In this document: positions 1-64,000 of the stretch, in pieces
Layout: each line of letters opens with the position of its first letter
How positions within the stretch are numbered: position 1 is the stretch's first letter
Origin: Rhizobiaceae bacterium
GTDB taxonomy: Bacteria > Pseudomonadota > Alphaproteobacteria > Rhizobiales > Rhizobiaceae
NCBI GenBank assembly: GCA_035547755.1
Contig: DASZUG010000055.1
Location: forward strand, 5,562-69,561
DNA length: 64,000 nt
Direction of reading: 5' to 3'
Notes under the pieces: model-generated
What the model was told of the DNA's origin: nothing
The model's input: the letters and a program-made list of their open reading frames with translations, nothing else
Database searches by the model: none
Made by a program: the position numbers and the translations under genes

Positions 1-309
1 AACATGGCGATGGTCGAACTCGAGCCGGTTCCGGAAGAGGACGAGATGCTGGAGCGGTTGCATCACCATGGCGGCGACATCGCCCATATGGGGCGCGTCG
101 ATGTTTCCGGCGACATGACGAGCAATGATGAGGAGCGGCTCTATCAGCTCATCGCCAACCATCTCCATTATACCGGCTCGACGCGGGCGAAGACCATCCT
201 CGACAACTGGACGGACTACCGGCCGAAATTCCGCAAGGTCATGCCGGTCGAATATCGCCGCGCCCTGATCGAGATGGAGCGCATGCGCATGAACGTGGCG
301 GCGGAATAG
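1..309 (+). CDS. gltB: Glutamate synthase large subunit, C-terminal fragment (5'-truncated by window)
   Basis: LYQLIANHLHYTGSTRAKTILDNW..FRKVMPVEYRRAL is the typical GltB C-terminus; gltD follows. Confidence 0.93.
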   Translation, partial: NMAMVELEPVPEEDEMLERLHHHGGDIAHMGRVDVSGDMTSNDEERLYQLIANHLHYTGSTRAKTILDNWTDYRPKFRKVMPVEYRRALIEMERMRMNVAAE

Positions 310-370
310 GATGGGTTATGCTATTCTTTCTGAAGGTACGAAGAAATTGATCGATATTCGGACGATAGTT

Positions 371-616
371 ATGAAAAACGCTGATAGGCACTCGAGGATC
401 GTTTCTACTTCTGACACGATGTTTGGGAAACCGCGGATCGACGGAACCAGAATCACCGTTGAGCATGTGCTTCGGTGCTTGGCCGCAGGCTGGTCGGTTC
501 AAGAAATTGTCGAGCAGCATCCTCGACTGACGAAAGAAGACGTTCAGGCGGCTATCAGTTTTGCCGCCGATCAGTTGGCTGACCCAGAGCATCCTGTCGT
601 ACATGCAGCTGAGTAA
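371..616 (+). CDS. DUF433 family antitoxin (VapB45-like HTH); alternative start 311
   Basis: TMFGKPRIDGTRITVEHVL..LAAGWSVQEIVEQHPRLTKEDVQAAISFA matches the DUF433 pattern; 2 nt from a DUF5615 gene. Confidence 0.85.
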   Translation: MKNADRHSRIVSTSDTMFGKPRIDGTRITVEHVLRCLAAGWSVQEIVEQHPRLTKEDVQAAISFAADQLADPEHPVVHAAE

Positions 617-618
617 AT

Positions 619-1000
619 ATGAAATTTCTCGCCGACGAATGTGCTTGGCGATTGGTTGTGGATGCTCTGCGCGAAATCGGCTGGCATGGGAGTTGGATTC
701 ACGAAATATCGCCGAGTGCTTCCGATCGAGAGATATTGGAGCTTTCGGTATCCGGAAAGTGCGTGATTGTTACTGAGGACGCTGATTTTGGCGACCTCAT
801 TTTTCGCGAGGGGCTTAAAGCGTATGGAGTTGTCAGGGTGTGCCTGTCTGCCTTCCAAGCGGAGAAGAAACGCACGGCATCGGGATATCGGGGAACGGTT
901 ATTGAGTCTGGAAAGCAGCTTGATCGGGCAATTTACCACGATCGAGCCTAAGCGGACGCGGCAACGCAAATTGCCCGTCGAGACGTTTGGTGAGAATTAG
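619..1000 (+). pseudogene. DUF5615 PIN-like toxin (VapC45-like), apparently frameshifted near 865-885
   Basis: MKFLADEC...DREIL...VIVTEDADFGDLIF in the frame of 619 stops at 951; a family-like C-terminus (LIGQFTTIEPKRTRQRKLP) lies in the +1 frame and ends at 1000, next to the gltD ATG. Confidence 0.72.
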
Positions 1001-1001
1001 A

Positions 1002-2456
1002 ATGGGCAAGGTGACAGGTTTTCTCGAGATCGACCGGCAGGTGCAGAAGTACCAGCCCGCTTCCGATCGTATTCGGCATTTCAGGGAATTCACCCTGCCG
1101 ATGTCGGATAAAGAGGTCGAGAAACAGGCCGCCCGCTGCATGGATTGCGGCGTACCCTATTGTCATGGGCCGACCGGCTGCCCGGTGCACAACCAGATCC
1201 CCGACTGGAACGACCTCGTCTATAACGGAGACTGGGAAGGGGCGATCCGCAACCTCCATTCGACCAACAATTTTCCCGATTGGACCGGCCGGATCTGCCC
1301 GGCGCCCTGCGAGGAAGCCTGTACGCTCAACCTCGAGGACATCCCCGTCGCCATCAAGACGGTGGAGCAAGCGATCGCCGACAAGGCTTACGAACTCGGT
1401 CACATCCGGCCTCAGCCTGCTGCAACGAAAAGCGGGAAGAAGGTCGCCATTATCGGCTCCGGACCGGCCGGAATGGCAGCGGCGCAGCAACTTGCGCGCG
1501 CCGGCCATGACGTCCATGTCTATGAGCGCGAAAGCCGGCCGGGCGGGCTGATGCGCTACGGCATACCCGATTTCAAGATCGAGAAGCACTATATCGACCG
1601 GCGCATCGAGCAGATGCAGGGTGAGGGCGTTTCCTTCTTCTGCGGCGTCAATGTCGGCATCGACAAGAAAGTCGAGGACCTACGGGCCGAATATGATGCC
1701 GTCATCTATTGCGGCGGGTCGGAAACCCCGCGCGCCGCCGGCATTCCAGGCGCCGGACTTCAAGGCGTGCATGATGCCATGCCCTATCTCGTGCAGCAGA
1801 ACCGCCGGCTCGCTGGTGAAAATATCGACTCGGTCGCTTGGCCTTCGGTGCCCATACTTGCGTCCGGCAAGCATATCGTCGTCGTCGGCGGCGGGGATAC
1901 CGCCTCTGATTGCATCGGTACCGCGTTCCGCCAGGGCGCGGTCAAGGTCACGCAGCTCGACATCCGGCCGCAGCCGCCCGAGCGCGAGGATAAGTTGACG
2001 GTGTGGCCCTATTGGGCGACTAAGATGCGCACTTCTTCTTCCCAGGCAGAAGGCGTCGAGCGCGAATTCCAGATCGCCACGCTCGAGTTCTTCGGAGAGG
2101 AGGGTGTCCTCACCGCGGTGAAATGCTGCGAGGTAGACGAAAAACGCATGCCCGTATCAGGTACGGAGTTCTTTATCCGCGCCGATCTTGCTTTCATCGC
2201 GATCGGCTTTGCCGGGCCGCTGAAGGAAGGTGTCCTCGCCGAGTTGGGCGGTGCGCTTGACGTGAATATCGACCGGCGCGGGTCCAGCAATGTGGTTGCG
2301 AACGATCGCGACTACCGCACCAGCGTCGACAAGCTTTTCGCCGCCGGCGATGTGCGCCGCGGCCAATCCCTTGTCGTTTGGGCGATCCGCGAGGGACGGC
2401 AGGCGGCGCGGGCCGTGGACGAATTCCTTATGGGATCGACTGTCCTGCCCCGGTGA
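1002..2456 (+). CDS. gltD: Glutamate synthase small subunit
   Basis: MGKVTGFLE start, [12 protein letters not shown] and [12 protein letters not shown] Fe-S motifs, GSGPAG FAD motif, [14 protein letters not shown]. Confidence 0.97.
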
Positions 2457-3765
2457 TCGCGCCGGGACGGACCGGTTGCGGCTCCTGCGACTGCAGAATG
2501 ATGCGGGTGATCGCATCCTCGTCGGCAGATTTTGCCGGGGCCGGCTTGGGAGGGAGACCGCCGAAATTATCGGCTCTGCCGCGCGGTGGAATGGTGGCAA
2601 TGCCTTCCCCCGTCAACTTCTCCATCGCCGTCTCGCCACCTGGCGCCGGTGTCACTGTCGCGCCGTCGAGGGCGCCGTCATCGTCCATTCCCTGATCCTT
2701 GAGCGAGATCGGCGGGGTTCGTTCCACCGGTCCCTCGCCGGTGGGGGCGGCGCCGAGGTTCGGGATGCCGGAAGGCAGGGATCCGATGTCGGGCGAAACC
2801 GCATCCCCGAGCAGGCGATTAAGATCCTTTTCGACATAAAAGGCTATTTTCGCCTTGCCCGCGCGCGAAAAATTAATCCCGTCATCCAGTCTGAGCCGCG
2901 TCGGCTGGCCGTTCACGTCCGGCCCAGTCAGCGTGAAGGCGCCGCTACCGTCGACGAAGCCGTCCCAAATGTCGACGAAGGCGCCTTTCTTCTCGTCGAC
3001 GCTGTTCTGATAGATGTCGTTCAAGGCCAGCATGTCGCTCGTCATCGATGCGGAGCGGAAAGCCGGTACACCGACCCAGACGAGCGGTATGTGACGATCA
3101 GCGAGGATTTTGGCGAACGCCTTCACCCGCTTCGTATATTCCACCACCCATTCGTCGGAACGGACAGCCTCGCTCTTGCCATCGACCGTGATCTGTTGCC
3201 GGTCGTTCGCTCCGATCATCATGACCACCACCGACGGCTTCACCGTGTCGAGCAGGGGGCCGATGCTCGCGTCCCAATCGTAGAAATCGGTGCGGACGAA
3301 GCCGGACGAGCCATTGGCCTCGTCGACGACCTTCACGCCTGGCGATTTGGCATAGGCGTCGGTCAGCCCGGCGGCCAGTTCGGAAGCAAGGAAATCGCCG
3401 ACCACCATGATCGTCCGGGCATTTGGAAGCTTTTCGACCTGATCCGACGAAGGAGGGGGAGCGGCCGTCCTCCTCGGCTGCGGTTTCTCTACTCGTCGCT
3501 GGGCGGGTGGCTGCATCCGCCTTCTCGGATAGGGTAGATACCACCGCTGCGATCGCTCGAAGGCCGGTGGCGCATTTTCGGCATGGGCGCTTGGAACGGT
3601 TCCGAGAAAAGCGATCGCCGCGAACAGCAAAGCGATCTTGGCAGCCGGCGCGCTTGGTGCCGCAATACGAAAAAGGCGGAGCAGGGCAGATGCACGATCC
3701 CATTTCCTTCCGCCGATAAGGCGCAGAGGGAGGAAGGCCGCTATCCGTCCATGCCGTTTTATCAT
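2428..3765 (-). CDS. SGNH/GDSL hydrolase family protein (DUF459-like), exported; start uncertain
   Basis: VVGDFLA block [13 protein letters not shown] block III, DDGINF block V; signal-like N-terminus; overlaps gltD 3' end by 29 bp. Confidence 0.8.
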
Positions 3766-4986
3766 TCACCTCTGTCTCAGGCTGATCAGCACTTTCTTGC
3801 TTGGATTGCCGTCCTGGGTTAGTCCCGCCTGCGCCTGGAACGCCTTGATGGCATCGCGGGAGCCGTCGCCGATCCGGCCGTCTATCTTGCCGTCATAATA
3901 ACCAAGCGCAAGCAGACGCTTCTGCAATTCCCGGCGCTCGTCGAAGCTCAGCTTGATGAAGGGGCGATCCCAATCCTGGACGAGGCCGCCATAACCGGCG
4001 ATCTGGTCGGCAAGCAAACCGACGGCAAGCGCATATCTGTCGGCATTATTGTATTTCTTGATGACAAAGAAATTCTTCAGCATCAAAAAGACCGGGCCGT
4101 TGCGGCCCTCCGGAAGTTTCAGAGCGGCCTGATCCAATCCGCGCGGAAAATCCTTGCCATTGGCTCGGGTCACGCCGAGCGCCGCCCATCGGTCAAGCGA
4201 TTCGAAGCCGGCGGGAAATTTTCGCCCGGCTGGAAGCTTCACCTCATAGCCCCAGGTCTTGCCGGTCTGCCATCCGTTGCGCGCCAGGAGATTGGCGGTC
4301 GTCGCCAGTGCGTCGGGAACCGATGTCCAGATGTCGCGCCGGCCATTGCCGTCCATATCGACGCCATAGATTTCATAGCTCGTCGGAATGAACTGCGTCT
4401 GCCCCATGGCCCCAGCCCATGAGCCGGTAAGGTGCCTCTCATCGATATCGCCGCGCTGCAGGATCTTGAGCGCCGCAATCAATTGCTTGCGGGCGAAGCT
4501 CGAATAACGCTTGCTGCCATAGCCAAGGGTCGCGAGCGAACGGATGACGTTGCGCATCACCTTGTCGTTCTTCAGCGTCTCTCCATAGTTCGACTCCATC
4601 GACCATATGGCGAGAAGAATGTAGCGGCTTACACCGTAGCGTTGTTCGATGCGGTCGAGCCAAGGCCGCCATTTTGCCGCCATGGCCTGGCCATCCGCGA
4701 TCGACTGCTCCTGGACGCGGTTATCGAAATAGTTCCAGACCGGCGCATTGAATTCCGGCTGGGCACGGGATTTTTCCAGCACTTCCGGATCCGGTTCGGT
4801 GACGTTGCGGAAAGCACGATCGAAGGTCGAGCGGGACACGCCATGAGAGAGCGCGACGCTGCGGAAGCTTGCAACCCAATGGCGGAAGCCTTGGTCTGCT
4901 TGCGCGGGCGTTCCGCCGGCGAGCGCTGCTATGAGAGCGGCGGCGAGAATCGGAGCGATACGTCTTGCGATGGATGAAGCGGACAT
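3766..4986 (-). CDS. Lytic murein transglycosylase (MltB/SLT_2 family) with C-terminal PG-binding domain
   Basis: AIWSMESNYG catalytic Glu, GSWAGAMGQTQFIPTSY, DMDGNGRRD EF-hand, ELQKRL..GYYDGKIDGRIG PG-binding domain. Confidence 0.93.
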   Translation of the reverse strand: MSASSIARRIAPILAAALIAALAGGTPAQADQGFRHWVASFRSVALSHGVSRSTFDRAFRNVTEPDPEVLEKSRAQPEFNAPVWNYFDNRVQEQSIADGQAMAAKWRPWLDRIEQRYGVSRYILLAIWSMESNYGETLKNDKVMRNVIRSLATLGYGSKRYSSFARKQLIAALKILQRGDIDERHLTGSWAGAMGQTQFIPTSYEIYGVDMDGNGRRDIWTSVPDALATTANLLARNGWQTGKTWGYEVKLPAGRKFPAGFESLDRWAALGVTRANGKDFPRGLDQAALKLPEGRNGPVFLMLKNFFVIKKYNNADRYALAVGLLADQIAGYGGLVQDWDRPFIKLSFDERRELQKRLLALGYYDGKIDGRIGDGSRDAIKAFQAQAGLTQDGNPSKKVLISLRQR

Positions 4987-5175
4987 CTTCCCTCCTTCGA
5001 TCAGTTGAAAAGCCTATTCATCGCGTGAGCCGGTTAGGATTTAGTTTACCATGAGTTCCAATCGGGTCACTATTCCTGTACTTTTTGAAATCTGGAACCA
5101 TGATCCGACGACATGCGTTCAGGACTCGGGCGGCATTATGCTTTTCTGAAAATTGAACGAGGAACAGAACGAAAC

Positions 5176-6081
5176 ATGAAGAAACTGCGCAAGGCTGTCT
5201 TTCCGGTCGCGGGCCTCGGCACACGGTTCCTTCCGGCGACTAAGGCGATCCCGAAGGAAATGCTGACGGTCGTCGACAAGCCCGTCATCCAATATGTGGT
5301 GGACGAGGCGAGAGAAGCCGGCATCGAGCACTTCATCTTCGTCACAGGCCGCAACAAAGCGGTCATCGAAGACCATTTCGATATCCATTTCGAGCTCTAT
5401 GACACGCTCGCCGAACGCGGCAAGGACGCCGTCCTCGACCGGCTGCAGGGTCTTCAGCCTGGTCCAGGCCAGACGAGTTTCACGCGCCAGCAAGTGCCGC
5501 TCGGGCTCGGGCATGCCGTCTGGTGCGCGCGCGATCTCGTCGGCGACGAACCTTTCGCCCTTCTCCTGCCCGACATGATCATGCAGTCCGAGAAGAGCTG
5601 CCTCAAGGCGATGGTCGAACTTTACGAGCATACCGGCAACAATATCATCGCCGTCCAGGAGTGCGATCCTGCGGAAACGCACAAATATGGCATTGTTGGA
5701 AAGGGAGCGGATGCCCATTCCGGCTTCGAGGTCACGGCGATGGTGGAAAAGCCGAAGCCCGAAAATGCGCCGACCAATCTCTACATCAACGGACGCTATA
5801 TTCTGCAGCCTGAAATCTTCTCCATCCTTGAAAACCAGGAAAAGGGCGCCGGCAACGAGATTCAGCTTACCGACGGTATGCTTCGGCTGAAGGAGAAGCA
5901 GCCTTTTTATGGCTATCACTATCGCGGCCGGACCTTCGATTGCGGCTCGCCGGAGGGCTTTATCGAGGCGAACGTCGCCTTTGCCTTGTTGCGGGAGGAC
6001 ATGCGCGAGCGCATCGGCAGGCTGATCGACGAAGCTTCGGGCGATATCCATCCCGGCTCAAAGATCAGGGCAGCGGAATAA
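5176..6081 (+). CDS. galU: UTP-glucose-1-phosphate uridylyltransferase
   Basis: [36 protein letters not shown] motifs. Confidence 0.96.
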
Positions 6082-6091
6082 TTCCGTTTTA

Positions 6092-7885
6092 TCAGCGCTG
6101 GACGATAAAGCCGAGGAAGATGCTTTCGGCTTTATAGTCGCGGCCCTCGATGTTGCTGACCTGCTGCTCGTGCCTGACCTTGCCGGTAATGCCTGCGTAG
6201 CGGTTCAGCCAATAGATCAGGCCGGCTTCAGCGTCCCAGCCGAAATCGTGGCCGTTGGTGCCCGAATAGTCACGCCACAGCATGCCGAGCGTGGCTATAC
6301 CGGTCAGATTGGCGCGCATCTGCCGTTCGAGCGAAATCTGGCCGGTGTAGAGTATGTCTCCGGACTGGCCCGCTGTCGTCGTCCCTTCGATTTGGGTCGC
6401 GCCCTGGAGCGAAACGGTCGTTCCGCGGATTGGAGACCATTTGAGATCCGCAGCGATCGATGGGCCGGAAATTGGTGCGAGGCGGCCGTCGTCCGGCGTT
6501 TCCCTGAGCCAGCCTGCCGAAAACTCGCCGGATAGCTTGTCAGTCAGGTTGAGCGTTACGCCGGCGCGCGCGCCGACCCGATCGGCGGAGCGCGCATAGC
6601 CGGCATCATCAAGCCGCAGATCATAATAACGCCGGCCAAGCTCGCCTTCGACGAAGGGGATGACGGAAGGAGAAAGCTCGTAGCCGGCGCGGAGCACGCC
6701 CGTCACCAGCGTGTTGTTCCTGTCCTTCTGCGAGAGCGTTCCGCCCGACTCCAGCTTGGCGTTCCCGTAAATGTCGCGTTCCAGATTGCCGGTAATGCCG
6801 AGCCGCAGCTTGCCGACAGCCTTTTCGAGACCGACGCTGCTGGTGAGCGTCTGCGTCAGCGGCTCTTCGGTCGTTCCTTCGATGATGACGGGCGATTCCG
6901 CCGTTTCCGGCGTGACCGCATAGCCGAGTTTGATCTTGCCGCGCAGTTCATGCGTGATGTCAAGATCGAGTTCGCCGTCCACCCCCGCAGTCGGTTGCGA
7001 CAAATCCTGCCCTGCCACGGATTTGCGGAAGATGCCGTAGGCATTGATGTTGGCGGAATGGCGGGACCAGTCCGAGACGGCATTCAGGCGGAGCGTCGTT
7101 TCGGACAGGATCGCCGATTTGCCGTCCGTGCTGGAATCGGCATTCGTCGTCGCTGTAAGGCCTGACTGGATCGACGTGTTGACGTTGAATGTTCCTAGCC
7201 TGAGACCGAGCGGCGCATAGGGATCGTCGTCATATTGGGCCTTCTTGCTGTTTTCGATCGGTTTTTCGCGCTGGTTTTCGGACAGGGCGCGACCCAGATC
7301 CCTGTTCTGGGAATCGATCGAGATGGCGCGAAGATTGCCGGTCGTTTCCGGCGAAAGCGGTTCGTCCTGCGTATCCTCATCGGAGACGGTTTTCTTCCTG
7401 GCGGTGGAGCTCTTCTTCGATGACTGAGTCTGGTCCGCCGTGGCGCCGGCTTGATCCTGATCGGAGGAGCCGAGTGTGCCGAAAGGCTGCTGATCGATTC
7501 CGTCCGCCGTGTCGGCAGTATTAGCTATCGCACCGGCCTGGCCGCCGCCCGCTGGCGCGGAAAGAGCAGCATTGGAACCTCCAGTCGTGTTGTCCGGCAA
7601 AGCATCCTGGCTGGCCGGAACATAGGCATCGTCCTGGCCGTCATTCCCGGCGTCCACAACGGTATCCGTCGCCGGCGTGACGGCGCCGAAAAGGCCGCCA
7701 TTCGATTGGTTATTGGGCAAATCGCCGCGCAATGCCAGGGTTTGCTGCGCCGATGCGGGAGCCGCGTTGATCAATGCCAGCGCCGCTACGCCGACGAAAA
7801 GTGCGGCCAGCCGCGTTTTGCGCGCATGTCTGATCGTTGGATTCGGAAAAAGAGACATCGTCCCTGACAGACTCTTGGCGCGCAT
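6092..7885 (-). CDS. Outer-membrane beta-barrel protein with long acidic low-complexity N-terminal region
   Basis: Signal peptide (ASA/Q), PYAPLGLRLGTF, alternating beta-strand pattern, C-terminal aromatic signature IFLGFIVQR. Confidence 0.8.
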   Translation of the reverse strand: MRAKSLSGTMSLFPNPTIRHARKTRLAALFVGVAALALINAAPASAQQTLALRGDLPNNQSNGGLFGAVTPATDTVVDAGNDGQDDAYVPASQDALPDNTTGGSNAALSAPAGGGQAGAIANTADTADGIDQQPFGTLGSSDQDQAGATADQTQSSKKSSTARKKTVSDEDTQDEPLSPETTGNLRAISIDSQNRDLGRALSENQREKPIENSKKAQYDDDPYAPLGLRLGTFNVNTSIQSGLTATTNADSSTDGKSAILSETTLRLNAVSDWSRHSANINAYGIFRKSVAGQDLSQPTAGVDGELDLDITHELRGKIKLGYAVTPETAESPVIIEGTTEEPLTQTLTSSVGLEKAVGKLRLGITGNLERDIYGNAKLESGGTLSQKDRNNTLVTGVLRAGYELSPSVIPFVEGELGRRYYDLRLDDAGYARSADRVGARAGVTLNLTDKLSGEFSAGWLRETPDDGRLAPISGPSIAADLKWSPIRGTTVSLQGATQIEGTTTAGQSGDILYTGQISLERQMRANLTGIATLGMLWRDYSGTNGHDFGWDAEAGLIYWLNRYAGITGKVRHEQQVSNIEGRDYKAESIFLGFIVQR

Positions 7886-8069
7886 AGAATTTTACGGAAA
7901 GGTAAATCGCGATGGTTAACGGAGCGTTGAAACTGCGGGCTCGGGAAGGCGTGGTGTTTACCTTTTCAAGGCGGCAGGACGCTGATGCCGGGCAAAATCT
8001 CCCGCGAAAATGCCCAAGCGGTGCGCAAAATGGATTCCGCTTTTCGCGCCGATGCTGTAGAGCGGGTCC

Positions 8070-9071
8070 ATGATGCATGGATTGGCGATGCGTAAACCGG
8101 CGGACAGGAAAGCCGCTATCGAGTCAGCGATACGGACGATCAAGACCGAGCATGCCGGCGTCGTCGCCTTGGCGGAGGCGCTCGACAACGGGCTGGCGGA
8201 ACCCTTTGCGGAAGCGGTGCAGCGCATTTCCGCGATCACCGGGAGGGTTATCGTCACCGGCGTGGGGAAAAGCGGCCATATCGGCTCGAAGCTCGCCGCT
8301 ACGCTGGCATCGACGGGAACGCCTGCATTTTTCGTCCATCCTGCAGAGGCCAATCACGGCGACCTCGGCATGATCGGTCACGATGATGCGATTATTGCCA
8401 TGTCATGGTCGGGTGAAACCGCGGAATTGAACGGAATCCTTGCCTATTCCCGCCGTTTCTCCATCCCGCTCATCGCCATCACCTCCGGCGTCACGTCGAC
8501 GCTGGCGAAAGAGGCGGACACGGTGCTGTTGCTTCCCACGGTTTCGGAGGCCTGCCCGCATGGACTCGCGCCAACGACCTCGACGCTTCTGCAACTCGTC
8601 ATCGGCGATGCGCTGGCCATCGCGCTTCTGGAAGCGCGGGGCTTCACCGCCGACCATTTCCGCACCTTCCATCCGGGCGGCCGGCTCGGGGCAAGCCTGA
8701 TGCATCTGGCGGAGATCATGCATACGGGCGAGGAGATGCCGATCGTGCCGCTCGGCGCCAGCATGCCCGACGCGATCACGATCCTGTCGCAAAAACGCTT
8801 CGGCTGCGTCTGTGTCATCGACGGGGAGGGGAAACTCGCGGGCATCGTCACCGATGGCGATCTTGCCCGCAATCTCAACCGCAATCTCGGCGCCATGACC
8901 GTCGAGGAGGTGATGACGCGCAATCCCAAGACCGCCGCGCCGGATATGCTTGCAAGCACTGCGACCGGCATCCTCAACGGCTATAATATCAGCGCGCTTG
9001 TCGTGGCGGAGGAAGGCAAACCGGTCGGCATCGTGCATTTCCACGATCTCTTGCGGATCGGCGTCGTCTGA
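8070..9071 (+). CDS. kdsD: KpsF/GutQ family arabinose-5-phosphate isomerase (SIS + CBS pair)
   Basis: VTGVGKSGHIG, HPAEANHGDLG, EACPHGLAPTTS, FHPGGRLG, tandem CBS domains. Confidence 0.9.
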   Translation: MMHGLAMRKPADRKAAIESAIRTIKTEHAGVVALAEALDNGLAEPFAEAVQRISAITGRVIVTGVGKSGHIGSKLAATLASTGTPAFFVHPAEANHGDLGMIGHDDAIIAMSWSGETAELNGILAYSRRFSIPLIAITSGVTSTLAKEADTVLLLPTVSEACPHGLAPTTSTLLQLVIGDALAIALLEARGFTADHFRTFHPGGRLGASLMHLAEIMHTGEEMPIVPLGASMPDAITILSQKRFGCVCVIDGEGKLAGIVTDGDLARNLNRNLGAMTVEEVMTRNPKTAAPDMLASTATGILNGYNISALVVAEEGKPVGIVHFHDLLRIGVV

Positions 9072-9089
9072 CGGGACGTCCCGAGCCGT

Positions 9090-9554
9090 TCAGGCCGGCT
9101 CCACCACCAGTTCCATATCCTTTACCGCGGTAACGCGAACGCGCGCGCCGACGGGAAGGTCCGGGCCGGTGACGAGCCAGAACGTGTCGCCGAGGCGGAT
9201 GCGGCCGCGTCCTTCCGCGATCGGTTCGGCAAGGGTGGCCGTCCGGCCGATCAGTTGTTCGGCGCGGCGATTGAGGAGGGGCTGATCGCTTTCTCCGCCG
9301 GTTTTCGCCATCACCTGTCGGCCGACATAGGCGGAAATGACCGACAGGATCAGAAAGAGGACGACCTGCGCCTGCCAGACCCAGAATGCCGCATGCGCAA
9401 GCTGAAGCGTCAGCGCGCCGACGAGAATGGCGGCGATGCCGATCCACAACAGGAAGACACCCGGCACCAGGATCTCGAGGATCAGCAGCACCGAACCCAG
9501 GACCATCCAGTTCCAAGGACCGAGTTCGGTGAAGATGCGTTCAAGCATGGCCAT
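9090..9554 (-). CDS. NfeD-like (YbbJ) membrane protein
   Basis: Hydrophobic N-terminus, LNRRAEQLIGR, GRGRIRLGDTFW OB-fold; downstream of SPFH gene. Confidence 0.9.
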   Translation of the reverse strand: MAMLERIFTELGPWNWMVLGSVLLILEILVPGVFLLWIGIAAILVGALTLQLAHAAFWVWQAQVVLFLILSVISAYVGRQVMAKTGGESDQPLLNRRAEQLIGRTATLAEPIAEGRGRIRLGDTFWLVTGPDLPVGARVRVTAVKDMELVVEPA

Positions 9555-9563
9555 AGCCTCCGC

Positions 9564-9667
9564 TTGAGCAATTCCAGCAAACGTGCATAGCGGTTTTGCG
9601 GTCGGAATCGCGTAGAAACAACCAGATAGAGCATTCCCGTGATTCGGAGAAAAACGGAAATGCTCTA
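9564..9667. repeat. 104-bp Bru-RS-like miniature palindromic repeat (MITE-like)
   Basis: Ends TTGAGCAATTCC...GGAAATGCTCTA (imperfect terminal inverted repeat); internal TAGAGCATTCCCGT at 9627 pairs with the right end; resembles the ~103-105 bp Rhizobiales intergenic repeats as I recall them. Confidence 0.75.
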
Positions 9668-9674
9668 GTATAGA

Positions 9675-10631
9675 TCACGACTGATCCTGGCCGGTGCGGG
9701 GCGGCCTGCTGGCGGAAGCCGCGCGTTGCGTCACCGGCGTCGCGTCATTGCCGAAAACTTCCTTGGCAATGGCGCCGATGCCGCCAAGCGATCCGACCAG
9801 AGAGGAGGCTTCGAGCGGCATCAGGACGATCTTGTTATTGGCCGAGGAGCCGATCCTGGCGAGCGCTTCGGTGTATTTCTGCGCCACGAAATAGTTGAGC
9901 GCCTGTACGTCGCCTTTGGAGATAGCCTCCGAAACGACCTGCGTGGCCCGCGCCTCGGCTTCCGCCGCGCGCTCGCGCGCCTCGGCATCGCGGAAGGCGG
10001 CTTCCCTGCGGCCTTCCGCTTCCAGTATCTGCGCCTGTTTCTTGCCTTCGGCCTCGAGAATCTGGGCGCGCTTCATGCGCTCGGCCATCATCTGGCGGGC
10101 CATGGAATCGACAAGGTTGGCGGGCGGGTTGATGTCCTTGATCTCGATCCGCGTCACCTTGATGCCCCAGGGGTGCGCGGCCTGATCGACGACGCGCAGC
10201 AGCCTTTCGTTGATCGCGTCGCGGTTGGAGAGCAGTTCATCGAGATCCATCGATCCCATGACGGTGCGGATATTGGTCATGGTGAGGTTGAGGATCGCGT
10301 TTTCAAGCCCGGCGACCTGATAGGCGGCCTGGGCGGCGTTCAGCACCTGGTAGAAGGCAACGCCGTCGACGCCGACAATGGCGTTGTCGCGCGTTATGAT
10401 CTCCTGCGAGGGCACGTCGAGCACCTGCTCCATCATGTTCATCTTCGCGCCGATGCGGTCGATGAAGGGAATGATGAGGCTCAGTCCAGGCGAGAGCGAC
10501 TTGGTGTAGCGGCCGAAACGCTCGACGGTATAGTTGTAGCCCTGCGGAACCGTCTTGATTCCTGCGAACAGGAACAGGATGACGAGAATGACAAGAACCG
10601 CGATGAGAATATCGGAACCCGTGAACGCCAT
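9675..10631 (-). CDS. SPFH/band-7 (QmcA-like) protein
   Basis: N-terminal [46 protein letters not shown] coiled coil. Confidence 0.93.
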
Positions 10632-10740
10632 ATCTTCCCCCGGTCGTGATACGGCAAGCGCCGCTGCGACAATGATCTAGGCACTGCGGTGGCGGCTTAC
10701 AATGAAAATAGAGCGAGTTGGAAGCGGCGGAACTTGCGCT

Positions 10741-11808
10741 TTAATCCTGTATCCAGCCTGAAAGTTCCCGCCGCACCAAGGCCTCGAGCACCTGCATGCC
10801 TTCCTCGGAATCGTTCAGGCAGGGGATATGCGCGAAGTTCTTGCCGCCGGCATGGTGGAAGGTCTCCGCGACCTCCATCGCAATTTCCTGCAGCGTTTCG
10901 AGGCAATCCGCAGCGAAGCCGGGATTGAAGATCGCAACCGACTCGATCCCTTCCTTGGCCAGCCTTTCGACCGTCTCGGCCGTATAGGGTTTCAGCCATT
11001 CCTCCGGGCCGAAACGGGACTGGAAGGTTGTGATCAACTGCTTCTCGTCCATGCCCAGCCGCTTGCGCAGGAGGCGTGTCGTCTTTTGGCAATGGCAGTA
11101 ATAGGGATCGCCCTTTTCGAAATAGCTTTTCGGAATACCGTGATAGGAGGCGATCAGGACTTCAGGTTTGAAAGAAAGCGTAGCGAGGTGCTTCTCGATC
11201 GATCGTGCCAGCGCCTCGATATAGGCCGGATCGTCATAATAAGGCGGGACGATGCGGATCGCCGGTTGAAAACGGCGCTTCATCAGCACTTCGAAGAACT
11301 TGTCGTTCACCGTCGCCGTGGTCGCCGCCGAATATTGCGGATAGAGCGAAAACATCAACATGCGGTCACAGCCCTCGGCGATCATCCTCACCGCGACGCT
11401 TTCGATCGACGGCTTGCCATAGCGCATGGCCCAGTCGACGACGACCGCCTCGTGCTCCTTCAGGGAGGCGGCGAGCTTTTCTCCCTGCGCGCGGGTGATG
11501 GTGCGAAGCGGCGATTCGTTCTGCTCGCGATTCCAGATCCTGTCGTAGAGCGCACCTGACCTTTTCGGCCTTACATTGAGGACGATGCCATAGAGGATCG
11601 GATACCAATAGGCGCGGGGCCATTCGATGACGCGCCTGTCGGACAGGAATTCCTTGAGATAGCGGCGCATCGAGGCTTTGTCTGTACCCTCGGGCGTGCC
11701 GAGATTGACAAGCAGGACGCCGACCTTGCCGGTGCGAACCGTGGGGTGGCCGGCGGGAAGACCAATCTCCCGTTCGGCAGATTCGGTGCTTGTTGTCGAT
11801 ACGTCCAC
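10741..11808 (-). CDS. hemH: Ferrochelatase
   Basis: LLVNLGTP, LYPQYSAAT, ASYHGIP, FQSRFG..EWLKPYT, GFAADCLETL. Confidence 0.97.
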   Translation of the reverse strand: MDVSTTSTESAEREIGLPAGHPTVRTGKVGVLLVNLGTPEGTDKASMRRYLKEFLSDRRVIEWPRAYWYPILYGIVLNVRPKRSGALYDRIWNREQNESPLRTITRAQGEKLAASLKEHEAVVVDWAMRYGKPSIESVAVRMIAEGCDRMLMFSLYPQYSAATTATVNDKFFEVLMKRRFQPAIRIVPPYYDDPAYIEALARSIEKHLATLSFKPEVLIASYHGIPKSYFEKGDPYYCHCQKTTRLLRKRLGMDEKQLITTFQSRFGPEEWLKPYTAETVERLAKEGIESVAIFNPGFAADCLETLQEIAMEVAETFHHAGGKNFAHIPCLNDSEEGMQVLEALVRRELSGWIQD

Positions 11809-11896
11809 GGATCGCCTCCAGATGTCGCCTAGTTAACGAATGGAGGGGAGATTTCAATGCCGCCCGTGGCCGCAGGCCGCCAGCGATTTCCGATCC

Positions 11897-13903
11897 TCAA
11901 GGAACGATCAGCGTATCGCCGGGGTGGATCGGCTTGCCCTTGAGCGCAGGATTTGCATTGGCGATTGCCTTCCAGCGGTCGCCGTCGCCATAGAGGATGC
12001 GGGCGATCTTCCAAAGACTGTCGCCCCGCTCGACCGTATAAGTACGTGAGGAGTTTTCTTTCGGAGCCGCAACAGTATGAGGTCGCTTTGCGGGAGCCTG
12101 CGGCGCGGGTTCGGCCGGGATGACCGGCGGCTGGAACGCGATGGTTCCCGACATGGCGGGAAGATCGGGTATCTCGGTCTTGCCTATGGCTGCGGCAGGT
12201 GACGTAACCTTTGCGGGCGCAGCGTTCGCGGAAGCGCTCGCTTCGGCGGGAGCGGCCAACTCCTGCTCTTTCTGCAGGCGATTGATCACGACCGGCGTGA
12301 CATTCTGGATGCGGCCGTCGAGATGGGGTGTATAGGGTTGATGCTTCTGCAGGTAATCGACAAGCACATCCGCCAGATTCGGCCCGAAATCATAGGCGTC
12401 CTTCGCCTTGTCGCGAAAAACGGCGTAGCCGTCGCCGCCGGCGCGCATGTAATTGTTTGAGACGACCAGATAGGTTTTCGCGGGATCAATCGGCTTCCAG
12501 CCAGCGCCATCGAGAATTTCGACCGATTTGATCCGGCCGCCATTCGGCGGCATGGATCGGTCGAAGGTGTAGCGGAGGCCCGCAACCTGGGGGAAACGGC
12601 CGGCATTGTCTTCGATCTGACTGACGCCGTTCTCGAGTGCGGAGATGATATCCTTGCCGGAAAGCTGGAAGGTGGCGAGCGTGTTCTGGAAGGGCAACAC
12701 ATCCAGCACGTCGCCCATCGTCACCTGGCCATCTCCGATGGAGGCCCGGAGGCCGCCGCCATTGATGATGGCGATCGTCACGCCCTGTTTGCGCACTCTC
12801 TCCAGCATGGCATCCGCAACGAGATCGCCCATCGTGCATTCCCGCTTGCGGCAAGTCTCGCGATTGCCGTCTATCGGCGCGGTCGTTTCGGCGACAGGCT
12901 TCGACTTAACGGCGGCGATCGGGCCCGCCAGTTCGCGAACACGCGCCAGCACCCCCTGATCGGGCTTGATGCCCGCATCGAGCGGGATCGGGTCGCCGGA
13001 GGCTTCCTTCACCACACCCTTGTCGTCAAAGGTGACGGTGACTTCACCCAGATATTTGGAATAGGAGGCGGCGGTGACGATGGGCACCTCATAACCTTCG
13101 GGGTTCTGGACGAAAGTCGGATAGGGACCGGCTGCCTTAGGATCTGTGTTCGACAGCAGCGTGTGGGAATGGCCGCCGACAACGACGTCCACGCCCGGTA
13201 TTTTGGCAATTGCAGTCATGTCCCGGTGGTAGCCGACATGGGTGAGCGCGATGATCTTGTCGACGCCCTGATTCCTGAGGTCGCTTATGGCTTTGGCGAT
13301 CGCCTGGACATCATTGCCGATCAGGACATGCGGTCCAGGCGAGGAAATGACATCGGTGTCGTTGACCACTGCGCCGACAATACCGATTTTCTGGCCGCCG
13401 ACGGTCAGCACGACATAGGGCTTTACACGGTTGCCGATCCTGGCGTGGATATCCGGCAGCACATTGGCTCCCAGAACCGGAAAATGGACCTTTTCGAGAA
13501 ACGCTGCGAGCCCTTCCTCGCCATCATCGAATTCGTGGTTGCCGACGGTCATCGCGTCGACCTTGAAGAGATTGGTGAACTCGGCCTCCACCGCCCCCTT
13601 GTAGGTCGTGTAGAAAAGCGATCCTTGGAAATTGTCGCCGGCATCCAGCAAGATGACGTTCTTGCCGGCAAATTTCTGCCGCTCCTGGTCGATGGCGGCC
13701 TTCAGCCGCGCCGCGCCACCAATGCAGGCGTTCTTACGTTCATCATCGGTGGTACAGGTCGCATCGAATTTGTTGATCGGTTCGATGCGGCTGTGCCAGT
13801 CGTTGAAGTGCAGGATCGTCAAGCTGTAATCGGCAAGCGCCGCAGCCGTCGAAAAGGCCAGGAGCGGCGCCGCCAGGAGGGCCGCGAGGGCCGTCTTTCT
13901 CAT
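11897..13903 (-). CDS. Periplasmic 5'-nucleotidase (UshA family) with C-terminal LysM domain
   Basis: HFNDWHS, DAGDNFQG, GNHEFD, GGHSH metallophosphoesterase motifs; NGGGLR; Pro/Ala linker; YTVERGDSLWKIA LysM. Confidence 0.93.
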   Translation of the reverse strand: MRKTALAALLAAPLLAFSTAAALADYSLTILHFNDWHSRIEPINKFDATCTTDDERKNACIGGAARLKAAIDQERQKFAGKNVILLDAGDNFQGSLFYTTYKGAVEAEFTNLFKVDAMTVGNHEFDDGEEGLAAFLEKVHFPVLGANVLPDIHARIGNRVKPYVVLTVGGQKIGIVGAVVNDTDVISSPGPHVLIGNDVQAIAKAISDLRNQGVDKIIALTHVGYHRDMTAIAKIPGVDVVVGGHSHTLLSNTDPKAAGPYPTFVQNPEGYEVPIVTAASYSKYLGEVTVTFDDKGVVKEASGDPIPLDAGIKPDQGVLARVRELAGPIAAVKSKPVAETTAPIDGNRETCRKRECTMGDLVADAMLERVRKQGVTIAIINGGGLRASIGDGQVTMGDVLDVLPFQNTLATFQLSGKDIISALENGVSQIEDNAGRFPQVAGLRYTFDRSMPPNGGRIKSVEILDGAGWKPIDPAKTYLVVSNNYMRAGGDGYAVFRDKAKDAYDFGPNLADVLVDYLQKHQPYTPHLDGRIQNVTPVVINRLQKEQELAAPAEASASANAAPAKVTSPAAAIGKTEIPDLPAMSGTIAFQPPVIPAEPAPQAPAKRPHTVAAPKENSSRTYTVERGDSLWKIARILYGDGDRWKAIANANPALKGKPIHPGDTLIVP

Positions 13904-13971
13904 TCTTCCATTCTCCGCCCGCCAAACGGGGCCATACCGGCTCTCGGAATAGGTCGCGGAGATTTCCTAAC

Positions 13972-14367
13972 CTAAGCCTGCCGGCGATTGAGCACGAAAC
14001 GCGTTCCCGACGCCAGGGTGCAGTTCATCTGACTTCTGGAGACCAGCAGGCAGGCCGCCGTGGTCCGCTTCTGGCTCTTTATCGAATAGAAATCGAGATC
14101 GATCGTCGATTGGTCGCGGACGGAATAGGTTCCGCTCGTCAACTGCTCGCCGGTCTGGACGGAGCGGGATTCGAAGGAGCCGTTTCGAAGCGTCGAGACA
14201 GCGACGCCATCGGTGCCGATCCATTGTCCGTCAAAGGGCGACGAGGCCACCGGAGCGACCGCCGGCCCCTCCAATCCGTGAGGCCTTGACTGGCAGCCCG
14301 CAAGCACCATTGCGAGTCCACTGAAAGCGGCCAGAGCGGCCACGCGCGCGTTCATCATCCCGATCAT
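13972..14367 (-). CDS. omp10: Outer-membrane lipoprotein Omp10 homolog
   Basis: Lipobox LAGC, GQWIGTDG, two C-terminal Cys (CLLVSRSQMNC), RFVLNRR; SD GAGGAGAGG; hss-omp10-hemH neighbourhood. Confidence 0.75.
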   Translation of the reverse strand: MIGMMNARVAALAAFSGLAMVLAGCQSRPHGLEGPAVAPVASSPFDGQWIGTDGVAVSTLRNGSFESRSVQTGEQLTSGTYSVRDQSTIDLDFYSIKSQKRTTAACLLVSRSQMNCTLASGTRFVLNRRQA

Positions 14368-14465
14368 CCTCTCCTCGGTCCGATTGCTTCCGTCTTGGCC
14401 CGAAAAGACCTCGAAAGCAAGGACGGCCCTGCGGCGCACCATCGCACCGACGCGTGGAGGAATGC

Positions 14466-15911
14466 TCAGCGGACCAAAACGTTGCGAAATTGCCACGGGT
14501 CGTGGGTGTCAATATCCTCCTCGAAGAGGCCGGGCCGTCCTTCGAGCGGGGTCCAATCCGTATAATAGCCCTTCACGGGACCGAGATAAGACGACTGGAT
14601 TTCGAGGCAGCGCCGGTAATCCATCTCGTCGGTCTCGACGATGCCAGCCTTGGGATTTTCAAGCGCCCACACCATGCCGGCCAGCACCGCGGAAGTCACC
14701 TGCAGGCCGGTGGCATTCTGGTAGGGGGCGAGTTTGCGGGTTTCTTCGAGCGAAAGTTGCGAACCATACCAATAGGCATTCTTCGCATGGCCGTAGAGGA
14801 GTACGCCCAATTCATCGATGCCGTCGACCAGTTCGTTCTCGTCGAGAACATGCTGGACCGGCTGCGGCTTTCCCCCGGCGCCGAACATCTCGCCCAGTGA
14901 CAGAACGGCATCGTTGGAAGGATGGTAAGCGTAGTGGCAGGTCGGGCGGTAGCTCACTTTCTCCTTCTTGTCCCTGAGCGTGAAGAATTCGGCGATCGAA
15001 ATCGATTCGTTGTGCGTGACCAGAAATCCGTATTGCGGGCCCGGGGTCGGACACCACGTCCTGACGCGCGTGTTGGCGCCCGGCTGCTCCAGATAGATCG
15101 CCGTCTTCGGGCCGTGTTTTTGCTTCTGCGCGTTCTTCGGCAACCATTTCTCGTGCGTGCCCCAGCCGAGTTCGGCGGGCTGAAGACCCTCGGCGACAAA
15201 GCCTTCCACAGACCATGTGTTCCAGAAGACGTTCATCGGCTTTGGCTTCTTCGTGCGCTGCGTGTCGCGCTCTGCGATATGGATGCCCTTGACCCCGGCC
15301 TTCTTCATAAGTCTCGCCCAGCCATGGCGGTCTGAGGCCGCCGGTTCCTCGAATTCCAGCCGCAAGTCGCGCGCCAGATCGACAAGCGCCTTCTTCACGA
15401 ACCAGGACACCATCCCAGGATTGGCGCCGCAGCAGGATACGGCGGTCGTACCGCCCGGATGCTTCGTCTTTTCCGCCACGACCGTCTGACGGAGCGCATA
15501 GTTCGTGCGAGCGGCATTGCCGGCTTGGGCGTCCAGGTAGAAACCCGGCCATGGTTCGATAACCGTATCGATATAGAGGACGCCGAGCTTGCGGCAGAGT
15601 CTCATGATGTCGAGCGACGAGGTGTCGACGGAAAGGTTGACACAGAAACCCTGGCCCGCGCCGTTGGTCAGGAGCGGCGTCAGCAATTCCTCGTAATTCT
15701 TCTTCGTGACGGCTTCCTGGACAAAAGCGATGCCGCGGTCGTCGAGCAGCTTCCTGTTTTCATCGTTCGGGTCGATCACAACCAGGCGCGACTTGTCGAA
15801 TTTGAAATGCCGCTCGATGAGGGGCAGCGCACCCCGGCCGATCGAGCCGAAGCCGATCATCACGACGGGACCGCTGATCTCTCCATGGATAGGCCAATTC
15901 GCTTTCGCCAT
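14466..15911 (-). CDS. hss: Homospermidine synthase
   Basis: MIGFGSIG, CCGANPG, NTWSVEG, LVTHNES, YRPTCHYAYHP, NATGLQV. Confidence 0.95.
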   Translation of the reverse strand: MAKANWPIHGEISGPVVMIGFGSIGRGALPLIERHFKFDKSRLVVIDPNDENRKLLDDRGIAFVQEAVTKKNYEELLTPLLTNGAGQGFCVNLSVDTSSLDIMRLCRKLGVLYIDTVIEPWPGFYLDAQAGNAARTNYALRQTVVAEKTKHPGGTTAVSCCGANPGMVSWFVKKALVDLARDLRLEFEEPAASDRHGWARLMKKAGVKGIHIAERDTQRTKKPKPMNVFWNTWSVEGFVAEGLQPAELGWGTHEKWLPKNAQKQKHGPKTAIYLEQPGANTRVRTWCPTPGPQYGFLVTHNESISIAEFFTLRDKKEKVSYRPTCHYAYHPSNDAVLSLGEMFGAGGKPQPVQHVLDENELVDGIDELGVLLYGHAKNAYWYGSQLSLEETRKLAPYQNATGLQVTSAVLAGMVWALENPKAGIVETDEMDYRRCLEIQSSYLGPVKGYYTDWTPLEGRPGLFEEDIDTHDPWQFRNVLVR

Positions 15912-16051
15912 TCCGCAAAACCCTCTCTCGTTCAAGGCATAGTCGATCGACCTTGGGTGGCTAACCCATATGCCCGTCACAATAAAGGGGATTCCGGAAA
16001 AGAAGGTTTCCGGTAAACGGCGGCGTCAGGGAGTAAATCCGGTCCTTCTTG

Positions 16052-17911
16052 CTAGTCGAGCGCCTCCAACTCGCTGATCAGCCCATCGATAACGGACAGG
16101 CCTTTCTGCCAGAATGCCGGATCGGAGGCATCGAGCCCGAAAGGTTTCAGCAGTTCTGAATGATGCTTGGTGCCGCCGGCCTTCAGCATCTCGAAATACT
16201 TCTCCTGAAATCCCTTTTCGGCGTTCTGGTAGACTGCATAGAGCGAGTTCACCAGGCAATCGCCGAACGCATAGGCATAGACATAGAAGGGCGAGTGGAT
16301 GAAGTGCGGGACATAGGTCCAGAACGTCTCGTAGCCTTCCCGCAGCCTAATGGCGGGACCAAGGCTCTCCGCCTGCACCTCCAGCCAAAATTCGCCGATT
16401 TGGTCGGACGTCAATTCGCCCTTCTTGCGCTCGGTGTGCACCTTGCGCTCGAATTCGTAGAAGGCGATCTGGCGCACGACCGTGTTAATCATGTCCTCGA
16501 CCTTCTGCGCCAGCATGGCCTTGCGCTCGCGCGGCGCCGTCGTGTGGTCGAGCAGTGAGCGGAAAGTCAGCATCTCGCCGAAGACCGACGCCGTCTCGGC
16601 GAGCGTCAGCGGCGTCGAGGCCATCAGCGGACCCTGGGCGCCTGCCAGAACCTGATGCACGCCATGACCAAGCTCATGCGCGAGTGTCATGACATCCCTC
16701 GGCTTGCCCATATAATTCAGGAGCACGTAGGGATGGACGGAGGGAACCGTCGGATGCGCGAAAGCACCCGGCGCCTTGCCGGGGCGTACCGGCGCATCGA
16801 TCCAGCGGCGGTCGAAGAATGTTTGGGCGATATCCGCCATTTCCGGCGCGAAACGGCCATAGGCGGAGAGGACGGTATCCTTCGCGTCGTTCCACCCGAT
16901 TGTCGCCTGCGGCGTGTCCGGCAGCGGCGCGTTACGGTCCCAATGGTTCATCTGATCCATGCCGAGCCACTTTGCCTTCATGGCGTAATAGCGATGGGAG
17001 AGGCGTGGATAGGCATCGCGCACCGCGCTCGCCAGAGCATCCACCACTTCGCGCTCGACGCGATTGGCGAGGTGGCGCGAATCCGCGATGTCCTGGAAGC
17101 CACGCCAGCGATCGGAGATTTCCTTATCCTTGGCAAGCGTGTTGGTGATCAGCGTGAATGTGCGCAGATTGGCCTTGAAAACGGCGGCCAGCGCTTCCGC
17201 CGCCTTGCGGCGGGTTTCAGGATCGGCGTCCTGAAGCTTGTTGAGGGTCGGTTCGAGCGTCAGTTCCTCGCCGTCGATCGAGAAGCGAAGACCGCTCATC
17301 GTCTCGTCGAAGAGCCGGTTCCATGCGCCGCGTCCGGTGACGGATTTTTCGTGGAAAAGCTGCTCGATCCGATCTTCCAGCTGGTAGGGCTTGTCTTTCC
17401 TCAGATCGAGCACCCAGGGACGGTAATGGCCGAAAGCGGGGTCGGCATCGAGGGCCGCCGCGATCATATCGTCGCCGACCGTGTTCAGTTCCAGTTCGAA
17501 GAAGATCAGATGCGCGCTGGCGTCCGTCATCTTCTCCTGGATGTCGCCATAGAATTTCGCCCGCTTGGGATCGGACGTGTCGCCTGAATAAAGGAGACCG
17601 GCATAGGAATAGAGCCTGGCGATCAATTCCTGGATCGCCTCATAGGATTGCAAGGCCTCGCCGAGAGCGCCCTTTTCACGGCGTCGGGCTTCCACTCCCA
17701 GCGTGCCCTTCCAGCGCTTTTCGAAAGCTGCCGCGTCCGACGCCACTTTTTCGAGATCACGCGCCAGTTCCGGCGAATCCGTCGCGGGATAGAGATCGGA
17801 AAGATTCCATTCGGGCAGATCGCCGAGAAGGTTTCTGCTGTCGGCTTTTGCCGCCGTGCTGCGGGGGGACGGCTGGCTTGATTGGCCGCCCTGGCTATCG
17901 GCAAATGACAT
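16052..17911 (-). CDS. pepF: Oligoendopeptidase F (peptidase M3B)
   Basis: LPEWNLSDLY, TLAHELGHGVH zinc motif, AETASVFGE, HFIHSPFYVYAY. Confidence 0.93.
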   Translation of the reverse strand: MSFADSQGGQSSQPSPRSTAAKADSRNLLGDLPEWNLSDLYPATDSPELARDLEKVASDAAAFEKRWKGTLGVEARRREKGALGEALQSYEAIQELIARLYSYAGLLYSGDTSDPKRAKFYGDIQEKMTDASAHLIFFELELNTVGDDMIAAALDADPAFGHYRPWVLDLRKDKPYQLEDRIEQLFHEKSVTGRGAWNRLFDETMSGLRFSIDGEELTLEPTLNKLQDADPETRRKAAEALAAVFKANLRTFTLITNTLAKDKEISDRWRGFQDIADSRHLANRVEREVVDALASAVRDAYPRLSHRYYAMKAKWLGMDQMNHWDRNAPLPDTPQATIGWNDAKDTVLSAYGRFAPEMADIAQTFFDRRWIDAPVRPGKAPGAFAHPTVPSVHPYVLLNYMGKPRDVMTLAHELGHGVHQVLAGAQGPLMASTPLTLAETASVFGEMLTFRSLLDHTTAPRERKAMLAQKVEDMINTVVRQIAFYEFERKVHTERKKGELTSDQIGEFWLEVQAESLGPAIRLREGYETFWTYVPHFIHSPFYVYAYAFGDCLVNSLYAVYQNAEKGFQEKYFEMLKAGGTKHHSELLKPFGLDASDPAFWQKGLSVIDGLISELEALD

Positions 17912-18073
17912 GATGTCCTCTCTCGGCGTTGGCTGGTCGATGGTCGGAGAACGGATTCCCGACAGGCGGAAACAAATCATTCACCGGGTTTTCTGAAGCC
18001 TTTATTTAGAACCCTGTGCCAATCTGATCCAGAGATCAAAGCCGTGTGACACGCTAAAAATCCACCAAGGTCG

Positions 18074-19594
18074 ATGGCAGGCACCATTCTCATTGTCGAT
18101 GACGATCCGGTCCAGCGCAGGCTGCTCGACGCGGTCGTCTCCAAATCCGGATACCGTACGCTTCTCGCGGAGGGCGGTGAGGCGGCTTTGCGCATGCTGG
18201 AAGGCGAAACCGGCGAAGATGTCGCTGTCATCATCCTCGATCTGATGATGCCTGGGATGGATGGGATCCAGGTTCTTGGAACCCTGCGTGAGCGCAATCT
18301 CACGCTGCCCGTGATCGTGCAAACGGCCAAGGGCGGCATCGATACCGTCGTCACCGCGATGCGTAACGGCGCGTTCGATTTCGTCGTGAAGCCGGCCTCG
18401 CCGGAACGGCTGATGACGGCGGTGAACGGCGCATTGAAGCTGGGCGCGTTCGAAGGCGATGCCAAGCAAAAGCAGCAGCGTGGCGTTGGCGCCCTCTCGT
18501 TTCGCGACATCATCACCCGCAGCCCGGTCATGGAACGCGTCGTGAGGTTGGGCAGGAAGGCGGCGGCTTCCAACATACCGATCCTTATCGAAGGCGAATC
18601 GGGCGTCGGGAAGGAACTTGTCGCGCGGGCCATCCAAGGGTCGAGCGAGCGGAACGGAAAGCCGTTCGTCACCGTCAATTGCGGCGCCATCCCGGACAAT
18701 CTGGTGGAAAGCATTCTTTTCGGTCACGAGAAGGGCGCCTTCACCGGCGCAACGGAGCGGCACGTCGGCAAATTCGTCGAAGCCGATGGCGGAACGCTGT
18801 TCCTCGACGAGATCGGCGACCTGCCGCTCGACGTCCAGGTCAAGCTGCTTCGCGCGGTGCAGGAGGGAGAAGTCGATGCCGTCGGGGCCCGCTCAACGCA
18901 GAAAGTGGATATTCGCCTGATCTCGGCGACCCATCGCGACCTCTTGCAGCGGGTGCGCGATGGAAAGTTCCGCGAGGATTTGTTCTATCGGCTCAACGTC
19001 TTTCCCATCTTCGTGCCTCCGCTCCGTGACCGTCCCGAGGACATCCCCTATCTGGTCGATCATTTCATCCAGCGCATGGGAACGTCCGGTTCCGGCAAGA
19101 AGGTGACCGGGATAAACCCGGAGGCGCTATCGTTGCTGACGGCGTATGACTGGCCGGGAAATATCAGGCAATTGGAAAATGCCGTCTTCCGCGCCGTCGT
19201 TCTCAGCGAAGACAGCCTGCTGACGGCGGATGAATTTCCGCAGATCCGCGCCCAGGTCGAGGGAATCGACCTGACCTCACAAGGCGGGGGCGCACATGCG
19301 GAGAACAACGGGGAGGCGATAAGCCGGCACGTACGGCTCATGGAGCAGGTCCAGCACGAGCGACCTGAAAAACAGGATTTCGGCATTGTGAGGGCGTTGG
19401 ACGAGCGCGGAAACGTGCGGCGTCTCCTTGATGTCGAACGGGAAATGATAAAGCTGGCGATAGACCATTATCAGGGTCAGATGAGCGAGGTTGCGCGCCG
19501 GCTTGGCATCGGCCGCTCGACGCTCTACCGCAAGCTCAAGGAACACGGCATCGACCCCGAGGCCAAGACGGATAGGCTGGCTTCCGTTTCCTGA
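18074..19594 (+). CDS. Sigma-54-dependent response regulator (REC-AAA+-HTH; TacA-like)
   Basis: ILIVDDD, LDLMMP, GESGVGKE, GAFTGA, LFLDEIGD, WPGNIRQL, C-terminal Fis HTH. Confidence 0.93.
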   Translation: MAGTILIVDDDPVQRRLLDAVVSKSGYRTLLAEGGEAALRMLEGETGEDVAVIILDLMMPGMDGIQVLGTLRERNLTLPVIVQTAKGGIDTVVTAMRNGAFDFVVKPASPERLMTAVNGALKLGAFEGDAKQKQQRGVGALSFRDIITRSPVMERVVRLGRKAAASNIPILIEGESGVGKELVARAIQGSSERNGKPFVTVNCGAIPDNLVESILFGHEKGAFTGATERHVGKFVEADGGTLFLDEIGDLPLDVQVKLLRAVQEGEVDAVGARSTQKVDIRLISATHRDLLQRVRDGKFREDLFYRLNVFPIFVPPLRDRPEDIPYLVDHFIQRMGTSGSGKKVTGINPEALSLLTAYDWPGNIRQLENAVFRAVVLSEDSLLTADEFPQIRAQVEGIDLTSQGGGAHAENNGEAISRHVRLMEQVQHERPEKQDFGIVRALDERGNVRRLLDVEREMIKLAIDHYQGQMSEVARRLGIGRSTLYRKLKEHGIDPEAKTDRLASVS

Positions 19595-19736
19595 AGCCGT
19601 TTGCGCGCCGGCGTGGATAATGGGTCGTTCAGGATTGTGATTTTCCCTTATTTTTCATATGCATTGCATTTACCACGCTTCGTCGGAACACGATGCAGTC
19701 ATGCTCTTGCCATGCTCTGACCGCATTTGGTCTCCA

Positions 19737-19755
19737 CTAAGTGTGAATTAACCAT
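19737..19755 (+). promoter_or_regulatory. Putative CtrA box upstream of DUF882 gene
   Basis: CTAA-GTGTGAA-TTAAC (one mismatch to TTAA-N7-TTAAC), including TTAACCAT. Confidence 0.55.
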
Positions 19756-19831
19756 TCGCAGCGATAGTCGGGAGGTGATCCATCTTCCGAGTGTCAGGTT
19801 CGGGGACATCGGTAGCCTTTAGGCCGTTGAT

Positions 19832-21631
19832 TTGACCAGATCGCAAACACCCATCATCGGGCGCGGAGGCGTTGTTCTGGGTATTCCAGGATGGCTGCTG
19901 CGTTTCGTCGTGGCAATTGCTTCACTGTTCGCCTTCATCGGTAGCGCGAGCGCCGAAGTGCGGACGCTCAAGATCTATCATCTGCATACTCATGAGAAGG
20001 CCGAGATCGCCTATAAAAAGGACGGACATTATCTGCCCGATGGCTTGAAGAAACTCGATTACATATTGAGGGACTGGCGTCGCAACGAGCAGATAAGGAT
20101 GGATCCGCGCCTCTTCGATCTGCTTTGGACGGTTTATCAAAAGACCGGCTCGCACGATTATATAAACGTTGTGTGCGGTTATCGCGCGCCTGAAACCAAT
20201 GCCATGCTGCGCAGGCGGACGCGTGGCGTGGCGCGCGAGAGCCAGCACACGCGCGGCAAGGCGATCGATTTCTATATTCCCGGCGTGCCGCTCGAAAAAT
20301 TGCGCGAGATCGGGCTTAAGATCGAGGTTGGCGGCGTCGGCTACTATCCGACGTCGGGTTCGCCCTTCGTGCATATGGATGTCGGCAGCCCGCGGCATTG
20401 GCCGCGAATGAGCCGTCGTCAATTGCTGGCGCTCTTCCCCACCGGCAAGACGCTCTATGTGCCAGCCGACGGCAAGCCGCTGCCGGGCTATGAGGAAGCG
20501 CTCGCCGACTACAAGGCGCGTGGCGGACAGGCGCCCGACATACAGGTGGCTAGCGCATCCACAAAGCATAAGGGCTTCTTCGCGATGCTCTTCGGCGGCG
20601 GCGCGGATCAGGAAGAGGACGAGCAGGACATCAAGGTTGCGAGCACGAAGGTTGCCCAGGTTCGTGCGGCCGTGAGAAAACCGGCATCTTCAAGCGCCTT
20701 GCCCGGCGTCGAGTTGGCAAGCCTGCAGGAAGGCGGAGCATCCGAGCCGAAGCCTGAGAAACCCATGGCGATTATCGCCGCGCTTCCTCCGCAGGACGTT
20801 CCGCTGCCGCTCAAGGCGCCGCGACCGGAAGTCGATGTCGGGTCGTCCAATGCGAGCGACGCGTCACAGGCGGAGGAACCGCAGGTCGCGCTCAACATAC
20901 CGATACCTTCGCGCCGTCCGGACTATTCGCCGCCGGTCGAGGCGACGGAGGTTGCCGGTTTGCGCCATAACGAAGAAAAATCTCAGGTCTATGCCGCCAA
21001 TGCCGATCAACTGGCGACAGTGATCGCCGGACATGCCGCGCAGCAGTCGTCCCGTGCCACCGAACATGCCGATCCTCGGCCGGTCGCGACGCTCGCGGCT
21101 TTCACCGGGCAATTGCCGTCGACGCGTCCCGATATGGGAGCGGAAACCGGCACGATTGCCATGCTGCCCGAGCGGCGCCCGGAATATGAGCCGCGCGAAT
21201 CGACCGCGTCTCCCGCGGTTTTCAGGACGGAGGATAACAGCGGCAAGGGAGATCGTCTTGCCCCGGCCGCTTCGCCCCGTCTAGCGTTGCTTGAGCGTCC
21301 GGCCGGCGTGAGTGCGACAGCGGCGATAGCCTCCGGTGTCAGAACGACCGCAAAGCATCCGAGAAGTGCCTCAACTGCGGAAATGCCTCATCGGAAATCG
21401 TTCGAAGTGCCGATCCATAGCGAGATCGCTCGTTGGGCCGTGCAACACCGCTCTTTCAACCCCGCGATCGTCAGCAGCAAGTCGCCGTCACTCGCCTACA
21501 ACATCGTCCACAGCGCACCGAGGATGGTCTATACGGAAGGCTTTCAGGCAAGCGGCCTTCCCAAGGATGCCAGCCATTTCAGCGGCAATGCCGTGGCCTT
21601 CCTGCCTGTGGCCCGCTTTGGCACGGATTGA
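19832..21631 (+). CDS. DUF882/YcbK family (peptidase M15) protein with long low-complexity C-terminus
   Basis: RTLKIYHLHTHE, MDPRLFDLL, GYRAPETN, SQHTRGKAID, FVHMDVG; TTG start. Confidence 0.88.
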   Translation: MTRSQTPIIGRGGVVLGIPGWLLRFVVAIASLFAFIGSASAEVRTLKIYHLHTHEKAEIAYKKDGHYLPDGLKKLDYILRDWRRNEQIRMDPRLFDLLWTVYQKTGSHDYINVVCGYRAPETNAMLRRRTRGVARESQHTRGKAIDFYIPGVPLEKLREIGLKIEVGGVGYYPTSGSPFVHMDVGSPRHWPRMSRRQLLALFPTGKTLYVPADGKPLPGYEEALADYKARGGQAPDIQVASASTKHKGFFAMLFGGGADQEEDEQDIKVASTKVAQVRAAVRKPASSSALPGVELASLQEGGASEPKPEKPMAIIAALPPQDVPLPLKAPRPEVDVGSSNASDASQAEEPQVALNIPIPSRRPDYSPPVEATEVAGLRHNEEKSQVYAANADQLATVIAGHAAQQSSRATEHADPRPVATLAAFTGQLPSTRPDMGAETGTIAMLPERRPEYEPRESTASPAVFRTEDNSGKGDRLAPAASPRLALLERPAGVSATAAIASGVRTTAKHPRSASTAEMPHRKSFEVPIHSEIARWAVQHRSFNPAIVSSKSPSLAYNIVHSAPRMVYTEGFQASGLPKDASHFSGNAVAFLPVARFGTD

Positions 21632-21675
21632 ACCTTATCCAGTAAGCCGTTCCAAGTTGTTGGTGGGGAAGGACG

Positions 21676-22320
21676 TCAGCCGGCCTGCTTCAAGCCGGCC
21701 GCTTCGCGCGAGAGAACCCTGATTTTTTCCCATTCCCCCCCTGCGATGAGTTCGTCCGGTGCGACCCAGGAACCGCCGACGCATACGACGTTCGAGAGGC
21801 TGAGATAGTCCTTCGCATTCTTCAGCGAAATTCCACCCGTGGGACAGAAGCGCATGCCGGCGAGCGGCGAAGCGAGCGACTTCAGGAAAGCGGCGCCGCC
21901 CGATTGTTCGGCCGGAAAGAATTTGAGGATGGAGAAACCTTCTTCCCGCAACGCCATGATTTCGCTCGGCGTGATGGCGCCCGGCAGGAAGGGGACGGAT
22001 GCATCACGCGCGGTGTCGAGAAGTTCCTGCGTCGTGCCTGGGCTGACGATGAATTTTGCCCCCGCGTCCACAGCCTCGTCGTAATGTCGCGGTGACAAAA
22101 CCGTTCCGGCGCCAACGATTGCATCGGGAACTTCGCTCGCGACGAGCCGGATTGCGTCTATCGCATCCGGCGTTCTGAGCGTGATCTCGATGGCCGGAAG
22201 CCCACCGGATACGAGCGCACGCGCTAGGGGGACGGCATCCGCCAATTCGCCGATCTTGAGTACCGGGATGACCGGTTGGCCTTCAAGAATGGCGGCCAGC
22301 TTCTGGTTTTTCTTCTGCAT
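21676..22320 (-). CDS. eda: KDPG/KHG aldolase
   Basis: IEITLRT, VGAGTV, FIVSPG, KFFPAE, FCPTGGIS, CVGGSW. Confidence 0.95.
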   Translation of the reverse strand: MQKKNQKLAAILEGQPVIPVLKIGELADAVPLARALVSGGLPAIEITLRTPDAIDAIRLVASEVPDAIVGAGTVLSPRHYDEAVDAGAKFIVSPGTTQELLDTARDASVPFLPGAITPSEIMALREEGFSILKFFPAEQSGGAAFLKSLASPLAGMRFCPTGGISLKNAKDYLSLSNVVCVGGSWVAPDELIAGGEWEKIRVLSREAAGLKQAG

Positions 22321-22445
22321 AAAGGTCCATCCTGGGAGAAGATGACGATCGGCGACGCAGGCACGCATCCGGAATATAATCGGTTTAGCAGCTCGTTCTA
22401 TTCAAGTCCACGCGAGAGCGCCGTGAGGTCGGAAGACGTTTTTGC

Positions 22446-23273
22446 TCAGGCATAAAGCACGGCCATTGTTGCCGGTCCGGCAATGCCATCGGCATCCAAG
22501 CCGTGCTCGACTTGGAACTTGTGAAGCGCGGCGGAGGTGCGCGAGCCGAACACGCCATCCGCCTCGACCGAGTAGCCTCGCTCTCTCAGACACTGCTGCA
22601 GGCGGGTGACAGCCGGACCGGCCGAACCGATCGAAAGCAGGGCTGGTTCCTCATTGGTAGCGAAGGAATAAGCGAGGGCGTCGGCACCGCCGCCATAGGC
22701 CACGAAAGCTTCGGCGATCCGGCGGTCATAAGAGTTACGTGCGAAAAGCGGCCCATTGTAACCGCGCGCGAAGGTTGTCCAATCGTAGCGCTTGAGGGCA
22801 TCCGCGAGACCGGCCTGCGCGATAAAGCGCGCCATCGCCCGCGCCTGCCCCCTGACACTCTTCCGGACTTCGGCGACAAAACTATCGACACTTTCATAGC
22901 CGAGCATCTTCCAATGAGCGCCCATGACCTGGCCGAGACCCCAGGAAACTGATTCGCGGGCTGCCTCACTATCGATGGCTTCTGCCCGTGCCAGAAGCCT
23001 CCAGCGGGCTGCCTGAGCGAAGGGATTGCGAACGGCACCTGGTATGGGCGACGCAAGGCCGGCTTTCCTCGCCCGCTCCTGCCTTTCCCCGCTCAGGCGC
23101 CGGTCGAAATAGTGACCCTCGAACCGTATCAGAGGTTCCTTTTTTCCCCTGACAACCGCATAGGGCTGGCCGCCGCTTTCCACATCCGCTACGGCGAGAA
23201 GCGCCGCGGGCTCGATGTCGAGATCGCCGGCCGCAGCGGTGATTTCATCGATCACTTCCCTGGAAAACATCAT
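22446..23273 (-). CDS. N-acetylmuramidase (DUF3380 family) with C-terminal PG-binding domain
   Basis: AVADVESGG, LIRFEGHYF, SWGLGQVMG, FARGYNGP...YD; LQQCL..GY..DGVFG..DGIAGPATM. Confidence 0.88.
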   Translation of the reverse strand: MMFSREVIDEITAAAGDLDIEPAALLAVADVESGGQPYAVVRGKKEPLIRFEGHYFDRRLSGERQERARKAGLASPIPGAVRNPFAQAARWRLLARAEAIDSEAARESVSWGLGQVMGAHWKMLGYESVDSFVAEVRKSVRGQARAMARFIAQAGLADALKRYDWTTFARGYNGPLFARNSYDRRIAEAFVAYGGGADALAYSFATNEEPALLSIGSAGPAVTRLQQCLRERGYSVEADGVFGSRTSAALHKFQVEHGLDADGIAGPATMAVLYA

Positions 23274-23499
23274 CCGGCTCCCTTATCCGTCAACGGAGCC
23301 GAAATTGCGCCCAGGCTGCAGGAGGTGGAAAAGCTGGAGCACTTTTTGCGCCCGCTTTCCGTGGATGTGGACGGAAAAGAACAGGGCTCGGCGCCTTGCC
23401 AGGCTGGAAAGCCAGCGCTAAAGCGGGCCTTGCGAAAGGAAGCTTTGGGCGGGGCTTCCCAACGCCTTTCCAAGAAAGACGGCGAAACATTTTATCCCC

Positions 23500-24336
23500 A
23501 TGGTTTTGTCCACGTCTGAAGATGTTGTCAGCGTCGCCGCGCTTTATCGTTTCATGGAGATTGCGGATCCGGCGGCTTTGCGCGCGGCGCTTTTCGACTT
23601 TTGCCGAGAACAGGGCCTCAAGGGCAGCTTGCTGCTTGCGCCAGAAGGCGTCAACGGGACGGTCGCGGGATCGGAGGAGGGTATCGGCGGGCTGATCGGT
23701 TTCCTGGAGGAACTGCCAGGGTTCCATGGCGCGGAAATCAAGTTTTCCCATGCGGTAACAATGCCTTTCCGGCGCATGAAAGTGCGGCTCAAAAAGGAGA
23801 TCGTTACCATGGGGGTGTCGGACATCGATCCCGTGCACAACGCAGGCATCTATGTCACCCCGGGCGAATGGAACCGTCTGATAGCCGATCCGGAAACAAT
23901 TCTCATCGACACGCGCAACGTCTATGAGGTGGCGATCGGCACATTTTCCGGTGCGATCAATCCCGAAACCGAAAACTTCCGCGAATTCCCGTCGTGGGTT
24001 GACGGGAACAGCGAGCGGTTTCGCGGCCGCAAGGTGGCGATGTTCTGTACCGGCGGTATCCGCTGCGAAAAGGCGAGCGCGTATGTACGATCGGCCGGTG
24101 TCAAGGAGGTGTTCCATCTCCGAGGCGGCATCCTCAAATATCTGGAGGAGGTGCCGGAGGAAGAAAGTCTCTGGCAGGGCGAATGCTTCGTCTTCGACGA
24201 GCGCGTTTCGGTACGCCATGGATTGAAGGCGGGTAACGCAAAACTCTGCCCCGATTGCGGTCGGCCGTCACGTGGCGCGGTGGTGGCCGCGTCGAGCGGA
24301 GGAAGCGGATGCTGCGCCTGCCAGACGTCTGAATAA
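23500..24336 (+). CDS. trhO: Rhodanese-domain tRNA hydroxylase TrhO (YceA/UPF0176)
   Basis: LLAPEGVNGT, FRRMKVRLKKEIVTMG, IDTRN.YE, MFCTGGIRCEKAS, GECFVFDERV. Confidence 0.88.
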   Translation: MVLSTSEDVVSVAALYRFMEIADPAALRAALFDFCREQGLKGSLLLAPEGVNGTVAGSEEGIGGLIGFLEELPGFHGAEIKFSHAVTMPFRRMKVRLKKEIVTMGVSDIDPVHNAGIYVTPGEWNRLIADPETILIDTRNVYEVAIGTFSGAINPETENFREFPSWVDGNSERFRGRKVAMFCTGGIRCEKASAYVRSAGVKEVFHLRGGILKYLEEVPEEESLWQGECFVFDERVSVRHGLKAGNAKLCPDCGRPSRGAVVAASSGGSGCCACQTSE

Positions 24337-24513
24337 AGGGCGATTTTTGCCTCGAAACCGACGCAAATCGAGATGGCTGGACCGGGCGAATCAAAGCGCC
24401 CGATCACGTTCCAATACGGTCATGAAATCGTCCGCGTGGCGTCATTGTAATGTCGTCAAACGTGCCTACCTGACGACGACCCGTGGCGGCGGATACCATG
24501 ACGTGGAGGCTAT

Positions 24514-25215
24514 ATGCTCGAACCGAAAAAGCTGCTCGACGATTTATTGGCGGTAAGGATTCCCGGATTTGGCGGAAATGTCGCTGAGAACGCCGTGGAA
24601 ACAGGAGGGCTGGCGAAGGCCGGTCCGGTTGCGACCGGCGCCGTTGCGGCGCTGCTGCTCGGCACGAGGACGGGGCGGCCGCTGGCGCAATCGGCGTTGA
24701 AGATCGGTGGCGCCGCCGCCATTGCCGGCCTCGCCTATCAGGCTTACCGCAATTATCGGAATGGTGGCCAGCCGACCGATCCGATCGATGGAGGGGCATC
24801 CGTTCCGATGCCTGCGCCCGAAGACACGGCGTTCCATCCCACGCGCTTGCCGGAAGGGGAGGAGGCGTTCGCGCTTGTGCTGGTACGCGCGATGATCGCG
24901 GCCTCGCGTGCCGACGGTATGATCGACGTTTCCGAGCATCAGGCGATCCTCGACAGAACGCATGCCTTGGACGTGGACGGCGATGTCGAGAGCTTTCTCT
25001 CCCGTGAACTCGGTCGTCCGATCGATCTCGATCAACTGATTGCGGCCGCCAAGACGGACGCGCAGAAAATCGGGTTCTATGCGGCGTCCCGCCTCGCCGT
25101 GAATGCCATTTCGGATGGCGAACAGCGCTATCTCGACGGGCTGGCAAAAAAACTGAAACTGCCACAAGCTCTTGTCCAACATATCGAAGGCTGCGTCTTG
25201 TCGCTCAGCAGTTGA
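24514..25215 (+). CDS. DUF533/TerB-like (YebE-like) protein
   Basis: LLDDLL start, IAGLAYQAYRNY, LVRAMIAASRADG, YAASRLA...EQRYLDGLA..L. Confidence 0.8.
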   Translation: MLEPKKLLDDLLAVRIPGFGGNVAENAVETGGLAKAGPVATGAVAALLLGTRTGRPLAQSALKIGGAAAIAGLAYQAYRNYRNGGQPTDPIDGGASVPMPAPEDTAFHPTRLPEGEEAFALVLVRAMIAASRADGMIDVSEHQAILDRTHALDVDGDVESFLSRELGRPIDLDQLIAAAKTDAQKIGFYAASRLAVNAISDGEQRYLDGLAKKLKLPQALVQHIEGCVLSLSS

Positions 25216-25250
25216 ATCGGCCTTGTTCCGGACAAAATGCAGGCGGATTG

Positions 25251-25287
25251 CAGATGCCTTTTCCCGGTGGAAAAGAGCATCTGTTTT
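25251..25287 (+). terminator. Probable intrinsic terminator
   Basis: CAGATGC-CTTTTCC/GGAAAAG-A-GCATCTG stem followed by TTTT. Confidence 0.5.
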
Positions 25288-25306
25288 GTAATCGCGGAGA
25301 CGGTGG

Positions 25307-26161
25307 TTGAAAGCTGTCGTTCTCGTCTCGCTCCTGCTGCTATCGGGCTGTTCCGATGGAATCGGGCTGATCAATGTTATTTCTCCGCATAAGGGAACCG
25401 CGGTCGAAACGGGCGTCGCCTACGGCAGCGACCCCCGGCAGCGAATGGACATCTATCTTCCCGGCAAGAGGAAGAGAGCGTCGCCCGTCGTCGTCTTCGT
25501 CTATGGCGGCAGTTGGCGCAGCGGCAGCCGCAAGGATTACGGTTTCGTCGGAACCGCTCTTGCGAGACAGGGCTTCATCGTCGCCATTCCCGACTACCGG
25601 ATTTATCCGGATGCCGTCTTTCCGGTCTTTGTCGAGGATGTCGCCAAGGCCGTCGCAGCGGTTTCCCGCACCCTAGCAAAAAGTCGGCCGATCATCCTGA
25701 TCGGTCATTCCGCCGGAGCACAGATCGCCGCGCTCATTACGCTTGATCCACGCTATCTGAAGGCGGACGGCATCGATGTATGCCGGAAAATCGCCGGCTT
25801 CGTCGGCCTTGCCGGACCCTATGATTTCAAGCCGCCACGACAACTCTACAACCGGATCTTCCCCAAGCCGCTTCTTGCGGCGAGCAGGCCGATCAATTTT
25901 GCGGGGGGACATCATCCGCCGTCGCTTCTCATCAGTGGAACGTTCGATCTGGTCGTCAATCCCAAGCAGACAAAAGAATTGGCAGCGGCCCTCAGGCGCT
26001 CCGGGAACGACGTCAGGACAGCACTTTATCCGCGGCTCGGTCATGTGACGCTGATCGGAACGCTTGCGCCGCCGCTCCGGCAATTCGCGCCAACGCTGAA
26101 GACCGTTTCCGCCTTCGTACGGGAAGAAAGCCGGAAGGCTCCGCCCTATTGCAGGGGCTGA
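25307..26161 (+). CDS. Alpha/beta hydrolase (esterase/lipase), probable lipoprotein
   Basis: LLSGC lipobox, FVYGGSW, GHSAG nucleophile, D..V, YPRLGHV catalytic His. Confidence 0.87.
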   Translation: MKAVVLVSLLLLSGCSDGIGLINVISPHKGTAVETGVAYGSDPRQRMDIYLPGKRKRASPVVVFVYGGSWRSGSRKDYGFVGTALARQGFIVAIPDYRIYPDAVFPVFVEDVAKAVAAVSRTLAKSRPIILIGHSAGAQIAALITLDPRYLKADGIDVCRKIAGFVGLAGPYDFKPPRQLYNRIFPKPLLAASRPINFAGGHHPPSLLISGTFDLVVNPKQTKELAAALRRSGNDVRTALYPRLGHVTLIGTLAPPLRQFAPTLKTVSAFVREESRKAPPYCRG

Positions 26162-26784
26162 GAAACGCCTCGACCGGGATGCGGCAGCACCCGCCTCAGA
26201 AGGGTACGGTAAACCTCTTGCCGCTTGCCGGGCCCCATGGCGGAAAACATCCGCAACTGGCCGGAATTCACAAGTTCGGCGATGCCGTGGACCATCGCCC
26301 AGGCGGCGGCTATATCGGGCGCGGCGGCGTCCTCGTCGTCGCTGCCCTTTGCGGCACAAACCGCTTCCACAAGGGCCTTGTAGGCGGCGGTCGCAGCTTC
26401 GCCGAGAACAGGATCGGAAAAATCGGGCTTGTCGGAAGAGAACATCAACTTGAACAACGCAGGTTCGGCGGTAGCGAAATCGATATAGCCAAGGCCGATT
26501 GCAACGAGTTGATCGGCGGCATCTTCTTTGGCTTTGGCACTCCTGGCGGCCATCGCGGCGGTCAAGCGAGCATAGGCCACCGCGGCAAGGGCGGTCAGCA
26601 GGGCGTCGGCGTCGCGAAAGTGATGCGCCGGGGCTGCATGGGAAACGCCCGCCCGCTTGGCGCAGCCACGTAGCGTAAATCCCTCGATCCCCTTTTCCTT
26701 AAGTTCCTCCTCCGCCGCTTGCAGCAGCGCGTGGCGAAGGTCGCCATGATGATAAGGCCGATTCCCGCCCTCGACATTGTCCAT
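26146..26784 (-). CDS. TetR family transcriptional regulator
   Basis: YHHGDLRHALL, FTLRGCAKRAGVSHAAPAHHF HTH, AWAMVHG. Confidence 0.93.
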   Translation of the reverse strand: MDNVEGGNRPYHHGDLRHALLQAAEEELKEKGIEGFTLRGCAKRAGVSHAAPAHHFRDADALLTALAAVAYARLTAAMAARSAKAKEDAADQLVAIGLGYIDFATAEPALFKLMFSSDKPDFSDPVLGEAATAAYKALVEAVCAAKGSDDEDAAAPDIAAAWAMVHGIAELVNSGQLRMFSAMGPGKRQEVYRTLLRRVLPHPGRGVSQPLQ

Positions 26785-26854
26785 TTCAACTCCGCTTGGT
26801 TCGCAGCAATTCGGGCGCCGCCCCCGTCTTAGTCGAAAAGCACGGATGGATGCA

Positions 26855-26893
26855 ATCTTTACGATGGAAAGTTTATCTTGACTTTGTAAAGAT
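26855..26893. promoter_or_regulatory. Two tandem 19-bp imperfect palindromes, putative TetR operators
   Basis: ATCTTTAC-GAT-GGAAAGTT (26855-73) and ATCTTGAC-TTT-GTAAAGAT (26875-93) in the divergent promoter region. Confidence 0.65.
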
Positions 26894-26936
26894 TACATCC
26901 GATCATGCCTGTGTCTTTGGTTCGTGGAGGTCGCGC

Positions 26937-27386
26937 ATGGATCCCGACACTATCTTCAGAACGGCGAACCTGTTGGCGCTCGCCGGCTGGCTCGTGCTTT
27001 TGGCGAGTCCTCTTTGGCCGTGGCAGGCCGAACGGCTTTCCGGTCTCGCGATTCCGCTTTTGCTCTCGGTCGCCTATTGCGGGCTGATCTTCGCGTTCTG
27101 GACAAGCGGGAAGGGCGGTTTTTCCAGCCTCGGCGATGTGGCCCGTCTCTTCCAGACACGGCAATTGCTGCTGGCTGGCTGGATCCATTATCTGGCGTTC
27201 GATCTCTTCGTCGGCGCGTGGATTGTGCGTACCTCCAGGTCGGAAGAGATCCGGTTTTGGGCGGTCGTTCCCTGCCTCGTCGCCACTTTCCTGTTCGGCC
27301 CCGCCGGCTTCCTTCTCTTCAATGCCATCCGCTCAACGAAAAGCATCGCGGCGCAGCCCGGGATGAGCACAAAGGTGATGTCATGA
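26937..27386 (+). CDS. DUF4281/ABA4-like membrane protein
   Basis: LAGWIHYLAFDLFVGAWI and LFGPAGFLL motifs; SD GGAGG. Confidence 0.85.
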   Translation: MDPDTIFRTANLLALAGWLVLLASPLWPWQAERLSGLAIPLLLSVAYCGLIFAFWTSGKGGFSSLGDVARLFQTRQLLLAGWIHYLAFDLFVGAWIVRTSRSEEIRFWAVVPCLVATFLFGPAGFLLFNAIRSTKSIAAQPGMSTKVMS

Positions 27387-28237
27387 GTATTGTCGAAATT
27401 TCTCGCGCTCCTTCCATCGGCCGTCCTATCGCGATCAACTGGCTCAGGGAGCTTTCGGCCCGTCAATCCGCGTTGACCGGCGCCGGCGTCCTGCTTGTTG
27501 TCGCCATGCTTCCGATGGGATTCGCTTTCCTGCTTGATACACGTCTTTTCAACGGTATCGACGTCTGGATCAAGCCGCTCAAATTCGCCCTTGCCGTCGC
27601 CATCTACATGTTCACGCTGGCGTTCTTCGCCAGTTGGGTCGATGAAAAGGTGGGAACGGCGCGCTGGTTTCGCGTGCTTTCCTGGGCGACCGCAAGCGCC
27701 GGAACGCTCGAAGTCTTCTACATCGCCTTGCAGGCGTCCCGTGATGAGGCCTCGCATTTCAACTACACCGACAATTTGCATATGGCGCTTTACGGGTTGA
27801 TGGGCATCGGTGCGACGCTGATGATCAGCTTCTCGGCGATTCTCGGCATTCTCATCGCACGCAACGGCAAGCTTGACGTCGCGCCGGTCATTAAAGACTC
27901 GGTCGTGCTCGGGCTGACGCTCGCTTTCGTGCTGACGCTCATCCCGGCCGGAACCATGAGCGCCATGGGCAGCCACTGGATCGGCGGGGTCCATTCCGAC
28001 GCCGGCGGCATGACGCTCACGGGCTGGTCGCGCGACGGCGGCGATCTTCGCGTGGCGCATCTTTTCGGGACTCATGCGATGCATTTCATCCCTGCCTTCG
28101 GCGTCGTCTCGGCCCTGGTGCTGGGGCCTGAGAAGCGCTGGCCGGTGTGGCTGTTTACGGTCGTTTTCTGCGGGTTTGTCGCCTTCCTCTTCTTCCAGGC
28201 GCTTGCTGGGCAGCCTTTTCTTCCGAGGTTGCATTGA
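27383..28237 (+). CDS. Multi-pass membrane hypothetical protein, coupled to the ABA4-like gene
   Basis: ATGA overlap; WIKPLKF, SHFN, GDLRVAHLFGTHAMH; several TM helices. Confidence 0.8.
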   Translation: MSIVEISRAPSIGRPIAINWLRELSARQSALTGAGVLLVVAMLPMGFAFLLDTRLFNGIDVWIKPLKFALAVAIYMFTLAFFASWVDEKVGTARWFRVLSWATASAGTLEVFYIALQASRDEASHFNYTDNLHMALYGLMGIGATLMISFSAILGILIARNGKLDVAPVIKDSVVLGLTLAFVLTLIPAGTMSAMGSHWIGGVHSDAGGMTLTGWSRDGGDLRVAHLFGTHAMHFIPAFGVVSALVLGPEKRWPVWLFTVVFCGFVAFLFFQALAGQPFLPRLH

Positions 28238-28253
28238 AGGGACGAGACAACTG

Positions 28254-28268
28254 TTAACGCTTTGTTAA
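28254..28268. promoter_or_regulatory. Perfect CtrA box
   Basis: TTAA-CGCTTTG-TTAA; reads TTAA-N7-TTAAC on the minus strand. Confidence 0.65.
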
Positions 28269-28289
28269 TCAACTTGTCTCATTCTCAGG

Positions 28290-28357
28290 CTATCGAATCG
28301 GTTCTCCTCCTCCCAAACCGATCGAAATTCGGGCGGTCCCATGACCGCCCTTTTTGT
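28290..28357 (+). ncRNA. Candidate cuckoo-type sRNA (CCUCCUCCC loop) ending in an intrinsic terminator; 5' end estimated
   Basis: 10-bp stem 28293-28303/28316-28325 with loop CTCCTCCTCCCA, then GGGCGGTC-CCAT-GACCGCCC-TTTTTG. Confidence 0.65.
28331..28357 (+). terminator. Intrinsic terminator
   Basis: 8-bp GC-rich stem GGGCGGTC/GACCGCCC plus TTTTTG. Confidence 0.8.
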
Positions 28358-28432
28358 TCCTCTATCATGTCCGCGTGACGGCTTGCCGCCGATCCCTCGA
28401 TCTGCCATGTGAGGGGCAGAGAGGAGACCGTC

Positions 28433-29188
28433 ATGAGTTCAGCGAAAGTCGCCATCATCACCGGTGCGGGAAGCGGCATCGGCAAGGCCAGCGGCATCAC
28501 GCTGGTGAGGAACGGCTGGAACACCGTTTTCACGGGACGACGTCTCGACGTGCTCGAAGAAGCTGCAAAGGCGGCAGGCGGCGGAAAAGGCAGGGCGCTT
28601 GCGGTGCGCTGCGATGTCTCCAAACCGGAACAGGTGGACGCTCTCTTCGAAAAGGCGGTCAAGGAATTCGGCCGCGTCGATCTCCTCTTCAACAATGCCG
28701 GCCGCGGCTATCCGTCAACGCTGATCGACGAGATCCCGGTCGAGGTCTGGCGGGACGTGGTGGACGCCAATCTGACCGGCTCATTCCTGTGCGCACGGGC
28801 GGCGTTCCGGCAGATGCGGCGGCAATCGCCGATGGGCGGCCGTATCATCAACAACGGCTCGATCTCCGCCTATGCACCGCGGCCGGGCTCCGTTCCCTAT
28901 ACGACGACGAAACACGGCATTTCCGGCCTGACGCGCACATTGGCGCTCGACGGTCGCCCCTTCGACATCGCCTGCGGCCAGATCGATATCGGTAACGCGA
29001 TGACCGAGATGGGCGCCCAGATGACCAAGGGCGTGCCGCAGGCGAACGGCCAGATCGCTGTGGAACCAGTAATCGACGCCCAGATCGTCGCGGATGCCGT
29101 GCTGCATATGGCGAGCCTGCCGCTCGACGCCAACATCCTCTTCATGAACGTGATGGCGACGAAGATGCCCTTCGTCGGCCGCGGCTAA
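28433..29188 (+). CDS. SDR family oxidoreductase
   Basis: TGAGSGIG, NNAG, NNGSIS, YTTTK catalytic motif. Confidence 0.93.
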   Translation: MSSAKVAIITGAGSGIGKASGITLVRNGWNTVFTGRRLDVLEEAAKAAGGGKGRALAVRCDVSKPEQVDALFEKAVKEFGRVDLLFNNAGRGYPSTLIDEIPVEVWRDVVDANLTGSFLCARAAFRQMRRQSPMGGRIINNGSISAYAPRPGSVPYTTTKHGISGLTRTLALDGRPFDIACGQIDIGNAMTEMGAQMTKGVPQANGQIAVEPVIDAQIVADAVLHMASLPLDANILFMNVMATKMPFVGRG

Positions 29189-29209
29189 GCGTTTCTAACG
29201 AGGAATGTC

Positions 29210-29244
29210 TTGCGGAGCCGAAACTCTCTGACTAAAGTCAGAGA
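29210..29244 (+). promoter_or_regulatory. Sigma70-like promoter overlapped by a perfect palindromic operator
   Basis: TTGCGG(29210)-N17-TAAAGT(29233); TCTCTGACT-AA-AGTCAGAGA (29225-44) abuts the ATG. Confidence 0.6.
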
Positions 29245-30147
29245 ATGGAAATCGGCCAGGTCAAGCAGGTCCGCAGTTTCAATCGGCTGGTAACGCAGCG
29301 TGTCGGCGCGCTCCAGGACAGTTATGTCTCGCGCGGGCGGCCGCTCGCGGAAGCGCGGTTGATCTTCGAGATTGGTGCGCTGGGCGGCAGTGCTGATTTG
29401 CGCCTGCTCAGAAACAGGCTCGGTCTCGATTCGGGCTATCTCAGCAGGCTTCTGCGTTCCCTCGAAGGGCAGGGCATGGCCGAGGTGCGGAAAGGCCCGG
29501 CTGACGGGCGCGTGCGCGAAGCGGCTCTGACGGCGAAAGGCAGGCGGGAATACCGGACCTACGACACGCTGTCCGATCGCTTGGCCGAGGAAATCCTGGC
29601 GTCGCTCGGTCCATCGCAGCGCGAAAGACTTGTCGCGGCGATGGCGGAAGTCGAAAGGCTGATCCGTGTTGCAGGCCTGATGATTGAGCTTGAACCGCCG
29701 GAAAGCGCGGATGCGCATTGGTGTCTGGAACACTATTTCCTCGAATTGACCGAACGCTTCGATGCCGGCTTCGACCCGGCGAACGGCAACATGCTGACCG
29801 CGGAGGAGATGACGCCGCCTGCCGGCTGGCTGCTCGTCGCGAGGCTCGATGGCGAGTCTGTCGGGTGCGGCGTCCTGAAGCGGCTGGACGAGGCGACCGG
29901 CGAGATCAAGCGCGTCTGGACGGCGTCCTCCGTTCGTGGCCTCGGCGTGGCGAGCAGGCTGATGGACCGGCTGGAGGCGCTGGCGATCGAGCAGGGGTTC
30001 AAGACCGTGAAGCTCGACACCAACAAGGCGCTGACTGAGGCGCGCCAGCTTTACCTCAAACGCGGCTATGGCGAGATCGCGCGCTACAACGACAATCCCT
30101 ACGCTCATCACTGGTTCGAGAAATCCCTGTCCGGGAAGGGTGCGTAG
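29245..30147 (+). CDS. MarR winged-HTH / GNAT acetyltransferase fusion
   Basis: VRSFNRLVTQRVG, LDSGYLSRLLRSLE, DGRVR; GEIKRVW, RGLGVAS, LYLKRGY. Confidence 0.9.
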   Translation: MEIGQVKQVRSFNRLVTQRVGALQDSYVSRGRPLAEARLIFEIGALGGSADLRLLRNRLGLDSGYLSRLLRSLEGQGMAEVRKGPADGRVREAALTAKGRREYRTYDTLSDRLAEEILASLGPSQRERLVAAMAEVERLIRVAGLMIELEPPESADAHWCLEHYFLELTERFDAGFDPANGNMLTAEEMTPPAGWLLVARLDGESVGCGVLKRLDEATGEIKRVWTASSVRGLGVASRLMDRLEALAIEQGFKTVKLDTNKALTEARQLYLKRGYGEIARYNDNPYAHHWFEKSLSGKGA

Positions 30148-30158
30148 GGTTCTTCGCT

Positions 30159-30518
30159 TCAGCCGGCGAGCGTTGCACCGGGACGGAAGTGCACGATAGG
30201 GCGGATTTCATAGACCGCCGTCGGGTTGACGCTGCGCAAATCGCGCGCCGCCGCGACCGCTTCGTCCTCCGTTTCGAAATCCATGATGTAGAAACCGAGA
30301 AGCTGCTCCTTGGTTTCCGCGAAGGGGCCGTCCATGACGGCGTCCCGAAGCGTGACCGCGTTCTTCGTTGCGCCGAGGCGGGCGGCCGGCCCCAGGCTTC
30401 CCTTCTCCGTCAGCCGCTCATGGATGCGCTCGAGATCCGCCATCAAGGCGGCGTCCTCCGCAGCGCTCATGGAGCTTATCTTTTCCTCGACGTGATAGGC
30501 CAGAATCGCATAGAGCAT
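30159..30518 (-). CDS. YciI family protein
   Basis: MLYAIL, DGPFAETKEQLLGFY, YEIRP. Confidence 0.9.
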   Translation of the reverse strand: MLYAILAYHVEEKISSMSAAEDAALMADLERIHERLTEKGSLGPAARLGATKNAVTLRDAVMDGPFAETKEQLLGFYIMDFETEDEAVAAARDLRSVNPTAVYEIRPIVHFRPGATLAG

Positions 30519-30545
30519 CGGTAGGTCCTCCCGGTTCGAGCTTTC

Positions 30546-31730
30546 CTATTTCCTCAGGAATTTTTCCATCCTGTCGATGGCGCGCAGGATGTTCTCTTCC
30601 GAATTGGCGTAGGACAGCCTGAGATAGCCTTCGCCGAGAATTCCAAAATCCGGCCCGCCGATCAGCGCCACGCCGGCTTCTTCGAGGAGGGCCGAGGCGA
30701 GCTTCTTCGCCTGCCAGCCCGCCTCCTTGACATTGGGGAAGGCGTAAAAGGCGCCCTTGGGCGTGGCGCAGGAGACGCCGGGAAGTCCATTCAGTCCTTC
30801 GACGACGATCCTGCGGCGCCTGTCGAAAGCCTTCAGCATCTTTTCGACTTCGTCCTGTGGGCCGTCGATCGCGGCGATGCCGGCAAACTGGCTCGGCGCG
30901 TTGACGCAGGACCAGCAATTGACGGCGAGCTTGCGCACCTTGTCGTAGAGCATCCCGCTTTTCGGAGAATTCGGCCAGATCGACCAACCCATGCGCCAGC
31001 CGGTCATCGCCCAGGTCTTCGACCAGCCATTCAGCACGATGAGGCGGTCGCGGATTTCGGGGAAGGTGAGGAGAGAGGTTGCCTTCTCGCCGTCATAGGT
31101 CATCACATCGTAGATCTCGTCGGAGAGGATGGCGATTTCGGGAAATCGCTCTAGCCCCTTGACCAGCTTTTCGATCTCCGCGCGCGGCGTCACGCCGCCC
31201 GTCGGGTTGGCCGGCGAGTTGAGGATCAGAAGCCGCGTTTTCGGCGTGATGAGGGAGAGCGTTTCCTCCGCCGAAAAGGCGAAGCCGTTTTCCTCTCGGA
31301 CCGGAACTGGAACGGGCGTCGCGCCGGTGAACTCGATCATGGAGCGGTAGATCGGGAAACCGGGATCGGGATAGAGGATTTCCGCGCCCGATTCGCCGAA
31401 CATGATGATCGCCGCATACATTGTCGGCTTTCCGCCGGGCATGATCATGATGTTTTCGGGCGAGACCTCCACGCCCGTCATCGCCAGTGTCCGGCGCGCC
31501 ACGGCCTCGCGACAGGCGAGCAGCCCGGTAGCGGGCGTGTAGCCATGATGTCCGTCGCGCAGCGCCTTGATTGCGGCCTCGACAATGTGATCGGGCGTGC
31601 GGAAATCCGGCTGACCGATGCCGAGATTGATGATATCCCGCCCTTGCTGGGCGAGCGCCGTCGCGCGCGCCAGCACGGCGAAGGCGTTTTCCTCGCCTAT
31701 CCGATCAAAGGCGGAAACTGTGTGGAGCAT
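30546..31730 (-). CDS. PLP-dependent aminotransferase class I/II
   Basis: LGIGQPDF, NSPANPTG, SDEIY, NGWSKTWAMTGWRMG, GAFY. Confidence 0.93.
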   Translation of the reverse strand: MLHTVSAFDRIGEENAFAVLARATALAQQGRDIINLGIGQPDFRTPDHIVEAAIKALRDGHHGYTPATGLLACREAVARRTLAMTGVEVSPENIMIMPGGKPTMYAAIIMFGESGAEILYPDPGFPIYRSMIEFTGATPVPVPVREENGFAFSAEETLSLITPKTRLLILNSPANPTGGVTPRAEIEKLVKGLERFPEIAILSDEIYDVMTYDGEKATSLLTFPEIRDRLIVLNGWSKTWAMTGWRMGWSIWPNSPKSGMLYDKVRKLAVNCWSCVNAPSQFAGIAAIDGPQDEVEKMLKAFDRRRRIVVEGLNGLPGVSCATPKGAFYAFPNVKEAGWQAKKLASALLEEAGVALIGGPDFGILGEGYLRLSYANSEENILRAIDRMEKFLRK

Positions 31731-31808
31731 CTGACGGTCCGTCTGGTCCAGTTGTAATTGAGAAGGTTTTGTGGACCTTCTCCTGCTTTGTCAAACGGAA
31801 TGACACCG

Positions 31809-32495
31809 ATGAGCGCATCGCTGAAAGACTGGACGCCGCGTCAACGCCCGGATCGCCGTACATTCGAAGGGCGGTATGTCAAGATTGAGCCGCTCGACGC
31901 AGCCTATCATGGCGACGGCCTTTACGCGGCTTCCACAGTGCCCGACGCGGAGCGCCTTTTTCGCTATCTGCCGGACTACCCGCCGGCGAGCCGTCCGGCC
32001 TTTCAGCCCTGGCTCGACAAGGCGGAGCGCAGCGAGGATCCGCTTTTCTTCACCATCATCGACAAGGCGAGCGGCGAAATCGCCGGGCGGCAGACGCTGA
32101 TGCGGATAGACACGAACAATGGCGTGATCGAGATCGGCAATGTCTATTGGAGCCCGCTCATGGCGCGCAAGCCGGCGGCGACGGAAGCGTTGTTCCTTTT
32201 CGCGCAATATGTTTTCGACGAACTCGGCTATCGCCGTTTCGAATGGAAATGCCACAACGACAATCTGCCCTCGAAACGCGCGGCGGAACGTTTCGGCTTT
32301 GCCTTCGAGGGCATTTTCCGGCAGCATGTGGTGGTCAAGGGCGCGAACCGGGACACGGCCTGGTTCGGCATGATCGACAAGGAATGGCCGGAAAACCGCA
32401 AGGCTTTTGAAGAATGGCTCGATCCGGCTAATTTCGACAAGGACGGCATCCAGAAGAGGCGGCTCGAGGAGATACGCGCCAGCATCTCGGCCTGA
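31809..32495 (+). CDS. RimJ/RimL-type GNAT acetyltransferase
   Basis: GVIEIG, LGYRRFEWKC..DN.PS.RAAERFGF.FEG.FRQ, NRDTAW. Confidence 0.9.
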   Translation: MSASLKDWTPRQRPDRRTFEGRYVKIEPLDAAYHGDGLYAASTVPDAERLFRYLPDYPPASRPAFQPWLDKAERSEDPLFFTIIDKASGEIAGRQTLMRIDTNNGVIEIGNVYWSPLMARKPAATEALFLFAQYVFDELGYRRFEWKCHNDNLPSKRAAERFGFAFEGIFRQHVVVKGANRDTAWFGMIDKEWPENRKAFEEWLDPANFDKDGIQKRRLEEIRASISA

Positions 32496-32514
32496 AAGGT
32501 TTACGCTGAACGAC

Positions 32515-33480
32515 ATGGCACAGGAGCATCACCACGGGCATTCCGATCATGGGCATCGCCATGATCACGCCCCCGGTCATCATCACCATGATCATGCCGG
32601 CGGCCATGTCCACGGGGGTAGCGACAAGAAACGTGTCCTTATCGCCGCCTGTCTTACGGGCGCTTTCATGGTCGCCGAGGCTGTGAGCGGCCTGCTTGTC
32701 GGCTCACTCGCGCTTTTGGCGGATGCCGGCCACATGCTGACAGATGCGGTGTCGCTCGGTTTTGCTTGGTACGCGTTCCATCTCGCCGAGCGTCCTGCGA
32801 CGCCCGCCCACACCTATGGTTTCGACCGGGTGAAAACGCTTGTCGCCTATAGCAACGGACTGGCGATCTTCTTCATCGGAGCCTGGATCGTCGTCGAGGC
32901 CATCGGGCGCTTTGCGTCGCCTGAGAAGGTTCTCGGCGTGCCCATGCTGATCGTTGCAGCCGTCGGTCTTGCCGTGAATATCGGCATATTCCTCGTCCTT
33001 CATGGCGGTGATCGCGAGAATCTGAACATGCGCGGCGCCATCATTCATGTTGCGGGCGACATGCTGGGATCGGTGGCGGCGCTTGTCGCCGCGGCGGTTA
33101 TCATCATGACGGGGTGGTATCCGATCGATCCTATACTTTCGGTGGTGGTTGCGGTGGTGATTTTCGCCGCCGCCGGCCGGCTGATGCGCGATGCTGGCCG
33201 GGTATTGCTCGAAGGCGTGCCGAGGAGCCTCGACCGCGACGAAATCGCGCGCGACCTGGCGAACAATATCCGTGGCGTAAAAGGCATCCATCACGTGCAT
33301 GTCTGGTCGCTTGATGGTTCCAAGAACATGGCCACGTTGCACGCTCTCCTCGAAGATGGGGCCGATCCCTATGAAGCGACCGTCGCCATCAAGGCCCGCC
33401 TTGCACAGAGCCATAAAATCGGCCATGCCACGGTGGAAACGGAATTCGGCCACTGCGCCGACGGCCGGGTGTTGCACTGA
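32515..33480 (+). CDS. Cation diffusion facilitator (CzcD/ZitB-like) with His-rich N-terminus
   Basis: SLALLADAGHMLTD, HTYGFDR, NMRGAIIHVAGD, HHVHVWSL, HATVE. Confidence 0.93.
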   Translation: MAQEHHHGHSDHGHRHDHAPGHHHHDHAGGHVHGGSDKKRVLIAACLTGAFMVAEAVSGLLVGSLALLADAGHMLTDAVSLGFAWYAFHLAERPATPAHTYGFDRVKTLVAYSNGLAIFFIGAWIVVEAIGRFASPEKVLGVPMLIVAAVGLAVNIGIFLVLHGGDRENLNMRGAIIHVAGDMLGSVAALVAAAVIIMTGWYPIDPILSVVVAVVIFAAAGRLMRDAGRVLLEGVPRSLDRDEIARDLANNIRGVKGIHHVHVWSLDGSKNMATLHALLEDGADPYEATVAIKARLAQSHKIGHATVETEFGHCADGRVLH

Positions 33481-33535
33481 CGATCAACGACGAAAAGGGT
33501 CGGCGTGCGCCGGCCCTATCCTTGCAGGAGAGGGA

Positions 33536-34294
33536 ATGCCAGGACGGTTGAAGGACAGGATCGCGGTCGTGACCGCCGCGGGACAGGGTATCGGCCGCGC
33601 GATTGTGGAAGCATTCGTGCGGGAAGGGGCGACGGTTTATGCCTCCGATGTCGACAGATCCAAGCTCGAGGGTCTGGCGCGCGCGAAAAAAGCCAAGCTC
33701 GACGTCCTCTCGACGCGAGCCGTCGAAAGCTATGCCGCCAAGATCGGCGAAATCGACATTCTGGTGAACGTCGCCGGTTTCGTCCATCATGGAACTGTGC
33801 TCGACTGCACGGAAAAGGACTGGGATTTCTCGTTCGACCTCAACGTCAAATCGATGCACCGTATGATCAGGACGTTTATGCCGGGCATGCTGGCGCGCGC
33901 TGAAGCGCGCGGCAAATCGGGATCGATCGTCAATCTGTCCTCCGGCGCATCGTCGCTCAAGGGAGCGCCGAACCGCTATGTTTATGGGGCTACCAAGGCG
34001 GCGGTGATTGGACTGACGAAGGCCGTCGCGGCCGATTTCGTGGGCAAGGGTATACGCTGCAACGCCATCTGTCCCGGTACGATCCGCTCCCCGTCATGGG
34101 AAGAACGCGTCGAGGACCTCGGTAAAACAATCGGCGGCAAGGACAAGGCGCTCGACATGTTCGTCCAGCGCCAGCCGATGGGGCGTGTCGGCGAGCCGGA
34201 AGAAGTGGCGGCGCTGGCGCTTTATCTCGCGTCGGACGAAAGCTCCTTCACGACCGGCGCCGCCATCCCGGTGGATGGCGGGTGGCTGATTTGA
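33536..34294 (+). CDS. SDR oxidoreductase (BDH2/sugar-acid dehydrogenase-like)
   Basis: TAAGQGIG, NVAGFVHHG, YGATK, CNAICPGTI, RQPMGR, VDGGW. Confidence 0.9.
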   Translation: MPGRLKDRIAVVTAAGQGIGRAIVEAFVREGATVYASDVDRSKLEGLARAKKAKLDVLSTRAVESYAAKIGEIDILVNVAGFVHHGTVLDCTEKDWDFSFDLNVKSMHRMIRTFMPGMLARAEARGKSGSIVNLSSGASSLKGAPNRYVYGATKAAVIGLTKAVAADFVGKGIRCNAICPGTIRSPSWEERVEDLGKTIGGKDKALDMFVQRQPMGRVGEPEEVAALALYLASDESSFTTGAAIPVDGGWLI

Positions 34295-34497
34295 CCGAGG
34301 AGAATCGCAAATCGGCCATTGCCGCGGCGATCATCCTTTTCGGGTTCGGCGTGGCATGGATTTTCATGCCGCGCATCATGCTCGCGGTCGGCAGCGTCTC
34401 GACCATCGCCGCCGGCATACTGGCGATCGCCTTCGTCGGCGCCTTCTTCCTGATATTCTGGCTGCGCAGCAGGAGTCAGAACAAGAAGCGGCACTGA
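34291..34497 (+). CDS. Small two-TM membrane protein (start 34282 or 34291)
   Basis: Two hydrophobic helices, basic tail; TTGA overlap with upstream SDR. Confidence 0.6.
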   Translation: MTEENRKSAIAAAIILFGFGVAWIFMPRIMLAVGSVSTIAAGILAIAFVGAFFLIFWLRSRSQNKKRH

Positions 34498-34538
34498 TAA
34501 GGCGCAAGTCAGGGCATAATGCGATCAAACGGCAGCGT

Positions 34539-35993
34539 TCACGCATCCTTGGCGAGGAGCGCTTCCGGCTTGACGGGCTCGAGCGTTTCGGCGCGAGGCA
34601 GCCGCAGTTCGGTGATCAGCCCGCCGCCCGGCCTGTTCGCAAGCCTGATATCGCCGCCAAAACTTCGCGCTATGGTGCGGGCGATAGTGAGGCCGAGACC
34701 AAAGCCGCCGGTTTCCCGGCTGCGTGATTCCTCCACCCTGGTAAAGGGCCGAAAAACGGCATCCAGCTTGGCCTGCGGGATACCGGGTCCTTCGTCGCGG
34801 ATGGTGAGCACGATGTCTCCCTCATCACGTGCAAGGCTCACATGGGCTTTGCCGCCATATGTCACAGCATTGTCGACCAGATTGGTGATGCAGCGCCGAA
34901 GCGCGATCGGCCGCCCGACGCAGACGAGGCCGCGCGAGGGGATGGTCTCTCCGTCGAAGGACACCTCCTTATAGGCATCCACGATCGAATCGACCAGGGA
35001 TCGCATATCGATGCGCTCGTCGGCCTCGTCCCTTACTTCGAAAGTGGCGAAATCCACCACCGAGCGCGAGATTGCCTCTATGTCCGAGAGATCATGGAGT
35101 AGGGAGGATTTGAGCTTCTTGTTGGTCAGGAGTTCCAGCCGCAATTTCATGCGGGTCAGCGGCGTGCGCAGGTCATGCGCAAGCGCTGCAGCCAGTTGTT
35201 CGCGATCCTCGACATAGTCGCGCAGCCGCGCCTGCATCGCGTTGACCACCCGTGCGGCGGATTTGTATTGCGGGCTGCCGCTCTCGGGCAGCGGAGGGCT
35301 TTTCAGATCCTCGCCCAGCCTTTTCACCGCGCTTTCGAGCAGGCGGTAGGGCGCCGTCAGCCCGCGAAGCGCCCAGATTGAAAGGACGACGACAAAAGCG
35401 GCGACCAATACCAGAAGCGCCAGCGTCCTTCCCGTCAGGAGTGGGCTGACCGGCGTCAGCGGCATGACGAAATTCAGCCATTGCCCGTCCTTGAATTCGA
35501 TGGACGCCAGAAGCCGAGCGCTTTGGGAAATGCTGGCGGCAAGGCGCAGGAACTCATGCTCGATCTGTCCGACATCCGGATCGGGGGTGAAGGCCGGCGG
35601 CTCCGTCGAAGATGCGTCGGCGGATTCCCGCCTGATCCTCGCTTCGACGACCCCGAACTTCGTCAAACGGGCGACGATATCGTCTTCCAGTTCGGCGAGA
35701 TCGTCGTCGGAGGGGATCGCCGTGCTGATCGCGGGCGTATCGGTAATCGTCACCACGAAGGCAGAATTCGTCAGCCGGGCGGCAAGCTGTTTGCGTTCCG
35801 CCGGGCTGAGGGAATTGAGAAGCTTCACCAGCGAGAACGCCCGGTCGCTAAGGCGGAAGAGTTCAAGCAAATTGTTGGAGGCGGCTCTTTCCCTGTTGAC
35901 GATGGAAAGCGTTGTCACCTGCGTGATCGCCAGTCCCGCGATGAGGATCAGCAGGAACCATGCGGGCAGGGTCTGGGGCAGGAACCGCCTCAT
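34539..35993 (-). CDS. Sensor histidine kinase (periplasmic sensor, HAMP, HisKA, HATPase; EnvZ-like)
   Basis: Two TMs, LAHDLRTPLTRM H-box, NLVDNA, DEGPGIP, SRSRETGGFGLGL. Confidence 0.95.
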   Translation of the reverse strand: MRRFLPQTLPAWFLLILIAGLAITQVTTLSIVNRERAASNNLLELFRLSDRAFSLVKLLNSLSPAERKQLAARLTNSAFVVTITDTPAISTAIPSDDDLAELEDDIVARLTKFGVVEARIRRESADASSTEPPAFTPDPDVGQIEHEFLRLAASISQSARLLASIEFKDGQWLNFVMPLTPVSPLLTGRTLALLVLVAAFVVVLSIWALRGLTAPYRLLESAVKRLGEDLKSPPLPESGSPQYKSAARVVNAMQARLRDYVEDREQLAAALAHDLRTPLTRMKLRLELLTNKKLKSSLLHDLSDIEAISRSVVDFATFEVRDEADERIDMRSLVDSIVDAYKEVSFDGETIPSRGLVCVGRPIALRRCITNLVDNAVTYGGKAHVSLARDEGDIVLTIRDEGPGIPQAKLDAVFRPFTRVEESRSRETGGFGLGLTIARTIARSFGGDIRLANRPGGGLITELRLPRAETLEPVKPEALLAKDA

Positions 35994-36706
35994 TCGATCG
36001 CTATTTCCGGCACGAACTGGTAGCCGCCGCCGCGCACCGTCAGGATCAGCTTGGGCGAACGGGGATCATCTTCCATCTTGCGGCGCAACCGGCTGACGAG
36101 AATGTCCACGCTGCGGTCATAGCCATATTCGTTGTCGTTGCCCGCCAGTTCCATCAACTGGTCGCGGGAAAGCACGCGTTGGGAACTCTTGACGAGCGCC
36201 TGCAGCAGATTGAACTCGGCGGTGGTCAGTTCCACGCGAACGTCGCCAGGCGCGATCAGCCGTCGGCGCGCGCAGTCGAGCGTCCAGCCGGCGAATTTGT
36301 AGATCTGCGGCTCCTGGCGCTGGGAAGGCCCCGCCATTGCAGGCCGACGGAGGACGGCGCGCACCCGCGCGAGAAGTTCGCGGGGATCGAAGGGCTTGGG
36401 CACATAGTCATCGGCCCCCATTTCCAGGCCCACCACCCGGTCAACCGTCTCCGTCACGGCCGTCAGCATGATGATGGGGACGCGCGACCATGCGCGGATT
36501 TCACGGCAGATATCGAGGCCGCTTTTGCCTGGCAGCATGACGTCGAGGATAAGCAGATCGACAGCAGCGTGCCGCATCGATGCCTGCATTTCCTCGGCAT
36601 CGCCGGCAACGCTGACGCGCAGGCCATGCTTCAGGAAAAACTCCTGCAGCAAGTCACGTATTTCCCTGTCGTCGTCAACGATCAGAATATGCGCGTCGGT
36701 CTTCAC
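35990..36706 (-). CDS. OmpR-family response regulator (GTG start inferred)
   Basis: ILIVDDD, LDVMLPG, GADDYVPKPF, LTTAEF, RSVDILVSRLRRK, TVRGGGY. Confidence 0.95.
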   Translation of the reverse strand: MKTDAHILIVDDDREIRDLLQEFFLKHGLRVSVAGDAEEMQASMRHAAVDLLILDVMLPGKSGLDICREIRAWSRVPIIMLTAVTETVDRVVGLEMGADDYVPKPFDPRELLARVRAVLRRPAMAGPSQRQEPQIYKFAGWTLDCARRRLIAPGDVRVELTTAEFNLLQALVKSSQRVLSRDQLMELAGNDNEYGYDRSVDILVSRLRRKMEDDPRSPKLILTVRGGGYQFVPEIAIE

Positions 36707-36815
36707 GCCGGTTTCCCTCACGATATACGAGGCCCGTTGCACCCACGGCAGTCGGCCGTAACCGCCAAGGGGCTTGAACATTGCTCATGGCGAATCTGCG
36801 GCAGGTCAAGCAGAA

Positions 36816-36876
36816 ACACAGATGCAACAAAATTCAACAAGCCAGAAAAATCCTCGACACGAATCGCTGCGATAAA
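36816..36876 (+). promoter_or_regulatory. Promoter P1: ACA-N8-ACAAAATT-N8-CAGAAAAA-N20-GATAAA
   Basis: Same motif and spacing as the copy at 37293-37353. Confidence 0.65.
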
Positions 36877-36972
36877 AGGCGCGGTCGGAGGGCCGTTTCG
36901 GACTTTTCCGCCATTTATCGCATGTTCAACACGTGGGCCCGGGTTTTACCCGCCCTACAAAAGGAAATGTCC

Positions 36973-37191
36973 ATGAAGAAGACCCTTTTCTCCGCGCTCG
37001 GCCTCGCCGTCGCCCTCGCCTTCTCCGCTCCGATGATCGGCAGCGCCGACGCCGCGACCGTCACGACCAAGACCGTCGTGAAGCATCCGGCTCACCATCA
37101 TCATCATCATGTTCGTCATCATCATGTCCGTCATCATCACCATCATCATGCGAAGCATGTCGTGGTGAAGAAGGTCGTGAAGAAGGGCTGA
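36973..37191 (+). CDS. Small secreted His-rich protein (45-aa mature, 17 His)
   Basis: SD AAGGA, Sec signal ending ADA, mature region HHHHHHVRHHHVRHHHHHH with no acidic residues. Confidence 0.8.
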   Translation: MKKTLFSALGLAVALAFSAPMIGSADAATVTTKTVVKHPAHHHHHHVRHHHVRHHHHHHAKHVVVKKVVKKG

Positions 37192-37221
37192 TTTCCGGCC
37201 GCTCCGGGAAGCATGTCAGTG

Positions 37222-37260
37222 AAGGCCGTTTCGTCTGCGAAAGCAACGGAGCGGCCTTTC
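37222..37260 (+). terminator. Probable terminator after His-rich gene
   Basis: AAGGCCGTTTCGT/ACGGAGCGGCCTT stem with short T tail. Confidence 0.5.
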
Positions 37261-37292
37261 CATGCCGGGCATCCGCCCGTCTCGCCGATGCT

Positions 37293-37353
37293 ACATTCCG
37301 GAAACAAAATTAAGCAGTTCAGAAAAACGCGCGCAAAACAGATTGCCCATAGT
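37293..37353 (+). promoter_or_regulatory. Promoter P2: ACA-N8-ACAAAATT-N8-CAGAAAAA-N20-CATAGT
   Basis: Duplicate of the P1 motif with identical spacing. Confidence 0.65.
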
Positions 37354-37387
37354 GGCATGTACGGTGTCAGGCGTCCGAAAGACTGAA

Positions 37388-37684
37388 ATGCGTGAACTCA
37401 TAATTGTCATCGCCGCCTTGCTTTGCGCCAGCGTTTCGACCGCAAGTCCGGTCACACCGCGGCCGACCAAAAGAGTGATGATCACGCGCATCCAGCGCTG
37501 TGAGGACATGCAACGTCAATTCAATCACGCAATCTCGCAACACGCCAAGGCCAAGCGAGCCGCCGAGGCGAGAGCACTTCAGAAAAAAGCCCAGAGATAC
37601 TGTGCCGGCAAAAGGCAGGCGCAGGGTATCCGGGCCTATGCGGAAGCACTGAAGCTGCTTGGGGTGCAGCCGATCGACCGATGA
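37388..37684 (+). CDS. Small secreted basic helical protein with two mature Cys
   Basis: Hydrophobic N-terminus, RCEDMQRQFNHAI...RYCAGK...LLGVQP. Confidence 0.65.
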   Translation: MRELIIVIAALLCASVSTASPVTPRPTKRVMITRIQRCEDMQRQFNHAISQHAKAKRAAEARALQKKAQRYCAGKRQAQGIRAYAEALKLLGVQPIDR

Positions 37685-37734
37685 GCGGAAGCATCTTTTC
37701 CTGGCTCGCAAACTCAATGAAGGAAACCCACATC

Positions 37735-37959
37735 ATGAAAAAGACCCTCCTTTCCGCGCTCGGCCTCGCCGTCGCCCTCGCTTTCTCGGTTCCGATGATC
37801 GCCCCGGCCAATGCGGCCGCTGCTGCTACGGCGACCACGACCGCCAAGAAGCCGATGGCCAAGAAGGCCACCCACAAGAAGGTCGTGCACAAGAAGGCGA
37901 CCCACAAGAAAGCCGCCCACAAGAAAATGGCGAAAAAGCCGGCCGCCAAGAAGAGCTGA
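37735..37959 (+). CDS. Small secreted Lys/His/Ala-rich protein with KKxxx repeats (Asr/histone H1-like composition)
   Basis: SD AAGGA, signal peptide 20/22 aa identical to the 36973 gene, KKATH/KKVVH/KKATH/KKAAH 15-bp tandem repeats. Confidence 0.82.
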   Translation: MKKTLLSALGLAVALAFSVPMIAPANAAAAATATTTAKKPMAKKATHKKVVHKKATHKKAAHKKMAKKPAAKKS

Positions 37960-38015
37960 GCCGCGCGGACGAATTCGCGGTTAGTGCGCCACAGAGCGCA
38001 TTTCTAGGCCGACTC

Positions 38016-38060
38016 AAGACCGTTCCAAGCCGCCAAGGCGGCGAGGGCGGTCTTTTTTTT
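38016..38060 (+). terminator. Intrinsic terminator
   Basis: AAGACCG..GCCGCC-AA-GGCGGC..CGGTCTT followed by a long T run. Confidence 0.75.
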
Positions 38061-38194
38061 GTTCGGACTGCGAGGCAATGACAGGATCGTTGGTTCTCCG
38101 GGTCGATCCTGACCGCAGATCACCCGCCCTTGACAGATGGAGCCGAACACCACTCAATACTTGGCCTACCGGCCGGGCCACTAGGACAGTAGAC

Positions 38195-38986
38195 GTGAGG
38201 GGCGAGCGAAATCTCAACATATTGGCGCAGGTGCCGGATCTGCGTCACGGTGTCGAGCGGCGTTCAGTAAAGGATATCGTATGCGAAAAGCTTGCGCTCC
38301 TTATCGGTACAGGCGTGCTGCAGATCGGTGATCAACTCCCGGGTGAACGCGAGCTTGCTTCAGCGTTCGGAGTGAGCCGCGAAACCGTGCGCGGCGCTGT
38401 GCAGGTTCTCGCCTTGCGCGGAATCATCGACGTTTCCCACGGCGCCAGGTCGCGCATCGTCAGCACCGAGGTCGGATCGTTGCAAGCGGGCATCATGCCC
38501 CTGCACGACATTGATCACTATGGGATAGAGGACGTCCACGCCGCCAGGCTTCTGATCGAAGGCCAGGTGGTGGCGGACGCGGCGGAAAACATAGATGACG
38601 CGACCCTTGCCGCGCTTGACCGGTCTTTGATCGAACAGGAAAGGGCCAAGCACGACCCTCTGCGCTTCCTGATCTTCGACCGCGAGTTCCATAGCGCGAT
38701 CTATCATGCGGCATGCAACCAGCTGCTCGCGGATCTGGTGACCGATCTCTATGCCTATATGATGGAACACCGCCGCTCGGCCATGTCGCGTCCCGGCGCG
38801 ATCGAGGCGAGCCGCGCCGATCATCATGCGATTGTCAAAGCTCTACGGGCCAGAGACAGGGATGCGACGATAGCGGCATTTGGCCGTCACCTCGAGCGCA
38901 TATATCGTTCGACGAAAACCGTTCTGACAGATAGGAAGGGTGGCCGCCTGCCTGAGGCGAAGGCTGCAAATTCGAAGGGAGGTTGA
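38195..38986 (+). CDS. GntR/FadR family regulator (FCD); start uncertain
   Basis: GDQLPGERELASAFGVSRETVRGA HTH, DREFHSAI, HHAIV.AL. Confidence 0.9.
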   Translation: MRGERNLNILAQVPDLRHGVERRSVKDIVCEKLALLIGTGVLQIGDQLPGERELASAFGVSRETVRGAVQVLALRGIIDVSHGARSRIVSTEVGSLQAGIMPLHDIDHYGIEDVHAARLLIEGQVVADAAENIDDATLAALDRSLIEQERAKHDPLRFLIFDREFHSAIYHAACNQLLADLVTDLYAYMMEHRRSAMSRPGAIEASRADHHAIVKALRARDRDATIAAFGRHLERIYRSTKTVLTDRKGGRLPEAKAANSKGG

Positions 38987-40054
38987 ATGGCATCGGTCAC
39001 AATTCGCGACGTCCGCAAGGCTTTTGGCGCGACGGAGGTGCTGCACGGGGTTTCCGTGTCGATCGACGATGGTGAGTTCGTCATTCTCGTCGGCCCGTCG
39101 GGCTGTGGCAAGTCCACGCTTTTGCGAATGGTGGCTGGCCTCGAACGGATCACTTCGGGCGATATCGCGATCGACGACCTCATCGTCAACGACGTGCCGC
39201 CGAAGGAACGCGACATCGCGATGGTGTTCCAGAACTACGCCCTCTACCCGCATATGACGGTGGCGCAGAATATGGGCTTCTCGCTCATGCTGCAAAAAGC
39301 GTCCAAGGCGAAGATCGACGAACGGGTGAAGACGGCGGCGGGAATTCTCGGTCTCGAACCGCTGCTTGACCGCTATCCGCGCCAGCTTTCCGGCGGGCAG
39401 CGCCAGCGCGTCGCCATGGGCCGCGCTATCGTGCGCGATCCGAGAGTCTTTCTCTTTGACGAGCCGCTTTCCAATCTGGACGCCAAATTGCGGGTGGCGA
39501 TGCGCGCCGAAATCAAGGAATTGCACCATCGGCTTTCCACAACCACCATTTATGTCACCCATGATCAGGTCGAGGCGATGACGATGGCCGACAAGATCGT
39601 CGTGATGCATGACGGTATCGTCGAGCAGATCGGCGCGCCGCTCGACCTCTACGACAATCCGGCCAACCTCTTTGTCGCCAGTTTCATTGGCTCGCCGGCG
39701 ATGAATCTCATCAGCGGAAAAATCGTTGCCAATGGTTCGGCCACCTTCGAAACGGCAAGCGGCGAGAAACTGCCGCTCGGGAACGCGCCGGCCGCGAGCG
39801 ACGGCAAGCCCGTCGTCTATGGATTCCGACCGGAACATCTTCGTCTCGATGATCAGGGATTTGCCGCGAAAATCGCGGTGGTCGAGCCGATGGGATCGGA
39901 AACCCATGTGATCGCGCGTCTGGGCGATGGCCAGGAAATCGTGGCGGCGCTGCGCGACAGGCGGAAATTCGAGCCGGGCGAGACGATCAGGCTCCTGCCG
40001 GAGCCCGATCTCGTCCATTTCTTCGACGAGGGCAGCCAGAAGCGCCTTCAATGA
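38987..40054 (+). CDS. Carbohydrate ABC transporter ATPase (MalK/UgpC family)
   Basis: [39 protein letters not shown] domain. Confidence 0.96.
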
Positions 40055-40111
40055 ATGCGGGCGGGCGGATAAAGGCCCGACTGACGATTGCTCACGCAAA
40101 GGGAGAGAGAA

Positions 40112-41431
40112 ATGAGCATTAACAGACGTGACCTTATCCGGACGACCGCCGGGCTTGCGGTGGGCGCCGCGAGCGCCGGTCTTATCGGAGCTTCAGCGGC
40201 CAGAGCCGAGGACTCCTTCGATATCAAGCCGGAAAAGGGCGCATCGCTGCGCGTCACCCGCTGGTCGCCTTTCGTCAGCGGCGACGAAAAGCAATGGCTG
40301 GCGAATACGCAGCAATTCACCAAGGACACCGGCATCGAGGTCAGGATCGACAAGGAAAGCTGGGAAGACATCCGCCCCAAAGCAGCGGTGGCGGCGAATG
40401 TCGGTTCGGGACCGGACATCATGTGGGTCTGGTTCGACGACCCGCAGCAATATCCCGACAAACTGCTCGACGTCACCGATCTCGCCAACTATCTCGGCAA
40501 CAAATATGGCGGCTGGTATGACGGCCCGAAGGCCTATGCGACCAATGATGGCAAATTCGTCGGGCTGCCGATCGCGACAATCGGCAACGCCATTGTTTAC
40601 CGCAAGAGCATCGTCGAGAAGGCCGGCTTCAGTGAGTTCCCGAAGGATACGGACGGGTTCCTGAAGCTCTGCCAGGCATTGAAGTCCAAGGGGCTCACGC
40701 CCGCCGGCTTCACCCATGGTCACGGCGTGGGCGACGGCAACAACTACGCACATTGGCTTCTGTGGAGCCATGGCGGCGCCATGGTGGACGAGAAATCCAA
40801 TGTCACCATCGACAGCCCGGAGAGCATCGAGGCGATCAAATATGCGGCCGAACTCTACAAGACCTTCATTCCGGGCACGGAAAGCTGGCTCGACGTCAAC
40901 AACAACCGCGCCTTCCTCGCCGGCAAGGTTTCGGTGATCGCCAACGGTGTCTCCGTTTATTATTCGGCGGCCAGCGATCCGAAGCTCAAGGCCATCGCCG
41001 ATGATATCGGCACGACCAATCTGCCTGTCGGCAAGAGCGGCAAGGATGTCGAACTGCATCAGGTGACGAGCGCGGTGATCTTCAAATACACGAAGTATCC
41101 AAACGCGGCGAAGCTCTACCTGAAATACATGTTCGAAAAGCCGCAAATGTCGAAATGGATCGAATCCTCGAGCGCCTATTGCTGCCAGACGCTGAAGGCC
41201 TATGCCGACAATCCGATCTGGACGGCCAATCCGGTCTTCGCGCCCTATGCGAAGGCGTCGGAAACGCTGAGGACGAACGGCTATGCCGGACCGCTCGGAC
41301 CGGCGTCAGCGGGCGTCATGGCCGATTACGTGCTCGTCGACATGTTCGCCGAGGCCGTGACCGGGCAGCAATCGCCGAAGCAGGCGGCCGCGCGCGCCGC
41401 CGAGCGCGCCAAGCGCTATTACAAGAGCTGA
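40112..41431 (+). CDS. Carbohydrate ABC substrate-binding protein, Tat signal
   Basis: NRRDL twin-arginine signal; SBP_bac_1-like sequence; operon context. Confidence 0.9.
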   Translation: MSINRRDLIRTTAGLAVGAASAGLIGASAARAEDSFDIKPEKGASLRVTRWSPFVSGDEKQWLANTQQFTKDTGIEVRIDKESWEDIRPKAAVAANVGSGPDIMWVWFDDPQQYPDKLLDVTDLANYLGNKYGGWYDGPKAYATNDGKFVGLPIATIGNAIVYRKSIVEKAGFSEFPKDTDGFLKLCQALKSKGLTPAGFTHGHGVGDGNNYAHWLLWSHGGAMVDEKSNVTIDSPESIEAIKYAAELYKTFIPGTESWLDVNNNRAFLAGKVSVIANGVSVYYSAASDPKLKAIADDIGTTNLPVGKSGKDVELHQVTSAVIFKYTKYPNAAKLYLKYMFEKPQMSKWIESSSAYCCQTLKAYADNPIWTANPVFAPYAKASETLRTNGYAGPLGPASAGVMADYVLVDMFAEAVTGQQSPKQAAARAAERAKRYYKS

Positions 41432-41549
41432 TGTGAAGCGGTCGGAGTGGTTTCCGGCCGGCGAATCAGGGGGCCCGGCTAAGCCGGGCCTTCCACACCG
41501 AAGCGAGCGGCGGGAACAGATTGCGGCTGCGACAATACGGGAAGACTTC

Positions 41550-42497
41550 ATGAGCCAAACAGCACAGCTCGTCCTCAGACGTGCTCCTCGGCGAGGCGGA
41601 TTTTCGAGGTTCATCGAAAACAGAAACGTCCTCGGGCTTATCTTCCTGCTGCCGGCAGCTGCCTTCCTGCTGATCTTCCTCACCTATCCGCTGGGTCTCG
41701 GCGTCTGGCTCGGCTTTACCGATACGCAAATCGGGCGGGCGGGAAGCTTTGTCGGCCTCGACAATTATCGTTACCTCATCGGCGACAATGTCTTCCGCCT
41801 CGTGGTGTTCAACACGATCCTCTACACCGTCGTGGCGTCCGTCATAAAGTTCGCGCTCGGCCTATGGCTGGCGCTCATCCTCAATGAAAAGCTCCCGTTC
41901 AAAGCGTTTTTCCGAGCTATCATCCTGCTGCCCTGGGTCGTGCCGACCGTGCTTTCGGCGATCGCCTTCTGGTGGATTTACGACGCGCAGTTCTCGATCA
42001 TCTCCTATTCGCTCATCCATCTCGGGCTGATCGACCACCCGATCAATTTCCTCGGCGATCCGACGCTGGCGCGTGGCTCGGTGATCGCGGCCAATATCTG
42101 GCGCGGAATTCCCTTCGTCGCGATCACGCTGCTTGCCGGTTTGCAGACGATTTCGCCGTCGCTCTACGAGGCTGCGACGCTCGATGGAGCGAATGGCTGG
42201 CAACGCTTCCGTCATGTGACGCTGCCGATGCTGACGCCGATCATCGCGGTCGTGATGACATTCTCGGTGATCTTCACCTTTACGGATTTCCAGCTGATCT
42301 ATGTCCTGACTCGCGGCGGCCCGGTCAACGCAACGCACCTTCTGGCGACATTGTCGTTCCAGAGGGCTATTCCCGGCGGCCATCTCGGCGAGGGCGCGGC
42401 GATCGCCATCTCGATGATCCCGTTCCTGCTGGCGGCGATCATGTTCAGCTATTTCGGCATGCAGAGACGACGCTGGCAGCAGGGAGGGCGCGACTGA
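41550..42497 (+). CDS. Carbohydrate ABC permease
   Basis: GLQTISPSLYEAATLDGANGWQRFRHVTLP EAA motif. Confidence 0.93.
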   Translation: MSQTAQLVLRRAPRRGGFSRFIENRNVLGLIFLLPAAAFLLIFLTYPLGLGVWLGFTDTQIGRAGSFVGLDNYRYLIGDNVFRLVVFNTILYTVVASVIKFALGLWLALILNEKLPFKAFFRAIILLPWVVPTVLSAIAFWWIYDAQFSIISYSLIHLGLIDHPINFLGDPTLARGSVIAANIWRGIPFVAITLLAGLQTISPSLYEAATLDGANGWQRFRHVTLPMLTPIIAVVMTFSVIFTFTDFQLIYVLTRGGPVNATHLLATLSFQRAIPGGHLGEGAAIAISMIPFLLAAIMFSYFGMQRRRWQQGGRD

Positions 42498-43396
42498 TGG
42501 CACAGACGACGACATCAGCCGTGGTTGCCGTGCGGGGCGACGAAGGCGGCATGGACTATCTGACGAAACTGCCGCGTCGCGTCGTGACGATCTATCTGCC
42601 GCTCGCGGTCTTCCTGTTCGTGCTCTTGTTCCCGTTCTACTGGATGACGATCACGGCCATAAAGCCGAACCACGAATTGACGGATTATCAGCATTTCAGC
42701 CCGTTCTGGGTGGTGCATCCGACGCTCGAACACATCAAATACCTGCTCTTCGACACCGATTATCCGGCCTGGCTCTGGAACACGATGCTCGTCACCGTCG
42801 GCTCGACGGTTATCTCCGTCATCGTCTCCGTGCTCGCGGCCTATTCGATCGAAAGGCTGCGGTTCAGCGGTTCGCGCACGGTCGGCCTCGTCATCTTCCT
42901 CGCCTATCTCGTGCCGCCGTCGATCCTGTTCATCCCGCTGGCCCTGATGGTCTTCAAGCTCGGACTCTATGACAGCGAATGGGCGCTGATCCTCACCTAT
43001 CCGACCTTTCTCATCCCGTTCTGCACCTGGCTTTTGATGGGCTATTTCCGCACTATCCCCTTTGAACTGGAGGAGTGTGCGCTGATGGACGGGGCAAACC
43101 GCTGGCAGATCCTCGCCAAGGTGATCCTGCCGCTTTCCGTGCCGGGGCTGATCTCGGCCGGCATCTTCGCCTTCACGCTCTCCTGGAACGAGTTCATCTA
43201 TGCCCTGACTTTCATCCAGTCCTCGGAGAACAAGACCGTGCCGGTCGGCGTGCTGACGGAACTGGTCAGGAGCGACGTCTATGAATGGGGATCGTTGATG
43301 GCGGGCGCGCTTTTCGGCTCGCTGCCGGTCGTGATCCTCTATTCGTTCTTCGTCGATTATTACGTTTCGTCGATGACCGGGGCGGTCAAGGAATAG
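42497..43396 (+). CDS. Carbohydrate ABC permease
   Basis: IPFELEECALMDGA, WNEF, TVPVG; TGATG overlap. Confidence 0.93.
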   Translation: MAQTTTSAVVAVRGDEGGMDYLTKLPRRVVTIYLPLAVFLFVLLFPFYWMTITAIKPNHELTDYQHFSPFWVVHPTLEHIKYLLFDTDYPAWLWNTMLVTVGSTVISVIVSVLAAYSIERLRFSGSRTVGLVIFLAYLVPPSILFIPLALMVFKLGLYDSEWALILTYPTFLIPFCTWLLMGYFRTIPFELEECALMDGANRWQILAKVILPLSVPGLISAGIFAFTLSWNEFIYALTFIQSSENKTVPVGVLTELVRSDVYEWGSLMAGALFGSLPVVILYSFFVDYYVSSMTGAVKE

Positions 43397-43410
43397 GGTA
43401 GGCATTCTCG

Positions 43411-44487
43411 ATGAGAAATTATCGCATCGCGGCGATTCCCGGCGACGGGATCGGCAAGGAGGTCGTTGCGGCGGGACTGGAAGTGCTCGAAGCCTCCGCG
43501 GCGCGCGACGGCGGCTTTTCCGTCGAGGTCGAGCCCTTCGATTGGGGCTCGGAACGCTACAAGCGCGAGGGCGCTTTCCTGCCGGAAGATGGTGTGGAGC
43601 GGCTTAGAGCCTTCGACGCGATCCTCTTCGGCGCCGTCGGGGCGCCCGACGTTCCCGACCACGTGACGCTATGGGGCTTGCGGCTCGCCATCTGCCAGAC
43701 GCTCGATCAATATGCCAACGCCCGGCCGACGCGTATCCTGCCGGGCATAACAAGCCCGCTTCGGAACGCCGGTGCGGATAGCCTCGACTGGGTGATCGTG
43801 CGCGAGAATTCCGAAGGCGAATATGCGGGGCAGGGCGGCCGTACGCATCGCGGGCTGCCGGAGGAGGTCGCGACCGATGTCGCGATCCACACCCGCGCGG
43901 GCATCACGCGCATCATGCGCTTTGCCTTCGGCCTGGCATGCTCGCGCCCGCGCAAGCTCCTGACGGTTGTCACCAAATCGAATGCGCAGCGCCATGGCAT
44001 GGTGCTCTGGGACGAGATCGCAAAGGAAGTGGCCAACGAATTTCCTGATGTCACCTGGGACAAGATGCTGGTCGATGCGATGACGGTGCGCATGGTGATG
44101 AACCCCCGCTCACTCGATACGATCGTGGCGACCAACCTTCATGCCGACATCCTGTCCGATCTTGCGGCCGCGCTTGCCGGGTCGATCGGCATCGCGCCGA
44201 CAGCGAACCTCAATCCCGAACGCAAGACGCCCTCCATGTTCGAGCCGATCCACGGCTCGGCTTTCGATATTACTGGCAAGGGGATCGCGAATCCGATCGG
44301 CACGTTCTGGAGCGCGGTGATGATGTTCGATCATCTCGGCGAGAAGGATGCCGCCGCAAGGCTGATGGCCGCGGTCGAGCGCGTGACGGCCGATCCGGCG
44401 CTGCATACGCCCGATCTCGGCGGCAAAGCGACGACGCGCGACGTTACCGATGCCGTGCTCGCGGCCATACACGGCCAGAACGCCTGA
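43411..44487 (+). CDS. Tartrate/D-malate dehydrogenase (beta-decarboxylating dehydrogenase family)
   Basis: IPGDGIGKEV, VPDHVTLWGL, RENSEGEY, TKSNAQ, DILSDLAA, FEPIHGSAFDI. Confidence 0.88.
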   Translation: MRNYRIAAIPGDGIGKEVVAAGLEVLEASAARDGGFSVEVEPFDWGSERYKREGAFLPEDGVERLRAFDAILFGAVGAPDVPDHVTLWGLRLAICQTLDQYANARPTRILPGITSPLRNAGADSLDWVIVRENSEGEYAGQGGRTHRGLPEEVATDVAIHTRAGITRIMRFAFGLACSRPRKLLTVVTKSNAQRHGMVLWDEIAKEVANEFPDVTWDKMLVDAMTVRMVMNPRSLDTIVATNLHADILSDLAAALAGSIGIAPTANLNPERKTPSMFEPIHGSAFDITGKGIANPIGTFWSAVMMFDHLGEKDAAARLMAAVERVTADPALHTPDLGGKATTRDVTDAVLAAIHGQNA

Positions 44488-44509
44488 AGGGAAGGAATTC
44501 TTCGCTCCG

Positions 44510-45616
44510 TTATGAGGGGAGCGGCAGGCCGCGAAGGCTTGCCATCAGCAGCGCCAGTCCGAACAGAATGACGAGTAGTGCGCCGCCGATCTCGAAGGCG
44601 GAAGTGATGTAGCCGCCGAGTTGGCCACCTCCGGAAATCCGCACCGCAATGTTCTTGGCCGTTACGGCAAGTGTGGCGAGGATCGAGACGGTGATCGCCG
44701 TGCCAAGAGCCATCGCGAGGACAGAGGCGACGCCGCCGGCATAGATGCCGTTCAGGAAGGCGAAGGTCAATACGATCAGAGCGCCTGAACAGGGTCTTAA
44801 GCCCACAGCGGTCACGGCCGTCCATGCTGTTCGCCAGTCGAAGGTTTCACCGCCGAGAAGCGCTGGATCTGGCGCATGGCTGTGGCCGCAAATGTCGCAA
44901 ACCTCGCCCTCGGCATGGCTGTGCGCGTGACGGTGGTCATTTTCGCCGACGTGGCCGTGATCATGATGGTGATCTGCGGCATGACCATGCCCCCCATGCG
45001 TGTGCGCGGCGTCGTGCACATGGGCGGCAGAGAGGCTTGCTGTAGCGGGTATTTTCCCTCTGCGATTTCGCCACAGCGTGGCGAGTTTGCGCCAGAGCAA
45101 CCATAGGCCGAAGCCGACCACCATGGCGTAACTGACGATCTCCACTGCCCAGGTCGTATCGGTTACGGACCATGACGTGCCACGCAAAACGAGGAATGCC
45201 AGCATTATAAGGACGATAGCGGTGATCGCCTGGATCGCCGCCGAGAGGAAAGAGAGAACGACGCCGCGTCTGAGCGCGATCTCATTGGCGAGCATATAGG
45301 ACGAGATAACCGCCTTTCCGTGTCCCGGGCCGGCGGCATGGAAAACGCCGTAGATAAAGGAGATGCCGATCAGCCACCAGGCCTCGCCCGGATCGTGACG
45401 CATCGTTTCAAGCACCTTGGTGAGCGACCGGTAGAATTCCTGCTGATGGACATTGATCCATTGCATGAAGATAGGAAACGGGCCGGCGGGTGTGATCATC
45501 GGCTCCGCCGCTCCGATGCCGAGCGAACTTTGCGCATGTGCTTGAGCCGACAATGCGGCCGATGCTGCGGCGCCGATCGCCAAGCCGAGAATGCTTTTCG
45601 CCGCGGTCCCCCTCAT
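44510..45616 (-). CDS. Nickel/cobalt transporter (NiCoT/RcnA-like, ZevB-like) with His-rich loop
   Basis: FHAAGPGHGKAVI, His-rich loop, CGHSH, GLRPCSGAL, ALGTAIT. Confidence 0.9.
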   Translation of the reverse strand: MRGTAAKSILGLAIGAAASAALSAQAHAQSSLGIGAAEPMITPAGPFPIFMQWINVHQQEFYRSLTKVLETMRHDPGEAWWLIGISFIYGVFHAAGPGHGKAVISSYMLANEIALRRGVVLSFLSAAIQAITAIVLIMLAFLVLRGTSWSVTDTTWAVEIVSYAMVVGFGLWLLWRKLATLWRNRRGKIPATASLSAAHVHDAAHTHGGHGHAADHHHDHGHVGENDHRHAHSHAEGEVCDICGHSHAPDPALLGGETFDWRTAWTAVTAVGLRPCSGALIVLTFAFLNGIYAGGVASVLAMALGTAITVSILATLAVTAKNIAVRISGGGQLGGYITSAFEIGGALLVILFGLALLMASLRGLPLPS

Positions 45617-45621
45617 GGGCT

Positions 45622-46332
45622 TCAATCCTTGCATTCCAGTTGCAGCTTGGTCGCGAAAATCTGGCTGAGATTGGTCGGGTCGGCGAAGAAGGAGTCCGTC
45701 AGCGACGAACGATTTTGCGCAATCGCCGTGTCGGGATCGGGCCGGATAACGCGTCTGGTGCAGTCCGACGGCAGATTCTTCACCTGCATATCCTCGTCCT
45801 TGAGGAAATCGATCGCCGTATAGAAGGTGGGGTCATAGATACCGAAATCCGTCCTGCCAGCCACCAACCGGAGCGGCGTCTTCGGATGTGTTTCGAAAAA
45901 AACGATCAGTTGCCCGTCCTTGAAGCTCGCCATCAGCTTGGCAGGGGCCTGCATCGGGACGTCCTTGCCATTCTGCTTCACGACTTGGAAATAATTATAG
46001 TCGGCGAGCGAATCGTGGATCGTCTTGGCGACGGTTTCCAATTCGGAATTCTCCAACTTCAGATCCTTGTTCTTGTCGAATTCGAGAAGGACCGTCGAAG
46101 AAAAGACCTCGTCGAAGCGCCAGACATGGTGCAGCGCCCGGACGGTTCGATCCGGACCGATGACGAGTTCGAGCCTCGCTTCGGCAAAGACATGCGGATG
46201 GGCCGATGCTGGCGCCATTGCGAAAAGCGAGATGAGGCAAGACGCCAGGAAGACTCCCGATTTCGCGAGGCTTCTCACAGCGATCCGCAGTGCCGTTCGA
46301 TGAAGCGTTTGCAACAATCCCATGCAGGCCAA
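45622..46332 (-). CDS. DUF1007 family periplasmic protein (ZevA-like); true start likely downstream of 46332
   Basis: Signal then HPHVF, WRFDE..S, YDPTFY; adjacent to NiCoT. Confidence 0.85.
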   Translation of the reverse strand: MACMGLLQTLHRTALRIAVRSLAKSGVFLASCLISLFAMAPASAHPHVFAEARLELVIGPDRTVRALHHVWRFDEVFSSTVLLEFDKNKDLKLENSELETVAKTIHDSLADYNYFQVVKQNGKDVPMQAPAKLMASFKDGQLIVFFETHPKTPLRLVAGRTDFGIYDPTFYTAIDFLKDEDMQVKNLPSDCTRRVIRPDPDTAIAQNRSSLTDSFFADPTNLSQIFATKLQLECKD

Positions 46333-46464
46333 CTCTGTCGGAAGCGTCGTTGCAAGTGCCCGAATCAGCTTGTCGATATGGCGGGACCGCCCAGACTTCC
46401 TCAGGTGGAAAGCAGGCAGAAATGGGACTTCACCCTATCGAGGCGTATTATTGATGTTCCCGCT

Positions 46465-47415
46465 TCATGGGACAGATGCGTCGGTCTTGATCACACGCGC
46501 CGGCGCGGCTCGCCTTTCCGGATCGCACCTTTTGAACCATTGCGCCAGGTAATCAACCAGGACCCTGACCTTGGCGGGCAGGTAGCGCCTGTGCGGATAA
46601 ACAGCGAAAATGCCGCTGCCTTCTGTGCAGATATGCTCGTCAAGAACCGTCACTAACCGGCCGCTTTCAATCTCTTCGGCGGCGATGAAGTCTGGCAGCA
46701 TGGCATAGCCGAGGCCGGCGAGCGCCGCCGTTTTGGCGGTGAGCGGGCTGTTGACCTCGATCGGTCCCGAAACCGGAACGCTCAGGGTTCCGCCATTCTC
46801 CCCAATGAACGGCCAGTTCGACAGCCAGCGCCCATTGGTATCGACGATACAGGGGAGATGCGCCATATCCTGCGGCTTCAGAGGGCGGCCCCTTTTCGCG
46901 ATCAGTTCCGGCGATGCACAGAGCCTGACGGAGAACGGCGCAAGCTTCCTGGCGATGAGAGAAGAGTTTTCGAGCCGGGTGATGCGGATGGCGAGATCGA
47001 ACCCTTCCTCGACCAGATCAACGAAACGATCATCGAGATGAATATCGAGCGTGATGTCGGGATAGGCTTTGGCAAAGTCGATGAGCGATTGCCCGATCTC
47101 GACATCGGCGAAAGTACGTGGCGCCGAAAGCTTGATCCTGCCGCGTACGTCCCTGGCGGATTCACGCACGCTGTCAGCGAGACTGTCGATCTCCCTGATA
47201 ATCTCGGAGGCGCGGGCGAAATAGGTGTGGCCCGCCTCCGTGAGGGAGAACTGACGTGTCGTGCGGTTGAGAAGCAGCGCGCCGAGTTCGTCCTCCAACT
47301 CACGCACATATTTGGACAGGAGCGCCTTGGAACGGCCGATCTTGCGGGCGGCCGCGGAGAAACCTTCGGCCTCGACCACGTCGATGAAGGCGCGCATGCG
47401 GGTGAGCGTGTCCAT
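46465..47415 (-). CDS. LysR family regulator
   Basis: FSAAARKIG.SKALLSKYVRELE, LLNRTTR, DLVEEGFDLAIR. Confidence 0.95.
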   Translation of the reverse strand: MDTLTRMRAFIDVVEAEGFSAAARKIGRSKALLSKYVRELEDELGALLLNRTTRQFSLTEAGHTYFARASEIIREIDSLADSVRESARDVRGRIKLSAPRTFADVEIGQSLIDFAKAYPDITLDIHLDDRFVDLVEEGFDLAIRITRLENSSLIARKLAPFSVRLCASPELIAKRGRPLKPQDMAHLPCIVDTNGRWLSNWPFIGENGGTLSVPVSGPIEVNSPLTAKTAALAGLGYAMLPDFIAAEEIESGRLVTVLDEHICTEGSGIFAVYPHRRYLPAKVRVLVDYLAQWFKRCDPERRAAPARVIKTDASVP

Positions 47416-47423
47416 TGCGCGTT

Positions 47424-48611
47424 TCAGTTCCGCCCGAGAATGTCGCCGGCGAGTTGGATGAGTTGACGGTCGCTGCCCTTCGGCCCGAGGAGCGAAATGC
47501 CGAACGGCGCGCCGGACACCTTGTCGAGCGGCAGCGTTATTTGCGGAAAACCTGTGAGGCTTGACAGGCAGAGGAGACGCATGGCGCGCTCGCGATAAGC
47601 CTGCATGCCGTCAAAGGAATCGGATTTGAGCGGGGCCGCTCCTGGCACGGTGGGGAGGACCAGCACACCGTCGTCGCCAAGGAGGTCCGCGAGTTCGGCT
47701 CGGAATGCCTCGCGACGGACGCGCTCGCGCAGTACCGTCTCCTCATCGATGGCGGAGCCGAATTCGAACCGTTCCTTGACGCCGGGTCCGAGGTGGCGGT
47801 CCTTCGCGGAGATCCAATCGCCATGGCATTGCCATGCTTCGAAACCCTGGATCTTGCGGAAGGACCAGTAGAGGTCATCGATATCCTGGGAGAAAGACTG
47901 GAGAATAGAAGGCAACCCGAAGAAGGTCGAAAGCGTCGCAGCCGCCGCCCTGTAGACAGCCTCTTCCTCCCGCCCCAGCACGAGGCCGTCGAGGATTTCG
48001 ATCCTCACCATGCGCTGAATACGTCCTTTGTGGCTGTCCTCGCCGAGGAGAATATCGCCGACCCTGGTGTAAAGCGCGATGTCGCTTGCGAACCAGCCGA
48101 ACGTGTCGAGGGAAGGGGCGAGCGGCATGGTGTGATCGAGCGGAATACGGCCATGCGTTGTCCTCAGCCCGACCAAGCCGCAGAAACTTGCCGGCGCGCG
48201 GACCGAACCGCCCGTATCCGACGCGGTGGCAAGCGGCACGAGGCCGCCGACAACAGCGGCGGCCGAACCGGAGGAGGAGCCGCCGCAGACGCGTTCGGGC
48301 GCCGCGGAATTGACCGGGGAGGGGAAGTGCGCATTCACCCCCATCAGCGAGAAGGCGAGTTCCTCGGTCTGGGTCTTGCCGGCGAATCGCGCACCCGAAT
48401 CAAAAAAGGCCTGTACGGCCGAAGCCGTGGCAAGAGCGGGTTTGGCCTCCTCAAACCTGTCAGGATTGCCGCAGCCGGTCGGATAGCCGGCAACGTCGAA
48501 GATATCCTTCACGCCGAGATCGAGACTGGCGAGAGAGCCAGTTTTTGCATGAGGAACAAAGGCTTCCGGGAGATCGAGGAAAGCGTTGAGCGGATCGCGT
48601 GTCGAAAGCAT
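47424..48611 (-). CDS. Amidase signature family protein
   Basis: VKDIFDV, GKTQTEELA, GGSSSGSA, SDTGGSVRAPASFCG. Confidence 0.92.
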   Translation of the reverse strand: MLSTRDPLNAFLDLPEAFVPHAKTGSLASLDLGVKDIFDVAGYPTGCGNPDRFEEAKPALATASAVQAFFDSGARFAGKTQTEELAFSLMGVNAHFPSPVNSAAPERVCGGSSSGSAAAVVGGLVPLATASDTGGSVRAPASFCGLVGLRTTHGRIPLDHTMPLAPSLDTFGWFASDIALYTRVGDILLGEDSHKGRIQRMVRIEILDGLVLGREEEAVYRAAAATLSTFFGLPSILQSFSQDIDDLYWSFRKIQGFEAWQCHGDWISAKDRHLGPGVKERFEFGSAIDEETVLRERVRREAFRAELADLLGDDGVLVLPTVPGAAPLKSDSFDGMQAYRERAMRLLCLSSLTGFPQITLPLDKVSGAPFGISLLGPKGSDRQLIQLAGDILGRN

Positions 48612-48769
48612 CGTCCAAACCCCCGATATGGTTCCTGTCTCTATCGGTCACAGGCGTGATTTTTTCAACCCGGCCGTCATTTTTCATTGAATGGTCATCA
48701 ATTTCCACTTATATCCCGGTCGCCCAAAGTCGCACGTGCCTGTGGGCGTCCCCCGACCCTCGAAATGGC

Positions 48770-48980
48770 GAGGAAATCGGGACGGTACCCGGGACCTAAC
48801 GAGCCCGGTCGGTCAAGCGGCCAACCGCCTGAACCGAGGACGCCTTGAAGCAACGACGGTGCGGGCCTTTCTGGTGTCTGCCGGTCGTCCATAGACCGGG
48901 GTTACTGAAGAGGCACACCTTCATTGCCGGCAGTGCGGATCGGTTCTCCCAATCCAAAGCTGAGGCAGACAAAGCGAGCA
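48770..48980 (+). ncRNA. speF leader (alphaproteobacterial cis-regulatory RNA); boundaries approximate
   Basis: ~550-bp intergenic upstream of ornithine decarboxylase containing GACGGTGCGGGCCTTTCTGGTGTC..ACTGAAGAGGCACACC..TCATTGCC, which I recall from the Rfam speF family. Confidence 0.65.
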
Positions 48981-49166
48981 GTCGCCCGAGGGCGGTCGCT
49001 CATCGCCGCGTGATACACGCATCATGGTTCCGGGGTCTCCACCGGCTGGCGCCATGACGCTTTGCATCACGTCCTTTGTCCAAAGCGGAACCCGTGGCAG
49101 GGCGCCCGGAACCCGCAGCAGCTTGACGCGGTTCCCGCAAGGAGACCGCTTGATGGAGAGAGACCG

Positions 49167-50300
49167 ATGGCCACCCAGCGTATCCTCGATTTCCTCGCCA
49201 CCCGACGTCCTGACGGCCCCTGCATGGTGCTCGATCTCGACGTCGTGCGCGACAATTACCGCGCCTTCGAAAAGGTGCTGCCCGATTCCCGTATCTACTA
49301 TGCGGTAAAGGCCAATCCCGCCCCCGAGGTGCTGCGGCTTCTCGCCTCGCTCGGCTCGTCCTTCGATACCGCTTCGGTCGCCGAGATCGAGATGGCGATG
49401 GACGCCGGCGCGCCGGCGTCCCGCATCTCCTTCGGCAACACGATCAAGAAGGAGCGGGACATCGCGCGCGCCTCCGATCTCGGCGTTCGGCTCTTCGCCG
49501 TCGATTGCGTCGAGGAGGTCGAGAAGGTCGCGCGCGCGGCTCCCGGTTCCCGCGTGTTCTGTCGTGTGCTCACAGACGGCGCAGGGGCCGAATGGCCGCT
49601 GTCGCGCAAGTTCGGCTGCGTGCCGGCGCTTGCCGTCAAGGTACTCAGGGCGGCGAAGGCGCTCGGCCTGGAGCCCTATGGCGTCTCCTTCCATGTCGGC
49701 TCGCAACAGACCGATCTTTCGGCCTGGGACCGTGCGCTTGCCGACGCCAAGGGGGTCTTCGCGACGCTGGCTGAAGAAGGCATCGTGCTCAAGATGGTCA
49801 ATCTCGGCGGCGGCTTTCCAACGCGCTATCTGAAGGACATTCCGGCGGCTCAGGCCTATGGCGAGGCGATCTTCGCGGCGCTCAGCCGGCATTTCGGCAA
49901 CCGCATCCCGGAGACGATCATCGAGCCCGGCCGCGGGATGGTCGGCAATGCGGGCGTGATCAAGTCGGAAGTCGTTCTGATCTCCAAGAAGGCGGAGACA
50001 GATAATGTACGCTGGGTCTATCTCGACATCGGCAAGTTCGGCGGTCTCGCCGAGACGATGGACGAGGCGATCCGCTATCCGCTCGTGACGCGGCATGATG
50101 GCAGCGAAACCGGCGCCTGCGTGATCGCCGGGCCAACCTGCGATTCCGCCGATGTGCTCTACGAGAAGACGCCCTACCCGTTGCCGCTGTCGTTGACCAT
50201 CGGCGACGAGGTGCTGATCGAGGGAACGGGCGCCTACACCACGACCTATTCCTCGGTCGCCTTCAACGGGTTTGAACCGCTCCGATCCTACGTGATCTGA
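49167..50300 (+). CDS. odc: Fold-III PLP ornithine decarboxylase
   Basis: YYAVKAN, FDTAS, SRKFG, SFHVGSQ, NLGGG, EPGR, GPTCDS.D, GAYT. Confidence 0.93.
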   Translation: MATQRILDFLATRRPDGPCMVLDLDVVRDNYRAFEKVLPDSRIYYAVKANPAPEVLRLLASLGSSFDTASVAEIEMAMDAGAPASRISFGNTIKKERDIARASDLGVRLFAVDCVEEVEKVARAAPGSRVFCRVLTDGAGAEWPLSRKFGCVPALAVKVLRAAKALGLEPYGVSFHVGSQQTDLSAWDRALADAKGVFATLAEEGIVLKMVNLGGGFPTRYLKDIPAAQAYGEAIFAALSRHFGNRIPETIIEPGRGMVGNAGVIKSEVVLISKKAETDNVRWVYLDIGKFGGLAETMDEAIRYPLVTRHDGSETGACVIAGPTCDSADVLYEKTPYPLPLSLTIGDEVLIEGTGAYTTTYSSVAFNGFEPLRSYVI

Positions 50301-50395
50301 CGGGGCTCTCCCGTCGGATCGCCGGCAGGTCAGGCGTTCGCGCACGCCTGCCGGTTCGCTTGTGGAACGGATTCTGCTCGTGAAGGATCAAGGAA

Positions 50396-51007
50396 ATGGA
50401 AATACGGGAGAACATTGCCGGAGTGACGGTCTGGCATCCGCTGACGATTTCCCCCCTTGTGGGGGAGATGGGCAGCTTCACCATTGGTGCCGAAACGGCG
50501 GCCGACATTACGGCGCGCGATACGCTGCTCGATCGAGCCATGGGGCCGAACTGGCGCAGGAAGGCGTCGGAGAAACTGCGGCGCGGGCGTATCCCGTCGG
50601 AAGGTCTTGCGTTCGTCGCGCGAGATATCAAAGGCGATGTCGTCGGGACTGTCAGGCTGTGGGATGTGACTGCAGGCGACCTACACGGCTCTGCCCTACT
50701 GCTCGGACCGCTTGCCGTCGATCCGCTTCTGAAAGGGGCGGGCATCGGTTCCGCGCTGATGCGCCACGCCATCCACGAAGCGGAAAAGCGCGACCATGGC
50801 GCGATCCTGCTCGTGGGCGACGCGCCTTATTACGAGCGCTTCGGTTTTTCCTCGGAAAAGACGGGCAATCTGGCCATGCCCGGTCCCTACGAGCCGCGCC
50901 GCTTCCTGGCGCTCGAACTCGCAGCCGGCGCGCTCGACGGTGCGCATGGCGTGCTCCGGCCGGCGGGGCGGAAAATGAAACCGGCGTCGCTCGGCGTCGC
51001 CGCCTGA
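50396..51007 (+). CDS. GNAT acetyltransferase (alternative start 50468)
   Basis: GTVRLW, LGPLAV.P...GAGIGSAL, LVGDAPYY.RFGF. Confidence 0.9.
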   Translation: MEIRENIAGVTVWHPLTISPLVGEMGSFTIGAETAADITARDTLLDRAMGPNWRRKASEKLRRGRIPSEGLAFVARDIKGDVVGTVRLWDVTAGDLHGSALLLGPLAVDPLLKGAGIGSALMRHAIHEAEKRDHGAILLVGDAPYYERFGFSSEKTGNLAMPGPYEPRRFLALELAAGALDGAHGVLRPAGRKMKPASLGVAA

Positions 51008-51013
51008 GGGTCG

Positions 51014-51038
51014 CCTCACCCGGCGTGAGCGGGTGAGG
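51014..51038. terminator. Hairpin between convergent genes
   Basis: CCTCACCCG-N7-CGGGTGAGG perfect 9-bp stem; no U-tract. Confidence 0.4.
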
Positions 51039-51042
51039 TCAC

Positions 51043-51324
51043 TCAGATTACCTGGGCGAGCGCCATGGCGATGGACATGTCGCCTGAAACCTTCAGCTTG
51101 CCTTGCATGAAGGCGGCGGTCGGGTTGAGGTCGCCGGCAAGCAGGTTTTCCAGATCGCTCTTCGAGACCGCAATCGTGCAATCCGCCGGCGCGTCGGCGG
51201 TTGAAACGTTTTCGCCGTCGATGACGACAACGCCTTCGGAGCCGCAGTCGAATTTAACGGAGCGGTCGAAGCCACTGCCTGTCACCTTGGCGCGCATCTT
51301 TTCCGCGATTGCATCCATGCTCAT
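51043..51324 (-). CDS. SCP2 sterol-binding domain protein
   Basis: ADCTI, GDLNPTAAFMQGKLKVSGDMSIAM. Confidence 0.9.
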   Translation of the reverse strand: MSMDAIAEKMRAKVTGSGFDRSVKFDCGSEGVVVIDGENVSTADAPADCTIAVSKSDLENLLAGDLNPTAAFMQGKLKVSGDMSIAMALAQVI

Positions 51325-51402
51325 CGGCTGTCCTCTCGATCATCCTGACACGTCTCTATTATAGGGCCGCGCGCGCGCCTCGAACAGGCAGCTCGAATGG
51401 GT

Positions 51403-51939
51403 TCAGCCCGCACCGCCTTCCGTTTCGTGCGGCGTGATGACGGTACCGTGCTCCGGGTCGGCGGTCTCGCCAACATGGCGCTTGAAGGCATTATCCCGGA
51501 TATCCTGCTTGGACAGATATTCGATCTGCTCGACAAGTACGTCATGCACCAGCTTTCGTCCGACCTTCTTGTTGATAGCGTCGCGGATACCGTCGCGGAG
51601 CTTATCGAGATCAAGCTTCTTCACCTTGGTGAAATCGATCAGCGGATTGCCGTAGAGATAGCTGTAGACGGCGTCGACCAGGAGCGCGTCGGCCGGGATG
51701 GAGAGGTTGCGAGAGACTTTCGGCTCGACGGTATAGACGAGACGGCTGAGGAAATAACCATAAACCCTGCCGTCATCGATCAACGGCACCGATATGACGC
51801 CGGTGCGCTCATAGTCGAGGCCGCCGAAGAAGGCAGGCTGCGCCGCCTTCGCGCCCGGCATGTTGCTGGAAAAGGAATAGGCCATGGCCCCGATCGCCAC
51901 GGCGCAAAGCCAGAACGCGGCGGCGGCGAATTTGATCAT
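51403..51939 (-). CDS. Flagellar-cluster membrane-anchored hypothetical protein (FliL-like)
   Basis: N-terminal TM, ISVP...GYF, VHDVLVEQIEY; last gene of cluster. Confidence 0.7.
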   Translation of the reverse strand: MIKFAAAAFWLCAVAIGAMAYSFSSNMPGAKAAQPAFFGGLDYERTGVISVPLIDDGRVYGYFLSRLVYTVEPKVSRNLSIPADALLVDAVYSYLYGNPLIDFTKVKKLDLDKLRDGIRDAINKKVGRKLVHDVLVEQIEYLSKQDIRDNAFKRHVGETADPEHGTVITPHETEGGAG

Positions 51940-52355
51940 GAGGGAATGCGGTCTCCGGCGAACTCCCTCGCCGAATAGGTGCCGTCGGCCTCGGCGCGCT
52001 GTATTGCCTTCTGGATAAGCGCCGCCACTTCCGTTACCGCGTTAATATGCGCGAGGATTGCCGCTTCGTTGGCCGCCAGTTTCTCGCGCAGCCTGACGAG
52101 CTGGGTGCGCTCCTCCGTCGAAATATCCAGCGGGCTGACGCAGCGGGCCGCCTTGTTCAATTCATAGAGATAGCGGCTCTTGCGCGCATTCGATGCGGGA
52201 ATATCGAAGTCCAGATTGCCCCGGATCGCCGCCGTCTCTTGCTCTATAGTGGCTTCGATGCGGCCGATGATGGCCGACAGGTTTACCGGCCGCGAGATCG
52301 TGTCAGTGCTGTTCTGGGAGCGGCTGAGCTTGGATGGCAGATTGGCGGTCATCAT
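51936..52355 (-). CDS. FlgN-like export chaperone
   Basis: Small helical protein, NARKSRYLYEL, ADGTYS; position after rod-binding gene. Confidence 0.65.
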   Translation of the reverse strand: MMTANLPSKLSRSQNSTDTISRPVNLSAIIGRIEATIEQETAAIRGNLDFDIPASNARKSRYLYELNKAARCVSPLDISTEERTQLVRLREKLAANEAAILAHINAVTEVAALIQKAIQRAEADGTYSAREFAGDRIPS

Positions 52356-52364
52356 TGAAGCCTT

Positions 52365-52922
52365 CTAGATTCTGGTTTCGTCCGACTGCGCGCCGGTTCC
52401 GATCGGCATGGTCAGCTTGCGCTGCATCTCATCGATGACGGCGTGGGTCATGAGGTGGCGGGCATCCTGTTCGGCCTTCGCGGTTCCGTCCGAAGCCCCC
52501 GTCAAGGGGACGCTCTTGCCTTCGACCATGTAGTGCGCCTTGAGAAGGCGGTTTGCGATGCCGATGCCGCCATGCTTCGCCATGACGGAGGCAACCTGCT
52601 GGGCAAGCTCGGATTTCCACATGTCTCCCGCCAGCCCAGATCCGTATACGGCCTCGCTGTCCTTCGGCATCATCGATTGCAGGAATGTCTGAAGAACAAC
52701 GGCCTCGAACCGTTGATAAGCCTTGTTCGCAGGAGCCGTCGATGAGGCTGGCGCGGTGCTGTTGGAGGTCCCCGCCGTTTCGGGGCCTACCGGCTCGAAG
52801 GGTGCTGCGGCAATTCCCGATTGCGCGCGCTTTTCGAGCGCTGCCTTGGCGGTTTCCATCCCTTCCGGACCGACCGCGCGTGCCACGTCGAGAACGATAT
52901 CGCCTGGCGGTGAAATGGCCAA
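52365..52922 (-). CDS. Rod-binding (FlgJ N-domain-like) protein
   Basis: MAISPPGDIVLDV, FEAVVLQTFLQSM, YGSGLAGDMWKS, GGIGIA. Confidence 0.8.
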   Translation of the reverse strand: MAISPPGDIVLDVARAVGPEGMETAKAALEKRAQSGIAAAPFEPVGPETAGTSNSTAPASSTAPANKAYQRFEAVVLQTFLQSMMPKDSEAVYGSGLAGDMWKSELAQQVASVMAKHGGIGIANRLLKAHYMVEGKSVPLTGASDGTAKAEQDARHLMTHAVIDEMQRKLTMPIGTGAQSDETRI

Positions 52923-52957
52923 AAGTGAGGCTCCCTGGAGGATTTCCTTGTTGTCCC

Positions 52958-52987
52958 ACTATGGAGCAACAAGCTTGCGGCAGGCTG
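52958..52987 (-). promoter_or_regulatory. Flagellar promoter motif copy 3 (CAGCCT-GC-CGCAAG-N10-CATAGT)
   Basis: Same motif and spacing upstream of flhA and flgE. Confidence 0.6.
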
Positions 52988-53000
52988 ACGCTGGCGGCGG

Positions 53001-53402
53001 TCAGTCCCGCGATCGCGCCATTCCCGCATGGAACTGGCGTTCGACCGTTTCCAATGTTTCCTTTTCCTGCTCCTTGCGCTCTTCCTGCCGCCGGGCGGAG
53101 CGCCATGCATCCTCCACCATGTTGGTGCGCGCGGTCTGTGTGGCGACGGCAACTGCCTCCTGGCGCGCCTTCTCCTTGAAATGGTGCTCGCGCGCGAGCG
53201 CGGTGCGGACGGCGCGCACATAGAGGTCTGGGAAGAGGCGGGAGAAGGATTCCGGATCCCCCATCTCGGCAAAGAGTTCCGCCGCTTCCTTTCCTGCCGC
53301 AACAGCTTTTGCGGTGTAATCCGCGCGGCGCATCTCGTGGACGGCTTTCAGCTTGCCCTGCAGGTCGAGGAGGCGGCGCAACCGCCTGCTGTCGGTCGCC
53401 AT
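53001..53402 (-). CDS. Coiled-coil flagellar hypothetical protein (FliJ-like)
   Basis: Charged helical 133 aa directly after fliR. Confidence 0.6.
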   Translation of the reverse strand: MATDSRRLRRLLDLQGKLKAVHEMRRADYTAKAVAAGKEAAELFAEMGDPESFSRLFPDLYVRAVRTALAREHHFKEKARQEAVAVATQTARTNMVEDAWRSARRQEERKEQEKETLETVERQFHAGMARSRD

Positions 53403-53406
53403 CCCC

Positions 53407-54162
53407 CTACCTCCCGATCGTCACGGGGAGGAAGGAATCCGCATAGAGGCTGAGAAGACTCGGAATGCCGAAATACATGAGAATCAGGCCGCCGGCGATG
53501 ACGAAGGGAAGCGAGATGAAATAGACCGGTATCTGTGGGGCGAGCTTATTGATGAAGCCGGTGGTCAGGTTGATCAGCAGTGCGTAAGCGATGAAGGGGC
53601 TGCCGAGACGCAAGGTGACGAAGAAGGCATTCGAGATGGTGTCGCTTACATTGATCAAGGCCGTCTGCGGGTTGAAGAGCACGTCGATCGGCGCGATGCG
53701 GTAGGAACTGATCAGCGCGCGGATGATATCGAGATGAAAATTGAGCGCAAAGAGCAGCATCAGGGCAGAAAAGGAGATGATCGCGCCGAGGGGCGATTCC
53801 GCATAATCCTCGAGGAGGGCAACGCCGCCCGATCCGCTGAAGCCCATCATGGTTGAGATCGCGGTCGTGATGAATTCAAGGGCGAGGAGATAAAGCCGCG
53901 CCACCATGCCGATCAGAATGCCGGTCAGAAGTTCGGAGACGACCGTTTTGAGAAGAACCGCGGCGCCGCTTCCGGCATAGGGCAGGAGGACATCGGACAG
54001 ATTGGCGAAGAGCGCCAGGCTGGCCGCCACCGCGACGAAAAGCCTGACCTGCATCGGCACGCGCGCGCTCGAAAAGCCTGGCATGGTCATGAAGCAGCCG
54101 CCTACGCGGCAGAAGGTCAGAAAGGCCGCGATCACCAATTGAGGCAATGGCGCGCCGGTCAC
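53407..54162 (-). CDS. fliR: Flagellar export protein FliR
   Basis: [35 protein letters not shown]. Confidence 0.93.
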
Positions 54163-56246
54163 GAAATCGACCCGAGTACCCGGATTTCGACGCCCTTGGC
54201 GATCTCGACATGACTGAGCACCGGCAGCGTCGCGAAGAGACGCTCGATGATCATACGCACATAGGGCCGGGCGTCCGGGGCGGTGACGATGACGAAGCGT
54301 TCGCCTGCATCGAGATGCGAACGGATCACCTTCGATGCTTCCTGGCCGAATTCCTCAAGAAGACGCGGATCGATATCGAATTCGCGGATCTCGCCTTTGG
54401 CATCGCGCTTGAGGCTCTGGTGGAACGCGATGTCCCAACGGTTGCCGAGGCGCAGCACCTTGAGCACGCCGCCTTCGGTCAGGTCACCGCAGATCTGCTG
54501 CGACATACGCATGCGCACATGCTCGACGATCTGCTCGGTGCGACGCACATGCGGCGCGATTTCGGCGATCGCTTCGATGATCAGGTGCAGGTTGCGGATC
54601 GAGACGCGCTCCGCGAGCAGAAGCTTCAGCACGGCTTGAAGCCCAGGATAGGAGATATTCGAAGTGCAGATTTCGTCGGCGAGCTTGCGGTATTCCGGGT
54701 CGAGCCTGTCGATCAGCGCCTTCATGTCCTTGTAGGAGAGAAGCTGCGGCAGATTATTGTGGATGACCTCCGAAAGATGAGTAAGCAGGACCGACATGTT
54801 GTCGGCATAGGTAAGGTTCTCGCGCTTCAAATCTTCCGCGAACATTTCCGGCACCGAATAAGCGCGGAGGCCGAAAGCGGGTTCGCGCACTTCTTCGCCC
54901 GGTATGTCGGGCGCCTTGCCGTTGCCGATCAGAACCATCAGTTCGCCGACGCGCATCTTGTGCTCGGTGACGACGGTGCCGTGGATCTTGATCTGATAGC
55001 TTTTCGCCGGAATGCCGAAATCGTCGGTCAGCCGCACCTCGGGAACGACGAAGCCATATTGCAGGGCGAATTTCCTGCGCATCTTTCCCATGCGAAAGGC
55101 GAGTTCCTGGTGCAGGGGAAGAAGCTTCGTGGAAAGCTGCTTGCCGAGTGCGAGCTCGACCTCCGTCGTCTTGAGCGAGGCCTTGAGAGAGTTTTTCTCC
55201 TCATCTTCCTTGGCGGCCTTCTTCTGTTTTTCTTCTTCCGCTTCCGCGGCGGCGCGCTCTCCCGCGCGCTTAGGGATGATGTAACCCACGCCGGCCATGG
55301 TGCCGCCGAGGAACAGGAAGGGTAGGGCGGGCAGGCCTGGCATGAGCGCGAGAACGCCCATCAGGAGCGCCGCGACGAAGAGCGCTCGGGGATAGTTGCC
55401 GAGTTGGCCGAAGACTGCCTTGTCGGCCGAGCCGCGCGTGCCGCCCTTGGAGACAAGCAGACCGGCCGCGAGCGACACGATCAGCGCGGGAATTTGCGTA
55501 ACCAACCCGTCGCCGACGGAAAGCTTGGTGAAGACATCGGTTGCCTGGGCAAGGTCCATGCCATGGCGGGCATAGCCGATGGCGATACCGCCGACGATAT
55601 TGATGGCCGTTATCATGAGACCCGCGACCGCGTCGCCGCGGACGAATTTCGAGGCGCCGTCCATGGAGCCGAAGAAGGCGCTTTCCTCTTCGAGTTCACG
55701 CCGCCTGAGTTGCGCCTCCTTGTCCGTGATCATGCCGGCCGACAAATCCGCGTCGATCGACATCTGCTTGCCGGGGATCGCGTCCAGAGTGAACCGTGCG
55801 CCGACCTCGGCGATACGCGTCGAGCCCTTGGTGATGACAATGAAGTTGACGACGATCAGGATCAAAAAAACGATAAGACCGATGACGAAATCTCCCGCCA
55901 TGACCAGGCGGGAAAAGCCGCCGATGACATAGCCGGCGGCATTGGTGCCCTCGTCTCCTCTCGACAGGATGGCGCGGGTTGTCGCGATGTTGAGCGACAG
56001 GCGCAGCATGGTCGAGATCAGCAGGACGGTCGGAAAGGACGAGAAATCGAGCGGCCTCTCGATCCAGAGCGCGACCATCAGGATCAGGACCGACATGGCG
56101 ATCGAGACCGATAGGCCGAGATCGATCAGGAAGGATGGGATCGGCAGGAAGAGCACCGACAGGATGGTGATGATGCCGATGGCGAAGCCGACATCGCGTC
56201 CGTGCTTCCTGATCTCGCCCGCAGGGCTGGTGTCCGTAAGCGCCAT
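54159..56246 (-). CDS. flhA: Flagellar export gate protein FlhA
   Basis: [49 protein letters not shown]. Confidence 0.98.
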
Positions 56247-56285
56247 GAATCACACTCTAAGCGCCGGCACAGTGCCGGCGGCGCT

Positions 56286-56315
56286 ACGCTAGTGTGCGAA
56301 GCTTGCGCGAGGGTG
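56286..56315 (-). promoter_or_regulatory. Flagellar promoter motif copy 2 (CACCCT-CG-CGCAAG-N10-TAGCGT)
   Basis: Same motif and spacing as copies at 52958 and 61800. Confidence 0.6.
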
Positions 56316-56360
56316 AGGCTGATCGCGCGCCTCATTGTCCGAAAGAACAGCGATCGATGA

Positions 56361-56627
56361 TCAGAAGCCGTTCTGGATGCGCTGGAAAATCACATCGGCG
56401 AAGGACGATATCTGCGCGCCTATAAAGGGGCCGGTGAACGCAACGACCACCAGGATGGCGACGATCTTCGGCACGAAGGTCAGCGTGATCTCCTGCACCT
56501 GCGTCAGGGCCTGGACGAGCGCGATGCCAACACCGACGACCATGGCGACGATGACGGCGGGAGCCGAGGCGATCAGGACCGTCCATATCGCGTATTGGAC
56601 GATATCGAGTGCGTCGGCCTCGTTCAT
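56361..56627 (-). CDS. fliQ: Flagellar export protein FliQ
   Basis: QALTQVQEITLTFVPKI. Confidence 0.96.
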   Translation of the reverse strand: MNEADALDIVQYAIWTVLIASAPAVIVAMVVGVGIALVQALTQVQEITLTFVPKIVAILVVVAFTGPFIGAQISSFADVIFQRIQNGF

Positions 56628-56665
56628 CGGACCATCCTGTCTTGTGTCGACCCGCAAGCAGCGGA

Positions 56666-57082
56666 CTATTGTATCGTCACGCCGGCGCCGACCGCGACTT
56701 CCTGTCCATTCGAGAGCACTGCGGTGATGCCGTTGGAGAGCACCTTGACCTCCGATACCGTTCCCGTAACCGTACCATCCGCTGAGGTTATTGTATGGCC
56801 GATGATGCTTCCCGCCTGCGACAATGCCGAAGATTGCAAGAGTTGGTCGAGCTTGGAATTGGTTTGGACAGCCTGTCCGACCTGGGAAAATGTCGCCAAT
56901 TGCGCGACATATTGCGTCGAATCCATCGGATTCGTCGGGTCCTGGTTCTTCATTTCCGCCATGAGGAGCGTAAGGAAGGAATTGTAGTCGAGCGTCGGCG
57001 CAGATGTTGCGGAACTCGAACTGGAACCATTGGTGGAATTTGTCGCGGTGTTGTTCGTGCTGCCAACCGACGGAACGGACAT
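56666..57082 (-). CDS. flgD: Flagellar hook assembly protein FlgD
   Basis: FLTLLMAEMKNQDPTNPMD..QYVAQLATFSQV. Confidence 0.95.
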   Translation of the reverse strand: MSVPSVGSTNNTATNSTNGSSSSSATSAPTLDYNSFLTLLMAEMKNQDPTNPMDSTQYVAQLATFSQVGQAVQTNSKLDQLLQSSALSQAGSIIGHTITSADGTVTGTVSEVKVLSNGITAVLSNGQEVAVGAGVTIQ

Positions 57083-57525
57083 TATGCGCTCTCCCTCATT
57101 TCCATGGTGAAAGCCGCCGGCATCGGGGCGGGTTTCGGATGCAGGATTTCATTTTCGGCCGAATAGAGATCACGGATCGCCTTCAACGCTTCATAGACGC
57201 GTCCCTCGGCGACAAAACCGTCGATGTGCTTGAGCGAGGAAAGGATATGCTTGTCGCGGAAGGTCTCGAGCAATAGCGGCAGCGTCGTCTTGAACATGGA
57301 AAGCGCCGTCTCGGCGTTGTTCGGGTTCATCAGCATGATTTGCACGATGAAATAAAGCTGGCGCAGAGGGGTCGTCGCGTCCTCGGGCTGCAGGACGTGG
57401 CTCTCCAGCAGAAATTGCGTTTCGTTCAGCAATTCGAGCGAGACCTTGCGGTCGACCTTCACCACCGCGCCGTTGATGTAGATCTTCTCATTCGCCTTCA
57501 GCGATATCTTCAACCCGCTTTTCAT
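57082..57525 (-). CDS. flbT: Flagellin regulator FlbT
   Basis: LKISLKANEKIYINGAV, FLLESHVLQ...TTPLRQLYF, YEALKAIR. Confidence 0.95.
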   Translation of the reverse strand: MKSGLKISLKANEKIYINGAVVKVDRKVSLELLNETQFLLESHVLQPEDATTPLRQLYFIVQIMLMNPNNAETALSMFKTTLPLLLETFRDKHILSSLKHIDGFVAEGRVYEALKAIRDLYSAENEILHPKPAPMPAAFTMEMRESA

Positions 57526-57869
57526 TGAATGCCGTCGCGGATGATCTGGGACACTTCGATCAGCCCCTCGAAATTGGTGGAGTTGCCCTGCCTGATCGCT
57601 TCGCCCTCGCGAAGCAGCCAAAGACCGATCGAAATGAGATTGGCGCGCAATTCCTTGGGCAATTCGTTTTCGCTACTGCCGAGATCCTGCATGAACGACG
57701 TCCAGACACGATTCATAAAATGGATCGATTCAACAGCCTGGACGGTGTTGGGTCCCTTTTCCTTGGCGGCGACCAGGAGGTCAATCGAACGGGTCAGCAA
57801 TTGCCTTTCGCGATCCTTGGCGTCGGCAATCGAATCGGTCTGAATTTCAGCGTAGGAGAATTGGTACAT
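57522..57869 (-). CDS. flaF: Flagellin chaperone/regulator FlaF
   Basis: MYQFSYAE, N.LP.ELRANLISIGLW. Confidence 0.95.
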   Translation of the reverse strand: MYQFSYAEIQTDSIADAKDRERQLLTRSIDLLVAAKEKGPNTVQAVESIHFMNRVWTSFMQDLGSSENELPKELRANLISIGLWLLREGEAIRQGNSTNFEGLIEVSQIIRDGIQ

Positions 57870-57894
57870 TATCGCTTCCGTCCGAGGATCACGG

Positions 57895-58941
57895 TTACAG
57901 GTAATTGACGAGGCTCAGTTGCTGCATGCGCGCCGTCAGCGTGTAGGATGTCTCGATCTGGTTGAGCAGGGTGGTGATTTTGGTTGCTACCTCGTTCTGA
58001 TCGACACCCTCTAGGCTGACGAGGTGGGTGTTGAAGAGGCTCACCTGGCTATTCAACTGATTGTTGGCATTGCTGACGTGGTTCTGCACGAGGCCGATCT
58101 GCGATTGTTGGTCGGTGAGGGCCGTCTGCGTGTCTCCCACAAGGGAAGAAGCCTTTCCAACGATCGCGTTCTTGGCGGCATCGCTCAGGTTCCCGCTGAA
58201 GAAATCCGAGACCATCGATGCGGCCATCATGAATTTCTGCGCGCCCGCATTGTTTGCGCCAAGCGAGGTCTGGGCCGTTTCGTTCAACGAGATACGGTTC
58301 GTGATCGTTTGATCTGAAGCATTCGACCAGATGCCCTGCCAGCCGGAGCCGAGGAATTGCGGTTCAAGGACATTGTCCATGAAGTCGTTCATCTGGTCGG
58401 CGGTGATATTGGCCGCCGCGGGATCGTCGGGCGAAAAGCCGAAATAGCTTTGGAAGGAATCATCCAGCGCCTGTTTCGGCGAAGGACTGCCGGCAGTGAA
58501 GTCGTTTATCGGCTGCGCGTCAGTATTGATGCCGGAGAAAATATACTCGCCGTTGACATTGGTGTTGAGGGCCGCGGTAGCGGAACTCAGTGCAGTCTGC
58601 GCGGCGGACTGGACGACGGAATCGTCGACGCTGCCGGCGCTGTCGGTGACGAGCGTCGAGAGGAAGGATTGCGCCACGCTGGCGAATTGGCCGAGCGCGT
58701 TCTGGGTGGCGCTCAGGCGGGTGGTGATAAGCGCGTTGGAACTGACGAGACCGTTCAGGCGATCGACGTCGCGGGACAGCGATACTGCCTGGCCGGTCTG
58801 GGCTCCAAGCGCGAGGCCGGTGTCCGCCACCTTGCCTGTCACCATCTCGGTCTGGGCCTGAGTCAGCTGTTGCTGCATGTCGGCCATCTGGTAGCGCAAG
58901 GCCTGCGAAACGGCCTGGGACGAAATGAAAGTCGTCTTCAT
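57895..58941 (-). CDS. flgL: Hook-associated protein 3
   Basis: MKTTFISS, LNTNVNGEYIFSGINT, LTARMQQLSLVNYL. Confidence 0.93.
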   Translation of the reverse strand: MKTTFISSQAVSQALRYQMADMQQQLTQAQTEMVTGKVADTGLALGAQTGQAVSLSRDVDRLNGLVSSNALITTRLSATQNALGQFASVAQSFLSTLVTDSAGSVDDSVVQSAAQTALSSATAALNTNVNGEYIFSGINTDAQPINDFTAGSPSPKQALDDSFQSYFGFSPDDPAAANITADQMNDFMDNVLEPQFLGSGWQGIWSNASDQTITNRISLNETAQTSLGANNAGAQKFMMAASMVSDFFSGNLSDAAKNAIVGKASSLVGDTQTALTDQQSQIGLVQNHVSNANNQLNSQVSLFNTHLVSLEGVDQNEVATKITTLLNQIETSYTLTARMQQLSLVNYL

Positions 58942-58943
58942 CG

Positions 58944-60407
58944 TCAGTTCACCGCTTCCATGAGGGAGTTTAGCATGTCGTTGACGGTCTTCATCAGCTG
59001 GGCGGATGCCTGGTAGGCGTGTTCGAGGTCGAGAAGCTGGGACATCTCCTCGTCCATGTTCACCCCGGTCGCATTTGAGAGTGCGGTTTGTGTCTTGGTG
59101 GCGAGTGCGTTCTTGTTGTCCGCTGCCGTTGATGCGGCCTGCCGCATGTTTTCGAGCCAACTGATGGTATTGGTGGAATAATCGAGCACGCTTGCCTTGT
59201 CGCCCGCTCCCGCAGACGGGTCAAAATTCATCGGCTGTTCCAGGTTCTGCGTATATTTGATCAGCAGGTCGGAGTAAGACGCGCCGCCGGAACTGTTGGC
59301 CTTGTAGTCGGCGCCGTTGGCGCCTCCATCCCTGAGAAGGGTTGCGTCCCCGCCCTGCGACGGATCCATCAGAGGATTGACCCTGATGCTGCCGGCAAGG
59401 CCGGTGGTTACAGTCCCGGCGGCCGGCATGGAAGGCGCACCGGACCATGTGAACAGGCCAGGCGCATCGGGCTGCCCGGTGCCGCTCTGGTCCGTCTCCG
59501 CGAAGGAACTGATCAGCCCGCGGGCGATCTCGTCGAGCTGACTCTGCATGGTGGGCGCGACATCATCGCGAAGCTGCAGCATGGCCGCGATGCTGCCCGA
59601 GGCAGTGGTATTGCCGCCGCTTCCCGGCTGAAGCGGCACGCCGTCGATCGTTATCGAATTCCCGGTGGTGGACGGCGTGTAAACCGCCTTCGGATCGAAG
59701 GCGATCGTGCGGGGAACCGTCTCGTAAAGCGTCGTCCCATCGGCCGTCGTCAGCACCATGTCGTTGTCGCCGCGCGTCATGGTCGAAACGGGGATATATT
59801 GCGCGATCTGCTTGAGAATGGAATCACGCTGATCAAGTGCATCGGAGACATCGCTGCCGCTGCGTGTCCCCGAAATAACCGCCTTGTTTGCCTGATCGAA
59901 ATTCTGCAGCAAATTGTTGAGCTTGCTGACGGCGGAGGATATCTGCGAATCCATTTGCGCGCGGAAATCCTGGATCGCTTCCGTGCCGTTGTTGAGGCTT
60001 TGGGCCATCTGCGTCGCGGAATCGATTGCGCTGCTGGCCAGCGAGGCGTTGGACGGTGTCGCCGAGTAGAGATTGATCGCCTGCTGCAACTGTCCGAGGA
60101 GTGTTGCGGGGGAGGTGGAATCATCCGATCCGTTGATCGACAGATCAAGCTGGTTCAGGCCATCCAGCAGGGCGCTTTGTCCCTGATAGGAGGATAGTGC
60201 CTCGATGTTCTGGCGAAACAGCGCATCGTTGGCGGCGCGCTGGATGGTGACGATCTGCGCGCCGTTTCCCGCGGTCGAGGTGACGGCGGAGCGACGTCCG
60301 TAATCCTCGTTGCTTGCATTGGCGATATTGTTGGAAACGACGCTGGTCTGGCGCGACGTGTTGAACAGCGCCGTCTGGGCGATCGAGAGGGCCGTGGTGA
60401 GCGACAT
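58944..60407 (-). CDS. flgK: Hook-associated protein 1
   Basis: VSNNIANA, ALDQRD, GVNMDEEM...LEHAYQASA. Confidence 0.95.
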   Translation of the reverse strand: MSLTTALSIAQTALFNTSRQTSVVSNNIANASNEDYGRRSAVTSTAGNGAQIVTIQRAANDALFRQNIEALSSYQGQSALLDGLNQLDLSINGSDDSTSPATLLGQLQQAINLYSATPSNASLASSAIDSATQMAQSLNNGTEAIQDFRAQMDSQISSAVSKLNNLLQNFDQANKAVISGTRSGSDVSDALDQRDSILKQIAQYIPVSTMTRGDNDMVLTTADGTTLYETVPRTIAFDPKAVYTPSTTGNSITIDGVPLQPGSGGNTTASGSIAAMLQLRDDVAPTMQSQLDEIARGLISSFAETDQSGTGQPDAPGLFTWSGAPSMPAAGTVTTGLAGSIRVNPLMDPSQGGDATLLRDGGANGADYKANSSGGASYSDLLIKYTQNLEQPMNFDPSAGAGDKASVLDYSTNTISWLENMRQAASTAADNKNALATKTQTALSNATGVNMDEEMSQLLDLEHAYQASAQLMKTVNDMLNSLMEAVN

Positions 60408-60471
60408 TATCTGCCTTTCCGTATCTCTTTGCCCTCTTCCCTCGTCACATCCGGCGCTCCTGCGCCATCGA

Positions 60472-61728
60472 TCACTTCAGGTTGAGGAGAATGTCCATCA
60501 GGTTCGAGCCTGTCTGAAAAACTTTTGAATTGGCGGAATAATCGCTCTGTGCCTGGATCATGTCCGTCAGTTCCGTGGCAATATCCACATTGGAACCTTC
60601 GAGTGCGCCTGACTGGATCGCGCCCATGCCGTTGGTGTTTGGAAAGCCCATCGTCACGGCGCCGGATTTGTTATTGGCCGAATAGACATTCCCTGAAAGG
60701 GCGCTCAAATTGTCGGGGCTAGGCACATCGGCGATGGGGATACGATAAAGCGCTGCGGAAGAACCATCCTCATACTCGGCCGTAACCGTACCATCGCTGC
60801 CGATCGTCACCTTGCTGATGCCATCCGGCGCGTTGCCGTTCACCTTGCCCTGGCTGACGGTATAATCCGTCGCAAGCTGGGTCATCGAGGACAAGTCGAG
60901 GTCGAGAGTCTGCCCGTTGGGAATGGGCACGGAAATGTCTTTCGCGCTCGTGGAGGCAAGCGCGCCCGTCGCGGGATCGAACGTCAGGGTCTGGGTGGCC
61001 AAGGGACCGGAGCTATAGGGGAAACTCGTGCCAGGGGAAGCGTCTGCCTGGTTGTAGACCGCCACTTCCCAAGTGTTATCGGCGGTCTTGGTCGAATAAA
61101 CGTCGAGCAGTACCTGATTGCCGAGTTGGTCGTAGGTGACGAGCGAGGATTTCGCGGTGTAAGTTGCCGTGGCCGCGTTTGCGGAGGGCAGGTTGGCGGC
61201 GGCCACGGCGGTGGCGTTTGAAGGCAGATTGGCGGCGAAGACGCCCTCCGTTGAAGGGGAGGCGGTCAGCTTCGCCTGGTTGATCGTCACCGGAACGAGC
61301 CCCTGAAAGCCGTTTGCTGTCACGGAAGGCGTGCCGTTGGCATAACTGTAGCCGAGAAGCGTGTAGCCCGCGGCGTTGACGAGCTGGCCTTGAGGGTTGG
61401 GAACGAAGGAACCCGCACGCGTGAGGTAAGGCGTGCCGTTCGGATCCGCCACGACGAAGAAGCCGTTTCCCTGGATCGCGAGGTCGGTGTCCGAGGTCGT
61501 GTATTGGAGTTGTCCGTCGTCGGTGACGTCGTGGATGGTGGTCGTGGTGACGCCGCCGGAATTGTAGTTGCCGGAGGTACTGGGGAGAAGCAGGCTGGAA
61601 AATTGCGTGTCCGACCTCTTGTAGCCCGTCGTGCTCGAATTCGCGATATTGTCGGCGACCGACGAGAGGCGGTTGGACTGCGCGGACATTCCCGACACAC
61701 CCGTCCGCATCATTCCATATAGGCTCAT
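60472..61728 (-). CDS. flgE: Flagellar hook protein
   Basis: ADNIANSSTTGYK, DLAIQGNGFF, LTRAGSF, LEGSNVDIATELTDMI. Confidence 0.97.
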   Translation of the reverse strand: MSLYGMMRTGVSGMSAQSNRLSSVADNIANSSTTGYKRSDTQFSSLLLPSTSGNYNSGGVTTTTIHDVTDDGQLQYTTSDTDLAIQGNGFFVVADPNGTPYLTRAGSFVPNPQGQLVNAAGYTLLGYSYANGTPSVTANGFQGLVPVTINQAKLTASPSTEGVFAANLPSNATAVAAANLPSANAATATYTAKSSLVTYDQLGNQVLLDVYSTKTADNTWEVAVYNQADASPGTSFPYSSGPLATQTLTFDPATGALASTSAKDISVPIPNGQTLDLDLSSMTQLATDYTVSQGKVNGNAPDGISKVTIGSDGTVTAEYEDGSSAALYRIPIADVPSPDNLSALSGNVYSANNKSGAVTMGFPNTNGMGAIQSGALEGSNVDIATELTDMIQAQSDYSANSKVFQTGSNLMDILLNLK

Positions 61729-61799
61729 GACCCGTTCTCCTCGATTCTCACGCCGGGCTTGGGCTTTTCAACCCGGAGCCGGCAAAGGGCACCGCGAGG

Positions 61800-61829
61800 A
61801 TCATACGTCTGCTGACTTGCGCGAGGCTG
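61800..61829 (-). promoter_or_regulatory. Flagellar promoter motif copy 1 (CAGCCT-CG-CGCAAG-N10-TATGAT)
   Basis: Upstream of flgE; same motif and spacing as two other copies. Confidence 0.62.
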
Positions 61830-61844
61830 GCCACCATCCATGAT

Positions 61845-62513
61845 TCAATCGATGAGGCGGTATCCGAGGAAACGCTTGGAATCGATCGGGTCCACCCCGA
61901 GCTTTTCCCTCAATTTCTTGCGAAGCTTGCTGATATGGCTTTCGACGACGTTTTCCTCGACCTCCTCGTCGAAGACACCGTAGATGGCGTTGAAGACTTG
62001 TGTCTTGGTGACGCGACGCCCTCTGTTGGCGGCGAGGAATTCCAGGATGCGCCGCTCGCGGCGCGGAAGCGGGAGCGCCGTTCCGGCAATTTCGGGATCC
62101 CGGCCGTCGGTGAAGATGCGCAAGGCGCCGATGTCGGTAAAGGGAGCTTCCTCGTTGAGGCGTCGCCTGATCGCCGATATTCGCGCCAGGATCTCGCGGA
62201 TGTGAACCGGCTTGCGGATAACGTCATCGACGCCGGATTCGAAAAGTTTGAGCGTGTTTTCGAGCGAATGCTGTTCGCTAAGAGCAATGACGGGAGCGCT
62301 GGTGCGCGAGCGTATCAGACGCGGCGAGGGCGGCTCATCTCCGCATTCGCCTATTAGAACCGCGCGTACGGCCTTCACTTCGTCGTCGGCCGCCGTCTCG
62401 ACCCATTCGCCGAACTCGCTCGATCCGAAACCGGCGCTCGCTACTCCCTCGCGATCGAAGAGGGAATTGTACCCTTCTTTCACAAGGTCGCGCTCGTCTA
62501 CTATGACAATCAT
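61845..62513 (-). CDS. rem: Flagellar OmpR-like regulator Rem/FtcR
   Basis: [58 protein letters not shown]; located upstream of flgE. Confidence 0.9.
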
Positions 62514-62753
62514 TGGCCGCACCCCGAATCATCGTTTCCGAACCCCACGGAAAGGGGTATCCGCTGGCGGCGGCGATGAACAACCACCATTTCTTGGGGG
62601 GCATTTTTAGGGATGTCGCCATGCCAGGCGGAAAAGGATGTCCGCGGCTAATGGGAATCGCGAACCGGGAGATAGTGGCGAAACCCTAACAGTGTCTTGC
62701 AGTCTTCGGGAGGCGGCCAAAGGATACGAACACGTCGTCTATGACTGCAGTCT

Positions 62754-63347
62754 TTAGTTGCAGAAGCGCCGCGCATTCGGCGTCCATTTGCCAAAGCCGG
62801 TGGCGACCATATTGGAGATGACGCGGCAGACATACTGCTTCTGCGCCGGATCGTTGTTCGGACCGGCATGGTAGCGCGCGACGGCCATCGACCAGCTCAC
62901 ATGCTTGCGCTTCAGGTCGGCAAGAAATTGCGCGGCATAGTCAACATTGAGCCGCGGGTTGAACATCTGCCCCACGCTTGCAAAATGCGAGCCATGATAG
63001 AGATGATTGATCTGCATGCAGCCTATGTCGATGAGCCGCGCGCCTCGCGCTTCTGCCTGGTCGAAGATCTGCAGCGCCTCCGTGCGCGTCGGAGGGAAAT
63101 AGGCTTTGCCCTCGACGTTCAGTGCATAAGGCTGCAACGTTCCCTTTTTCCCCGTTTCGGTCAGACCGACGGAGTATAATATCCCAATCGGGATGCCATA
63201 CTGCGCTGAGGCACGCAGGATTTCCGTCTCGCAGGGATTGGACGCCGCAGCCGCCGGGGCGGGCATTCCGAGGCTAGATATAAAGGCCGTGAGAGCCGCC
63301 ATCGCCGCCCGTCGGCTGAGGCGTCGGGGCATGTCCATTGTCACCAT
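62754..63347 (-). CDS. Flagellar SLT-domain lytic transglycosylase; start approximate
   Basis: LYSVGLTETG, IDIGCMQIN, VARYHAG; between fliK and rem. Confidence 0.88.
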   Translation of the reverse strand: MVTMDMPRRLSRRAAMAALTAFISSLGMPAPAAAASNPCETEILRASAQYGIPIGILYSVGLTETGKKGTLQPYALNVEGKAYFPPTRTEALQIFDQAEARGARLIDIGCMQINHLYHGSHFASVGQMFNPRLNVDYAAQFLADLKRKHVSWSMAVARYHAGPNNDPAQKQYVCRVISNMVATGFGKWTPNARRFCN

Positions 63348-64000
63348 TGTTATTTCCCGCATTGCTTCCCGCAGCGCTGCCACCCGAACCTCCTCCCGAA
63401 TTTGTGGAAGCCTGGAACGGCGCGTTGCCCTGTCCCTGCGCTGTCGATTGGTTCGCCGCCGCGGCGGTGGGCATGACGCTTCCTCCATGCTTGATCGTGA
63501 TATGACTGACATCGAAGCCAAGGGAGCGCAGCGATTTGACGATGTCGTCCGCATCGCTCGACAGGCGCAGTCGCGCCTCTTCCGTCCCAACCTCGACTTC
63601 TATCCTGAGTTGATCTCCGGATAAGTGAAGATTGGCGGTCACGGAGCCCAATCTGGCGGGTTGAAGCGCGATCGACAGTGAGCGGACGGACATCCCCATG
63701 ACGGGCATATTCGCCATGTAGGCGGCCTGGTTCATATAGGCCGCCCATGGCTGGGCGCTTTCTATCCCCGAAACGAATGACGAAGCGGTCTGGCCAAGGA
63801 GCGTGCCCGAACCGCTTCCGGTGCTGCCGAAAGTCGTAGAGCCTGTCATGTCCGCCTGCGGCGAGGCTGGATGAAGGTTCGCCGATGACGGCTTTCCCGG
63901 ATTGCCGCCTTCCTGCCCGCTCGATCCCGAATTGCCGCGGTCTCCGGTGTTTGTGCCAGGCGATCTTGCGGGAGGAGCGTGCTGCGCCATGCTTCCTGCA
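63274..64000 (-). CDS. fliK: Hook-length control protein FliK, C-terminal part (5'-truncated by window)
   Basis: IALQPARLGSVTANL...LRIEV T3S4 domain, low-complexity flanks, ends GLYI. Confidence 0.82.
   Translation of the reverse strand, partial: AGSMAQHAPPARSPGTNTGDRGNSGSSGQEGGNPGKPSSANLHPASPQADMTGSTTFGSTGSGSGTLLGQTASSFVSGIESAQPWAAYMNQAAYMANMPVMGMSVRSLSIALQPARLGSVTANLHLSGDQLRIEVEVGTEEARLRLSSDADDIVKSLRSLGFDVSHITIKHGGSVMPTAAAANQSTAQGQGNAPFQASTNSGGGSGGSAAGSNAGNNNGDNGHAPTPQPTGGDGGSHGLYI

Follow-up and report, generated by a model that had tools for sequence, protein, structure and literature searches.

Introduction

Among the small RNAs (sRNAs) of the Rhizobiales, EcpR1, GspR and NfeR1 are known to touch the cell cycle, and they react to stress or to nitrogen. 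Of these, NfeR1 (SmelC397 of S. meliloti) is grouped with RSs0680/CcsR of Rhodobacter in the ar14/cuckoo family (RF02344), whose members consist of two to four adjacent hairpins, each with CCUCCUCCC in its loop (PMC4615179). A single neighbourhood, CIN1 with the OG1 gene, has been reported for the cuckoo RNAs of the Phyllobacteriaceae (PMC4615179). NfeR1 acts through CCUCCUCCC at ribosome-binding sites and thereby silences the mRNAs of ntrB, gdhA and several cell-cycle genes (bioRxiv 10.1101/2025.11.14.688489).

The RNA CcnA of Caulobacter crescentus (182 nt) is encoded in the replication origin, carries a CCCC loop, acts on the ctrA and gcrA mRNAs and accumulates with CtrA~P; a CcnA-like RNA could not be clearly discerned in S. 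meliloti (PMC8959179). Full CtrA sites of Caulobacter with their 5' base in the -35 region (e.g. -39 at ctrA P2) switch transcription on in predivisional cells (PMC4287350; PMC11264516).

Here, a locus is described in which a CtrA-type box, one hairpin with a cuckoo-type loop and an intrinsic terminator follow each other in a 64-kb stretch of DNA, the whole of which is referred to below as the window. It is very probably a real, previously undescribed regulatory RNA gene of ~65 nt that is conserved in Mesorhizobium and its relatives.

Results

Anatomy of the predicted RNA

The features of the locus and of the flanking genes are listed in Table 1. The RNA from 28291 to 28356 (66 nt) was predicted to fold into two hairpins with a free energy of -26.4 kcal/mol, a value matched by 0 of 200 shuffled sequences (z = -5.6). 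Hairpin 1 has a 10-bp stem with one bulge, on which the 12-nt loop CUCCUCCUCCCA is presented. It is followed by a linker of 5 nt and by the terminator hairpin, whose stem spans 28331-28350 and whose CCAU loop is without the anti-Shine-Dalgarno motif; the T5 tract occupies 28351-28355. The motif in the loop of hairpin 1 is unpaired in the minimum free energy and centroid structures of both the window RNA and six orthologues; these orthologues, from six other lineages, all adopted the identical two-hairpin architecture on folding. Inside the predicted sRNA, neither an ORF nor a start codon with a Shine-Dalgarno sequence was found, and the RNA is without coding potential.

Table 1. Features of the sRNA locus and its flanks (positions in the window; all on the strand shown)
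Feature	Position	Strand	Remarks
Gene for 437-aa multi-pass membrane protein	26924-28237	+	Upstream neighbour; stop codon 16 nt before the box; no Pfam family
CtrA-type box TTAACGCTTTGTTAA (TTAA-N7-TTAA)	28254-28268	+	Spans the predicted promoter's -35 region
-10-like hexamer CATTCT	28280-28285	+	11 nt 3' of the box; putative assignment, from conservation
Predicted sRNA, ~64-66 nt	28292-28355	+	Promoter geometry, folds, covariance model R1 (62.4 bits); putative start, 3' end in the U-tract
Hairpin 1	28293-28325	+	Arms 28293-28303 and 28316-28325; one bulged A
Loop CUCCUCCUCCCA, exposed anti-Shine-Dalgarno (cuckoo-type) motif	28304-28315	+	Unpaired in predicted folds
Rho-independent terminator GGGCGGUC-CCAU-GACCGCCC + U5	28331-28355	+	8-bp stem, 7 G-C
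Putative sigma70-like promoter of the SDR gene (CTTGCC, 17 nt, CCATGT)	28382-28410	+	CTTGCC-like hexamers recur
Short-chain dehydrogenase (SDR) gene	28433-29188	+	Pfam PF00106; downstream neighbour

CtrA-type box and predicted promoter

TTAA-N7-TTAA occurs once in the window, compared with 0.08 occurrences expected from shuffles. The whole 4.6-Mb genome contains 20 such boxes, of which a minimum of 18 fall outside ORFs of at least 150 aa. Several of the other boxes adjoin canonical genes of the CtrA regulon, namely minC, ftsK, rcdA (encoding a DUF1465 protein), a gene for an FtsE-like ABC ATPase, two genes for outer membrane beta-barrel proteins and the gene for a class-A penicillin-binding protein (PBP1). 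An orthologue of ctrA is present in the genome (NF045991, 424 bits versus a cut-off of 350).

Alignment A3 (n = 40) comprises sequences that were not chosen for the box. Its half-sites are fixed, whereas the 7-nt spacer is variable and the 40 columns upstream are unconserved; over alignments A1 and A3, the TTAA half-sites are invariant or nearly so, while the spacer of the box and the upstream DNA vary. The hexamer located 11 nt past the box in A3 (CATCAT, CATTCT or TATCCT) contains an invariant A, followed by a T that is at least 90% conserved. Because of this conserved -10-like sequence, transcription would start at ~28292 (28291-28293), at the foot of hairpin 1, with the 5' base of the box at about -38. 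A full TTAA-N7-TTAA site is thereby placed over the -35 region of a predicted promoter, the position from which full CtrA sites activate in Caulobacter (PMC4287350; PMC11264516). The motif suggests that the box is bound by CtrA; in principle, GTTAAC-N5-GTTAAC could also serve another regulator.

The box is part of a longer imperfect palindrome (28244-28281) with 7-nt outer arms, GAGACAA ... TTGTCTC. Part of the palindrome is retained in the closest relative (G005) alone and is absent from the other genomes, so that it is probably without function. Two overlapping or tandem TTAA-N7-TTAA-like boxes were observed 5' of the sRNA at two loci, L008 (genome G006) and L202 (G104).

These results bear out the computationally testable parts of the initial annotation of this DNA, which had described a perfect CtrA box, a stem with the motif in its loop, a strong intrinsic terminator and a single motif module. 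All four were recovered, the three sequence elements in the places indicated; the box is the only one of its kind in the window, and the single module was seen on folding, with the terminator as the second hairpin. The start near 28290 and the ~65-nt RNA, postulated there for the case that the box overlaps the -35 region, agree with the start predicted from CATTCT.

Conservation and covariation

By BLAST, the locus was recovered from each of the nine other genomes of the same genus, which consists of uncultured MAGs, as a single copy, and also from two further genera. In the resulting unselected alignment, no variation is seen in the two half-sites (TTAAC and TTAA), in the loop or in the terminator. 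A pattern scan of species-representative genomes extended the distribution to at least 120 species, including Mesorhizobium, Aminobacter, Pseudaminobacter, Kumtagia and many MAGs.

To count the unit, a pattern independent of stem and terminator was used (TTAA-N7-TTAA, 25-50 nt, CCTCCTCCC), with the reversed pattern as a control. Within the family, it was found in 100 of 401 genomes (46 of 135 genera), nearly always once per genome, as opposed to 5 of 401 genomes for the reversed control. The rest of the class yielded 4 of 400 genomes with the pattern and 2 of 400 with the control, so that the unit is not above chance there. It is therefore specific to the GTDB Rhizobiaceae sensu lato, chiefly to the Mesorhizobium complex; about a third of the sampled genera of the family carry it.

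A covariance model, R1, was built on the RNA part alone to avoid circularity with the box. Its scores in 151 genomes of the family were bimodal: 55 genomes contained exactly one match of at least 38.8 bits (62.4 bits at the focal locus), and the remaining matches, among them ar14 copies and terminators, reached at most 37.8 bits. For the best 30 matches, from 30 genomes, a box was found 49-55 nt 5' of the loop motif, perfect in 25 cases and with one mismatch in 5. Twenty lower matches (36-53 bits) have stems unrelated to that in the window; 10 of these are preceded by a perfect box and 4 by a one-mismatch box in the same place, and two true three-hairpin cuckoo RNAs among them are without one. 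Outside the family, R1 gave a single match (40 bits), which lacks a box. The combination of box, loop and terminator is far above chance.

CCTCCTCCCA is present in 36 of the 40 sequences of alignment A3, and the stem of the terminator is nearly invariant in alignments A2 and A4. Compensatory changes were detected in 7 of the 9 modelled pairs of hairpin 1 (48 distinct sequences). Over the whole structure, compensatory double changes occur at 10 of 19 pairs and 93.8% of the cells pair in the model-based alignment of the 48 sequences; fitting of this alignment to the model favours the structure, and the wholesale stem replacements seen in distant members are independent of the fitting. The observed values were reached by 0 of 500 column shuffles and by no slid register. 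Applied to the raw MAFFT alignment, RNAalifold returned the terminator only, because the bulge of hairpin 1 shifts that alignment; hairpin 1 was then supplied by hand and re-tested on the model-based alignment.

The 5' arm of hairpin 1 contains GAATC (28295-28299), which is a GANTC site as methylated by CcrM. The site is limited to lineages with the GAATC variant of the stem; most Mesorhizobium sequences read GGATC.

Genomic neighbourhood and alternative origins of the RNA

Synteny was established by targeted tblastn; an earlier clustering of ORFs had chained spurious high-GC ORFs. The upstream neighbour is a DUF533 gene at 109 loci and a gene of the 437-aa membrane protein type at 16. In Mesorhizobium, the DUF533 gene lies on the same strand and stops ~28 nt before the box. 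Both this gene and that for the 437-aa protein lack a separate terminator, and read-through transcripts are therefore likely to stop at the sRNA terminator as well.

This arrangement raises the question of whether hairpin and terminator form the 3'UTR of the upstream mRNA, from which a small RNA is released by processing, with the box in another role or as a roadblock or repressor site. Read-through and processing could yield part or all of the RNA, given the closeness of the upstream stop codons and the lack of another terminator, and in a few genomes (loci L194, L196, L212 and L171), single hairpins that share the loop motif and have no box stand right after gene ends. Nevertheless, such an origin is improbable, since the upstream gene has been replaced between lineages while box, -10 hexamer, RNA and SDR gene have stayed together, and since box and -10-like hexamer are kept at promoter spacing whereas the DNA between stop codon and box is not conserved. 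By analogy with 3'UTR-derived sRNAs that have an internal promoter, both origins could coexist.

An orthologue of the SDR gene (~74% identity) is located directly downstream on the same strand at 118 of the 127 loci with enough sequence. The element could thus be a cis-acting leader or attenuator, with a CtrA-dependent promoter driving the SDR gene and hairpin and terminator modulating read-through. In a crude ranking of loop pairing over 3322 gene starts, the ribosome-binding region of the SDR gene was the 20th best partner (-18.8 kcal/mol), which would fit this reading. It is very improbable all the same: the terminator is a strong one with almost no variation, and the predicted structures contain no alternative, anti-terminator fold. 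Moreover, a conserved CTTGCC-N17 promoter-like element intervenes between terminator and SDR gene; CTTGCC-like hexamers are found 3' of the terminator at most orthologous loci and remain beside the SDR gene when the spacer grows from ~60 to 250 nt. Pairing between the loop and the SDR transcript is only mildly better than background over 111 loci (median -13.0 kcal/mol, 14th percentile), which also makes the adjacent SDR gene a not compelling candidate for a specific target. With the upstream gene swapped between lineages and the SDR gene under a putative promoter of its own, the RNA therefore looks like a transcription unit in its own right, placed between two others.

At four loci of distant genera of the family (L198, L200, L201 and L209), the gene 5' of the boxed sRNA ends with ...GQPFL..., like that for the 437-aa protein. 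Because of this shared C-terminal motif, the membrane protein neighbourhood may be as old as the DUF533 one. The region 26146-28237 of the window comprises a divergent TetR gene (PF00440/PF13305), which faces a 174-aa ORF and the gene for the 437-aa membrane protein; the latter two gave no Pfam match at E <= 0.001. Elsewhere in the window, two Rfam elements score above their gathering thresholds, the sRNA ar45 (48722-48870, plus strand, 161.9 bits) and, directly 3' of it, a speF leader (48879-49025, plus strand, 85 bits).

Relation to described RNA families

The focal locus matched no Rfam family at gathering thresholds. Under relaxed conditions, ar14 (RF02344) was the sole meaningful match; it reached 28.9 bits (E = 8.6e-4 on 301 nt), where the gathering score is 58.8, in an alignment that puts the first ar14 hairpin onto promoter DNA and includes non-canonical pairs. 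By the gathering score, the focal RNA is thus outside ar14. Two other loci of the genome pass this score, with 102 and 76 bits, and both are without a CtrA box. The feature that the focal RNA shares with the cuckoo RNAs is a CCUCCUCCC loop carried by a stem of 6 bp or more (CUCCUCCUCCCA on 10 bp with one bulge), which is conserved in the orthologues. The family has two to four such hairpins, whereas the focal RNA has one, its second hairpin being the terminator with the loop CCAU. Its neighbourhood is not CIN1: a gene for a membrane protein or a DUF533 protein lies upstream and the SDR gene downstream.

The term 'cuckoo-type' used in the initial annotation accordingly holds as a description of the presumed action of the RNA and fails as a statement of family membership, for which an Infernal search against ar14 had been suggested as a check. 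Lack of loop conservation in relatives had been named there as evidence against the proposal; relatives do keep the loop, and with it the box, whose position is fixed.

Two further weak matches to ar14, at C2:108928-109003 (27 bits) and C28:2707-2782 (24 bits), were rejected as candidates, as they are only gene-end terminators with CCUCCC loops. These loops (at L004 and L005) read UUUCCUCCCCC and UGUCCUCCCGC; C-rich, anti-Shine-Dalgarno-like loops on ordinary terminators seem to be common in this genome.

BjrC1505 (RF02356) gave no match on 28150-28450 at E <= 10, which places the focal RNA outside this family as well. The genome contains a copy of BjrC1505 at C47:38386-38527 on the minus strand (L193:1501-1642; 62.6 bits), upstream of rcdA (DUF1465). 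It sits behind a TTAA-N7-TTAA box, TTAACCACTCATTAA, and a second full CtrA box is found between BjrC1505 and rcdA. Among the 20 boxes of the genome, only the focal one and that of BjrC1505 precede an anti-Shine-Dalgarno motif and a terminator within 230 nt. As judged from sequence, the focal RNA is neither ar14/cuckoo nor BjrC1505 and is classified as a predicted single-module anti-Shine-Dalgarno sRNA with a CtrA-type promoter. That it is an ordinary ar14/cuckoo member which degenerated by loss of hairpins, with an incidental box, is scarcely credible: the weak full-length ar14 match and the identical loop motif would fit, but the score is below half of the gathering value, there is one motif hairpin in a different neighbourhood, the two true ar14 copies of the genome are without a box, and conservation of the box in more than 100 species excludes an incidental one.

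Candidate targets and published transcripts

A seed scan of the genome returned 283 sites with perfect complementarity of at least 8 nt just before possible starts, a result too unspecific to name targets; the 12-nt anti-Shine-Dalgarno seed is unspecific. The ribosome-binding site of ctrA took the 97th place in the loop-pairing ranking mentioned above. As a conserved target, ctrA was rejected, because genomes that encode the sRNA (median -10.3 kcal/mol, n = 8) show no improvement in its pairing over genomes that lack it (-11.4 kcal/mol, n = 22). The comparative pairing tests, conducted for the SDR gene and ctrA, thus gave no conserved specific target.

Full-text literature searches yielded no description of the focal RNA and no published transcript tied to the locus. 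MH_s37, from a screen in M. huakuii 7653R (PMC5596092), is an RNA of 65 nt with flanking genes on the same strand and no Rfam family that was detected only in nodules. It belongs to the chromosomal interval 5845302-5845459 (minus strand), with counts of 0 in free-living cells and of 141 and 236 in nodules, which would be the earliest expression data for the focal gene if the two are identical. It fits the focal gene in size and context, in a comparison by description only, as the paper gives no sequence. MH_s36 from the same screen was excluded as the focal RNA by its probe sequence (PMC5596092).

Discussion

The locus is best explained as an independently transcribed, CtrA-activated anti-Shine-Dalgarno sRNA gene, a reading to which we assign a probability of about 0.7. 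The anatomy of the sequence, its single copy per genome, the synteny and the deep conservation of box, -10 element, loop and structure are observed; we infer the transcription start, the dependence on CtrA, the pairing mechanism and the targets. CtrA~P bound to TTAA-N7-TTAA over the -35 region would activate a promoter with the -10 element CATTCT, and transcription from ~28292 to the intrinsic terminator would produce a two-hairpin RNA of ~65 nt. Its first hairpin would display UCCUCCUCCCA in a loop of 10-15 nt, which would pair with the GGAGG-rich Shine-Dalgarno sequences of target mRNAs and block ribosome loading, as with the multi-hairpin NfeR1; by this analogy, occlusion of the ribosome-binding site by the loop is the most likely mechanism. 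The terminator hairpin and the U-tail probably serve as the Hfq-binding module. The expected output would be a pulse of translational repression once per cycle, in predivisional cells. With a CtrA site in the promoter and a hairpin that masks ribosome-binding sites, the RNA may couple the control of translation to the cell cycle.

Being a single-copy sRNA gene that has kept its CtrA-type box in over 100 species, the locus offers, for the Mesorhizobium group, a directly testable candidate for an RNA output from the CtrA circuit. The cuckoo anti-Shine-Dalgarno module would exist as a one-hairpin gene under a different regulatory input. This one-hairpin class is missed by searches that need at least two motifs and by the Rfam ar14 model. 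In unannotated genomes, the gene can be located with the covariance model R1 and with a simple DNA pattern.

A more far-reaching proposal, which we regard as rather unlikely, is that the focal RNA and the CtrA-boxed BjrC1505 together represent the RNA arm that is missing from the cell-cycle circuit of the Rhizobiales, and a functional counterpart of CcnA. A pulse of rRNA-mimicking anti-Shine-Dalgarno RNA, timed by CtrA~P, would then transiently damp mRNAs with strong Shine-Dalgarno sequences in predivisional cells, including cell-cycle and envelope genes of the kind silenced by NfeR1 (dnaA, divJ, minC, ftsK). If this were true, expression would be phased by translation and not by transcription alone.

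Among the described systems, ar14/cuckoo has a loop motif, CCUCCUCCC, identical to that of the focal RNA. Both come from the same bacterial group and are short, trans-type RNAs with a Rho-independent terminator at the end, and both are presumed to act by pairing with ribosome-binding sites. They differ in that ar14/cuckoo RNAs are multicopy, whereas the focal RNA is present in single copy per genome, and in that the focal promoter carries a CtrA-type box, whereas NfeR1 responds to nitrogen stress. BjrC1505 (SmelC671, Sm84) is likewise an alphaproteobacterial sRNA with a C-rich anti-Shine-Dalgarno loop, and its copy in this genome has a similar spacing between box and -10 element. With ~100-140 nt, another fold, the loop GCCUCCCUG, a position upstream of rcdA and no detectable homology, it is a separate gene. 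CcnA has no evident sequence relation to the focal RNA and resembles it in design, with a CtrA box in the promoter and a C-rich loop that pairs, or in the focal RNA would pair, with a 5'UTR or ribosome-binding site.

Follow-up and report, generated by a model that had tools for sequence, protein, structure and literature searches.

Predicted operator of an uncharacterised OmpR-family two-component system upstream of small secreted proteins in Rhizobiaceae

The sequence analysed (the window) is a stretch of 64,000 nt from a genome of an uncultured Rhizobiaceae genus, corresponding to contig C55:5562-69561 of a 4.6-Mb assembly. The locus consists of a sensor histidine kinase gene and a response regulator gene on the minus strand and, divergent from these, three genes for small secreted proteins on the plus strand. 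The latter form two units, here named after their promoters P1 and P2, each preceded by a predicted operator array and a -10-like hexamer (Table 1). About 1 kb beyond the kinase, past an intervening short-chain dehydrogenase gene, the plus strand encodes a cation-diffusion transporter that is ZitB-like and His-rich at its N-terminus (32515-33480).

Table 1. Features of the locus, with positions numbered from the first nucleotide of the window.
Feature	Position	Strand	Details and basis
Sensor histidine kinase, 484 aa	34539..35993	-	Two membrane-spanning segments, ~158-aa periplasmic domain, HAMP (weak), HisKA, HATPase
OmpR/PhoB-family response regulator, 238 aa	35990..36706	-	Pfam Response_reg and Trans_reg_C
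P1 operator array (predicted)	36813..36866	+	Repeat starts 36813, 36824, 36834, 36845, 36856; contains the 36816-36850 motif
P1 -10-like hexamer GATAAA	36871..36876	+	20 nt after GAAAAA; predicted start near 36883
Secreted His-rich protein, 72 aa	36973..37191	+	Signal peptide, 17 His; ORF and translation
Stem-loop after His-rich gene, weak terminator	37221..37259	+	Short U run; fold -40.8 kcal/mol, z -3.2
P2 operator array (predicted)	37290..37343	+	Repeat starts 37290, 37301, 37311, 37322, 37333; contains the 37293-37327 motif
P2 -10-like hexamer CATAGT	37348..37353	+	Predicted start near 37360
Secreted 98-aa protein	37388..37684	+	Two invariant Cys; C-terminal AQGIR...ALKxLG.xP conserved (alignments)
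Secreted Lys/His-rich protein, 74 aa	37735..37959	+	ORF and translation
Intrinsic terminator closing the second unit	38016..38060	+	GC-rich stem and 8 U; fold analysis

Both proteins of the two-component system were searched against Pfam and NCBIfam. In the kinase, HisKA and HATPase_c were above their cut-offs, HAMP scored 17.0 bits against a cut-off of 25, and the best NCBIfam match was EnvZ (170 bits, cut-off 415). The periplasmic domain contains an acidic motif, DDxLAELED (residues 95-105, 35679-35711, minus strand), which is retained by at least 90% of the orthologues, of which 80 distinct ones were compared, and recalls the acidic patch with which PhoQ binds cations. The GTG start of the regulator at 36706 lines up with the ATG of its relatives in the alignment. 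Its two domains, PF00072 (103 bits) and PF00486 (84.5 bits), were both above their cut-offs, which places it in the OmpR/PhoB family. The best NCBIfam match, and the top curated match, was OmpR (NF007005) at 248.1 bits, below the cut-off of 331; PhoB (TIGR02154) scored 190.1 bits (cut-off 296.2) and RstA (NF007977) 165.5 bits (cut-off 330). Since all three scores lie below their cut-offs, the specificity of the regulator is read from similarity only.

Nothing meaningful was returned for any of the three small proteins by Pfam or NCBIfam. The His/Lys-rich proteins gave no match to the Asr family even at E-values up to 10, and the weak matches obtained were of low complexity only. The signal peptides of the His-rich protein (36973-37050) and the Lys-rich protein (37735-37812) are nearly identical (MKKTL.SALGLAVALAFS), and a local duplication has therefore taken place. 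The mature parts are unlike, with poly-His in the former versus KKxxH repeats in the latter. An AlphaFold model of the 98-aa protein was a three-helix bundle (pLDDT 76.5) with a confident core. It had no significant match to the PDB in Foldseek, the best being a designed helical bundle with an E-value of 2.1. No motif of its own was found for the 74-aa Lys/His-rich gene in pattern and matrix searches, and this gene is probably co-transcribed with the preceding 98-aa gene. The stem-loop between the two units was not called by a consensus terminator scan, and an Rfam scan of 36500-38200 gave two sub-threshold archaeal snoRNA matches attributable to chance and nothing else.

The two units share the motif ACA-N8-ACAAAATT-N8-CAGAAAAA (35 nt), which was read from the sequence at 36816-36850 and 37293-37327. 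In both copies the gap between the end of the motif and the -10-like hexamer is exactly 20 nt. When up to three mismatches were allowed, a pattern search of the window gave these two copies and no others, and the pattern was absent from 100 dinucleotide-preserving shuffles. With up to two mismatches, a 24-nt core was found at the same two places only in the whole 4.6-Mb assembly. A weight matrix of 28 nt was derived from orthologous sites and gave 44.1 bits for P1 and 37.8 bits for P2, with the runner-up among 9.2 million positions at 17.5 bits. This weak third-best match lies outside the window (G000:C39:68403). The sequence flanking the P1 copy is unrelated to that flanking the P2 copy. The motif is real and far beyond chance. 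The two copies and their exact spacing to a -10-like hexamer, as described in the first-pass annotation, were thus borne out, and the genome scan for more copies that it had proposed recovered these two alone. Its remark that neither promoter has a good -35 agrees with a consensus scan of 36600-38100, in which no sigma-70 consensus promoter was found. The 11-bp periodicity of ACA that it had reported holds for the first two ACAs of each copy (36816/36827 and 37293/37304), but the next step is 10 bp (ACA 36837; GCA 37314).

Conservation was examined within the genus. Kinase orthologues (64-96% identity) were found in nine of nine other genus members searched, both motif copies were present at equivalent places in nine of nine other species searched, and orthologues of the His-rich protein come after the P1 motif across the genus. 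In an alignment of the regulator-proximal intergenic region from ten species, the flanks could not be aligned and the motif blocks stood out as islands. The first ACA, given in the first-pass annotation as part of the motif, is retained in the P2 copy but loses conservation in the P1 copy of the more distant species. In one species (G006; L005 ~3700-3890), a MITE-like insertion of ~190 bp with internal inverted repeats separates the start of the regulator gene from the P1 motif; none of the other nine loci has it. This locus retains an intact motif at an unchanged distance from the -10, which indicates that the motif is positioned relative to the plus-strand -10 and not to the regulator gene. 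For a promoter of the regulator-kinase operon, nothing conserved genus-wide was found in the intergenic alignment; a CTTGAC-like minus-strand -35 at ~36805-36810 is kept in the three closest relatives only.

The repeat register of both arrays was set by cross-genus comparison. The element consists of five repeats (GnnAC, GnnAC, nnnCA, GAAAA and GnnAn) with starts spaced 11, 10, 11 and 11 bp, and this register was seen in ~20 sites from several genera. The consensus of the repeats by genus is G[ACT][AT]AC, G[AC][AT]AC, C[AT][AG]CA, GAAAA and G[AC][AC]A[ACG]. The -10 (consensus CATAAC) begins 15 bp past the start of the fifth repeat, 4 nt past the end of the array. Among 90 distinct sites, 10 matrix positions are invariant, the -10 stands at a fixed distance with A at its second position in 89, and a -35 was found at none. 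The invariant positions include a G and an A inside the 20 nt that had been annotated as a spacer. The motif of the first-pass annotation is therefore part of a longer element, with five phased repeats of which the fifth lies in the former spacer. With the -10 placed at -12 to -7, the array would extend from ~-70 to ~-17 and transcription would start at about 36883 and 37360, the positions given in the first-pass annotation. All repeats are A-rich and in helical phase, in a genome of 62% GC. Repeats 4 and 5 are without the C of GnnAC and cover the -35 region and the spacer, and may instead serve as A-tracts that bend the DNA or mark a position of repression. Direct head-to-tail repeats about one helical turn apart are as expected of an OmpR/PhoB-type operator, and a recognisable -10, no -35 and a predicted activator site in its place are as expected of a class II-like promoter.

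Distribution beyond the genus was determined in a family sample of 151 genomes. A strict pattern of the invariant core matched in 8 of the 151, and a reversed control pattern in none. In six of these eight genomes an orthologous regulator (73-81% identity) and the kinase adjoin the match, and the gene downstream codes for either a secreted poly-His protein or a 98-aa protein orthologue. The remaining two matches, which have no such system nearby, scored -0.8 and 24.9 bits, the latter off consensus. The 24.9-bit look-alike (L018, G154:C104:4922-4945) lies near a fragment of a distantly related kinase (25% identity) and could be due to chance or belong to a related system. A kinase search of the same sample yielded an orthologue in nine genomes, and the element adjoins it in all nine; the 142 sampled genomes without a kinase orthologue contained no consensus-like copy. 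Three kinase-bearing genomes lacking the strict pattern carry recognisable variants in the same place. At the most divergent locus (L114), GAAAAA is followed after exactly 20 nt by CATAGT, the same hexamer as in P2. The Lys/His-rich protein was found in eight of the nine genomes with the two-component system, with one doubtful match elsewhere. The sample held no genome with the cargo but lacking the system by which the effects of co-occurrence and co-inheritance could be told apart. Motif, two-component system and cargo are physically linked in most genomes, and co-occurrence therefore partly reflects co-inheritance.

A wider collection was scanned with an alignment of the 98-aa protein, yielding 194 relatives, mostly from Mesorhizobium. 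The best 80 of these were analysed as loci; they were mostly from Mesorhizobium, with Aminobacter, 'Brucella sp. IR073' and other Rhizobiaceae assemblies. A divergent regulator (70-96% identity) and kinase were present in ~70 of the best 80 loci, with a matrix match of 25-50 bits ~120 nt upstream of the 98-aa-type gene. The system was found in every named Mesorhizobium locus retrieved, in Aminobacter and in the uncultured Rhizobiaceae genus. The element was always upstream of genes for small secreted proteins, which were His-rich, Lys/His-rich or of the 97/98-aa three-helix type.

Operator sites are few. This genome has two, five others have between one and three each, and the control gave no match. 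Three copies on three contigs were found in a 6.8-Mb genome of the family (G066), where the genes behind them encode a homologue of the 98-aa protein, a poly-His protein of 70 aa and a His/Lys protein of 113 aa carrying the same signal peptide. The unlinked His-rich and Lys-rich homologues each have their own operator (L121 and L123), which shows the cargo to be conserved even when unlinked. In Mesorhizobium, second paralogues of the 98-aa gene are preceded at ~130 nt by an operator of four repeats whose period is strictly 11 bp (L054, L062, L065, L068, L075, L084, L098 and L107). These operators do not adjoin a two-component system. They have a near-consensus TAnAAT as the -10, and the 20 nt from GAAAAA are retained. 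The variant confirms the identity of the -10 hexamer, shows that the array evolves in units of one repeat, and suggests that one regulon contains promoters of graded classes.

The DNA-binding domain of the regulator was compared with solved structures. The nearest was one unnamed regulator, followed by OmpR (E ~2e-17) and then RstA. In the alignment, the recognition helix has R, V/I and R in common with OmpR at intervals of four residues; the corresponding residues of RstA, Arg199, Val203 and Arg207, make base contacts (PMC4117788). Orthologues with an overall identity of 70-96% share an invariant helix, DRS[VI]DIL[VI]SRLRRK, which appears matched by the conserved DNA motif. The first-pass annotation had drawn a comparison with the RstA box, but OmpR is the closer comparator. 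Its assignment of the motif as the predicted operator of the adjacent regulator is supported by the conservation islands, the fixed geometry, the co-occurrence, the unlinked copies and the OmpR-like helix.

From the OmpR-nearest DNA-binding domain and the invariant recognition helix, the best reading of the element is an OmpR/PhoB-type activator array that replaces the -35. It is probable, as judged from sequence, that the phosphorylated regulator binds this array head-to-tail and activates two promoters that lack a -35. A signal would be sensed by the kinase through its periplasmic domain, leading to phosphorylation of the regulator, which would then occupy the array head-to-tail. Within the array, two GAAAA-type repeats come after two to three half-sites of an OmpR-like GnnAC/nnACA type. 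The bound regulator would recruit RNA polymerase to the -35-less promoters, in the manner of PhoB on pho boxes and of OmpR on porin promoters. The output would be the His-rich secreted peptide from the first unit and the three-helix and Lys-rich secreted proteins from the second. That the bound protein is this regulator, and that its effect is activation and not repression, is inferred. Due to the poly-His and poly-Lys cargo, envelope, metal or acid stress may be guessed as the inducing signal, a guess that is weakly founded. A further-reaching version would have the regulator polymerise on five phased sites to ~-17 and fully replace the contacts of sigma region 4, with the secreted His/Lys polycations acting back on DDxLAELED of the kinase; the whole would be a homeostat for periplasmic polycations or metals, complete in itself and specific to the Mesorhizobium clade. 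This version is considered unlikely.

Several known systems were compared. An OmpR site measures 20 bp and is made up of two sub-elements of 10 bp, for instance TTTACATTTT and GTAACACATA, and such sites are occupied in tandem (PMC3050692). The sub-elements are of the TTTACA/GTAACA type, and at ompF and ompC (E. coli, Yersinia) the nnnACA half-sites lie head-to-tail upstream of weak promoters, much as here (PMC3050692). Unlike OmpR sites, with their period of 10 bp, the present arrays have steps of 11, 10, 11 and 11 bp and continue through the -35 into the spacer; the regulon consists of two promoters of tiny secreted proteins instead of porins. Pho boxes are direct repeats with an 11-bp period that replace the -35, end a few bp before the -10 and make the promoter activator-dependent. 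In period and in position in place of the -35, the arrays are nearer to the pho box than to OmpR sites, but the half-site sequence is unlike and nothing ties this regulator to phosphate. Asr is basic and His/Lys-rich, like the cargo described here. RstA, also of the OmpR family, has a tandem TACA box and activates asr, which encodes a small exported protein (PMC4117788). RstB/RstA differs in having two repeats, compared with five.

The gene layout resembles, by analogy, other systems with a periplasmic cargo or feedback protein. In cpxP-cpxRA and zraP-zraSR, the gene of a small periplasmic protein is divergent from a two-component system and directly controlled by its regulator. The 98-aa protein differs from CpxP, Spy and ZraP in having no sequence-family or significant fold match, and was not assigned to them. 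In Sinorhizobium meliloti, FeuP has the candidate site TTCA-N7-TTCA, and feuN is co-transcribed with feuPQ (PMC3616915). FeuNPQ, too, is an OmpR-type system of an alphaproteobacterium and includes a small periplasmic modulator. Identity with FeuPQ was rejected, as TTCA-N7-TTCA is absent from both promoters and the small genes are divergent here, not co-transcribed. A Zn/Cd transcriptome is available for two Mesorhizobium strains that carry the locus, and the metal-induced two-component system in it adjoins degQ/glnE (PMC3668242), so it appears to differ from the system described here.

Other explanations of the array were weighed against activation by the adjacent regulator. The same regulator could bind the array and repress, with repeats 4 and 5 blocking RNA polymerase and the genes being on when the system is off. 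The array does reach ~-17, 4 nt short of the -10, so that repeats 4 and 5 overlie the core promoter, and the near-consensus -10 (TAnAAT) of the second paralogues makes some basal activity conceivable. Repression is nevertheless quite unlikely, given that none of the 90 sites has a -35, which is the usual mark of activator dependence, and that PhoB, whose pho boxes stand in for the -35, acts as an activator at a similar location. Alternatively, the neighbouring regulator could be unrelated and the array read by another factor, or the five phased A-tracts could be curved DNA bound by a nucleoid protein. The A-rich, helically phased repeats in a 62% GC genome would fit curvature, and the link to the regulator is one of adjacency and co-occurrence only. 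However, the invariant G and C inside the repeats argue for base-specific reading, copies number just one to three per genome, invariably in front of cargo genes of the same types, and the search of the 142 sampled genomes that lack the system did not turn up the element. The half-site also resembles OmpR sub-elements, and the regulator has an OmpR-like DNA-binding domain. Another factor or curvature was therefore judged improbable, slightly more so than repression.

The blocks could also be the -35 and -10 of an ECF-type sigma promoter, GAAAC-N16-GAAAA, as repeats 2 and 4 are separated by 16 nt and GAAAC resembles some ECF -35 elements. The four-repeat variant contradicts this alternative sigma factor reading, because repeat 2 is there 6 nt from GAAAA while the 20 nt to TAnAAT are kept; no sigma factor gene was found among ORFs of at least 90 aa in window positions 29.2-44.5 kb. 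An ECF-type promoter is thus very improbable. Two other sigma factor signatures were tried and rejected: for sigma-54 (GG/GC at -24/-12) the bases are unfit and unconserved by eye, and the EcfG pattern (GGAAC-N16-CGTT) is neither present nor conserved. It is hardly credible that the two copies are a functionless, neutral remnant of local duplication. The His-rich and Lys-rich genes do share a signal peptide, but the flanks of the two copies are unrelated, and both copies are kept where the kinases are only 57-69% identical and the neighbouring intergenic DNA cannot be aligned. Activation by the adjacent OmpR-family regulator was therefore retained as the preferred reading.

The element is a well-supported candidate for the previously undescribed operator of an uncharacterised OmpR-family system. 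This system is common to the uncultured Rhizobiaceae genus, Mesorhizobium and Aminobacter, and its occurrence in Mesorhizobium makes it directly testable in cultured strains. The kind of mechanism proposed is that of a textbook bacterial switch. What is gained for the two-component system is a precise predicted operator and promoter geometry, together with a very small predicted regulon of one to three promoters that would serve tiny poly-His and poly-Lys secreted proteins and a three-helix protein.
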